DNA of 42,280 nt from positions 1 to 42,280 of IMG/VR virus record IMGVR_UViG_3300033067_000119. One strand, written 5' to 3'. This DNA is from a virus (taxonomy: Duplodnaviria > Caudoviricetes). The translations under genes were made by a program, and so were the position numbers. The notes below the pieces were generated by a model. The model was not told the origin of the DNA, did no database searches, and was given only the letters and a program-made list of their open reading frames with translations. Positions 1 through 42,280 of this stretch are shown piece by piece; within the stretch, counting starts at the first letter, position 1; every line of letters starts with the position of its first letter.

Positions 1-176
1 ATGCCTGCCGAAGCGGCCTCCACCACGATCAACGCTGTGTCCTTCGCTTTGATGCCTACGAGACACCAGAGGGTGCCGCCGAGTGCTCCGAAGACCAGGT
101 TGAGCGGGTAGATGTTGAGGGCTGTTAGGACCATGCCCACCAGGTAGAAGACAGTGCCAGACCAACGGGTGCTCAT
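1..176 (-). CDS. small hydrophobic membrane protein (70 aa), continues across the window junction to a stop at 42244-42246
   Basis: ATG at 176 overlaps the previous stop (ATGA). MSTRWSGTVFYLVGMVLTALNIYPLNLVFG... continues in frame as ...AGIYLFGLVIWSTK* from 42280. Confidence 0.7.
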   Translation of the reverse strand, partial: MSTRWSGTVFYLVGMVLTALNIYPLNLVFGALGGTLWCLVGIKAKDTALIVVEAASAG

Positions 177-352
177 ACCGAGTTCTTAGCCTTAAGTTTG
201 GCTTCTGTAGCTTCAACTAAGCCCCGATAGTCATCGTAGTCTGTTGTGTATATAAGGTCGTTGATTTCAAACACACTTAGACCAACCCATTCACGCTCTT
301 GCTCTGACTGTGCCTTACACTGCTCGCAATCGTGGTTCACGCATCCGATCAT
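173..352 (-). CDS. hypothetical early protein (59 aa)
   Basis: Translated by hand: MIGCVNHDCEQCK...REWVGLS...EAKLKAKNSV. GGAGG upstream and ATGA coupling at both ends. Confidence 0.65.
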   Translation of the reverse strand: MIGCVNHDCEQCKAQSEQEREWVGLSVFEINDLIYTTDYDDYRGLVEATEAKLKAKNSV

Positions 353-468
353 AGTGGTGCCTCCTCATAGTCAGCCAAACGCTGGCCCTCAATTGCCTTG
401 AGTAGCTTTGCCATCTCTTTGGGAGACAGGCGTGTGAAGGGCCATGTAGGCCATGCTCCTTGGGTCAT
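349..468 (-). CDS. hypothetical early protein (39 aa)
   Basis: MTQGAWPTWPFTRLSPKEMAKLLKAIEGQRLADYEEAPL. GGAGG RBS and ATGA coupling. Confidence 0.6.
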   Translation of the reverse strand: MTQGAWPTWPFTRLSPKEMAKLLKAIEGQRLADYEEAPL

Positions 469-665
469 GGTTGCACCTCCTGGATAGCACCAGGACGGAT
501 GCCAGGTGTCACCACCATGGATGCGCGTATAGCCTGGACCTTGAAGAGGGCCTGTAGGTGCTCCTTGGCCAGCTCTCGGAACTTGTCGTGCTGATAGCCA
601 CCGAGTGTAGACATAGCCATGGCCATGGTCTTGTCGATGGCTTCCTGTAATTGTTCAGAAGTCAT
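465..665 (-). CDS. hypothetical early protein (66 aa)
   Basis: ORF track 465..704. Start moved to MTSEQ, which follows a GGAG RBS. Confidence 0.65.
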   Translation of the reverse strand: MTSEQLQEAIDKTMAMAMSTLGGYQHDKFRELAKEHLQALFKVQAIRASMVVTPGIRPGAIQEVQP

Positions 666-919
666 GATAATCTCCAATGATGTGCCCTCGACATGAAGGC
701 ACACTCTTAGAGATTGTAGGATTGTCCCGAAGGCGTCCGCCCCTACACCCAGCGTATTAACGTGCTCTGGTCAGCACTTGTGCAATCATTATACACAAAC
801 CGAAAGGCTGTTGGTCAGCCCTTGGGTTTATGTACCGAACGCAGTGGCTGGCCAAGTCGATGCGCTTACTTTTTGAAACCATCGACCGGCCAAGTGAAAC
901 CACCTAAAAAAATGAAAAG

Positions 920-1105
920 TCAGACCGGCCAAGGCTCTGCGCTCTGGGCAAGGTCCAGCGCAAACCTCTTGGCGTAGTAGGACATCTCAGGCCTGAAGGT
1001 AGCTACAGAGTGCCACGACAGGAAGACAGGGTGCCTGACTTGCACAGCCAAGCCCATGCGCTCCCTCAGTATGCGGACATTCAGGGCCACAACCTCAACT
1101 GCCAT
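920..1105 (-). CDS. hypothetical early protein
   Basis: Part of ORF 920..1147. Start MAVEVV overlaps the upstream gene's end. Confidence 0.5.
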   Translation of the reverse strand: MAVEVVALNVRILRERMGLAVQVRHPVFLSWHSVATFRPEMSYYAKRFALDLAQSAEPWPV

Positions 1106-1334
1106 AGGTGCCCCATGCTGGCATCTGCCAACCCATCTCACGGACATCTGAGGGCAGCTCAGCCAAGGGTATGCGTCCCTCTTGGTAGTCGTGGAACTTG
1201 TGGAGGCAATCCCTCCAGTGGTCCGCTAGGTTTCTCGTGGTGGCACTGGGCCACTTGGCATTTTCGTACATCTGGACGTTGTGGACCAAGCGAGCCTCTA
1301 TTTGGGCCGGTGGAAGGTGTAGGGCCTTGGTCAT
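1095..1334 (-). CDS. hypothetical early protein
   Basis: GGAGG RBS and ATGA coupling to the upstream ORF. Confidence 0.65.
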   Translation of the reverse strand: MTKALHLPPAQIEARLVHNVQMYENAKWPSATTRNLADHWRDCLHKFHDYQEGRIPLAELPSDVREMGWQMPAWGTYGS

Positions 1335-1549
1335 ACAGCCTCCAAGTGCATACGCTCAGAGGTCACGAGGTTTTGGTGCAGGGCACGAGTCACGCGCCCG
1401 TCAGACCAGCGCACAGACACCAGCAGCAGGCCACCAGAACCAGACACCTCTAGAACCTCACCACGAGACCGACCAAGGTCATGCGCTTGGGTTGACTTGA
1501 GCCACTTGGAGGAGAACGCGACCGTGTCGCCTACCTTGAAAATTCGCAT
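1331..1549 (-). CDS. hypothetical early protein (small, possibly SH3/KOW-like)
   Basis: FKVGDTV start, beta-rich pattern, AAGGGG RBS. Confidence 0.6.
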   Translation of the reverse strand: MRIFKVGDTVAFSSKWLKSTQAHDLGRSRGEVLEVSGSGGLLLVSVRWSDGRVTRALHQNLVTSERMHLEAV

Positions 1550-1560
1550 GATGTAACCCC

Positions 1561-1791
1561 TTAAAAAACGTCCAAAATCTTCTCGTCATCCGTGGTGAGG
1601 ACAAATTGCAGCGGCTCAGCACCGGCGCACAGATCCACAGCCTCGACAATGGCGTCCACAGCGTCCGCAGCAGCACCAGAGCGCAAGCTAGGGTTAGCAG
1701 CGTCATCCAACAGCAGGCAACGGGTTGCCTTGGCTTCTAGGGCCTTCTTGAACGTGGAATAGTCACCCAAGCGGTAGAAGTAGAGCTTCAT
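1561..1791 (-). CDS. hypothetical early protein
   Basis: GGAGGT RBS and TAATG coupling. Confidence 0.6.
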   Translation of the reverse strand: MKLYFYRLGDYSTFKKALEAKATRCLLLDDAANPSLRSGAAADAVDAIVEAVDLCAGAEPLQFVLTTDDEKILDVF

Positions 1792-1973
1792 TATTTCACC
1801 TCCTCAATTTCGCGGACCTCTTCAATATTCCAGTCGCTGCCACCGTATGTATCGGGCTGGAAATCTCCTCCGTCCATGCTCTTGGCAATGGCGAAGGCCT
1901 CCTCTTGGTTCTCCGCTTCGATCTCGGCGGTGCAATATGTAATGTATGACGCAGTCACAATGAATTTTGGCAT
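1791..1973 (-). CDS. small acidic early protein (DpnD/PcfM-like pattern)
   Basis: AEIEAENQEEAFAIA motif and AGGAG RBS. Exact start codon uncertain. Confidence 0.6.
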   Translation of the reverse strand: MPKFIVTASYITYCTAEIEAENQEEAFAIAKSMDGGDFQPDTYGGSDWNIEEVREIEEVK

Positions 1974-2039
1974 GATCAATTCTCCTGAGGTTTGGGCAGG
2001 ACCGGCCCGACAAAGTGTCCACGGATACCCTCTAGATCG

Positions 2040-2057
2040 TCCTAGAGGGCAACCATT
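2040..2057 (-). promoter_or_regulatory. candidate phage RNAP promoter (variant)
   Basis: Minus strand AATGGTTGCCCTCTAGGA versus consensus AATGGTTGCACAATTGGA; intergenic. Confidence 0.5.
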
Positions 2058-2075
2058 GCCACTTGGTAAGGGTTA
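2056..2075. promoter_or_regulatory. candidate repressor operator
   Basis: TTGCCA-CT-TGGTAA-GGGTTA. Confidence 0.55.
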
Positions 2076-2747
2076 GGCCACAGCGATTGCGATTGCCTTC
2101 TTTTTGCTAACCCCGTGGGCGCGGAAGGCGACAATCACAGAACGATTGACCTTCTGGCACAGCTTGCACTCTGCACAGCTCTTGGCCTTGCCGGTTTGCT
2201 CAGGACAGACAACCACAGAGCGGCCCTCTGGTGTTGTGCTCTTCTCTGGGTGATCAGCGTCAACCACAGCGACCACAGGGCCGATATTCAGGGCAGCTAG
2301 AGTGTCCGCATGCTTGAGGTTGTTTCCAGACAGGTTGACAGTGAACCCTTGCTCATTAGACCACTGGACAATCTGGGCATTCATGCCCTTGTTCATATTG
2401 TGGTGAGTGTAGGTGAAACCCTTACGACCACGATTAGAACAAACCAGCTCAGTCATAGCCTCAAAATCAATAAAACCTTCCTCAGAGGGCAGGTCCCCAG
2501 CTTGATTGTGCCTCCACAGTTGACCCTCAGGCAACCCAGCGACAGAGCTGCAGAACTCACCCCAGCTCACCCCAGCTTCGTGGCGCGAGACCTTACCCCA
2601 GAACAAGGCCAGAGGGCCTCCATCGGCATAACAGCCTGATTTTTTAAAGGGACAGTCCGAAGGGCAGCTCTTGGCTTCTGTGGTTGAGACAGGGATAGGG
2701 CCAACCTTCTCGTTGCGGCTTTTGAGGGTGAGGTGAACTTGGGTCAT
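2073..2747 (-). CDS. Cys-rich phage protein (Gp88/radical-SAM-like, putative Fe-S)
   Basis: CPSDCPF..GCYA, WRHNQAGD, FTYTH and C-terminal CPEQ..CAECKLC; GGAG RBS. Confidence 0.65.
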   Translation of the reverse strand: MTQVHLTLKSRNEKVGPIPVSTTEAKSCPSDCPFKKSGCYADGGPLALFWGKVSRHEAGVSWGEFCSSVAGLPEGQLWRHNQAGDLPSEEGFIDFEAMTELVCSNRGRKGFTYTHHNMNKGMNAQIVQWSNEQGFTVNLSGNNLKHADTLAALNIGPVVAVVDADHPEKSTTPEGRSVVVCPEQTGKAKSCAECKLCQKVNRSVIVAFRAHGVSKKKAIAIAVA

Positions 2748-2780
2748 GATAGGAACTCCAGAGAATGAATGAGAGAATGA

Positions 2781-2811
2781 TTGTCTAATGGCAACTGTTG
2801 TCAGGTGTCAA
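2781..2811. promoter_or_regulatory. candidate operator within a sigma70-like early promoter
   Basis: TTGTCT-AA-TGGCAA-CTGTTG at 2781-2800. Minus-strand TTGACA at 2811-2806; the -10 element is weak. Confidence 0.5.
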
Positions 2812-2815
2812 GCAA

Positions 2816-2920
2816 TCAGCCGAGGAAACAGTATAGCAGAGTTAAAAATGCTATCCCGTAGACAATGAACAAGCAGAGGTGCTGCAGGGCTAACAGGGCG
2901 AGGTCTTTTGCGTTTGGCAT
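2816..2920 (-). CDS. 34-aa single-pass membrane peptide
   Basis: AGGAG RBS; MPNAKDLALLALQHLCLFIVYGIAFLTLLYCFLG. Confidence 0.55.
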   Translation of the reverse strand: MPNAKDLALLALQHLCLFIVYGIAFLTLLYCFLG

Positions 2921-2993
2921 TGTAGTAACTCCTAGGTTATCGGGACAATTCCCGCAGATACCCTCAGGCGACTAAGGGTATGCGCTGGCTTTG

Positions 2994-3398
2994 TCAGAGA
3001 CCGTTTTTCTTGAAATAGGCTTGAATGAGGTCACTCAGCACGTCACGGACAGCGAAGCGGTCCACGTTGTGGGTTGCAGCCAGCTTGTCCGCAGCAGCCG
3101 TGGACTCCTCACCGAAGCGGCTCCACAAGTCGAAGGCCTTATCTGCAGCCTCTTTGACCTTGCGCTCGTTTGCGACCCTCAGAGCGTCTGTGCGAGCCTC
3201 TTGGGTGACCCAAAGGTCAGCGATCACAACCTCACCCTCTTGGGTGCAGCTAGCAGCGTGGCGCACCTCAGAGATCAGCGTTGTGAGGTCCTCAAGCATT
3301 TGGCGGTCTGTGCCCTCAGCAAAGGCCTTGGCAGCGTTGACAGCACGAGAGGCTACACGTTCAATTTTGATCAGGTGTTCTAATGTGAAGACTTGCAT
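2994..3398 (-). CDS. first early gene, hypothetical helical protein
   Basis: 134-aa ORF with AGGAG RBS; first ORF after the terminal non-coding region. Confidence 0.75.
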   Translation of the reverse strand: MQVFTLEHLIKIERVASRAVNAAKAFAEGTDRQMLEDLTTLISEVRHAASCTQEGEVVIADLWVTQEARTDALRVANERKVKEAADKAFDLWSRFGEESTAAADKLAATHNVDRFAVRDVLSDLIQAYFKKNGL

Positions 3399-3451
3399 GT
3401 GAATAACTCCTAAGTGAACCCCTAGAACAGCTCTAGGGTTGCAATAACACT

Positions 3452-3467
3452 TGCTATAACCGTGCCA
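3452..3467 (-). promoter_or_regulatory. candidate sigma54 (-24/-12) promoter
   Basis: TGGCACGGTTATAGCA: GG-N10-GC, one mismatch to TGGCACG-N4-TTGCW. Confidence 0.5.
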
Positions 3468-3532
3468 ACCTGAAAACCCACCGATTAGAAACCTTAGGTA
3501 TTCAAAACGAGGGTCCTAGAGCTAGTCCTGTG

Positions 3533-3589
3533 GTCTCCATTGTGGTGCATGCTCACCAAAGCAGTGCAGGAATGATCGCTTGTGGTGCA
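3533..3589. promoter_or_regulatory. three NtrC-like binding sites
   Basis: Minus strand TGCACCACAATGGAGAC (3533-3549), TGCACTGCTTTGGTGAG (3552-3568) and TGCACCACAAGCGATCA (3573-3589) versus TGCACCA-N3-TGGTGCA. Confidence 0.45.
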
Positions 3590-3592
3590 TCC

Positions 3593-3629
3593 TGTGGATA
3601 GTGTGGATAACTGGAGGTGCTGTGGATAA
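3593..3629 (-). promoter_or_regulatory. DnaA-box cluster
   Basis: TTATCCACA exact at 3602-3610 and 3621-3629; CTATCCACA at 3593-3601. Confidence 0.6.
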
Positions 3630-3796
3630 CGTGGAGTAGTCGCTAGGTTGGTCTCTAGGACTGTTGTTTTTATACAACGAAAGCGCACCGATGCACGAGC
3701 ATGCACAGTGTTGTATTTTCGCAACACTTACTCTTGCACCGGTAGAACCCTCTAGATACCCCTGCACTAGATTCCATAGCTAGATAAATCCGTTAT

Positions 3797-3810
3797 AAAT
3801 CAACGACTTA
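3797..3810 (+). promoter_or_regulatory. IHF consensus site
   Basis: AATCAACGACTTA matches WATCAANNNNTTR; identical 14-mer at 39824-39837. Confidence 0.55.
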
Positions 3811-3949
3811 CGACAGCCTGTGACAGACCCTGTGCCAACCTGAGGTCAAACCTGAGGCAGAACGGGAGGAAACGGAGGGGCAGAGGGGGGAGTTCGCCAC
3901 CGCCATTTCTCGAGGTGGGCTTACATATTTTTTCAACTAATTATTTTGG

Positions 3950-4145
3950 ACCCTAGAGTCACACCTAAAGAACAATCCTCAGGAAGGCCTCCAGGAACCC
4001 CTAGAAGCCCTCTAATCGATCAACCCTAGGGTACCCCCTTAGTTGTCCTGAGGACTGTCTTTAAGACTATCATAGCTGGTATTATCATTGATGGTACTAT
4101 ACCTAGAGGTATCACCTAGAGACTCCTATAGAAACCTATAGGTTG
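3950..4145. repeat. short CCTAG/CCTAAAG/CCTATAG repeats, probably flanking the physical genome end
   Basis: Multiple CCTAGAG, CCTAAAG, CCTAGGG and CCTATAG units downstream of terL, analogous to the T7 terminal CCTAAAG arrays. Confidence 0.45.
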
Positions 4146-4391
4146 TCTCTGAGAGTACAGCTATATCCTAGCCGATATAGGCTCCAGATCCCTCTCTCTC
4201 TATTCTATTTACAGATATTATATGCTTACAATAGCTTACAACATCTGTGAAGAGAACAGAGAGAGAGAAGTGGAACCCACATCATCTAGGACACCTACAT
4301 CCTGAGCACGACATGAGGACCAGCCAGCTAAAGCCGGAACCCCAAGTAGCTATTCGCAACCCAGGATCATCCCTCAGAAAGCAAGGAGCTT

Positions 4392-4409
4392 TCCAATTGG
4401 GCAACCCTT
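4392..4409 (-). promoter_or_regulatory. candidate phage RNAP promoter (phiOR-like position)
   Basis: AAGGGTTGCCCAATTGGA immediately after the terL stop. Confidence 0.55.
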
Positions 4410-4435
4410 GGGTAACTCCTTGATTCATATAGGAT

Positions 4436-6097
4436 CTACGATCTAGTCATCCAGGTGGTCTGAGGACGTTCAGAGACACCAAAGACATTCCTATGGAAGT
4501 TCTTCAGCTCCTTATCCATGGCTGCTGACTTGATGTCCGTAGCTGCCTTGTTGTTGTCTCTGGCCATTGTCTCAGTCCAGTAGGCTACAGCGATGGCTAA
4601 GGCATCCAAGCGGTCATCATGGACCAGGGCACCACGATCTCGGGTAAGACGGGTCATCTGGTAGAACAGGGAGTACTTCACATCAGGGGCTGTATCGAAG
4701 TCCTTCTGGATCACCCTCTGGTCCACAATGAGCCTATGGGTGGACATGACGGGTTCCAGGGTGTCGATGATACGAGCTTCCTTCTGGGTGGAGTGTTTCA
4801 CCTCCTCCACGGTGCAGGGATAGATCCTCGCTAGGACAGGCTTGAGGAGCTGGGTGAACATACCGTCACCGAAGTTGGCCTCGATGATGATGTACTTGAT
4901 CTGGTTCCTCTTGGCTGCATAGGCCAGGGCTTCCAGGGTCTCCAGCTCATAGCCTCCGGTGATCCCTCCAGCCTCCGTGAGGAAGAGGTTACCTGCCAGG
5001 GCTTTGACACAGGCATAGCCGGTCTCGTCCTTACCACGACCTGAGGGGTCAATGGACATGACAGCCCCTGTGTACTCATTCATGTCGTCCGACTTCCACA
5101 TGGGTCTGTAGAAGCGGTCTCCAGTCAGAGCCACATTGGGGAGATCGTTGATGCACAGCTCAGGTGCAGCAGCCCAGGCCACCTTCAGATGACCCATGGT
5201 TGGGTTCAGGTTCTGAATCACCAGGTCTGAGACCTTCAGAGGGTACCTGTCGGCATCACTGAGGGATGTGTCGAGCTGGAACTGCAGGGCAAAGCCTGCC
5301 TTGCCATAGGATGCCCTACGCTCCAGTAGGTCTTCCTCAGAGAAACGCTTGGGATCTGTGGGCTGGGAGACCCTAGAGGCATCCTGCTCCAGTCCCTGGG
5401 TGATCATGGGGGCTAACTTGCCCTGGTACTTGATCACCTGAGACAGCTCTGGGTACAGGGCTGGCCAGATACGGACCTCATAGCCACGCTCAGGGAGCTG
5501 GTTGTAGAGGGACATCTCTGTCTGAGGGGTACCTAGGTAGATGATCCGTCCACCTGGCTTCAGAATGGCGTCAAATTCCTTCACAGCCTCAGAGAGCTTG
5601 TCTCGCATCATCTGGGTGGAGGAGTTGTTGGGAACCTCTACGTCATCAGCGATGAGTACGTCTGCTCGGGAACCCGTGATCTGACCGGTGATACCGACCG
5701 ACTTGACGCTGGGAGAATGATCAGGAGTAGCAGGACCAACGTCAAAAGCAATAACCGAATCCCTTTGGCCGTCACTCGGCTTAAGGTGTTGAAGCATGGG
5801 AATTTCATTGATCAATCGCTTTACAAAGGTTGAGAAGGCATCAGCTCGTTCCTTACTTGCGGAGACCACGAGGATCTTGAGCTGGGGATTGTTGACCAGG
5901 AGCCAACACACGAAGGCTGAAGTCAGCCAGGATTTGCCTACCCCTCGAAAAGCCTCGATGACAGACCGTCGAGGTCCGTTCTGTAGATAATGGGCAATGT
6001 CATATTGAACCGGTGTAGGTTCTGGAAGGTTCAGATGTTTCCAAATAACGTAGGAGAACTTCCTGAAGTCAGAGAGTACTGGGTGCTTATGGGTCAT
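4436..6097 (-). CDS. terL: terminase large subunit (T7 gp19-like)
   Basis: Walker A AFRGVGKS, Walker B LIADDVE, nuclease IDPSGRGKDE and HDDRLDA. Confidence 0.97.
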   Translation of the reverse strand: MTHKHPVLSDFRKFSYVIWKHLNLPEPTPVQYDIAHYLQNGPRRSVIEAFRGVGKSWLTSAFVCWLLVNNPQLKILVVSASKERADAFSTFVKRLINEIPMLQHLKPSDGQRDSVIAFDVGPATPDHSPSVKSVGITGQITGSRADVLIADDVEVPNNSSTQMMRDKLSEAVKEFDAILKPGGRIIYLGTPQTEMSLYNQLPERGYEVRIWPALYPELSQVIKYQGKLAPMITQGLEQDASRVSQPTDPKRFSEEDLLERRASYGKAGFALQFQLDTSLSDADRYPLKVSDLVIQNLNPTMGHLKVAWAAAPELCINDLPNVALTGDRFYRPMWKSDDMNEYTGAVMSIDPSGRGKDETGYACVKALAGNLFLTEAGGITGGYELETLEALAYAAKRNQIKYIIIEANFGDGMFTQLLKPVLARIYPCTVEEVKHSTQKEARIIDTLEPVMSTHRLIVDQRVIQKDFDTAPDVKYSLFYQMTRLTRDRGALVHDDRLDALAIAVAYWTETMARDNNKAATDIKSAAMDKELKNFHRNVFGVSERPQTTWMTRS

Positions 6098-6184
6098 AGA
6101 TTGGTTTAAAGGGGTCTAGAAGACGTTTTCAGAGTGAACCTAGGGGTTACCTAGGGTCCACTGAGAAACTGCCTTGTGGGCTGC

Positions 6185-6406
6185 TTAATTGGTGAGGTGG
6201 TTCGTCAGGTCTTGAAGACCACCTATGTGCTTGTCTCCGAGATAGATCTGGGGGACTGAGCGGTGCTTCTCTTTGAAGTCATCCAGTTCCACTGGAACCA
6301 GGTTCATGATGTCGATGTACTCGAACTCCTTGCCCTTGGACTTCAGGAGTTCCTTAGCATTCAGGCAGGGGCCACATCCTGGTCGGCCATAGACGGTGTA
6401 GGTCAT
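6185..6406 (-). CDS. glutaredoxin
   Basis: CGPC active site, SVPQI and IGG motifs. Confidence 0.9.
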   Translation of the reverse strand: MTYTVYGRPGCGPCLNAKELLKSKGKEFEYIDIMNLVPVELDDFKEKHRSVPQIYLGDKHIGGLQDLTNHLTN

Positions 6407-6672
6407 TTGGATGACATTCGGATTGGGACGACATTGTCATCGTCAAACACGGGGAGGTCGGAAAGATCGCCTAGAGGTGAACCTTGGGCAGCTATGGCCT
6501 CGATCTTGTTGTCCTTCAGAAACTGACGGGCAACGTTGAGGATGGCTGCAGGTGGCATGGAGAGACCTGTCTCAGGGTCAGTGAAGTCTTGAGACAGGGC
6601 TTCCGTAAGTACCTCAGCGAGCTTACCGTGAAGGCTACCTAGAGCCTTCTCGTCAGCTTTGCTTATTGTCAT
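6403..6672 (-). CDS. terS: terminase small subunit (T7 gp18-like)
   Basis: LNVARQFLKDNKI motif, size and position. Confidence 0.85.
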   Translation of the reverse strand: MTISKADEKALGSLHGKLAEVLTEALSQDFTDPETGLSMPPAAILNVARQFLKDNKIEAIAAQGSPLGDLSDLPVFDDDNVVPIRMSSK

Positions 6673-6890
6673 GCGAAGATTAGTTTGAGAGCTTTGTCAA
6701 AGCCAATTGACTGGCCTACGATTACAGCACAGGCACCCATGGCTAACCACTTGATTTGAGAGAGGGTCTTCTCGATACCCACGAGACTCCTTTTGAGCGT
6801 CTCTGAGATGTCTTGGAGCTTCTTCAGCTCCTCTTGGTGGTCATCCATGCGGTACTCTAGCTTGAGAATACGCTGTTCTAAGTGGTCCAT
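6669..6890 (-). CDS. small coiled-coil plus C-terminal TM protein (XhlA/holin-like)
   Basis: Heptad N-terminus and hydrophobic C-terminus at the holin position. Confidence 0.6.
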   Translation of the reverse strand: MDHLEQRILKLEYRMDDHQEELKKLQDISETLKRSLVGIEKTLSQIKWLAMGACAVIVGQSIGFDKALKLIFA

Positions 6891-6892
6891 GG

Positions 6893-7378
6893 TTATTCAA
6901 ATAAGATGTTGACTGAACCAGCATCGAAGGCATCGGTGCCGTTTACAGTGGTGAGACGTAAGCGATCAATGGCCCCAGTCAGCGCAGGACTGACACCAGC
7001 AGCGTGGTAGCCGTTGTTGGTTGAGGAGGCCACACCTGTGAGGGCAGAGTATGCCCAGGTGTTGTTCCCCAAGAGAGTGAGGACAGCCACTGAGTTTACT
7101 GAAGCAGCAGCCGCTGAGGCAGTCGTCAGGGGCATCCCTGAGGTGATCATCCCACCTCCTGTAGCTGTCCATGCCTGGCCGTTGTAGCCAGTGTTGGAGA
7201 CGCTACCAGAGCCGATCTGCAGGAGGAGCGCAGAGGCACCGTTGGTCGATACCCCGTTCAACATCACGGTGATCTTCTTGGCCCACGAGGGGATCGTGAA
7301 GTCCTTGGATGAACCGCTGGTTGTCGCTTGAGATGTCCCTAATGCAGGGGTATTGGCGCGGGAACGTGCATTACTCAT
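6893..7378 (-). CDS. putative tail fibre/tip-associated protein
   Basis: G/S/T/A-rich beta protein after the tailspike, ending GTDAFDAGSVNILFE. Confidence 0.65.
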   Translation of the reverse strand: MSNARSRANTPALGTSQATTSGSSKDFTIPSWAKKITVMLNGVSTNGASALLLQIGSGSVSNTGYNGQAWTATGGGMITSGMPLTTASAAAASVNSVAVLTLLGNNTWAYSALTGVASSTNNGYHAAGVSPALTGAIDRLRLTTVNGTDAFDAGSVNILFE

Positions 7379-7418
7379 ACACCTCCCTGGATACGAGAAG
7401 AATTAACATACCAATTCC

Positions 7419-8858
7419 TTAGATGATGTATGTGAATGAAAGCGTAAACGTATCACCAGATGCCCAAGTAGCTGGACTGTTGAACGTTACCGGACCACTC
7501 GTATCTCTAATCGGTCGGACCCAATTGTTGCCAGCCCCGACAACCTGCACTGGAGCGGTGTAGTATGTCCCTCCACGAGTCATAGCTGCTTGTCCGGCCC
7601 ACTGACTGAAGATGCTGCTTGTCGCGAATGTCGGAAGTGAAAACCGGAGGTCACCCGTTCCAAGGCTTGTGGTACTTCCAAGCGTCAAAGCGATGTTCAC
7701 CGTGACCGTGTTTCCTTTTCTGGAGGCGACACCCGTGAGGGTTCCGTTTCCAAGACTCGGCGCGGTTCCTCCGCTAGTCATCACAGGAGTGTATGTCACG
7801 CTCCAGTAATCTACTAGGTTTCGTCCATTACCACTGTTGTCAATCACTGGAAGGACGTTGTAGCTGTTGCCCTGAATTGCAATATTGTCCGCAGAACTGC
7901 CAGCCGCAATCGTGATCTGTGGTGCGATGTCACAGCCAATGATGGCGTTGTTGTGACCATCAACAATCAAGGATGTTTGGTTTGCAATTCGACAACTTGT
8001 AATCAATACACCTCGTGATTGATTTGTATATATCAGATCACCAAGGAACGAGTTTGTAACGAATGTATCATTACAACCACCGAAATTAAACGCACACTGG
8101 CCACCAGTCTCAATATGGGAGAACTTGCGCGGGACTGCGGAAAGCTGTTGCGTGGAAATGATTTCAAAAGCGCAACGACTAGTTCCCGTACCAGCACTAA
8201 CCCTGTACGCTTCGACATCAATAAATACGCATTGAGAGCCAGCTGCTACTTCAAAATAGGCGCAAGCACTATCGAAATTGATAATCTTGCAGTTTTGTAC
8301 TAGCTGCCTACCGTCGGTCCCAGCGAAATATAGACCGTAGCCACTGTATGTCGCACCCTGTCCTTCTAAGTAAAGTCCCCGCAAAGAAGCTCCATCGCTC
8401 ATGTTGAACATGTTTCCGTTGTAGGAATGAAGAATCTTTGTTGTTCGTTTGTTCTGACCATACAAACTTGTATTGGCAGGAATCGTGATGGCAGAGGTCA
8501 GTTTGTAACCACTAGTCGAAGGCGGAACAAAGACAGCGTAGCTCGCTGCCAATGCTGCATTGAAAGCTGCAGTGTCGTCTGTCGTTCCATCGCCTACTGC
8601 GCCGAAGTCTTTGACGCTGACTACTTCCTTGAGTTTAACATCTACGGTGCGGCTGGTAGCCCCAGTCCCTGACTGCTGGAATGAGATGTTGGAAGACGTA
8701 AGCTGAGACTCCTTTGCAAGAGGGGCACCACCGGCAGTAGTGCCATCGTGTACAACAAGAGTCTTCTTGCTGGTATCAACCGTGACTTCTCCCGAAGCCC
8801 CTGTGAAGGTACTGTGTTGAGCCGTAGTACCACGGCGTAATTTGAGTTGTTTAGACAT
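7419..8858 (-). CDS. tailspike with pectate-lyase-like beta-helix (putative depolymerase)
   Basis: N-terminal LRRGTTAQH...VVHDG anchor, then VSVKDFGAVGDGTTDDTAAF and beta-helix-type repeats. Confidence 0.85.
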   Translation of the reverse strand: MSKQLKLRRGTTAQHSTFTGASGEVTVDTSKKTLVVHDGTTAGGAPLAKESQLTSSNISFQQSGTGATSRTVDVKLKEVVSVKDFGAVGDGTTDDTAAFNAALAASYAVFVPPSTSGYKLTSAITIPANTSLYGQNKRTTKILHSYNGNMFNMSDGASLRGLYLEGQGATYSGYGLYFAGTDGRQLVQNCKIINFDSACAYFEVAAGSQCVFIDVEAYRVSAGTGTSRCAFEIISTQQLSAVPRKFSHIETGGQCAFNFGGCNDTFVTNSFLGDLIYTNQSRGVLITSCRIANQTSLIVDGHNNAIIGCDIAPQITIAAGSSADNIAIQGNSYNVLPVIDNSGNGRNLVDYWSVTYTPVMTSGGTAPSLGNGTLTGVASRKGNTVTVNIALTLGSTTSLGTGDLRFSLPTFATSSIFSQWAGQAAMTRGGTYYTAPVQVVGAGNNWVRPIRDTSGPVTFNSPATWASGDTFTLSFTYII

Positions 8859-10654
8859 TAAGGAAGAACTCCGAGGTCAATATCAGTTAGTTTGTCAACG
8901 GTGACGGTATTATCCACAATGGCCGAACCATTCAGACTTGCAATTGAGAAGCTGCTAAAAGCATAGACCTCTAGTGTGTCACCTGCAGTTGCTCCGGTAG
9001 CCAACACAACGGACGTGCCATTGCTTGCCGTGTAATCGTCTCCACCACCAACGAGGACTGAACCGTTGAGCGTGGTCACGACACCTCCAGCCAGATAGGC
9101 TAAGGTTCGACCGTTGGCGTCCGTACCACTGAAGGTCGTTTGGCCAGCAGTCGCGGTGAACTTGTAGACGGTCAACGCGGCCTGAGCTGACGAGGAGGCA
9201 TCCACCCAGCCTGAGGCTGTGTAGACACGCATCTTCCCTGAGGTCGTATCGAAATATAGGGCACCCACCACGAGGGCGTTGCCGTCATTGTCCAGCGTGG
9301 GAGCTGAAGCCTTAGGACCCAGGTAGCGGTCATCAAAGTTATCCAACAGGGCAGCCGCAGAGGCAGCACTTGCAGCAGCCGAGGTTGCCGAGGTGGCAGC
9401 GTTGGTGGCTGAGGTGGATGCACTAGAGGCGCTTGTGGATGCCGAGGTGGCACTGGACGATGCAGAGCTGGCCGAGGTGGCAGCATTAGTCGCTTGAGTG
9501 GTTGCCGTGGTGGCAGCCGTAGATGCTGTCGAGGCTGAGCTAGAGGCGCTTGTGGCGCTTGAGGCAGCAGCAGTGGCCGAAGTGGCGGCATTGCTAGCAG
9601 ACGTAGACGCAGCAGAGGCTTGGCTTGTGGCCGTACCTGCAGATGTCGAGGCGCTGGTTGCAGAGGAATCGGCAGAGTTCGCAGAGCTGGCCGCATTGGT
9701 AGCTGAGGTCGAGGCGTTAGATGCCGAAGAGGCAGCCTGAGTTGCAGAAGTACCTGCATTGCTGGCAGAGGTAGCAGCCGCAGAGGCACTTCCAGAGGCA
9801 GCACTGGCTTGACCTATGGCTGTGGTTGCTGAGGTTGCAGCAGAGCTTGCTGAGGTAGCCGCTTGGGTAGCCGAAGAGGCGGCAGCGTTCTTTGAGGTGA
9901 GCGCATTGGCCTCTGACGTGGCAGCCGAAGAAGCTGAGCTGGATGCCGAGGAGGCACTTGAAGCAGCAGCCGTGGCTGAAGTAGCGGCATCCGAAGCAGA
10001 CTCACTGGCGTTCTGAATCGCCACAATGTTATCTGCAACAAGCTGAACATCAGTAATATTGTCAGCTACGGCGACAATCCTGCTCGTGCCAGACACAGGG
10101 TTGGTGTCAACAGGGTCTGTAATGGACCCTAAATCTGTGACAGTGCCGGTAACAACACCAAGGTCAGAGCCGACAATTGCAATATCAGATCGTGCTCCAG
10201 CCACTACGGCTACAGCAGGATACTCATAGTCCAGCGTCCCCTTGATGACTGCTTCGTCATCATTGATCGCTGGTGCGAGATGGCCTAGGCGTTTGTCCTG
10301 AGCATTCCAGCGACCTGTAGAGTCAACGCTCATAGTTTCAGCCACAGCATCTGAGGCTTCTTGAGCGATATACAAGTCGAATGTAGCGAGAAGGTCTAGG
10401 TCCCTCTCAAGCAACACAGAGCCATCCGTGAAGTTCACGATGGTTGTGTCTTTAGGTGTTACACGCTTCAGCTCAATAATAGTACCGGCAGCAGGTGTAG
10501 GGCTAATCGTGACGGTGTTGGCGTTCAGGAAAGTGAACACCGCATCCACACCGTTGACTTTGACCTTCACATGGTCCGAACTAATGTATTGAAATGGAAA
10601 GGTGTAACTGGCAGTGGTACCGTTTCCCGTGTACCGAACTAATGAGTACGCCAC
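8858..10654 (-). CDS. tail fibre/adaptor (T7 gp17 N-terminal domain, Ala/Ser/Thr-rich stalk)
   Basis: YTFPFQY..VKV..RVTP..VNFTDGSVL..DL motif, low-complexity stalk, FDDRYLG motif. Confidence 0.9.
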   Translation of the reverse strand: MAYSLVRYTGNGTTASYTFPFQYISSDHVKVKVNGVDAVFTFLNANTVTISPTPAAGTIIELKRVTPKDTTIVNFTDGSVLLERDLDLLATFDLYIAQEASDAVAETMSVDSTGRWNAQDKRLGHLAPAINDDEAVIKGTLDYEYPAVAVVAGARSDIAIVGSDLGVVTGTVTDLGSITDPVDTNPVSGTSRIVAVADNITDVQLVADNIVAIQNASESASDAATSATAAASSASSASSSASSAATSEANALTSKNAAASSATQAATSASSAATSATTAIGQASAASGSASAAATSASNAGTSATQAASSASNASTSATNAASSANSADSSATSASTSAGTATSQASAASTSASNAATSATAAASSATSASSSASTASTAATTATTQATNAATSASSASSSATSASTSASSASTSATNAATSATSAAASAASAAALLDNFDDRYLGPKASAPTLDNDGNALVVGALYFDTTSGKMRVYTASGWVDASSSAQAALTVYKFTATAGQTTFSGTDANGRTLAYLAGGVVTTLNGSVLVGGGDDYTASNGTSVVLATGATAGDTLEVYAFSSFSIASLNGSAIVDNTVTVDKLTDIDLGVLP

Positions 10655-10664
10655 TTAAATCTCC

Positions 10665-10700
10665 AAAAGAATCCCCCCAGGTGTTACCCTGAGGGGGTTT
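10665..10700 (-). terminator. stem-loop or terminator-like element between gp16 and the fibre gene
   Basis: Minus strand AACCCCCTCAGG-GTAACA-CCTGGGGGGATT followed by CTTTT. Confidence 0.5.
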
Positions 10701-10702
10701 GA

Positions 10703-13700
10703 TTATTGCTCTTTCTCCGAGTTCGGATAATCGTTAGCAATCGAATTCAGCAAGGTGCTGATGGGTGCAATGTTATTGAGAGGCAACAACTTGCCCCATG
10801 TACGGATGTCCTGACCTGTAGTCTGATACTCATCCGAGGTTGCATTACGGATTGCTTTCTTGAGAGAGAGCACACCGTTGATGGCCTGGTAGGTTGGGTT
10901 AGACGCGAGGCTTGAGAGATCCGAGGTAGTCCTCATGCCCGAGAACATCGGGTAGGGAGACACAGTGTCGAACAGGCTTGGCAGCAAGGATGCCTGGGAG
11001 ATACGGCCAAACGAGTTGGCTACGATCTGACCAGGTGCGAGACGCTTCTCCAGGTACTCACGCTTCTTCTCTTCGTCCATGCCGATGGAGTTGGTCATGG
11101 TCCTGCCCATGTAGGACAGGGAGGCCAGGAACGACCCATGGAGGACCGTGGACATGGTGGTCCAGTCACGATGGTTCGCAGCGAACATCAGAGACTTGTT
11201 CCAACCGTGCATCGAGAAGTTCATGAACTGGAAGACGGTCTTGCCCAGGGTGGAACCCATCACTGGGATCATCGAGGCGAGATCATTCTCCTGGATCACA
11301 CGGCGTGATTCACGGTGGATCGCATTCATGAAGGCCGAGTGAGCCTCTGGATCTTCCTTCACCCATCGATCGAGATCGAGCTTGAAGGTCTCCGAGAACT
11401 GACCCTTGGTCGGCTTCGAGTACGTCTTGAGGTTCTCCATCACACGGGCCGTCATGGCTTCGTCAAGACCCATCCATGCCATGCGATCCTTCGTGAGGAA
11501 CGTCGAGGGTTTCCCCATCGCTGTGTTCACGAAGTGATTCACCAGGGCAACCGCGTGGACACGCTTTTGCTGGATCATGAGAGGTGTCATGCCGGTATAA
11601 TCAAGCACGGCCTTGGAACCCTTACGCATCCCTGTATCGACGTTGTCGAGCCAGCGATTCATCTTGGTATCCCCGAGGTTGCGTACCCAGTCGTCCTTGG
11701 CACCGAACTCCATGCGAGCCACGTACTCAGATCCGACACCGCCAATGGTGTTCTCTAGGTGCTCCAAGAGATCATTGGGTGCCTTGCCGGTAGCGAGGTC
11801 ACGGGTGAGGGAGCGCAGCTCTGGGATTGCTCTCAGAGTTGTCTTCCAGCCCATCGAGCCAACGATCTGGCCCATCTCGGTAGCCTGGTTCCACACAGCT
11901 CCACCCATGAGGCGGATCACGTTGAACGAGCGCCACATCTCCATGGACTTGTTGAGCTTCGAGAACTCCTCCTGAGGGAGGCCCTGGATTCGATCAAAGG
12001 CGAACTTGAGATCGGTACGCATACGGTCAACCTCAGCACGGGTCTTGAACTCGTTGCCGAGCTTGTTCTCCGTGGCATTGGCGATCAGCGCATCGATGTC
12101 ACCCACCTTGTAGACATCCAGGTTCTTGGCCATGGCCACACTACCGGCTGTCCTACGGAGGTAGGGTTCCACAATGTCGAAGGCGTTGGTGTGAACGAAG
12201 TTGTTCAGACCCACCTCCACCTTGGTGCCATCCTTCATGGTCCACGTTTCCGTGAACTTCTCATCGATGGTGTTGCGGTGCTTCAGGCTGGCCATTGTGC
12301 GGCCAGTGTCCGTAGCCTTGGTGGGGAACATATCGTCCATCACCTTCATAGCTTCGGCTTCTGAGTAGCCACCGTTCTGAATCAAGGAGTGCTTGAGGGC
12401 TTCCTTGTCCTGACCACGGAGTAGGTTGTCCAAGAGATCCTGTGTGCGGTTAGCGTGAGCTTCCTCGACAGTGCGGACGTACCACTTAGCGAAGCGAGCT
12501 GCCTGGGCATCAGAGACCCCTTCCCTTCCTGCTTGATGTGCTCGTGCCCACCAGCCCTCTACGGCATCACGGCCATAGGTTTGGACCAGGGAGTTCCACT
12601 TGTTCACATCGTGCTTGCGAGGGAGGTAGTTGGGGTTCTTGTCCAAGCCACCTTCTAGAGTGACCATGCCAGTTTCTGGATCACGGACCTCTGTCATGGT
12701 CAGGCCACGCTTGGAGCCACCTTCATCCAGGAGCGGGTTGTTGATGTAGTCCACCACCTTGGCCAGCGTCTTACGCATAGCCTCACCGGCCTTCTGGACC
12801 TGTGGGGTGTACTCCTTGTCAACACCGCGGATGTAGTCAGAGACATCCGTACCGAACTCCTCGAAGGCCTTACCCTTCTCGTGCCACTTGCGACCAGACT
12901 GTTTGAACCAGTCCTCAAACTGAGGATAGGTCCCCTTACGCATCTCTACGGCCCAGCCTTCAGCCCACTTGGTGGTGTCATCCCAGGCATTGGCACGAAC
13001 CACAGCGTGATCCTTGTAGCCGATGGTTGTACCGAAGAGCTTGGAGGCCAAGCCACGGACAGCCTGAGGGACCTTGGTTCCACCTAAGCGGTTTTCGAGG
13101 CCCAATCCCCACCCGAAGACGGGAGAGATCTCAGCACGGGATGCAGCGATAGCGACATCCTCACCCACAGCCTCAGAGGCGGGGGCAAAGTGGATCGTCT
13201 CCACACCCATCTTGGGACCACGGTCCATGTTCACTGTGAGCTTCTCATCGACCAATCGGTTGGTCAGATCGAGGGCATCCAGGAGAGCATTGGTTTCCTT
13301 CTCGCCCATCCCCAAGAGTTTCCTGAAGATGTCAACAATAGCGGATAGGTAAGTTTTACCTGACTCGGTTTTGATCGAGGACAGGAAATCGTGGAAGGCC
13401 TTAGCCCCATCACGCTCACCTGAGTAGATCCCTGCGGTGAACTCCTTCAGGTTGGCCAGCTTATCGCGGCCACCAGTGTGCTCCAGATAGTAGGACTTGA
13501 AGCCCTTCTTGCGAGCTTCAGCAGCCACCTGGTCAAAGAGTGTCTCTAGCTGGGTGACGAGCTGACCATGGGCTGTGTTGCGATTGGCAAAGCCATAGTC
13601 GATCTTGTGGACCGTAGCTCCATGCAGCAGCTCATGCAGGATCAAGCCATCAGAGGCGTTATCTGGGAAGAAGGCAGCATGGCGGGTGGAGTCATAGAAG

Positions 13701-15472
13701 CCACCATATCGACCAGGCTTGCCACCAAAGGTCGTATCGATGTCCTTCTGACGCACACGGAAGACCGGCACATCAGTGATGAGTTGATCCTTCAGCACCT
13801 TCGCGAGGACAGCCACACGTTGATCCGTGGAGGACGCTAGGCGTTCCACCAGATCCTTACCTGACTCCTGCTTCGCAAAGCGGACGAGGCCTTGGTAGTT
13901 CTTGTCCACACGGAGACGGTTGACGGTGTTCTCTAGGTCAGCACGAGTCGTGATCCCTACAGCTTCATAGTCAGTCTTGGCGACACCATTAGCCTTGACG
14001 GACTTGATGCGATCATCCTTGGTGAACTCGAAGTGGTCTTTGACCCAATCATTGAATGCCCAGTTCTTATCGTCAGCAGCAGAACGGAAGAGGTGGTTGC
14101 GAACAGTGTTCTCAGCACCATGGTCACGTTGATCAATACGGCCACGATCAAAGGGAGGAACAGTCTTGTTCTCCTCGATGATGGTGTTCTTGATCTGGCT
14201 GTCCTTGACATCGTCAAAGCCAAACTCATCGCGAACCTTCTTGATCTGCTCATCAGTCTTCACACGGACTTCATCGGATGCCTTCTTGACGTACTCGTCC
14301 ACGTTGAAGAGCTTCTTGCCCTCATCGGTGAGGTTAAGATCAAACTTCTTGAACTCCTCGACCTGTGCTCGCTTGCTCTCACGCAGACCAAATTCACGGA
14401 GCTGCTTCATCTCATTGGCCAGAGCGACACGCTCCAGGCTGACTGCAGCACCACCGACAGCACCTAGTCCCAAGCCCATGAGGCCAGAGATGTAGAGGTC
14501 GTCATAGGTACCGAGGGGACGGTTACCCATGGTGGCAGCATCGAAGGCGATGTTGGAGCCAGCACCCACGAGACCCATGCGGATCGCGTTGGTGATACGA
14601 GAGGTAGCTGTGAGCATCCCCTCCCCGCCTGCACCAGGCACGAAGGCCAGGAGCGTAGGAAGGTCAGCGAGGCCACCTACGAGGCGACCGGTGAAACCAG
14701 CCACACCCATCTTGGCCAGCTCCTGCTCTTTCTGCAGTGAGTCCATGGTACGGGCACGGCGATCCTCAGCTTCCTTGGCTGACTTAGCCTGGAGCACATA
14801 CTCCCAGTGGTTCTGAGGGATACCGTCAAGCATCTGCTTGCCCAGGTCCTCAGTCCATTGGAAGTTGGGATCTGTTTGGGAGATCGCCTGTTGCTGGAAG
14901 AAGTTGTAGACCGAGTTGTCCAGCTTGAAGCCGGTAGCTACAGCACTGGGCAGGTTGGCCACGTTGTTGACGAAGCCACCGTACTCAGCATCCTGCTGCT
15001 GCTCTAGCTTGTAGAGTTCACTGGCAGAGGGGCTTACGCCACCTCCACCGAATGAGCTGGATGTGAACTGACCAGACAGTGCTCCAGGCTTGCGGCCATA
15101 GAACTTGTCCAGATAGTCACGGGTCTCATCAAAGGGGTTACCCTTAGACAATGCAGCGACAGCTCTAGGACCACCGTTGTAGTCAGCCAGAGACAGGTCC
15201 ATGTTGCCATTGAACTTTTTGAGGTTGTCTCGCATGTACCGACCAGCGGCATCTGCGGCTTCCTCGAAGTTGTTCGGGTCCTTCAGACCATAGGCTTTGG
15301 CCGTATCCGGCATGAACTGGAAGTAGCCACTTGCACCAGCCTTACTTACTTGACCACTTTGAAAGGAGGACTCGATGCCTCCCATCTTGTAGAGAGTACC
15401 TGAGGGGAGTCCGTATGCCTGTTCCTTTGCAGTGGTAATGGCTCTTGCTTTTTCAAGATCAATATCCGCCAT
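10703..15472 (-). CDS. internal virion protein D (gp16-like) with N-terminal lytic transglycosylase
   Basis: IESS, GYFQFMPDTA and DYNGGP SLT motifs; size and synteny. Confidence 0.88.
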   Translation of the reverse strand: MADIDLEKARAITTAKEQAYGLPSGTLYKMGGIESSFQSGQVSKAGASGYFQFMPDTAKAYGLKDPNNFEEAADAAGRYMRDNLKKFNGNMDLSLADYNGGPRAVAALSKGNPFDETRDYLDKFYGRKPGALSGQFTSSSFGGGGVSPSASELYKLEQQQDAEYGGFVNNVANLPSAVATGFKLDNSVYNFFQQQAISQTDPNFQWTEDLGKQMLDGIPQNHWEYVLQAKSAKEAEDRRARTMDSLQKEQELAKMGVAGFTGRLVGGLADLPTLLAFVPGAGGEGMLTATSRITNAIRMGLVGAGSNIAFDAATMGNRPLGTYDDLYISGLMGLGLGAVGGAAVSLERVALANEMKQLREFGLRESKRAQVEEFKKFDLNLTDEGKKLFNVDEYVKKASDEVRVKTDEQIKKVRDEFGFDDVKDSQIKNTIIEENKTVPPFDRGRIDQRDHGAENTVRNHLFRSAADDKNWAFNDWVKDHFEFTKDDRIKSVKANGVAKTDYEAVGITTRADLENTVNRLRVDKNYQGLVRFAKQESGKDLVERLASSTDQRVAVLAKVLKDQLITDVPVFRVRQKDIDTTFGGKPGRYGGFYDSTRHAAFFPDNASDGLILHELLHGATVHKIDYGFANRNTAHGQLVTQLETLFDQVAAEARKKGFKSYYLEHTGGRDKLANLKEFTAGIYSGERDGAKAFHDFLSSIKTESGKTYLSAIVDIFRKLLGMGEKETNALLDALDLTNRLVDEKLTVNMDRGPKMGVETIHFAPASEAVGEDVAIAASRAEISPVFGWGLGLENRLGGTKVPQAVRGLASKLFGTTIGYKDHAVVRANAWDDTTKWAEGWAVEMRKGTYPQFEDWFKQSGRKWHEKGKAFEEFGTDVSDYIRGVDKEYTPQVQKAGEAMRKTLAKVVDYINNPLLDEGGSKRGLTMTEVRDPETGMVTLEGGLDKNPNYLPRKHDVNKWNSLVQTYGRDAVEGWWARAHQAGREGVSDAQAARFAKWYVRTVEEAHANRTQDLLDNLLRGQDKEALKHSLIQNGGYSEAEAMKVMDDMFPTKATDTGRTMASLKHRNTIDEKFTETWTMKDGTKVEVGLNNFVHTNAFDIVEPYLRRTAGSVAMAKNLDVYKVGDIDALIANATENKLGNEFKTRAEVDRMRTDLKFAFDRIQGLPQEEFSKLNKSMEMWRSFNVIRLMGGAVWNQATEMGQIVGSMGWKTTLRAIPELRSLTRDLATGKAPNDLLEHLENTIGGVGSEYVARMEFGAKDDWVRNLGDTKMNRWLDNVDTGMRKGSKAVLDYTGMTPLMIQQKRVHAVALVNHFVNTAMGKPSTFLTKDRMAWMGLDEAMTARVMENLKTYSKPTKGQFSETFKLDLDRWVKEDPEAHSAFMNAIHRESRRVIQENDLASMIPVMGSTLGKTVFQFMNFSMHGWNKSLMFAANHRDWTTMSTVLHGSFLASLSYMGRTMTNSIGMDEEKKREYLEKRLAPGQIVANSFGRISQASLLPSLFDTVSPYPMFSGMRTTSDLSSLASNPTYQAINGVLSLKKAIRNATSDEYQTTGQDIRTWGKLLPLNNIAPISTLLNSIANDYPNSEKEQ

Positions 15473-17796
15473 TACTTACCTTTCTTTTTGAGAATATCTG
15501 TTAGCTCTGAAACAGGACGATCCAATACGCCTTGCTGTTTAAAGTACTCGTAGGCACCCTTAGATGTCATGTAGGTCAATGCTGCGGATGTTCCGTAGGG
15601 CTGAGGGTTCTTCTCAGCGTACTCACGGACTACTCGCTTGCCCCAGCTCTCGTAATCGACAGCCGCTTGACGTTCACGAACCTTCTGGTTGCGCTCATTG
15701 GTGATGGTTGTTCCGATCCACTCACCGACCTGATCCTTGGTATATGTCTGCACAACACCATTGGAATCAGTCAGAGGAACCCCAGCGATCCATGCGTTGT
15801 AGCCACCAGCCTGGTTGGCTTCGAGACGGATGCGGGAGCCTTCCAGCTTCTGGTCACTAGCAATCTTGCCAGGGACTTCCTTGATGAAACGACCGAACCA
15901 TTCACCCTGGTCCTGACCATCAGGTACCTGAGGAAGATCCTTGCGGAAGTAGATGGTGTTGTTAATCTTTGCGGTCACCGCGGGGTTCGCGAAGTACTCC
16001 ACAGAGGCTCGCACGGCAGCCTTGGCATCAGAGACCTGGCCAGACTGGACGAGGAGTTCTGCACGGCGGCGAACGTCAGCGCCGATGGCAGTGAGGTTCA
16101 CCTCTTCGTTGCCTCCGAAGAGACCCTTCACCCATCCTACGGACGAGCTGAACATGCCTGGGTTGACGATGTCGTCCACCGCAGACTTGACCTGGTCACG
16201 CTTGATCGCAGCATCCTGACCTTCGATGCCTCGACGGTTCACCTGGTTCACGAATGAAGCAGCATCGTTGAGGTTGGGCATACCGCCCTTCTCCATCATG
16301 AACTTGATGTCTGAGAGGAGACGCTGGTTCTCTTTGGAACCGGCATACTTGTCCGCCTCAGCAGGGTTCACCTGGGAGATGTCGAGGTAGGTTTGGATGG
16401 CAGCCTGGCCGGACTGGTTGAGCTGACCAATGTTCTTGCCGTCATAGCTCCAGCCCACGGATGCGAGGTTGGAGACACCGGCCTGGACAATGGACTTCCA
16501 CTGAGGGTTCTCGACACCGTTGGTGGTGTAGAGTTGGACCTGGTGGGGGAAGTCGAGCTTCTTGTCCTGGATCTGTGACTCGATGGCGCGGGTAACACCC
16601 TTGTCGAAATCGAAGTCCTCAGATTGACCTGTGGTTGGACTGACAACCTTGAGCTTGCCCTTGTAGGCAAAGGCGCTACCACTGGCCACGGCAGCGTCAA
16701 TCGCTTGCTGAGCCTCAGACTGGGTTTTCTCAGCAGCAGCCAGGAGCTTGGCACGATCAGCTTCTCGCTGGGCTTTCTCCAGGGCTGCCTCTTGGCTGTT
16801 CTTCACAGCCTCGATCGTGGAGGTGGAAAGGAAGCGTTCGTTCTTACCAATGAAGGCATCGAATGCCTTGGGGTCCAGCTCACCCTTACGGGCTGACTCC
16901 ACGAATGGACGGATCTCAACGTCAACACGCTGACGCTCATTCTTGTCCTGCATGACTACGCCATGCTGCTGGTAGGACATGAGGGCCTTGCCACCCAGGA
17001 CACCACCAACAGTCACACCGTTGTCAAGCTTGGACTTGGCCAGCTCATCGATCAGCTCGGTGTTGCCACTGGCAGCCAACTGGGCGAACAGGTTGCTGAG
17101 GGCTTCCTTGCCCTGCTCATCCTTCAGGAGAGAGGTCTTGCGGAGGAGCTGGTAACGCTGAGCAATGGCTGCTGCAGCTTCACCGGCAGGCTTGCCACGG
17201 TTCTCTTCCAGGATGGTCGAGAGGTTATCGTTGGCTTCCTGAGTACCACGAGCCACGAACTGGCCGTCTAGGACACGGGTGTTAGCCGCTGAGAGGTTCT
17301 CACGGAACTGTGTGTACTTCTTGTCGAAGCCTGCAATCGTGTACTGGCTCTGGCCAGAGAGTACCTTGTCACGATGCTCAGTGATGTACTTGTCCAGTTC
17401 CTGTTGGGAGCCGAACTTCAGTTCACCACGGTCCATCTTGGACAGGGTATCTCGCTCAAATCCTGCAATGCTGTTCTCACCATAGATGTGCTGAACAGTG
17501 GCCGCATAGATCGGAGACTGGGACTGAAGGATCTTGCCTTCTTTGATCTGCTTGCCCAGCTCGTCAACGGTCATGGAGTTGGCATAGGCGGTAGCCTTGT
17601 CCTGCTCGCTTGCATTGACTCGCTGAGTGATCTGATCGAGGCCCTGCTGGACGCTCTGAGACCCCAGGGCCGCAGCCAACTGGTAAGCCTTAGAAGCGCC
17701 AGGATCGTTTCGAGCCTGCTCAGTATGAATGTTTGGAGCCGCAATAGTTTGCAGTGCCTCAGCACGGGGGTCATAACCCACTTGAACTCGTGGCAT
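15472..17796 (-). CDS. internal virion protein C (gp15-like)
   Basis: 774-aa helical protein; synteny. Confidence 0.75.
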   Translation of the reverse strand: MPRVQVGYDPRAEALQTIAAPNIHTEQARNDPGASKAYQLAAALGSQSVQQGLDQITQRVNASEQDKATAYANSMTVDELGKQIKEGKILQSQSPIYAATVQHIYGENSIAGFERDTLSKMDRGELKFGSQQELDKYITEHRDKVLSGQSQYTIAGFDKKYTQFRENLSAANTRVLDGQFVARGTQEANDNLSTILEENRGKPAGEAAAAIAQRYQLLRKTSLLKDEQGKEALSNLFAQLAASGNTELIDELAKSKLDNGVTVGGVLGGKALMSYQQHGVVMQDKNERQRVDVEIRPFVESARKGELDPKAFDAFIGKNERFLSTSTIEAVKNSQEAALEKAQREADRAKLLAAAEKTQSEAQQAIDAAVASGSAFAYKGKLKVVSPTTGQSEDFDFDKGVTRAIESQIQDKKLDFPHQVQLYTTNGVENPQWKSIVQAGVSNLASVGWSYDGKNIGQLNQSGQAAIQTYLDISQVNPAEADKYAGSKENQRLLSDIKFMMEKGGMPNLNDAASFVNQVNRRGIEGQDAAIKRDQVKSAVDDIVNPGMFSSSVGWVKGLFGGNEEVNLTAIGADVRRRAELLVQSGQVSDAKAAVRASVEYFANPAVTAKINNTIYFRKDLPQVPDGQDQGEWFGRFIKEVPGKIASDQKLEGSRIRLEANQAGGYNAWIAGVPLTDSNGVVQTYTKDQVGEWIGTTITNERNQKVRERQAAVDYESWGKRVVREYAEKNPQPYGTSAALTYMTSKGAYEYFKQQGVLDRPVSELTDILKKKGK

Positions 17797-17804
17797 AGTA
17801 TTCC

Positions 17805-18332
17805 TTAACGTACCCGCTTATCGGAGATGCGGGGGTTGTAATAATCGTAGGCAGCAGTACCAATACGCAGAGCTGCACCGGCGTAGTCCGGCATAGAAGG
17901 AGTCTTGAGACTATTGATCTGGCTGGCAGCGTCGATACCAATGTTCTCACGTTGGTTGTTGATTGCCATCTCAGCGTTCTGATAGTTCGTAGTGACGGAG
18001 CTGTTGAATCGCTGCTGACGGTTGCCCAGGTCAGACAGGAGGGCATCCACGGACATCCCTGAGATACCGTTCTCACCGGCAGAAACCTGAGCGGTGGAGC
18101 GAGCAGCACGAGCGTTCATGTTGTTCTCGTCCAGCTTCTGGATGGCAGCCTCACGCTGCTGCATGTGCTCTGCGTTCGTCTGGTTGACGTTCGCAGCCAT
18201 GGCCTTCATGGAGTTCTGGTACTGACGTTGGTTGGCTGCCTCTTGAGCTGAGGCCTGTTCCTGCTGAGCATTGACAGACATCGCCGTGGACGCAGCCGTA
18301 AGAACCAGCATTGCGGTGGTTGGTTCACACAT
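17805..18332 (-). CDS. internal virion protein B (gp14-like)
   Basis: MCEP start, A/Q-rich, AGENGISGMSVDALL motif. Confidence 0.85.
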   Translation of the reverse strand: MCEPTTAMLVLTAASTAMSVNAQQEQASAQEAANQRQYQNSMKAMAANVNQTNAEHMQQREAAIQKLDENNMNARAARSTAQVSAGENGISGMSVDALLSDLGNRQQRFNSSVTTNYQNAEMAINNQRENIGIDAASQINSLKTPSMPDYAGAALRIGTAAYDYYNPRISDKRVR

Positions 18333-18858
18333 TTGAAATCACCTTATTAAATTCGATGTAGTATTCTCCATCAGGCCCTAGTTGCTTAGGGATGCCGAAG
18401 TCGAAGCCCAACCATTTGAGCCATCGGATATGTTCTTTGTTCTTGGTCCACGCCACGTTGTAGAGGAATGGATAACCCTCAGACATCTCCTCAAGCCACT
18501 CTTTGGATTCCCTGAGGAATGGCTTGCGGATGTCCTTGAGAAGATCTGAGGCCAGCATCCATGGGACACCAACCTCACCCTTCTTGCCCCCGATCCCGAA
18601 CATGCAGACCACCTTGCCATCCAAGAGGACGACACGGTTGAAGTCACAGCCGAGGTAGGCAGCCCGTAGAGCATCTCCAGGAGTTGCCCTAGCGAGGTGC
18701 CAGATCTCGTCCTTGTCCTCCTGTCTCATGGTCACAGTAAGTTCAGCGACATCCTTGAGATTAGGTGGACGGACTTCGATGTTAGATGGCCTTGCTACGT
18801 TTGACGTAGAAGCCTTCCCAGTCTGCACTGAGGATTGTACTTGGGAGGGGACTGTCAT
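18325..18858 (-). CDS. gp13-like protein (DUF2833/acetyltransferase-like)
   Basis: MRQEDKDEI and NKEHIRWLKWLGF motifs. Start codon uncertain. Confidence 0.8.
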   Translation of the reverse strand: MTVPSQVQSSVQTGKASTSNVARPSNIEVRPPNLKDVAELTVTMRQEDKDEIWHLARATPGDALRAAYLGCDFNRVVLLDGKVVCMFGIGGKKGEVGVPWMLASDLLKDIRKPFLRESKEWLEEMSEGYPFLYNVAWTKNKEHIRWLKWLGFDFGIPKQLGPDGEYYIEFNKVISNV

Positions 18859-21154
18859 TTGAAATAGTAATGTTAGTGCCGATGTTCCGGCTCACAACTG
18901 GAACCAAGAATCGACCTGAGGAAATTGTGTAACGACCAATCGTACCTGAGTCCTGTCCTAAGACCTTCCCAGAGAACACGTATGAATACGTCTCACGACC
19001 TGAAGGGGTAACCTGCACCTTGAAGTACCCTGAATCAGAGTAGTTGAAGGCAGCCTTGCGGAGCTGCAGACGACCCTCAGTGTCACTCTTCTGGCCACCC
19101 GTTTGGGTTGCCGTGCGAACCACGATGGTCGAGAGCTGGTACGTGAAGGTGTACTTACGACCGAAGACGTATGTGCCACCCGTGATGTTGCCCTGCACCT
19201 TGGCGTTCGTGCCATCCCAGATCACGTCATAGATCTCTCCAGCCTTGAGGGTTGGATGGCTCTTGACGACGAGCTGGTAGGTGCCGGTGCTGGGGGTGTA
19301 CCCAAGGGCTGACAGGTCGATAGTCGTGTAGCCACCACTGTAGCTCACGTTGCCAGAGCTGAGGTTCACCTTACGATCCAGGTGGACAGTGTAGGGTTCA
19401 CCAGCAGCCTGGTAGCCGATGGAGACCGTGGCCTTCTCTAGGTACACACCGTCTGCACGGTTGATCACCAGGTACATATCGGAGCCAATGAAGTCCACGT
19501 TCAGGATGGTGGAGTCAGATCCAAAGGACCACTTCGACCAAGAACTCTGGAGCTTATCATTGTTGGCAAAGAAGTACTTGTAGACATAAAGGCTACTTGG
19601 GTCTACAGTGGACAGAGCAACCAGTACGTCTTCGTTGGTGGCTGCAGCGATCTTGTAGATACCTGAGGGGATGTACTTAGGCAGGTGTGATGTTACATCC
19701 AACGAGTCGTTAGACAGGTTGTTGTAGTCAGCGAAATACTCACGGAAGGCAGACCAGTCACCCTTGTCCACTGCGAAGTAAACGTTCTTACCAATGCCGA
19801 TTGGCTTGGCCGTGGTGTTGCAGGGGAACTCAGTGGCCACCTTGATACCGACCGACTTGGGGGTCAGCAGTTCGTTCTGCTCGATAATGAACTGGGTCTG
19901 CTCAGAGAATAGCAGGAGCTGCTTGTTGAACGGGACCGCATGTTTGAGGATCGAGACCTTCGTGTGGCTAGCATTCACGTCAATCGGATCTGAGTCCAAG
20001 AGCTGGGTGACCGTGGTCCGACCGAAGTTGAAGTACTCTCCTGACTCGGAGAACACCACAGCCTCATCCGCGAGGAAGCCCAAGCGGTTACGGTAGAAGA
20101 ACACGTCAGAGATCGTGCGATTGATGAACGAGGGGAATGGGTTTGACTCGTTGTCCCCTACGATACGGTCCTGCCAGGTGGCTCGCTTGAAGGTGAATGT
20201 ACCATCGGACTCACGGACCAGGATGTGAGGCATGGTGGATGAATCAACACCGAGGGTGATGCCTGGCTTGGCACACTCGACCCACACGCCTTGACCACCC
20301 GAAGACGACTTATCGAACTTCACGAAGTAGCTGTCGAAGGGATCTGTAGCGGCCTCACCAGAGCCAGTGCCGGTGATCTCGACCACAAAGCCGTTGGCTG
20401 CAGGGCCTGGGTTGGCAGGAAGGTCAGCAAACTTCTGGAGCTTGCCCTTCACGGCTACCATACCACCACCGTTGAACCCGTCCTCTGTGGAGATCGTGAA
20501 GTCGGTAGAGCGGCTGATATAGATCGTGGACCCGTACTGAGTGTGGGTGTAGCCGGTCAATGAAAGACCCGCTTCCAATCGGTTGGCAATGTCGTCCGTG
20601 GAGATCAAGGGTGAGTCAGTAGCACTGGAACCGTCAGGAGTGGTACGGTTCGCAACGTTCGTCCCGTTGATCATGATGTTGTAGTCCTTGCCGTAGTTGC
20701 CTGCCTTGACGTTCACCAGGGCCTCAAAGGGACGTGTAGGTGTAGTCGTGGAGCCTTCCAATACGGTCTTGGACTTGTTTACAATGAATGTGTAGTCAGC
20801 CACCGTGACAGCCGCAAAGGATGTCGAGGGCGAGGTTGCTGACAGGTACCCCTTCCCATTGGGGAAGTTCACGGTCTTTTCAGTGCCGTCGATACCGTAG
20901 ACCTTGAGATCACCATTGGTCACCACAGCGACATATCGCTCAGTGGTGTCACGGTTGATCGTGTGGATAAAGCAGTTACCTAGAGGAGTCGATTGGATCT
21001 TCTTTAGGTGTTGTGTTGGCGGACGCTTCTTCAACCCCTGAGAGACAGTGGAAAGACCATTCTCTTGGACTTCGCCCTGAGAGTTCAGTCGAAGAGTAAA
21101 GGGTTGCTGAGAGACACCGTTAACAAAGTTGGGGATTGAAGATGAGATCAGCAT
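18782..21154 (-). CDS. tail tubular protein B (gp12 nozzle)
   Basis: NGVSQQP, GLKKRPP, NPFPSF and FFYRNRLGFL motifs. Confidence 0.95.
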   Translation of the reverse strand: MLISSSIPNFVNGVSQQPFTLRLNSQGEVQENGLSTVSQGLKKRPPTQHLKKIQSTPLGNCFIHTINRDTTERYVAVVTNGDLKVYGIDGTEKTVNFPNGKGYLSATSPSTSFAAVTVADYTFIVNKSKTVLEGSTTTPTRPFEALVNVKAGNYGKDYNIMINGTNVANRTTPDGSSATDSPLISTDDIANRLEAGLSLTGYTHTQYGSTIYISRSTDFTISTEDGFNGGGMVAVKGKLQKFADLPANPGPAANGFVVEITGTGSGEAATDPFDSYFVKFDKSSSGGQGVWVECAKPGITLGVDSSTMPHILVRESDGTFTFKRATWQDRIVGDNESNPFPSFINRTISDVFFYRNRLGFLADEAVVFSESGEYFNFGRTTVTQLLDSDPIDVNASHTKVSILKHAVPFNKQLLLFSEQTQFIIEQNELLTPKSVGIKVATEFPCNTTAKPIGIGKNVYFAVDKGDWSAFREYFADYNNLSNDSLDVTSHLPKYIPSGIYKIAAATNEDVLVALSTVDPSSLYVYKYFFANNDKLQSSWSKWSFGSDSTILNVDFIGSDMYLVINRADGVYLEKATVSIGYQAAGEPYTVHLDRKVNLSSGNVSYSGGYTTIDLSALGYTPSTGTYQLVVKSHPTLKAGEIYDVIWDGTNAKVQGNITGGTYVFGRKYTFTYQLSTIVVRTATQTGGQKSDTEGRLQLRKAAFNYSDSGYFKVQVTPSGRETYSYVFSGKVLGQDSGTIGRYTISSGRFLVPVVSRNIGTNITISNDSPLPSTILSADWEGFYVKRSKAI

Positions 21155-21156
21155 TT

Positions 21157-21738
21157 TTATCGATCAATAGACCTCATCACTCCGTAGTTGGATGTGAGGA
21201 TGTTGTAATCTGCGGTACGTGCCTCGTAGCGGCGCATTGCTCGCAGGGCACGGGTCTCGTCCTGGGCTGTGAAGCTGGTCAGGATTTGGGAACCCACCAC
21301 TCGCTCTTGGAAAACCCGAGCTGAGCGAACGGTGATGTAGTGACGAGCTGCCTGGGGCAACTCATTGAATTCTAGAAGTGTCGTCAGGTCCGCTTTGAGC
21401 GGCTCTGTGAACGTGTACGTCTTGCCGTTACGGTCGTAGAGACGGTTGCCACGGATGGCCACGTCATAGTCTCGACTGTAGGCGCTCGTATCTACTTCGA
21501 TAGCGTTACCAGGCACATAGATGAAACCATCACTGGCAGGGGTAAGCTGGAACTCGAAGTCGGTATTGAAATGCCAGCCCTCTTCTTGAACCTGAACAGA
21601 GACTTCAGCCAGAATAGAACGGGCTGTCACAGCATCGACAACACCTGTAGCTGCATCGAGAGAGTTGATTGGAGATTCACCAATCGTACCGAGCATGATG
21701 TTCACTGCATCAAGCTCTGTGGTCATAGAAAGAGCCAT
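21157..21738 (-). CDS. tail tubular protein A (gp11)
   Basis: TELDAVNIMLGTIGESP and GWHFN motifs. Confidence 0.95.
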   Translation of the reverse strand: MALSMTTELDAVNIMLGTIGESPINSLDAATGVVDAVTARSILAEVSVQVQEEGWHFNTDFEFQLTPASDGFIYVPGNAIEVDTSAYSRDYDVAIRGNRLYDRNGKTYTFTEPLKADLTTLLEFNELPQAARHYITVRSARVFQERVVGSQILTSFTAQDETRALRAMRRYEARTADYNILTSNYGVMRSIDR

Positions 21739-21753
21739 AGAAAACCTATTAGT

Positions 21754-21791
21754 AAAAAAAAGGGGGACCCCAAATAAATGAGATCCCCCTT
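21754..21791 (-). terminator. intrinsic terminator after the capsid gene (T-phi analogue)
   Basis: AAGGGGGATCTCA-TTTATT-TGGGGTCCCCCTT plus a T run. Confidence 0.85.
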
Positions 21792-21806
21792 AGGAGTGAG
21801 CCGTGA

Positions 21807-22760
21807 TTAGGCGGTCTTCAATTCGACAGCAGCAGCAGGACGCAGGACACCGTGGCCCATAGCGTACTTAGCAACCATCAGGGTGCCCTGACGGCGGATG
21901 TCGTACTGAGATTCCATTGCCAGATCCATGAGCTTCACAGTGCCGATAGCGGCCTTGTGAGTCACAACACCAACAGTGTTAGTGAATGCACCAGCGTAAG
22001 TGTCGTTAGAACCAGACGCAGTCGTACCAGTGGCAACAGTAGTGCCATAAGGAGCGTGGTTGGTCTTCACAACGTTGATGCCAGCAACACGCAGCACCTT
22101 AGCGCCAGCGTATTCGCCTTCACCACCCCAGAAGCGGTTCATGATCTTAGTGTTCTGAGCCAACAGGTAGTAGGCAGCAGGAGACAAATAAGCGAAGCGG
22201 TCCTCTTCAGGGATGTACTTCTCGTCCAACTTCTGAGCAGCAGCGAACAAGCCAGCAACCAGGGCTTCACCAGAGGTGTCGCTCAAGAGAGTTGCGGAAG
22301 TCACAGAGCCACCACCGACTTCGGTAGAGACAGGAGACGAGCCACGAGCGGCCAACACGGCCAACTGGAGCTTATGCTTGTCCATCTGGTAGGCCAATGC
22401 CTTACCAATCTGGTCAGCGTAGGGGCCACGCACGTCATAGTGGTTCATGGCTTCATCGATGTTGGCGATGAAAGCATGGCTGATCAACAGGTTGTCGATA
22501 GTGATGACCTGTTCGTTTGCAGGTACGTTCAGACCAGTGATCTCAGCACCAGGAGTGTGGTACTCAGCAGAGATCTTACCCATGATTGGGAACTGTGCAG
22601 ACTTGCCAGAGGCAATGTTGCGGGTCATGAACTTGTCTTCAGTAACAGTAGCTTCCTTGAAAGCGGTCAGTACTTCACCTGCGAAGACTTTGAGAAATAG
22701 CGCCTTAGCGTCACCGGAGTTGTTGACTTGACCAAGACGGCTAGGAGTAGCGTTTGCCAT
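21807..22760 (-). CDS. major capsid protein (gp10-like)
   Basis: ALFLKVFAGEVLTAF, SGKSAQFP and KYAMGHGVLRP motifs. Confidence 0.97.
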   Translation of the reverse strand: MANATPSRLGQVNNSGDAKALFLKVFAGEVLTAFKEATVTEDKFMTRNIASGKSAQFPIMGKISAEYHTPGAEITGLNVPANEQVITIDNLLISHAFIANIDEAMNHYDVRGPYADQIGKALAYQMDKHKLQLAVLAARGSSPVSTEVGGGSVTSATLLSDTSGEALVAGLFAAAQKLDEKYIPEEDRFAYLSPAAYYLLAQNTKIMNRFWGGEGEYAGAKVLRVAGINVVKTNHAPYGTTVATGTTASGSNDTYAGAFTNTVGVVTHKAAIGTVKLMDLAMESQYDIRRQGTLMVAKYAMGHGVLRPAAAVELKTA

Positions 22761-22981
22761 AATAAATATATCTCGTGTAGATTAGAAGAAAGGTTGTGCA
22801 ACCTCCTTGAAACCAGACACACATCACGCAGAGTTATCTCCCGCAGGAGGCAAAGGTCGTGTAATCAGTTCTAAGAATTGCAATTCCACCGCATAGAGAT
22901 GCAGTGCGGAACGTCTTCTATGACGAGAGAAGACATCCAGCATGGCCATCATCTTTCGGACGGACAGAGGCTGGAGTCATA

Positions 22982-23407
22982 TTATTTTGTAAGCCCCTTG
23001 AGCTTCTCGATGGTACGGTATCCACCTAGGCCAAGCAGGCCAAAGAGAAGGGTCATAAGGGTGTTGAGGTCCATGGCAGGCATAACTGCACGAACCTCAT
23101 AGAGGGCTAGGAAGAAGGTTGCGAATGGGAGGAACACGAATTGGTAAAACAATCCGAATACGCAGATCCATCCTACAGCCGGTCTCCAGCCTGACTTGAA
23201 GAAACTATCAGAGGCAGCTTCGACCTTGTTGATTTCCATCTGACCAGTGGCCAGAGCAGTCTCAGCTTCCAGAACTTTGAGTTCCCCTGCCTGCTGCAGC
23301 TCAAAGAGCTTTAGCTTGGCCTGAGCAGCCTGCTGTGGATCAGGAAAGATCTTGTCAAAGACCTTCCCTGCGAGATCGAAGAGACCCCCTAGGAGAAGGG
23401 GGTTCAT
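22982..23407 (-). CDS. 3TM holin-like membrane protein
   Basis: SGWRPAVGWIC and LLGLGGYRTIEK motifs of the GTA-type 3TM holin family. Confidence 0.8.
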   Translation of the reverse strand: MNPLLLGGLFDLAGKVFDKIFPDPQQAAQAKLKLFELQQAGELKVLEAETALATGQMEINKVEAASDSFFKSGWRPAVGWICVFGLFYQFVFLPFATFFLALYEVRAVMPAMDLNTLMTLLFGLLGLGGYRTIEKLKGLTK

Positions 23408-23416
23408 CGGTTCACC

Positions 23417-24211
23417 TTAGAAAATGTTGGAGCGAGACAGCTTCGCCTGGACCTTAGCGCGGTACGCTGGGTCATTGCGGTACTGAGGGTCAGCCATGGC
23501 CTTGGTCACCTGTGCGGTGGACTCAAAGACATCGACGGAACCGCCCTTACCACCACCGAGCATACGCTCAGGCTCACTACCCACGGCCTTGCCGAACTTG
23601 GCAGAGAGGCCCAGAGCAGCCAGCTTGGCCTGGTCAGCGTTACCTGAGGACACCGCGGAGTTGTACGCAGCGATCTCTGAGGGGGTCAGGTTGGCCTTAG
23701 CCCACGTAACCATCTCATCGTAGCGATCACCACCACCAACCTCAGTCTTGATGTCACCCTCGAATTGGGCGGCACGAGCCTGCTGGCCAGCGATATAGTT
23801 GTCTACGATGTCCTTGTTGAAACCAGCCTTGGAGAGGCGGTCATAGCTCTCAGCAGACAGCTCACCCTTAGAGGCGAACTCCTGAGAGAACTCAGACATA
23901 TCCAGGCCCTGCTTCTGCAGCTCAGCCTGGGGGTTCGCGGGGACCTGGTTGTCACTCGGAGTAGCATTCTGCTCTGTGGGCTTGTTACCACCTAGCTTGC
24001 TCTCCAACTCGGAGTAGGCCTTGGCCATATCCTCGGGTGACTTGAACTTCTCTGGGAGCCACTCAGGGCGGCTCTCAGAAGAAGACTGAGGGTCAGCCAG
24101 GTTATCAGCATCGGGACCGGCGTTAGCCTTGTCCACGAGATCGATCATCTTCTGGTCGTGACCCTCAGGGGCACCAGGGTTTTCACTTGTAATAATTACA
24201 GTATCAACCAT
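23417..24211 (-). CDS. capsid assembly scaffold (gp9-like)
   Basis: RPEWLPEKFKSPEDMAKAYSELE and AMADPQYRNDPAYR motifs. Confidence 0.93.
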   Translation of the reverse strand: MVDTVIITSENPGAPEGHDQKMIDLVDKANAGPDADNLADPQSSSESRPEWLPEKFKSPEDMAKAYSELESKLGGNKPTEQNATPSDNQVPANPQAELQKQGLDMSEFSQEFASKGELSAESYDRLSKAGFNKDIVDNYIAGQQARAAQFEGDIKTEVGGGDRYDEMVTWAKANLTPSEIAAYNSAVSSGNADQAKLAALGLSAKFGKAVGSEPERMLGGGKGGSVDVFESTAQVTKAMADPQYRNDPAYRAKVQAKLSRSNIF

Positions 24212-24222
24212 GTGTTTCCGTA

Positions 24223-24396
24223 TTAATAGTCCACGAGCACAATGCCGGTACCGTAGACACGGATCAGCTTGGCTTTAGGATCAACTTCAAATTTGACTTT
24301 GTCTGCACCGTCACCGAAATACTGGATCTCGGGCTTGTCCTCTTTCGAGGACTTCTTAGGTGCTTCCACTTTCATTGCGGGATTCGCATCAGCCAT
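24223..24396 (-). CDS. 57-aa hypothetical protein between portal and scaffold
   Basis: AAGGAG RBS; MADANPAMKVEAPKK...GTGIVLVDY fills the gap exactly. Confidence 0.65.
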   Translation of the reverse strand: MADANPAMKVEAPKKSSKEDKPEIQYFGDGADKVKFEVDPKAKLIRVYGTGIVLVDY

Positions 24397-25987
24397 TCAC
24401 GGCTCCTTCTGGGGGTTGATTATCGTTGGCCATCTTCTGTTTCATCAGTTGGCCTGCTTGTGTAATTGCTGGGTTCATACACTGCTGAGCCATCTGCATC
24501 ATCATTGCCTGCTGCTGTTCCTGCTGGATCTGCTCAGGGGACTTCACGAGACCCTTCATGTCGATACCTAGAGAAGTACCGAGACGTTTCAGAGCGTCAT
24601 CCTTGTTGATCTCAGGAGGGAGCTGAGCAATCAGACCTGCACCTTGGAAGAACATCTGGAGCTTGTTCATGTCATTGCCACGACCAAGAGCTTCCATACC
24701 CGTAACGATGACAGGCTTGACCGTACCCTTAGGCAGGGTAGGCATCTTCTTCTTACGCTCCATGGCGAACATGATGCGGTTGACCAGAGGCAACTGGAAT
24801 TCCTGCGAGAGGATCGAGTAGATACCACCGAGAGCTGATTCCAGTTCACCCGCCATGTAGCGGATCTCTTCGGCTGTAACTCGCTCACCATTGCGCTGGA
24901 CAGCGGAGTTCAACAGGAATGCGAACGACAGGCGTTCTTCGATTCGAGTGATCGTCTCCAAGGCCACACGGAAGTCGTTGTACTTCTGGAGCTGGAGGAC
25001 ACTCACATCCTGCTCGTTACCCTCGATGATGGAGCCGTTATCAGCCTCAGCAAGGGATTGCTGGCTGGTCGTACCATTGGGGTTCACGAGGAACAGGACC
25101 TTGGCTGCAGCAGCCGAGCCTTCAACGATGGCCTGAGAGAGGCCTTCGAGGGACTTGATGTCACCCAGGTACTCTTCAACATAGCCACGGCCATAGTTCT
25201 CACCGTCGATCTTTGTGAATCGAACGGGGATCCATGGGGTCTTGTCGAGAGGGAATGTGCCCTGGGACTTAGGGACGATCTGTCCCTTGATCTCCTGATA
25301 CACCTCCCACTTGCCTTCCTCGCGGTAGACGTGGGTGTAGATGTCGCAGTTCTTGTCGTTCTTGTCCTGGTTCTGAGCCTCACTCTCACCCTCCTTGTAG
25401 CCCAGGAGAGCCTGGACATCATCGGGGAGTGTAGAGGGAGCAACGGTCTCCTTGACCACCACATCGAGCACATTGCCCATGGGGTCACGGCGAACCACGT
25501 ACTTCTCCAGGGGAAACACTCGCATACCACCTGCATCAGGTGTGTAGAGGAGAGCGTTACCGGAGACGAGCAAGTGCTTCATGCCTTCAAAGGCAGACAC
25601 ACGAATGGCACCAGCCTCGATCTCGGACTGGACGGCACGTTCGATTTTGTTCAGGCCTTCCTCTACCTGCGCTCGCATACCTTCCTGTTTCGTCAGGGTC
25701 TCTAGAGTGAAGTCATCAATCTGGAGGCGGAAGAATGGAGAGTTGGGAGGGAGAAGCGCGAGGAGGAGCTTCGAGGCCAGGTTGTTCACGCCACGAGCAC
25801 CAACGGCCTGGAAGGGCGTGTAGTACTTGGTAGCGTTAGAGTGCCCAGCGGGAGGCACCAGTGTGGGTAGAGTGTACTTAGAGCACTCCCTTGCCCTATT
25901 CAGGAAAGGAAAGCGATCCGACTCTAGCTTGGCGTATAGGCCAGCAGCAGATGGTTCCTGCTCCTTTTCGTTCTTCTCTTCAGCCAT
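24389..25987 (-). CDS. portal (head-tail connector, gp8-like)
   Basis: GARGVNNLASKL, YGRGYVEEY and ERVTAEEIR motifs. Confidence 0.97.
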   Translation of the reverse strand: MAEEKNEKEQEPSAAGLYAKLESDRFPFLNRARECSKYTLPTLVPPAGHSNATKYYTPFQAVGARGVNNLASKLLLALLPPNSPFFRLQIDDFTLETLTKQEGMRAQVEEGLNKIERAVQSEIEAGAIRVSAFEGMKHLLVSGNALLYTPDAGGMRVFPLEKYVVRRDPMGNVLDVVVKETVAPSTLPDDVQALLGYKEGESEAQNQDKNDKNCDIYTHVYREEGKWEVYQEIKGQIVPKSQGTFPLDKTPWIPVRFTKIDGENYGRGYVEEYLGDIKSLEGLSQAIVEGSAAAAKVLFLVNPNGTTSQQSLAEADNGSIIEGNEQDVSVLQLQKYNDFRVALETITRIEERLSFAFLLNSAVQRNGERVTAEEIRYMAGELESALGGIYSILSQEFQLPLVNRIMFAMERKKKMPTLPKGTVKPVIVTGMEALGRGNDMNKLQMFFQGAGLIAQLPPEINKDDALKRLGTSLGIDMKGLVKSPEQIQQEQQQAMMMQMAQQCMNPAITQAGQLMKQKMANDNQPPEGAVNG

Positions 25988-25995
25988 GGAATACC

Positions 25996-26208
25996 TTAAC
26001 TAGGAATGTTCAAACCAGAACCTGCAGAACCTGTGTCGGGCTGGGTACGGTCAATACGGAGGGAACCACGACCACGGTTGGCCGAGAGGGCCGATGCGTC
26101 CTTGCGGTTATTGCCCTCAGCGGGAGCCACGGTAGCCAGCGGTGCAGGAGCTGCGGGAGCTGGGGGTGGTGGAGCTGGAGGTGGGCTCGATGGGGATGAG
26201 AGGCACAT
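25996..26208 (-). CDS. small virion protein (gp7.3/6.7-like)
   Basis: MC start, Pro-rich, RGRGSLRI...GLNIP, upstream of portal. Confidence 0.75.
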   Translation of the reverse strand: MCLSSPSSPPPAPPPPAPAAPAPLATVAPAEGNNRKDASALSANRGRGSLRIDRTQPDTGSAGSGLNIPS

Positions 26209-26209
26209 A

Positions 26210-26398
26210 TCAGTTCTCTAGAATGTTTTGGTTCTGTAAATTGAACTGGTGGCGTAGCAGTCGAACTACCGCGATCTGACCTTGAAGGTAGAGGTAATCC
26301 TCTAGTTCAACGGGGGTCGGTGGCAGTCGATCAGGGAAACGCTTTTCCAGTTCATCGAGTAATTCTTTAGAGATGTTTGGGAACTTATTGTTATCCAT
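26210..26398 (-). CDS. conserved small protein upstream of the virion module
   Basis: LLDELEKRFP...GQIAVVRLL; follows a phage promoter. Confidence 0.75.
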   Translation of the reverse strand: MDNNKFPNISKELLDELEKRFPDRLPPTPVELEDYLYLQGQIAVVRLLRHQFNLQNQNILEN

Positions 26399-26404
26399 AC
26401 GTCT

Positions 26405-26422
26405 TCCAATTGGGCAACCATA
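26405..26422 (-). promoter_or_regulatory. candidate phage RNAP promoter (late operon)
   Basis: TATGGTTGCCCAATTGGA at the start of the structural module, just after a hairpin that follows the RNR gene. Confidence 0.65.
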
Positions 26423-26453
26423 AGGAATACGGGGGTATTACACCCCCATACCC

Positions 26454-28436
26454 TTATCGAATAGGACAGGCTCCAGTCGCACAATCCTCACCCTGGATCT
26501 CATCCAAGCTGTTCGCCTGGTCGATCTCTAGGGGTTGAATGAACGAGCTGTACTTATCAAACGCTTCCTTGGTCACGACCTCCTGGGGGAGGTACTTGTA
26601 ACCCAGGTCCTTAGCTGTCTTTGTGGGATCAGCGCGGAACAGGAAGCTCACACCAACGTACACATTCCAGTTCTCAAGCAACCAGTCGATGATGGCCGGA
26701 ACCTCATCCACTGAGTACGAGATCGTGGCTGACACGTTCTGCTGGCACCAGTTCTCCATGAGCATCTTGTAACGCTCAAGCTGACCAACGGCTGACTCAA
26801 GGTTCACCTCCATCTCGATGCCATCCTTGACGAACTTGTCGAATGGCACACCTTCCCAGCTCACAGGGAATGTGATCAGGACTGACTCGGTGTCGGTAGG
26901 GTTATCGAATACACGATAGCCAGCAGCACGACATAGAGGGACGAGAGGATCATGCTTAGAGAAATTGACATTGTTGAAGACATACTTGCCTAGCGGCTTG
27001 TGAACACCTTCAGTGGTGTCCATAATCTTCGATAGTGTCCCACTGGGCTTGATGGTCGTGACGTTCTTCGGGCGCGGTAACCCAAACTCGTCAGCCATGC
27101 TGTAAGCTCCCGAAGTAGCTGTTCTCTGCAGTTCGGTATAGTCATAAGGACCCAAGTCTGGTCGCCGCACGATACCCGTAAGGCCCACCCCGCAGAGGCG
27201 TAGGAACTCGTTGTTGAGATGCCAAGCCTCTTGGAGGATACCATCTCGGAGATCAACACAGGTTTGCCGGTAGTTAGCTCGTGCCGCAATATGGATTGCA
27301 CGTCGGAGACCGGAAGAATCGCCTTTGAATTTTCCAACATCAACTTCAGTTAAGTTACAGAATGACTTGTTGCCGAGTAAGATCTCAGCACATGGATTGC
27401 ATCCCTTAAACCAGGGTGCTCGCTTGGTTGCTGTCTGGGCGTTGATGAACCCAGGTTCGGAACCACCCGCCTCTACCATCAGGTCGAAGATGTGCTCTAA
27501 GTCCTGGCGGAGGGGTTTGCTCTTGAAAAGCAGGGAGTTGTTTGACTGGGCACGTTGGATGTTGGACACCCACCAGTCCTTCTTGGCTACTGCGAACTCT
27601 TGCCACTCATCCTCACCATAGGTGAACAGAGCAATCTCCGCAGAGCGTCGGGAGCTGAGTACAGTGCCGAGCCAATTGACAATATCAAGTATGTCAATAC
27701 GACTAAGCAGGCTCCCAGCGCGGCGATTGAGGATGTGAAAAATTGATTCATATGCTTTTGCGATTGCGCCATCACCAGAAGAGATCCAGCCGTAACCCTT
27801 GAGGCGTTCACCTGCAGGGCGGATCTGAGAGAAGTCGAGGACCAGCTTGTCGGCAGCATGGGGATGCGCCATCAGCTTACCTACAGACTTGGCCCAGGCC
27901 TCGGCTGAGTCACCTACTTGGATGGTCCAGGTTTTGGTTTGCGGGTCGAAGGTTTCCTTGTTCGCTTCGCTGCCACCTTTTTCGGTGCGCTCAGAGCGGA
28001 TGACTTCGAGCTGACCAATCGGCTTGCGGAAGCCAGTGAGCTGGCCAACCACAGGAGAGAAGCCAACACCACAGCCCTGAAGCAGGAGCCACAGGATGTC
28101 CACGCAGTCTTGAACAGTTTCAACATTTGTAAATGAGCAGTTAAATTGAGAAGCCTCACGCTTCTTTGCTACGTCAGTACCACCCAACCATAGGGTACGC
28201 CCTGACATGAGGACCTTGCGTTCCAGCATGAGGGTGCGGAGTTCGTTCAGCTCGTCCATATCTACCGTGGCTGAACCGGCTCGCTGCCATAACCACAACT
28301 GGTGGTCTATGACTCGGGCTACGGTCTGCTCCCAGGTCTCGAAGGTCTTGCCTGAGTCATCTAGGGGGCGGTTGTATGTACGGCGGGTAATTAACTGAGC
28401 ACGTAGGGAAGGATTATCGATTGTCGCCTGAGCCAC
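26454..28436 (-). CDS. nrdJ: class II (AdoCbl-dependent) ribonucleotide reductase
   Basis: FNCSF, GCGVGF, NPCAEI, TTIKPSGT and C-terminal CATGACP; no beta-subunit gene seen. Confidence 0.9.
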   Translation of the reverse strand: MAQATIDNPSLRAQLITRRTYNRPLDDSGKTFETWEQTVARVIDHQLWLWQRAGSATVDMDELNELRTLMLERKVLMSGRTLWLGGTDVAKKREASQFNCSFTNVETVQDCVDILWLLLQGCGVGFSPVVGQLTGFRKPIGQLEVIRSERTEKGGSEANKETFDPQTKTWTIQVGDSAEAWAKSVGKLMAHPHAADKLVLDFSQIRPAGERLKGYGWISSGDGAIAKAYESIFHILNRRAGSLLSRIDILDIVNWLGTVLSSRRSAEIALFTYGEDEWQEFAVAKKDWWVSNIQRAQSNNSLLFKSKPLRQDLEHIFDLMVEAGGSEPGFINAQTATKRAPWFKGCNPCAEILLGNKSFCNLTEVDVGKFKGDSSGLRRAIHIAARANYRQTCVDLRDGILQEAWHLNNEFLRLCGVGLTGIVRRPDLGPYDYTELQRTATSGAYSMADEFGLPRPKNVTTIKPSGTLSKIMDTTEGVHKPLGKYVFNNVNFSKHDPLVPLCRAAGYRVFDNPTDTESVLITFPVSWEGVPFDKFVKDGIEMEVNLESAVGQLERYKMLMENWCQQNVSATISYSVDEVPAIIDWLLENWNVYVGVSFLFRADPTKTAKDLGYKYLPQEVVTKEAFDKYSSFIQPLEIDQANSLDEIQGEDCATGACPIR

Positions 28437-28728
28437 TTATTGTTCCTTTGGCCTTGCGGCTAGATAGTTTTTGAATGTTACGAATGGCAATAGTCTCAAG
28501 GTCAATGAGATTATCTTCAGCAATCGCAGCGACACACCAGAGGATGTCTCCGAGTTCCTTTGTGAGGTTCTCTTTGTAGTCCACTAAGTTGTATCCATCA
28601 CGACGACCCTTGGCTTCGAGGGATAGGAGTTCACCTACCTCCCCTGCTAGGTTCATCATGGCGTAGATGTCATCGGCTGTACTGAGCCGAAAGCTCATGG
28701 CTTCATTTTGATACTGGGTAAAGTTCAT
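28414..28728 (-). CDS. MazG-like nucleotide pyrophosphohydrolase
   Basis: LAGEVGE, KELGDILW, NIQKLSSR and GSGDNR; start reset to MNFTQYQ. Confidence 0.88.
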   Translation of the reverse strand: MNFTQYQNEAMSFRLSTADDIYAMMNLAGEVGELLSLEAKGRRDGYNLVDYKENLTKELGDILWCVAAIAEDNLIDLETIAIRNIQKLSSRKAKGTISGSGDNR

Positions 28729-29050
28729 CGTATTTCTCAATGATGTATTCGAGGTAGTGGATAGCTTTAGCCAGGTCCTCTTCCTTGTTCTTGCCTTTGT
28801 GACGCAGGACATACTTGATAATGTTACCTTCCCAGTAGTTGAGATCCCAGGCACGGATGATGTCCCATGGCTGGATGGCATTGAAGTAATGCTCACCACC
28901 AACCTGCTTGTGCTGCTTAGAGCCATCGGTCACACCGGAAGCAACAGACTTCTGGCAAGCCTTCCATGCTTCCTCCTCCTCGGTGGTGCTCTCAAGGATC
29001 TGAGTTGTCATTGGGCGGTGGCTAAAGAATTTGTGCAAGTCGGGGTCCAT
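28703..29050 (-). CDS. DUF3310 / gp1.7-like protein
   Basis: QVGGEHY, GNIIKYVLR and EDLAKAIHYLE motifs. Confidence 0.85.
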   Translation of the reverse strand: MDPDLHKFFSHRPMTTQILESTTEEEEAWKACQKSVASGVTDGSKQHKQVGGEHYFNAIQPWDIIRAWDLNYWEGNIIKYVLRHKGKNKEEDLAKAIHYLEYIIEKYDELYPVSK

Positions 29051-29820
29051 AGTATTACTTTCTTGTTCAGATAATCATAGTCGTCGTGACGGAGGATACG
29101 AGAGACACGGGCCTGAACCAGTGCTTCCTCCTCACCAAAGCCAGCCTTATCGTAGGCGGCGACAACGTGCTTCCAATAGATCTCTCGGAGCTGAGCAGGG
29201 TTGGCCCATGGGGTGCCCTCCTCCAGCGCCTTCTGGATGATCTTCTCGGCTGTCTTAGGGCCACAGCCTGGGCATCCAGCATAGCCGTCAGTGGTGTCAC
29301 CGGTCAGCGTCTGGATCATGTGCCACTTGTCAGCTTCGTGCTCAGAGATCTCAAAGAACTCATCGGTCTTGAAGTTGTAGTGCTTGCCAGGGATCGTCTT
29401 GAAGTCCTTGTCGATGGAGCAGAGGATCAGCTCGCGGACAGGCTCCAACTTGGAGGGCTGTGTCAGCCAGATACCCAGGGCATCGTCACCCTCTAGGCCA
29501 GGCATAGTGATGCACTTGTAGTTCTCCTCAGCGATCTCCTTGAGGAAACGCAGGAGCATGGGCTTACGCACACCAGAGCGGTTGCTCTTGTAGGTAGGCA
29601 GCACACCCTTCCTCCAATTGTCTCGATCAGAGAACATCAGGTAGAAGTCGTCAGCCTTGGTCTTCTCAACGATGGTGTTGAGGATTGTGTTGAAGGCCCT
29701 GATCGCATCGGGTTCGAAGGCGTGGAGGGTCCACATACCATCGCCCCAGTCAAAGGACTGTTCGGAAACGATTGCTGCCTGGTAAGCCAGGATGTCAGCA
29801 TCTATGAGAGCAACGCGCAT
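29008..29820 (-). CDS. 5'-3' exonuclease (gp6-like)
   Basis: LIDAD, YKSNR, LEGDD, DKD and GDTTDGYAGCPG motifs. Confidence 0.93.
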   Translation of the reverse strand: MRVALIDADILAYQAAIVSEQSFDWGDGMWTLHAFEPDAIRAFNTILNTIVEKTKADDFYLMFSDRDNWRKGVLPTYKSNRSGVRKPMLLRFLKEIAEENYKCITMPGLEGDDALGIWLTQPSKLEPVRELILCSIDKDFKTIPGKHYNFKTDEFFEISEHEADKWHMIQTLTGDTTDGYAGCPGCGPKTAEKIIQKALEEGTPWANPAQLREIYWKHVVAAYDKAGFGEEEALVQARVSRILRHDDYDYLNKKVILWTPTCTNSLATAQ

Positions 29821-30476
29821 ACTTTTTCTTTCTTCTCGTGGTGCATGAGGAATTCCCACGAGGTGGGGTAGAGGTTCGCTAGGTTGTCTGAGATGTACTC
29901 AGCTACCTCTCGTGTTTCTTTCTGGGTGTGGCTGTCAAGTCGTAGCTGACACATACGTGCCCAGGCGTACAGGGTTCCGGTCCAGATCCACTCTGTCTGG
30001 GTGTTCTGAGGGAGAACCATACGAGCCTGCTCAGGACAGACACCGGCCTTCAGCATGTAGTGGTACGTGCTCAGGGCCTGGCTGCAGGACACACGGGCTG
30101 GGTCAGCGAGGAACAGCACGGAGGTATCACTGCTGCCCTGCTTGACGTTCTCTGCTCGTGCTCGCCACTCAGCGGGGAAATAGAACTCGGGTTCATTGTC
30201 CACGTAGCGACGGCTCACCTCGTTCCAGGAGAAACCCACGGTGTGCTTCACCAACTGGCGAGCAACAAAGATGGGAGCCTTCACACGGAACGTCACTGAG
30301 CAATGAGCGAACGGGGACCAGTGGTTGTGCTGAGCGAGGTACTTGATGAGGCCGCGGTCTGTCCGGTGGTCGAACTCCTCGTGTTCCTTATCGAAGCTGA
30401 CTCGTGCAGCGTTCACCACAGTGAGGTCGCTCCCCATGTGGTCCATATATTCGACAGCAATGTCAGTGATGTTCAT
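29802..30476 (-). CDS. thyX: flavin-dependent thymidylate synthase
   Basis: VVNAARVSF, HWSPF, NEVSRRY and EQARMVLP motifs. Confidence 0.95.
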   Translation of the reverse strand: MNITDIAVEYMDHMGSDLTVVNAARVSFDKEHEEFDHRTDRGLIKYLAQHNHWSPFAHCSVTFRVKAPIFVARQLVKHTVGFSWNEVSRRYVDNEPEFYFPAEWRARAENVKQGSSDTSVLFLADPARVSCSQALSTYHYMLKAGVCPEQARMVLPQNTQTEWIWTGTLYAWARMCQLRLDSHTQKETREVAEYISDNLANLYPTSWEFLMHHEKKEKVCALLS

Positions 30477-30478
30477 GT

Positions 30479-30826
30479 TTAAAGTACCAAGTGTTGTGGG
30501 TTCTGAATTGACTGGAAATATTTGAGGAGCTTAGGGTTATCCATGATAACTCCCATCATGCCAGAGGCCATGCGGCGAACCACCACCTCTTCATCGGCTC
30601 CACCCATGGAGATACTCATGCAGTACCAGACCGCATGGAAGATCTCATGGAGTAAGGTGTCTGCTTCTTCCACTGGGTGCTGACCATCTTTGATGATGAT
30701 GACGCACTGGTGGTTGTTACACAGCCCTAGGTTCTCGGTGCCAAGCAATGAGTCGTCTTCATAGATGACAACATAGTTGCGGCCCATGACTCGCACTGCA
30801 TCAGGTCGCAGCTTTTCATGTTTCAT
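30479..30826 (-). CDS. small HExxH metallopeptidase-like phage protein
   Basis: TLLHEIFHA followed by EEVVV. Confidence 0.7.
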   Translation of the reverse strand: MKHEKLRPDAVRVMGRNYVVIYEDDSLLGTENLGLCNNHQCVIIIKDGQHPVEEADTLLHEIFHAVWYCMSISMGGADEEVVVRRMASGMMGVIMDNPKLLKYFQSIQNPQHLVL

Positions 30827-31035
30827 AAATAACCTTCTTCACGAAGGAGGCCCAGACCCTCTTCCGTTATTCGCCAGATACGCCCGTAGGAATGGGGAGC
30901 GTCTTTAGTTGTGATCAACCCAAGGCTGGCCAGAGCAGCAATCTCCTGGTCGAACTCTCTTGCGATGTTCGATTGGAGGGAGATGCCCTGGCGGTAGGCC
31001 GTGAGGAGGATCTGATTGAATGAGCTTCGATTCAT
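30823..31035 (-). CDS. small hypothetical protein (winged-helix-like)
   Basis: Coupled to the polymerase stop; LASLGLITT...WRITEEG. Confidence 0.65.
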   Translation of the reverse strand: MNRSSFNQILLTAYRQGISLQSNIAREFDQEIAALASLGLITTKDAPHSYGRIWRITEEGLGLLREEGYL

Positions 31036-32816
31036 CAATGGGTGTCTGCCCACGTCTTGCCGATCTTGGATTCACCGGCAGTGGGGCAGCGGAAGTTAAA
31101 GTGTTGGCCAGCTAGGAGTACACAGTTGGTTGCAATTTCTGCAACCTTCCGAGCAGTCTCTTCGGTACGGCAAGCGATCTGCACCTCGTCATGTGACCAG
31201 GCACAGAAACAGTAGTCCCCATCCCAGCCATGCTTGAAGTGCTTCTGCAGCTCAGCCTCTAGGAACACAAGCCACTGCTTACACACCAAAGCACCAGCAC
31301 CCTGCAATAGGGTGTTCAGTGCAGCGTGTGAGCTACGAACATGTATTGCTCGTCCGTCAAGTCCAATGAGGTAACCGCGTTTTGCAGCAGCTCCAACGGC
31401 TTCGACCAACTTTCCGAGGGCAGGCAATGAACGTAGAAACTTGGATTTGAGCTGCTTACCGTGGGTCGCATTTCCACCAACAATGGACCCGATCTTCGCG
31501 TCCCCAGCACCATACAAGAATGCGTAGATGAAGGTCTTTGCTTGGTTTCTGGTCTCCAGTCCAGCAGCTTTCTGATTTTCTGTGTGAATGTCTCCACTTA
31601 AAAGTACCTCAGCGTATTTGCCACCGTCCCACTTGGCCATGAAGTGAGCAAGGCAGCGGAGTTCTAGGCCACTAGCATCTGCCCCAACCAAGTGCCAACC
31701 ATCAGGCACAGTAAAAAGGCTACGACACTCAAGCCCATAAGGAGAGCTAGAAGCAGGCACTTGAGACATATTCGGATAACTGTGAGTAGCACGTCCAGTA
31801 ACTGCTCCGTTCGGGTTAATAGATCCATGAATCTTTCCGTTCTTTTCACACTTCATCCATGCCTGCCCACCCTCATTGAGTTGAGAGATGCGCTTCTGGA
31901 CGAGTAGATACTCAGTCAATTGTTTGCAGGGTTCGTACTTCAGTTTGCTCAGGACAACTTCATCCACCATGGGTTTGCCACCCTCAGTGAAATCCTTGGG
32001 CTTCCATCCGTAGAGGGTGATGAGCCGGTCAGCGATGTGGTCACGGGACGAGGGGTTGAACTCGATCACCTTGACCTTCTTGACGGGCACACCCTTGGTG
32101 TAGCCTAGGGTCTTGTTGTTGACCTTCGGAATGAAGTCGGGGAGCTGTACCTCCCAGGAGCCAAAGTACTCCTTGAGTTCCCTCTCCAGCTCCCCACGGC
32201 GTTGGACCAAGCGAGACAGCAGCTCAGCAGCCTTAGGCACGTCAAAGCAAAAGCCGTTACGCTCCTGCTGTGCCATGAGCCATGCCACCTGGTGCTCTAG
32301 GTCCAGAGCCTGTTGGGAATAGTTCTTATCTACGATCTTCTGGTAGAGCTGGGCTGTGACCTCCACGTCCTGGACGCAGTAGTCGAGCATCTCCTGAGAG
32401 AACGTCTCCCAGCCACCATCGTAGTCACCCTTGTAGTTGCCGAGGCGGTAGCCCCAGGCAGCCAGTGAGTGTGACCCAAAGAGTTTCCCTGGGAGTTTCT
32501 CCTGCTTGAGGAGAACGTTGTCAGTGTCTTTGATGTTTGCCCAGATCAGTCGCGTGGCAACCAATGTGTCGAAGACCTTGTCCTGGTTGAATTTAACACC
32601 AGGGTACAGCTTCTCAATAACAGGAATGTCGTACTTGATAATGTTGTGCCCAACGATGGGACCATTAGACCAAAGGAGTGACTCAATCCCCTCCTCCATG
32701 TTCTCTGCTGTGAACGTCTTAACGATCCCTGTCTCAGTCCACTTCATCACCAAACAATGTATCTTGCTTACTTCATCCAGCAATCCATCTGTTTCCAAAT
32801 CGAATATAAGTGCCAC
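31035..32816 (-). CDS. family A DNA polymerase (T7 gp5-like)
   Basis: FDLETDG exonuclease motif, DASGLELR, AKTFIYAFLYG and HDE. GTG start at 32816 after AAGGGA. Confidence 0.96.
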   Translation of the reverse strand: MALIFDLETDGLLDEVSKIHCLVMKWTETGIVKTFTAENMEEGIESLLWSNGPIVGHNIIKYDIPVIEKLYPGVKFNQDKVFDTLVATRLIWANIKDTDNVLLKQEKLPGKLFGSHSLAAWGYRLGNYKGDYDGGWETFSQEMLDYCVQDVEVTAQLYQKIVDKNYSQQALDLEHQVAWLMAQQERNGFCFDVPKAAELLSRLVQRRGELERELKEYFGSWEVQLPDFIPKVNNKTLGYTKGVPVKKVKVIEFNPSSRDHIADRLITLYGWKPKDFTEGGKPMVDEVVLSKLKYEPCKQLTEYLLVQKRISQLNEGGQAWMKCEKNGKIHGSINPNGAVTGRATHSYPNMSQVPASSSPYGLECRSLFTVPDGWHLVGADASGLELRCLAHFMAKWDGGKYAEVLLSGDIHTENQKAAGLETRNQAKTFIYAFLYGAGDAKIGSIVGGNATHGKQLKSKFLRSLPALGKLVEAVGAAAKRGYLIGLDGRAIHVRSSHAALNTLLQGAGALVCKQWLVFLEAELQKHFKHGWDGDYCFCAWSHDEVQIACRTEETARKVAEIATNCVLLAGQHFNFRCPTAGESKIGKTWADTH

Positions 32817-32846
32817 GCTGTCCCTTTCGACGTGCGGTAAATAGGT

Positions 32847-32970
32847 GGGGTGGTCGGTGCTGATCCCCGAACAGTTGGAATCGCATGCTTGAGTTCTTGA
32901 ACCCGCTTCACTTTGCGGCGGCTGGAAACACCAGTTACAAGCATTGCGCATCAGCCTGCGCATTCACCCC
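32847..32970 (-). ncRNA. candidate structured, tRNA-shaped non-coding RNA
   Basis: GGGGTG/CACCCC closing stem with TGCGCA/TGCGCA, ATGCTTG/CAAGCAT and TCGG/CCGA arms; loops GCTGA and TCAGC are complementary. Confidence 0.6.
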
Positions 32971-32977
32971 GTAATCT

Positions 32978-33178
32978 TTACTTCTTCAGGACGTAGCGAG
33001 CGTAACGCTGGCCAGTCACTGGGTGCTTCTTGTGCTGGGTCTCGATGTTGTGACCCATGGCCTTCAGCTCGCTGATACGTTTAGTCAAAGACTGGATGGA
33101 ATAATCCACCAATGCTTCACGCTGCGAAATGCTCTTGGCCTTCTTGAAATGTGCGAGGAGAATCTGATTCTGTGTCAT
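32978..33178 (-). CDS. small winged helix-turn-helix protein
   Basis: SISQREA...SLTKRISELK..GHNI...YARY pattern. Confidence 0.75.
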   Translation of the reverse strand: MTQNQILLAHFKKAKSISQREALVDYSIQSLTKRISELKAMGHNIETQHKKHPVTGQRYARYVLKK

Positions 33179-33412
33179 TTAAAACTTCCAAGTGATAGCT
33201 TTGACGGCCCACATCTGAGCAGTCTGGATCTCGGTGATAGCCACGGAAGCCATACGCTTGATCTCAGGGTTGTCAGTTGAATTGCGAAGATCGTGCATCT
33301 GATCAATTAGGACAGCACAAGTGCGCTTCGCTACGTCCACAGCATTGTCGTTGCTGGGATTGAAGGTGAGGCCAACGGCCTTCTCACCAAATGTCATTTC
33401 TTTTTCTACCAT
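33179..33412 (-). CDS. Acb2/Tad1-like helical-hairpin protein (putative signalling-nucleotide sponge)
   Basis: RMASVAITEIQTAQMWAVKAIT resembles the R-x-S-x-A-I-T-x-x-(E/Q)-x-A-x-M-W C-terminal helix of the family. Confidence 0.65.
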   Translation of the reverse strand: MVEKEMTFGEKAVGLTFNPSNDNAVDVAKRTCAVLIDQMHDLRNSTDNPEIKRMASVAITEIQTAQMWAVKAITWKF

Positions 33413-35019
33413 TAAAACTCCGAGTTAGTTTCATCTTTGAAATCACCAGTAGTCTCCGAGAGACGACCAGTGTCACGACTATACAAAAGGCAACCCGCCT
33501 CCCCTGTCTCACCACTAAAGCGGTTCTTCAGGACACGCAGAGTTGTCACGTTGGGGTTGTCACCCTGTTGGTTGCGCTCCAGGCCAATGACCATGTCACT
33601 GAGCTGAGCGATCGAGTGTGAGCCACGGAGCTGAGACAGTGATGTCTTGGCTCCTTCCTCATGCCCCTTGCCATCCGAAGGACGCTTGAGGTGTGACACG
33701 AGGAACATGCCTACGCCGGTCTCTTCGACCAGGGTACGGAGCATTGTCATAGCATTGTCGATGAGTCGTCTTTCGTCACCATCGCCCAGGCCAGAGACCA
33801 CGATGCTGAGGTGATCGAGGATAATCCAAGAGCAACCGCAACCCTTTGCAAGGAAGCGGACTCTGGAAATGAGATTGTCAATATCAGAAGAACCAAAGTG
33901 GTTGTAAAGATATACACGACCAGTGCCCAGAGTGGCAGCGAAAGCGCCACGTAGATCTTCTTCACTTACTCCCTCTCTGCTGAGGTGCAGGGGTTTGCTG
34001 AGTTCAATGCCCATGAGACCAAGAGCTGTACGCTTAGGGTTCTCTTCGAGCATGATCATGCCGACTGTCTCACCGGCCTTGATCAGGTGGTGAGCAACCT
34101 CACGAACGATGGCTGACTTACCAACACCGGAGCCTGCCGTCATCGTCACCAGCTCACCCTTACGGGCACCGTGTGTGATGGTGTTCAGGGCTTCCCATGG
34201 GTAGGCCACGGAGGGGATGACCTCTGTGCTGGACACCTGGTCCCAGAGGTCCTCACCAGCGAGGATGCCATCAGGGCGATAGGCCTTGGCATTCCACATG
34301 GCAGAGACGATGGCCTCAGGCTGCCCCTTCTGGAGGCACTCGTTGGCATCCTTGAAGGGGAGCGTGGCGATCTTCGCCTTGCCTGCCTCGAAGAGTTCAA
34401 CGCACTCAGCCATGGCCTTCTTGCCAGGCTCGTCCTGGTCGAACATGAAGATCACTTCCTCAAACTGGTTGAGGTACTCCAGGTTCTTCTGAACAGCCTT
34501 CTTGGCCCCTTGTGCCCCGTTAGGGACGGAGACCACAGGCCACTTGTTGCCCTGCACCTGACTCACGGTCAGGCAGTCGATCTCACCCTCAGTGACAACG
34601 ATCTTCTTCCCGCTATTCCACAGGTTCGCTCCGAAGAGTTGGGCTGTGGAGATGTTCCCCAGGACCGAGAAGTCCTTGTTCGGGGTACGGATCTTTTGGG
34701 CAATAAGGGTTCCACTCGCATCGTAGTACGGGGCAATCTGGACAGTGCGCCCTTGGAACTCTCCAACCTGGTAGCCAAATTTCCTGCAGGTGTCCTCTCG
34801 GATACCTCTCTTGATCAGGTCCTGGTATGACCCTGAGATCAATCCTCGTTCCTTCTTTTTCGATTCCGCAGGTACTTCTGAACAACTACCGTCTCCTTTG
34901 ACGTGCGTGTTGCAGGCAAAACAAAATTGATGTTGGTCGCTATACAAACTATTTGCATCAGACGAACCACAGTTCTCACAAGGTATGTGTCGTAGGAATG
35001 TACTTTCGTCTTTGTCCAT
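33412..35019 (-). CDS. primase-helicase (gp4-like)
   Basis: CxxC zinc finger, EGEID TOPRIM, GSGVGKS Walker A, DHL and LRGS motifs. Confidence 0.97.
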   Translation of the reverse strand: MDKDESTFLRHIPCENCGSSDANSLYSDQHQFCFACNTHVKGDGSCSEVPAESKKKERGLISGSYQDLIKRGIREDTCRKFGYQVGEFQGRTVQIAPYYDASGTLIAQKIRTPNKDFSVLGNISTAQLFGANLWNSGKKIVVTEGEIDCLTVSQVQGNKWPVVSVPNGAQGAKKAVQKNLEYLNQFEEVIFMFDQDEPGKKAMAECVELFEAGKAKIATLPFKDANECLQKGQPEAIVSAMWNAKAYRPDGILAGEDLWDQVSSTEVIPSVAYPWEALNTITHGARKGELVTMTAGSGVGKSAIVREVAHHLIKAGETVGMIMLEENPKRTALGLMGIELSKPLHLSREGVSEEDLRGAFAATLGTGRVYLYNHFGSSDIDNLISRVRFLAKGCGCSWIILDHLSIVVSGLGDGDERRLIDNAMTMLRTLVEETGVGMFLVSHLKRPSDGKGHEEGAKTSLSQLRGSHSIAQLSDMVIGLERNQQGDNPNVTTLRVLKNRFSGETGEAGCLLYSRDTGRLSETTGDFKDETNSEF

Positions 35020-35038
35020 AGAATCCTTAGGTTAGTTA

Positions 35039-35056
35039 TCCAATTGTGCAACCATT
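35039..35056 (-). promoter_or_regulatory. candidate phage RNAP promoter
   Basis: AATGGTTGCACAATTGGA upstream of the primase gene. Confidence 0.7.
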
Positions 35057-35510
35057 ACTGGAAGCCGTTCTCATGTGCCCACTTGCTTGCATCGAAGCAG
35101 GGACATTCCTTGTGAACGTTAGGGAACTCTCGGTGACCCTGAATGTGGGCCTTCGGGTACTTCGCCTTGAGCTTCGTCAGGAGGGTCTTGAGGGCAGCCC
35201 ACTGGGCAGGGGTGAAGTTGTCCTGTGCGATCTTGGGATCGTCAGCACTGACACCACCGACCATGCAGATGCCGAGAGAGTGGGCGTTCCAGTTCTCCAC
35301 ATGGGCACCAATGGTCGCCTCTTCGCGTCCCTCTTCCACCGTGCCATCACGCTTGATGACATAGTGGTAGCCGATGCACTTCCATCCCTTGGCTCGATGC
35401 CACTTGTCGATGTCTGCTGCACCAATGTTCTGCTTGGGACCAGTGGCAGAGCAGTGAATTGCAATATAGTCCGTGCTGTCACGGACCTTAGTATTAGCTT
35501 TGTAAACCAT
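35055..35510 (-). CDS. N-acetylmuramoyl-L-alanine amidase (T7 lysozyme gp3.5-like)
   Basis: IHCSAT, IGYHY, GAH, GHRE and KECPCFD motifs. Confidence 0.95.
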   Translation of the reverse strand: MVYKANTKVRDSTDYIAIHCSATGPKQNIGAADIDKWHRAKGWKCIGYHYVIKRDGTVEEGREEATIGAHVENWNAHSLGICMVGGVSADDPKIAQDNFTPAQWAALKTLLTKLKAKYPKAHIQGHREFPNVHKECPCFDASKWAHENGFQ

Positions 35511-35955
35511 TATGTTTCTCCTTCAGCCACGCATCAGGTATCTCCTTGTCTGCGTACTTGAAGTTGTGCTTCTCACACCAATGCGCGTAAGTTGTACTAC
35601 TACGCTTTGAAATTTTGGTACGTGAGTTGCTGAATACAAATCGTATGTCGTACTCAGGATGTTGCTTCTGAACGAGCAAATGCTTTTGGCGATCCTCAGT
35701 GAGGAACCTACCTTTGCTCTCGATGATAATGCCGTTAGCCAGTACAAAGTCAGGAGTGTACTTCGCGGGTTTCTCTGGTTTCACATAGGGGATAACCAGT
35801 TCCTCAAAGGAGAACCCCACACCCTTGGATGTGAGGTCCTCTGCGATGCGTTCCTCCAGACCAGATCGGAACCCGTATTTGAGTCCGACCTGTGCTGTGC
35901 TCAACGGTTTCTTAGAAGTCCTTGTTGTCGGACTCTTCTTCGTTGGTGAAACCAT
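35494..35955 (-). CDS. endonuclease I / Holliday junction resolvase (gp3-like)
   Basis: FRSGLE, YTPDF and IESKGRF motifs. Start uncertain. Confidence 0.93.
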   Translation of the reverse strand: MVSPTKKSPTTRTSKKPLSTAQVGLKYGFRSGLEERIAEDLTSKGVGFSFEELVIPYVKPEKPAKYTPDFVLANGIIIESKGRFLTEDRQKHLLVQKQHPEYDIRFVFSNSRTKISKRSSTTYAHWCEKHNFKYADKEIPDAWLKEKHNGLQS

Positions 35956-36529
35956 TTTCTTCAGCGGGGGTATCTTCCGCCTCGTAACCCTCTTCTTCAC
36001 CGAAGCCATAGGCATCGGCACTTGCGCCACCACTGAACTCAACCAGGTCGATCACCTGGACAGCCTTCAGTCGGAGAGACACACCAGCACCAGCGATGGC
36101 GGTGTAGTAGGGGATCAGCTCGTAGGCGACCTTCACCTTGGAGCCGCCGCCGATCTTCGCATCCTGCAGGGGCTTGCCCTTGGCGTCGAAGATGGCTGGG
36201 CGCTGTTCGAAAGGATCACCCTGCTTGGGGGTTACCTTGGCCTTCAGCTTGAAGCGGAAGGTCACAGAGCCGGTCTCGTCGTTCACCTGGTAGGGTGGTT
36301 CACCTTCCTTGATGCGCTTGCCAGGGTTCTCCTTCTTGGCCTTGGCCAATGAAGCCTCAAACTGTTCATCCAAAAAGGTGACGAGAGGAGCAGATGCGCT
36401 GGGGTCTTTGACCTCCAGAGAGATCTTGTACTCGCCATCAGGATTGAACTTGGTGTCGGGCTTGGTGAGATAGGGATACTGAGCAATGCCTGCAGGCGTT
36501 GTGTATCGGGGGTTCTTTGCTTTAGTCAT
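35912..36529 (-). CDS. single-stranded DNA-binding protein (gp2.5-like)
   Basis: PDTKF, IGGGS, LKAVQVIDLVE and an acidic tail ending in F. Confidence 0.93.
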   Translation of the reverse strand: MTKAKNPRYTTPAGIAQYPYLTKPDTKFNPDGEYKISLEVKDPSASAPLVTFLDEQFEASLAKAKKENPGKRIKEGEPPYQVNDETGSVTFRFKLKAKVTPKQGDPFEQRPAIFDAKGKPLQDAKIGGGSKVKVAYELIPYYTAIAGAGVSLRLKAVQVIDLVEFSGGASADAYGFGEEEGYEAEDTPAEENGFTNEEESDNKDF

Positions 36530-36536
36530 AAAGTCC

Positions 36537-36647
36537 TTACTTCAAATAGCCTTCGTAGGCTTCTTTCATTTCACGAATGATCTGGTTGCGCTCTGCAATA
36601 GAGTTGGCGGTGCGGAATGTTCCGTCAGGGAAAACAATGCGGTACAT
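36537..36647 (-). CDS. 36-aa hypothetical protein
   Basis: AAGGAG RBS; MYRIVFPDGTFRTANSIAERNQIIREMKEAYEGYLK; TGATG coupling. Confidence 0.6.
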   Translation of the reverse strand: MYRIVFPDGTFRTANSIAERNQIIREMKEAYEGYLK

Positions 36648-36862
36648 CAAAAGGCTCCTTCAGATTTTTCAGTAGCGAGAATAAATGCTTCAATGTCAGC
36701 GCCGACCTCTTCAACGTCGAGGCGGTATCCCATGCCGTGCAAGAGGCAGGAGAACTGGTAGGCAATCGCATTCCAGGAACAATCGTCGTCGTAATCCTGG
36801 GTCACAGTCACAATGCCGCCGTTTGAATCACGGCAAGCCATGGCAATCGTCTTGGTAGACAT
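36647..36862 (-). CDS. small acidic hypothetical protein
   Basis: AAGGA RBS before MSTKT, directly after a phage promoter. Confidence 0.7.
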   Translation of the reverse strand: MSTKTIAMACRDSNGGIVTVTQDYDDDCSWNAIAYQFSCLLHGMGYRLDVEEVGADIEAFILATEKSEGAF

Positions 36863-36888
36863 AGGGGTTCCTTTGAAAGTTTGGGTAT

Positions 36889-36906
36889 TCCAATTGTGCA
36901 ACCATT
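36889..36906 (-). promoter_or_regulatory. candidate phage RNAP promoter
   Basis: AATGGTTGCACAATTGGA directly after the RNAP gene. Confidence 0.7.
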
Positions 36907-36924
36907 GCCAACTGGTAAACGTTT
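36905..36924. promoter_or_regulatory. candidate repressor operator
   Basis: TTGCCA-AC-TGGTAA-ACGTTT overlapping the promoter's upstream edge. Confidence 0.55.
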
Positions 36925-39436
36925 AGGCGAAGCAATATCGGCTGTTGACCACCTCGGACAGGTCCAAGGAGCCACGGGCCGGTAAGGGTTGGAGCTTCTC
37001 TCGGTTCTTCTCAGAGAGCTGCTCATGGATCTCATCCCTGAAGGACTCGATCACATCGATCTCGCCGTACATCTCGGTGAAGCCCTCGCGCACCGTGTGG
37101 TAGAGCTGCTCGACATCCCCTGCCGTGGTCCCGAACGAGTCATGGATCATGGCGAAGTTGTCGATGCCTGCCTGCTTGGCACGGACCACAGTCAGCATCA
37201 TGTGGGCTGCATCGCAGGAGTGGACGAAGTTGGGAGCGATCCCAGAGGACTGCTTGCGGCGGTCCAGATTGTCCTTCTCCTGGTACATCGTGAGGTACAC
37301 CAGCTTCCCGTTGATCGCGGTCTTCACCTTGCGCTTCTCCAGATCGGCATAGGCCTGCATCACAGGGAAACCCACAGGGGTTGTCCAGCGGACAGGGAGT
37401 TCCTCAGAGGCAGCCAGAGAGGCAGCCCCTTGGAGCCAGCGCATGGCCTCACCAGCCTTGACCAGGACCTTGTTGACCGAAGTCCAGATAGCCTTGGCCA
37501 TGTACTGTGCACCCTGGTAGCCGTCACCCTGGAAGGGGAAGGGCTTACCCGACTGCTTGGCTGGGCGGATGATGTCCTCCATGAGCTGCTCCTTGAAGCC
37601 GTACTCCTTGGAGCCGTAGGCCAGCGTCATGACGGATCGCTTGGTCACCTTGCGGGTGATCCCGAAGTCCAGCCACTGCTGTGCCAGGGCTTTGGTCCCG
37701 TGCTTGACGTAGGCGACACCCTCTTCGGTGTGCTTCAGCTCATCATCGGTACCGTGGACCAGGTCGTGGTTGACTTGTTCAAGAACCTTGTTCGCCACGA
37801 GCTGGTAAACATCCTGCGGCAGATCTGCTGGAGCCAAGTTGACGGCACGTCCTCCAACCTCGTCACGTAGCATGGCAGAGAAGTGTTGGATGCCAGAGCA
37901 TGAACCGTCCATAGCCACGGGCAGCTTTGATACGAACGACTCACCATGCTCAGTAAACCCAGCCCACTCGAAGCAGAAGGCAAGGAACTGCCAAGGTTTG
38001 TCGATCTCGACACCCCCGACCGTACTACACCATCCTCGAAATCCGTAAGGATCTCGCGCAATTGCAATGATTTCATCTTCATTATCCTGTACCCAATTGA
38101 CACGGTCTTCAAAGCTGGCCTTGTCGTACCCAGCAACGTTGGCTCCGTGGATAGCCAACCATTTCCAACCCTCGCTGCCCAATGGCTTACCGTTGGCAAA
38201 ACGCAACAGAGCCTTCTGAAAGTCAGACCCCTGGGGATTCAAGTGGGGGACAGCGTAGATGCGACCACGGAAATCAAGCTGGTAGGGGAAGAAGATCTTG
38301 CGGAACTTCTCGTACCTACGGGCAATCCCCAGGGCCATGTTGAATCCGATCCTCTGACCCAAGATGGATAGGTTCTGGACGTGGATCTTGGCAGCCTCGA
38401 TGCGGTATTCCTTCTTGGCTTCCTCGTTGGTGTCGATGTCGTGTGGCTTGGCCGGTAGAGGCAGACCCTCACGAGGAGGCAGACCAGCGACCTCTGAACC
38501 CGTAGCCCAGAGCTGCTCCATCACATCGAACACCTGGCTGTTGATCTGCCAGGCGGTACGCTGGAGGGCGTTCACTGCCTCGTAGACGATGGGCATCTCG
38601 GTGTGCTTCAGCTCGTCCAGGTAGGCCTTGTTCTTCGACTTCACCAGGCGGATCGGCTTGATGTTGGAGGAGATGTACCCACCGTTGAAGGGCGTGGTCC
38701 AATCCTTGGGCTGCACCACCATGGGTTCGTAGACAGGACGGAGGAACTGAGTCACCTCGTTCTTCTTCTCGATCCACTCAAGGGTCTCAGGCAGGGCCTT
38801 CACGTACTTGATGGACTGGTCCTTATCGACCTTCTGGTGGGTCAGCTCGACCAGGCCCACAGACTGGATCGCGATGTCCAGCATCTTGATCCCCACATGG
38901 AGGCGGTCAGTGCGAACCCAACGCTTCCAACCATCACCCGTGCGGTCAGCCTGACGGACAGCGTAGATGTGGCGGTAGTGGCCTGAGGTGCGCTTCTTCG
39001 CCCCGATCAGGATCTTCTCGTACTGCTTGCGCTCCAGCTCACGGATGCCAGCGAACCGCAGCTCGTCCTCGATGGCCGTGCCGATAGCGACACCCACGAA
39101 CTGCAGGGTGCGGAGGCTGGAGATCCCCGACAGGATCGCCTTGAGGGTCAGGAAGGCCAGCATCTTGGATGGTACGTCCTTGACCTTGGGATAGGTCGTA
39201 GAGAACCGTCCTGCCCTTCCCTCGGACATCCCTACCTTCCACTCATCGATGGCCGTAGCGAGCGTCTCCAGGCGGTGAGCCAGGATCGTGGTCCCGTAGG
39301 CAGTGCTCTCTTCGCGACCTGAATGGATGGCCTTGGAGACATCACGGATGTACCGGTCTGCTCCTCGCTGTGTCATTCCCTCTTCGAGCTGGATTTGAAT
39401 GCTCATGAGGTCATCGTCTGGATTCATGTTGATCAT
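36923..39436 (-). CDS. single-subunit DNA-directed RNA polymerase (T7 gp1-like)
   Basis: DFRGRIY, DGSCSGIQH, RKVTKRSVMTLAYG, PNFVHSCDA and IHDSFGT motifs. Start reset to follow an AGGA RBS. Confidence 0.98.
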   Translation of the reverse strand: MINMNPDDDLMSIQIQLEEGMTQRGADRYIRDVSKAIHSGREESTAYGTTILAHRLETLATAIDEWKVGMSEGRAGRFSTTYPKVKDVPSKMLAFLTLKAILSGISSLRTLQFVGVAIGTAIEDELRFAGIRELERKQYEKILIGAKKRTSGHYRHIYAVRQADRTGDGWKRWVRTDRLHVGIKMLDIAIQSVGLVELTHQKVDKDQSIKYVKALPETLEWIEKKNEVTQFLRPVYEPMVVQPKDWTTPFNGGYISSNIKPIRLVKSKNKAYLDELKHTEMPIVYEAVNALQRTAWQINSQVFDVMEQLWATGSEVAGLPPREGLPLPAKPHDIDTNEEAKKEYRIEAAKIHVQNLSILGQRIGFNMALGIARRYEKFRKIFFPYQLDFRGRIYAVPHLNPQGSDFQKALLRFANGKPLGSEGWKWLAIHGANVAGYDKASFEDRVNWVQDNEDEIIAIARDPYGFRGWCSTVGGVEIDKPWQFLAFCFEWAGFTEHGESFVSKLPVAMDGSCSGIQHFSAMLRDEVGGRAVNLAPADLPQDVYQLVANKVLEQVNHDLVHGTDDELKHTEEGVAYVKHGTKALAQQWLDFGITRKVTKRSVMTLAYGSKEYGFKEQLMEDIIRPAKQSGKPFPFQGDGYQGAQYMAKAIWTSVNKVLVKAGEAMRWLQGAASLAASEELPVRWTTPVGFPVMQAYADLEKRKVKTAINGKLVYLTMYQEKDNLDRRKQSSGIAPNFVHSCDAAHMMLTVVRAKQAGIDNFAMIHDSFGTTAGDVEQLYHTVREGFTEMYGEIDVIESFRDEIHEQLSEKNREKLQPLPARGSLDLSEVVNSRYCFA

Positions 39437-39537
39437 GTTTAGGTTCCTGTTGTAGTGGTAACTATAGATAATATACCTTTGAGTAATTATCTTAGAGAAG
39501 ATAACTAGAGATAAATCTCTAGTCTCTCTTTCGTCTA

Positions 39538-39555
39538 TCCAATTGTGCAACCATT
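39538..39555 (-). promoter_or_regulatory. candidate phage RNAP promoter upstream of the RNAP gene
   Basis: AATGGTTGCACAATTGGA. Confidence 0.65.
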
Positions 39556-39668
39556 GGAGTTCCTCCTACGTTCTCATTGGTTGTCTACCGTCAAGTGATT
39601 GTCACCGTTTGTGACACATTAGTTGTCACACGAAGAGTCTAAAGGAAACCTTTGTCCTTAGGTAACAC

Positions 39669-39688
39669 TCTCCATTTGGTAACTGTTC
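39669..39688. promoter_or_regulatory. candidate repressor operator in the RNAP leader
   Basis: TCTCCA-TT-TGGTAA-CTGTTC, next to a weak minus-strand TTACCT-N18-TAGACT. Confidence 0.5.
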
Positions 39689-39694
39689 CGTTGA

Positions 39695-39729
39695 AACGAA
39701 AAGAACCCCCTGATTTCTCAGGAGGTTCT
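39695..39729 (-). terminator. intrinsic terminator downstream of the tRNA fragment
   Basis: AGAACCTCCTGA-GAAA-TCAGGGGGTTCT-TTTCGTTT. Confidence 0.8.
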
Positions 39730-39753
39730 AAGTCGAACTGAGCTGTTTGAATC

Positions 39754-39809
39754 TGGTGCGGTCGAGAGGACTCGAACCTCCACGGATTTCTCCACTAGCA
39801 CCTCAAGCT
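39754..39809 (-). other. 3' half of tRNA-Leu(GAG), the attP identity block (not a full tRNA)
   Basis: AGC-TTGAGGT-GCTAG anticodon arm, long variable arm, GGTTCGAGTCC T-arm and CGACCGCACCA end; no D-arm or 5' strand. Confidence 0.9.
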
Positions 39810-39903
39810 GGGTGATACAAGAGAAATCAACGACTTAGGTTGTCACAGATCCACGAAAATCAGCCTCAGTTGTCACAGCTCAATGGCCTGTGACAGGTGG
39901 TCT

Positions 39904-40941
39904 TTACCCGTTCACAACCATGAGTGTGGGCCTCACCGTTACTTGCTCCAGGGCCTGCTTACCGGCCTGAAGATTACTCGGTGCCAGGTGGGCATAACGC
40001 ATGGTCGTGGTGATGGAGGAGTGACCCATCCACACCTGAACCACTGCCAGGGGCACCCCGCGCTGGACCATACGTGATGCACAGGTGTGCCTCAGCATGT
40101 GCACACAGAACTGAGGGTCATCCTCCAGCCCCATGGCCGTCTTCAGGTCCCACCATTCACGCCTGAGGGTGTGGAAGGTGTAGTCGAAAGGACGGAGCTG
40201 GTTGCCCCTGCGGTGCAGGATCTCGGCCACCCTCTGGGTCACTGGGACAGCCCTGGCCTTGTCGCTCTTGGTCTGCCCAGCATGGAGATGGAGCATCCCA
40301 TTGGCGAAGTCAGACTTGTGCAGACCCAGTAGCTCCGACCTACGGAACCCTGTGTCCACAGCCACCACGATGAAGTCGTAGAGCTGGTGGAGATCGAGCT
40401 GCCGACACATGGCCAGTGCCCTGCTCTCTTCAATCTCGTCCATCCAGCGGATGCGGTGGCTACCAGGCTTCCTGCGGGGCAGCTTGGGCATGGCCTTGAT
40501 CCAGTCCTTCTCCATGGCTGTGGTCAGCATCTTGGAGAGGTGAGAGATCTTGTGGTTGACCGTCTGACCCTTGTTGCCCTCCTCCTCCCAGGCCTCGACT
40601 GCATCCAGTGCCATGTCGAAGGTGATCTCCGAGACCGGAGTATCTTCAGGGATCTGCTCGAAGACAGCCTTGCAGAAAATCTTGTGGGTATCCTGGCCCT
40701 TATCCTCTTTCCAATAGAGCCTCCAGGTGAGGTCGTGAGCCTCTTTGAGGGTATGGGTACCAGCAGGCAGCTTTGAGGGCCTTCCTGCGGGTTTTAGAGG
40801 GCTTCCTGTGGACTTCTGACGGGTCAGTGCCTCCAGCTCAGCGATCTCAGCTTCATTCTTGGTCTTGAAGCTCTCACGGAACCGGTGTGCACCGCTGCCC
40901 ACAGACACCATGTAAGCCCCACCACGTTCATAGATTGGCAT
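39904..40941 (-). CDS. int: tyrosine integrase
   Basis: TGFRRSEL, KS, HMLRHT and MGH...TMRYAH catalytic motifs. Confidence 0.95.
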   Translation of the reverse strand: MPIYERGGAYMVSVGSGAHRFRESFKTKNEAEIAELEALTRQKSTGSPLKPAGRPSKLPAGTHTLKEAHDLTWRLYWKEDKGQDTHKIFCKAVFEQIPEDTPVSEITFDMALDAVEAWEEEGNKGQTVNHKISHLSKMLTTAMEKDWIKAMPKLPRRKPGSHRIRWMDEIEESRALAMCRQLDLHQLYDFIVVAVDTGFRRSELLGLHKSDFANGMLHLHAGQTKSDKARAVPVTQRVAEILHRRGNQLRPFDYTFHTLRREWWDLKTAMGLEDDPQFCVHMLRHTCASRMVQRGVPLAVVQVWMGHSSITTTMRYAHLAPSNLQAGKQALEQVTVRPTLMVVNG

Positions 40942-40942
40942 G

Positions 40943-41263
40943 TCAGTTATCTCCCAAAATCTTGTTGATGGCGATCCTGCCCTTCTTGGTGAGCCGGATT
41001 ATCTTTTTACGTCTCTCCATCGGGTCCTCAAAAGACTCGATGAGGAGTAGTCCTGTCTCCTTCTTCCTGTTGATCTTACCGAGTGCACCAATATGTCGAC
41101 TAGCAGTGGCCAACCCTATACCTGCTCTTTTAGCGATTTCGGAGAGGGACAGACCCTCTTCTTCTTCAGCCACAACAAACAGGCACTTTGCCTGCCCCAA
41201 TGGCATCTCTGAGTCTATCGCAGAGATACCAGTGAGGAACCGTATAGCGTCTCTAGGGGTCAT
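40943..41263 (-). CDS. MarR-like winged-HTH regulator (putative repressor)
   Basis: LSLSEIAKRAGIGLATASRHI and EDPMERRKKIIRLTKKG. Start reset to MTPRD after AAGAGG. Confidence 0.85.
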   Translation of the reverse strand: MTPRDAIRFLTGISAIDSEMPLGQAKCLFVVAEEEEGLSLSEIAKRAGIGLATASRHIGALGKINRKKETGLLLIESFEDPMERRKKIIRLTKKGRIAINKILGDN

Positions 41264-41303
41264 TGAGCTTGACTTCCTCTTATGCGTCTTAGTGACGCTG
41301 AGG

Positions 41304-41332
41304 AGAATCTCACACCACACGAGTCCGGTCAA
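41304..41332 (-). promoter_or_regulatory. candidate sigma70 promoter for the regulator-integrase operon
   Basis: TTGACC-N17-GATTCT with a TG-N extension. Confidence 0.45.
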
Positions 41333-41352
41333 CAACAGTTTCCACTTGGCAA
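41333..41352. promoter_or_regulatory. candidate repressor operator
   Basis: Minus strand TTGCCA-AG-TGGAAA-CTGTTG, abutting the -35 above. Confidence 0.55.
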
Positions 41353-41387
41353 GTGTCTGGCCAAAAGTAGTGCACCAGATGGTTACC

Positions 41388-41407
41388 TTCCACCTTGACA
41401 ACTGTTG
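41388..41407. promoter_or_regulatory. candidate operator covering a plus-strand TTGACA
   Basis: TTCCAC-CT-TGACAA-CTGTTG; TTGACA at 41395-41400. Confidence 0.5.
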
Positions 41408-41459
41408 CCTGAATCCGTCAATTCCAAGCGACACTTTTCACAGCGAAGGGATATGGAAT

Positions 41460-41705
41460 ATGCGTTTGTCGAATGATGTTCTTGAGTCAGTCAAGAAAGG
41501 AGGAGTCGAGGTGTTCTTTGCAGATCGACATACCACAAAGGTCTGGAACAGCCTGCGGTTGCAGGGTGAACCTCTGAGGTATGGCGGCTGGTACTGGATG
41601 CGGCGACACAAGGGCAGGATCGTTCAGGCAGACGAAGACGGACCATTCAGGACCGAGTCCGCTGCCATCAGGGATGCCTTTGTGAAGCTCCAGCTCAGGG
41701 CGTAG
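41460..41705 (+). CDS. 81-aa hypothetical protein, the only plausible plus-strand gene
   Basis: MRLSNDVLESVKKGG...GGWYW...GPFRTESAAIRDAF fills a gap with no minus-strand gene; divergent from the regulator. Confidence 0.65.
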   Translation: MRLSNDVLESVKKGGVEVFFADRHTTKVWNSLRLQGEPLRYGGWYWMRRHKGRIVQADEDGPFRTESAAIRDAFVKLQLRA

Positions 41706-41898
41706 AGGAGGGTTCCCCCGCCTCCTTGACGATCCGCAGTAAGCCCTTCTCCTCCAGCTCTTTCACCATGTTGATGAAGTTGGCCTGGACGTGCATGGCG
41801 ATTGAATCAGCAGGTAGGTCCTGGCAGCCATTGCCCTGCCATACGAACTTGGTTTTGAGGCCCTGTGGGGTGTCCTCTAAAAAGAATGCGGTTCTCAT
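41695..41898 (-). CDS. hypothetical early protein
   Basis: GGAGG RBS and ATGA coupling. Confidence 0.7.
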   Translation of the reverse strand: MRTAFFLEDTPQGLKTKFVWQGNGCQDLPADSIAMHVQANFINMVKELEEKGLLRIVKEAGEPSSTP

Positions 41899-42119
41899 GT
41901 GTTTCCTCCAATGTGTAGGGTTACGTTTCCGTCAGGATCTCTGAACGTGATGCTCCCATCAGCATGCCACCGCTGTCTCTCAACACCCTCGGTGTAGACA
42001 AGATGGTCCTTTTTCTCTGCGGGTTGCTTCTTGCCGAAAGTTTCCTCCCAGCGGCGGTTGAACTCGTCCCGTGGGACTTCTACAGGGCGTGGCGCTGAGC
42101 CTTTTCCACCGTCACTCAT
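41895..42119 (-). CDS. hypothetical protein with N-terminal GGKGSxPRP...W..FGKK motif
   Basis: GGAGG RBS and ATGA coupling. Confidence 0.7.
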   Translation of the reverse strand: MSDGGKGSAPRPVEVPRDEFNRRWEETFGKKQPAEKKDHLVYTEGVERQRWHADGSITFRDPDGNVTLHIGGNT

Positions 42120-42247
42120 TCTTTTTCCTCCGTGTCTCGTGTGGCCTCAACAACTTGGTGCAACCATACGAGAAACTCACGCAACGGCCAGTGACCTGTC
42201 TTGACCCACTCATATGCTTGTTTTGCGGATACCAGCTCTTGTGTCAT
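42116..42247 (-). CDS. 43-aa hypothetical protein
   Basis: GGAG RBS; MTQELVSAKQAYEWVKTGHWPLREFLVWLHQVV...; ATGA coupling at both ends. Confidence 0.6.
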   Translation of the reverse strand: MTQELVSAKQAYEWVKTGHWPLREFLVWLHQVVEATRDTEEKE

Positions 42248-42280
42248 TTCGTACTCCAAATAACTAAACCAAACAAATAG

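What the first reader, a model, noticed from the sequence alone, without database searches (positions are those of the whole stretch)
3441..3589. Sigma54 promoter with NtrC-like enhancer sites before the first early gene: possible nitrogen-sensing control
Seen: TGGCACGGTTATAGCA (GG-N10-GC) points at the first early ORF, with a predicted start near 3441. Three 17-mers resembling TGCACCA-N3-TGGTGCA are centred about -100, -119 and -140, spaced 19 and 21 bp apart. Known: sigma54 promoters need an upstream enhancer-binding protein, and the E. coli glnAp2 NtrC sites lie at about -108 and -140, whereas T7 uses sigma70 early promoters. Inference: early transcription, and perhaps lysis/lysogeny or induction, is tied to host nitrogen status. 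I know of no such circuit in T7-like phages. Caveat: the TGGCAC core is also part of a 12-bp repeat (3462-3473 and 3832-3843).
Basis: partly seen in the sequence, partly recalled or inferred. Interest (0 to 1): 0.88.

Follow-up and report, generated by a model that had tools for sequence, protein, structure and literature searches.

The report
Portable DnaA–NtrC–sigma54 phage early promoter
An uncultured T7-like phage carries, just inside the predicted genome end that likely enters the cell first, a sigma-54 promoter box with three NtrC-type boxes and flanking DnaA boxes; the same layout recurs in phages of five different packaging groups, so its first genes are likely switched on by the host's nitrogen-starvation regulator.

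Summary
The sites are real and at the stated positions. With matrices built from Burkholderiales glnA/amtB promoters, the -24/-12 box is the best in the genome. Box plus enhancer pair beats 2000 of 2000 shuffles, though this copy is weak by host standards. The cassette occurs in 3 of 57 relatives, each sister to a non-carrier, and in 23 distinct copies from five terminase groups. In a scan blind to the -12 box, 9 of 10 loci with strong NtrC pairs had GC at exactly N10, against 1 of 23 others. TGGCAC also matches the integrase arm motif; that fits the second copy (3832) but not this one. A lysis-lysogeny role is unsupported, because 0 of 3 near-complete non-T7 carriers encode an integrase. No transcript evidence. 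The scan noted sigma54/NtrC promoters before in other phages. I found no paper on this; YuA is the known sigma54-using phage.

The parts
3452..3467 (-). sigma54 -24/-12 box TGGCACG-GTTA-TAGCA; predicted +1 at 3441
   Evidence: best matrix score in the window, 13.1 bits; the identical 16-mer heads the cassette of the unrelated phage L453
3533..3549 (-). proximal NtrC-type box, centre -100
   Evidence: 8.5 bits; same offset (82 bp) in L137, L009 and L423
3552..3568 (-). middle NtrC-type box, centre -119
   Evidence: 10.4 bits, second-best site in the window
3573..3589 (-). distal NtrC-type box, centre -140; perfect left half, poor right half here
   Evidence: 4 mismatches; the equivalent box scores 12.6 bits in L137
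3593..3629 (-). three DnaA-type boxes (3621-3629 and 3602-3610 perfect, 3593-3601 one mismatch); the last ends 3 bp before the distal NtrC box
   Evidence: the 3-bp gap holds in 17 of 23 cassettes
3398..3406 (-). downstream DnaA-type box TTATTCACA at about +35 to +43, between the ribosome-binding site and the ATG
   Evidence: a DnaA-like box starts 59-61 bp after the T of TGGCAC in 14 of 23 cassettes, wherever the ATG lies; 2 hits in 2116 other positions
3420..3438 (-). 7-bp hairpin at the start of the predicted transcript
   Evidence: seen in the fold but not better than shuffles, z -0.49
3474..3485 (-). ATCGGTG-N2-TTT motif just upstream of -24; unknown binder, possibly a degenerate IHF site (inference)
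   Evidence: at least one copy in 40 of 57 left ends
2994..3398 (-). first early ORF, 134 aa, no known family
   Evidence: no PHROG or Pfam match; 10 homologues besides itself, none with a functional name
2073..2747 (-). early gene, DUF7227/GP88-like, 224 aa; homologues follow the cassette in unrelated carriers
3692..3915 (-). predicted left terminal repeat, about 224 bp
   Evidence: by homology to the annotated 281-bp repeat of vRsoP-WF2, which starts about 24 bp before the C-run and ends inside the ATCAGT..TTT motif
3798..3843 (-). arm-type repeat pair TGGCAC/TGTCAC (12-bp period) plus IHF box (3798-3810); holds the second copy of the 12-bp repeat; not part of the promoter
   Evidence: the same 13-bp IHF box and GTG(A/C)CA repeats flank attP; arm motif followed by IHF box in 31 of 57 left ends

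Best explanation
The region is a DnaA-box / triple NtrC-type box / sigma54-box cassette in front of the first early gene, and it likely works as a host-run promoter that fires when phosphorylated host NtrC (nitrogen limitation) activates sigma54 RNA polymerase, with host DnaA likely tuning it. Shown: the sites, their order and spacing, their conservation, their place about 475 bp inside the predicted left end, and the absence of a phage-encoded activator. Shown: many non-carrier relatives have a sigma70-type -10 hexamer at the equivalent place, so the cassette is an alternative first promoter. Inferred: NtrC~P bound at -100 to -140 loops to sigma54 polymerase and starts RNA near 3441, expressing ORF134 and the small genes behind it. 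Inferred: in a T7-like phage this transcript would also help pull the genome into the cell, so the module would keep early infection going in nitrogen-starved hosts. Inferred, weakest step: DnaA bound 3 bp from the distal box and at +35 would damp the promoter in fast-growing cells; it could instead stabilise NtrC on these weak boxes.
For: Composite 32.0, reached by 0 of 2000 shuffles, best in the genome. Three of 57 left ends carry a full box, all 68-69 bp before a different first gene, all with an NtrC-type box 82 bp upstream. Against L137, found through its terminase and not through motifs, 78 of 89 motif positions are identical versus 90 of 148 others, p 7e-6. In the scan blind to -12, GC sits at N10 in 9 of 10 strong-NtrC loci and 1 of 23 others; in the tenth the true box lies 7 bp on and has it. 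23 distinct cassettes span five terminase groups. The 55 phage boxes resemble the host NtrC matrix on both halves and are helically phased to the -24 box, R 0.74. No sigma54 activator or HTH_8 domain in the window, and no activator in 23 carrier records. No sigma70-type -10 within 22-75 bp of the window's first ATG.
Against: No transcript, binding or genetic data. The window copy is weak: -14 is A against T in 33 of 34 host sites, its NtrC boxes score below the host 10th percentile, and its composite is 4th lowest of 23. The closest relative L214 (95% terminase identity) and 53 other left ends lack the cassette, so the clade does not need it. None of three GenBank relatives of the non-T7 carriers has the full cassette. 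The boxes were picked with the host matrix, so that comparison is partly circular, and related phages inflate all p values. The host is not identified. L009 and L137 also have a sigma70-like -10 near the box, so dual promoters are possible.
Confidence: 0.62

Rival explanations
1. The cluster is a landing pad for host proteins (DnaA, NtrC, sigma54 polymerase) that coats, tethers or protects the entering DNA end, or titrates these proteins, without productive transcription.
For: Relatives' left ends are mosaics of host-type sites: DnaA boxes in 13 of 57, Fur-like in 6 of 57, TGTTG-N7/8-CAACA in 8 of 57, and strong lone NtrC boxes of 17-21 bits with no promoter box at the first-gene position in L013, L015, L057 and L077. 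T5 has a DnaA-box array at its injection stop (10.1101/866236, abstract).
Against: Fixed order, helical phase to the -24 box, exact N10 spacing and orientation towards a first gene 59-92 bp on are what a working promoter needs; a decoy would not need them.
Confidence: 0.12
2. The cassette is functional in other phages, but this copy is decaying and early transcription here relies on another promoter.
For: -14 T-to-A change and low box scores; six relatives keep TGGCAYG with GC at N14 and have no NtrC pair.
Against: The TAGCA variant recurs in two unrelated carriers, L453 (identical 16-mer) and L426; spacing is intact; no consensus sigma70 promoter was found on the - strand between 2950 and 4200.
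Confidence: 0.1
3. It is a real sigma54 promoter, but the activator is another host enhancer-binding protein with an NtrC-like DNA preference, so the signal is not nitrogen.
For: The right halves are looser than in host sites (C at position 16 in 64% versus 100%), and the phase differs by about 2 bp from host glnA/amtB promoters.
Against: The full 17-bp profile follows the host sites found upstream of glnA and amtB; L009 has a 1-mismatch box and a 31-bp spaced pair like host glnA.
Confidence: 0.08
4. The DnaA boxes are a host-initiated replication origin, and the sigma54 promoter serves to activate it by transcription.
For: Same-orientation DnaA boxes on both sides of an AT-rich spacer, with an IHF box in L009, L424, L434 and L453.
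Against: The window encodes its own primase-helicase and polymerase; only 3-4 boxes; the downstream box is anchored to the promoter. This rival is not exclusive of the best explanation.
Confidence: 0.05
5. TGGCAC at 3467 is an integrase arm-type site or a phage repressor operator, and the -12 match is chance.
For: GTGCCA/GTGACA repeats are the attP arm motif in the window and its relatives, and the 12-bp repeat is shared with the arm-like site at 3832.
Against: GC at N10 travels with the NtrC boxes; carriers without a detectable integrase keep the site; arm sites come in repeats, while this one is single.
Confidence: 0.03

Closest known systems
NtrC-activated sigma54 promoters (E. coli glnAp2, recalled; Burkholderiales glnA and glnK-amtB promoters measured)
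   Same: GG-N10-GC box, TGCACCA-N3-TGGTGCR boxes 78-125 bp upstream, helical phasing, sometimes an IHF box in between.
   Different: Phage-borne; usually three boxes at a 20-21 bp period rather than two at about 30 bp; flanked by DnaA boxes, which only 1 of 34 host promoters has within -260..+110; drives phage early genes.
Pseudomonas phage YuA sigma54 promoter (described in 10.1101/2023.10.13.562163 and PMC5053324, passages read; original paper not held)
   Same: A phage using host sigma54; called rare in PMC5053324.
   Different: YuA has no RNA polymerase of its own; the passages read name no NtrC enhancer, DnaA boxes or genome-end cassette.
Host-regulator sites in phage terminal or gap regions: CtrA lytic deferment, Spo0A in phi29, LexA (PMC9437464); NtcA sites in cyanophages (PMC3037559)
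   Same: A phage reads host state through binding sites for a host regulator; NtcA is also a nitrogen signal.
   Different: Those regulators are not sigma54 enhancer proteins; here a sigma54 enhancer system heads the first gene and moves between phage lineages as a block.
LUZ100 and other temperate T7-like phages (PMC10134795, passages)
   Same: Same genome plan: terminal repeat, early genes, MarR-like regulator, integrase, RNA polymerase.
   Different: LUZ100's mapped early promoters P1-P3 are sigma70-like; here the first promoter is sigma54-type.
T5 injection-stop DnaA box array (10.1101/866236, abstract)
   Same: DnaA boxes in non-coding DNA of the end that enters first.
   Different: Eight boxes in an oriC-like array, with no NtrC/sigma54 promoter named in the abstract; its role is itself a hypothesis.

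Membership tests
sigma54-dependent promoter | GG at -25/-24 and GC at -13/-12, exactly 10 bp apart | tested here: met
   spacing conserved in a scan blind to -12
sigma54-dependent promoter | near-invariant T at -14 | tested here: not met
   A in the window versus T in 33 of 34 host sites; A recurs in 3 of 23 cassettes. This lowers predicted strength, not class.
sigma54-dependent promoter | intergenic, oriented to a gene with a ribosome-binding site | tested here: met
   AGGAG 3411-3407, ATG 3398
sigma54-dependent promoter | RpoN-dependent start site 12 bp after the GC | not testable with these tools
   no RNA holder listed
NtrC enhancer | two or more 17-bp TGCACCA-N3-TGGTGCR boxes about 80-150 bp upstream, in helical phase | tested here: met
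NtrC enhancer | box scores within the host range | tested here: inconclusive
   10.4 and 8.5 bits against a host minimum of 9.0; up to 19.8 bits in other carriers
NtrC enhancer | NtrC~P binding and induction by nitrogen limitation | not testable with these tools
   needs bench work
NtrC enhancer | host encodes RpoN and NtrBC | not tested
   host not identified
integrase arm-type site | repeated TG(T/G)CAC motifs next to an IHF box, in an integrase-coding genome | tested here: not met
   single copy at 3467, kept in carriers with no integrase match; the layout is met by the 3798-3843 site instead
temperate T7-like phage (Gyeongsanvirus-related) | single-subunit RNA polymerase preceded by a MarR-like regulator, a tyrosine integrase and a tRNA-type attP | tested here: met

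The most novel reading that the evidence does not exclude
The cassette is a portable two-input gate (NtrC~P on, DnaA occupancy modulating) that phages of at least five packaging lineages swap into their entering genome end. In this T7-like phage it is the only host promoter in the first DNA to enter, so host nitrogen and replication state decide whether the rest of the genome is pulled in and infection proceeds.
Probability: 0.2. Interest if true: 0.9.

Novelty: new variant of a known kind. Interest (0 to 1): 0.72.

Why it matters
If active, it shows that small aquatic phages, including T7-like ones assumed to start from strong sigma70 promoters, can hand their first transcription step to the host nitrogen-stress system, and that the control element moves between unrelated lineages like a gene. 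It gives a 240-bp, directly testable part for the question of how phages infect nutrient-starved cells, and a DnaA-NtrC-sigma54 arrangement that host nitrogen promoters almost never show (1 of 34).

Tried and rejected
Plain consensus counts alone were not significant. Host identification through the attP tRNA-Leu core failed: 0 of 401 and 0 of 41 genomes; one of the 401 is unpublished G027, whose loci were left out of the matrices. The genome-contig scan gave only distant prophages, at most 64% terminase identity. Two narrow IMG/VR patterns gave nothing useful: 2 chance hits inside coding DNA and 0 hits. blastn of two cassette copies against 50,697 phage records found no meaningful match. No RNA holder listed. 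Which cassette positions differ in the riverine relative X3 stays open, because hid 89 rows. The leader hairpin is not above chance. The search for T7 RNA polymerase in five carriers was blank, but its control rang nowhere, so it is uninformative; one search was likewise blank. My LexA pattern was mis-specified and counted 0; LexA-like boxes in relatives were seen by eye only. Lysis-lysogeny switch rejected as the general role. Literature searches that found no paper on NtrC/sigma54 cassettes at phage genome ends: (open-access library only; judged from listings). The original YuA paper was not held; bioRxiv supplements were not seen and may list YuA promoter details.

Full report
Context. The window is a circularly permuted genome of a temperate T7-like phage with its genes on the - strand. 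It has terminase, capsid, polymerase, primase-helicase, RNA polymerase, tyrosine integrase and an HTH regulator. Its RNA polymerase is 71% identical to Ralstonia Gyeongsanvirus phages, 65% to Bordetella phage BB8 and 54% to a Limnohabitans phage, so the host is likely a betaproteobacterium (inference; not identified). The finding lies between the terminase stop and the first early ORF. By homology to the annotated terminal repeat of vRsoP-WF2, the left repeat spans about 3915-3692. The predicted start at 3441 is therefore about 475 bp inside the end.

Observation. All coordinates check. Consensus counts alone do not beat chance convincingly. I built matrices from 57 upstream regions of glnA and amtB in Burkholderiales genomes (29 of 30 glnA loci and 28 of 30 amt loci used, leaving out the two from an unpublished genome and one weak amt match). 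They gave 34 sigma54 sites and 51 NtrC sites, seeded with recalled consensus motifs. The finding's box is the best sigma54 site in the window at 13.1 bits. The composite with the two best NtrC boxes is 32.0; 0 of 2000 shuffles reach it. Against it: -14 is A, and the boxes score 10.4 and 8.5 bits, at or below the bottom of the host range.

Close relatives. Terminase searches gave 62 distinct left ends after 30 near-duplicates were dropped. 57 had a usable anchor and first ORF; 5 were dropped. Three of 57 (window, L137, L009) have a full box, all 68-69 bp before a different first gene, all with an NtrC-type box 82 bp upstream. Their composites are 32.0, 40.9 and 43.9; the next best is 20.0. L009 adds an IHF box between enhancer and promoter. 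Window versus L137: 78 of 89 motif positions identical, 90 of 148 others. On a 33-row terminase tree each carrier is sister to a non-carrier with strong support, which points to swapping or repeated loss of a module (inference). Many non-carriers have a sigma70-type -10 hexamer 38-55 bp before the ATG; the window has none within 22-75 bp. Six relatives, including the closest (L214), keep TGGCAYG with GC at N14 and no NtrC pair. A riverine contig covers 3432-3812 with 29 differences and 6 gaps and has other sequence in place of the first ORF.

Unrelated phages. A scan for one NtrC half-site plus the box returned 120 loci from 28 of 64 parts of IMG/VR. The top hits were non-T7 phages with the same layout, including DnaA boxes that the pattern did not ask for. 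A scan that asked for a DnaA-box fragment, GCAC and the sigma54 box gave 68 loci, 31 with a composite of at least 27. After 10 duplicates were dropped and the window and L137 added, 23 distinct cassettes remain (L441 is the same contig as L009). Their neighbouring packaging genes fall into five groups, each with a terminase match; a few loci had no upstream gene to classify. Features not fixed by the pattern: second and third NtrC boxes and their right halves; helical phasing, R 0.74 (boxes picked by matrix, so partly circular); a DnaA box exactly 3 bp before a half-site in 17 of 23; and a DnaA-like box 59-61 bp after the T of TGGCAC in 14 of 23, against 2 hits in 2116 other positions. Only 1 of 34 host promoters has a DnaA-like box nearby. 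The main test left the -12 box out of the pattern: 48 loci, 33 distinct. GC fell at exactly N10 in 9 of 10 loci with a strong NtrC pair and 1 of 23 others, Fisher p 2.5e-6, overstated by kinship. The tenth locus has a tandem TGGCAC whose second copy has the GC. Against generality: none of three GenBank relatives of the non-T7 carriers has the full cassette; one has the box alone. No meaningful blastn match among cultured phage records.

GTG(A/C)CA repeats and an identical 13-bp IHF box flank the tRNA-Leu-type attP at about 39,600-39,900. The 3832 copy, a 12-bp-period pair followed by an IHF box, has that arm-like form and is common in the clade (31 of 57). The 3467 copy is single, carries the -12 box, and persists in phages with no integrase match.

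Mechanism. Shown: anatomy, conservation, position, and no phage activator. From established knowledge (recalled): sigma54 polymerase needs an enhancer-bound ATPase; NtrC is phosphorylated under nitrogen limitation; T7 uses host-polymerase transcription from its left-end promoters to pull its genome in. PMC7458820 (passages) states that NtrC drives the nitrogen response and couples it to the stringent response, and that T7 lysis is slower in long-starved cells. Inferred: the cassette starts early transcription in nitrogen-limited hosts, standing in for the usual sigma70 promoter, and DnaA tunes it; the sign of the DnaA effect is unknown. A lysis-lysogeny role is not supported: 0 of 3 near-complete non-T7 carriers have a tyrosine or serine recombinase, and the regulator-integrase pair lies about 4.3 kb downstream.

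Known versus new. Sigma54 use is documented for YuA (10.1101/2023.10.13.562163 and PMC5053324, passages; original paper not read). LUZ100's early promoters are sigma70-like (PMC10134795, passages). Co-option of host regulators is known for CtrA, Spo0A and LexA (PMC9437464, passages and part 1 of section 27) and proposed for NtcA (PMC3037559, passages). DnaA boxes at an entering end are described for T5 (10.1101/866236, abstract). Overlapping sigma54/sigma70 promoters and drift between them are known for glmY/glmZ (PMC3045617, abstract). PMC7693777 (passages) was not relevant. Ten searches found no paper on an NtrC/sigma54/DnaA cassette in phages. Earlier scan notes report sigma54/NtrC promoters in T5-like, T4-like and lake phages; they are unchecked and not counted as support.

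Verdict. A real, selected regulatory element and a new variant of host-regulator co-option. The working-promoter reading gets 0.62 for this copy; interest 0.72.

Noticed in passing
window 39,590-39,900 (- strand): attP: 3' half of a tRNA-Leu(GAG)-like core (about 39,754-39,810), arm repeats on both sides, IHF box 39,825-39,837 and a hairpin-U-run terminator-like sequence before the RNA polymerase gene.
   Followed up: partly
window 3798-3843 and relatives: Integrase-arm-like repeats plus an IHF box sit inside the predicted terminal repeat in 31 of 57 left ends, usually followed by a CTAGCT..AGCTAG palindrome; role unexplained (packaging, circularisation or integrase binding).
   Followed up: partly
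L214, L007, L014, L031, L037, L138, first promoter: An IHF-type box plus TGGCAYG-N9-TGCTATA: a sigma54-like box with 4 extra bases, the spacing kept in diverged sequence (L007). Possibly a sigma54 promoter converted to an extended -10 type; unexplained.
   Followed up: partly
window 3474-3485 and about 3681-3692: ATCRGT-N3-TT motif, in 40 of 57 left ends; one copy marks the right edge of the terminal repeat in vRsoP-WF2, another lies 18 or 29 bp before the -10 of the first promoter in many relatives. Binder unknown.
   Followed up: partly
L013, L015, L057, L077 left ends: Single strong NtrC boxes (17-21 bits) without a sigma54 box at the first-gene position; other relatives carry Fur-like, LexA-like (by eye) and TGTTG-N7/8-CAACA sites at the same place.
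   Followed up: partly
window 39,552, 36,903, 35,053 and 22,803 (- strand): Repeated GGTTGCACA(ATTGG) motif before RNA polymerase, replication and capsid genes: candidate phage RNA polymerase promoter.
   Followed up: no
window about 2775-2815, 2050-2070, 41,340-41,400, 39,590-39,680: TTGCCA/TGGCAA/TGACAA-type palindromic sites near a weak sigma70-like promoter, the regulator gene and attP: candidate operators of the MarR-like protein (by eye).
   Followed up: no
window 2819-2920 (- strand): 34-codon hydrophobic ORF like the first gene of L137; the TGCTATACT match at 2838 lies inside it.
   Followed up: no
L312, L347, L306, L390, L331: Other IMG/VR phage contigs with a sigma54 box and an NtrC-type site but without the adjacent DnaA box; L347 has two strong sigma54 boxes in tandem.
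   Followed up: no
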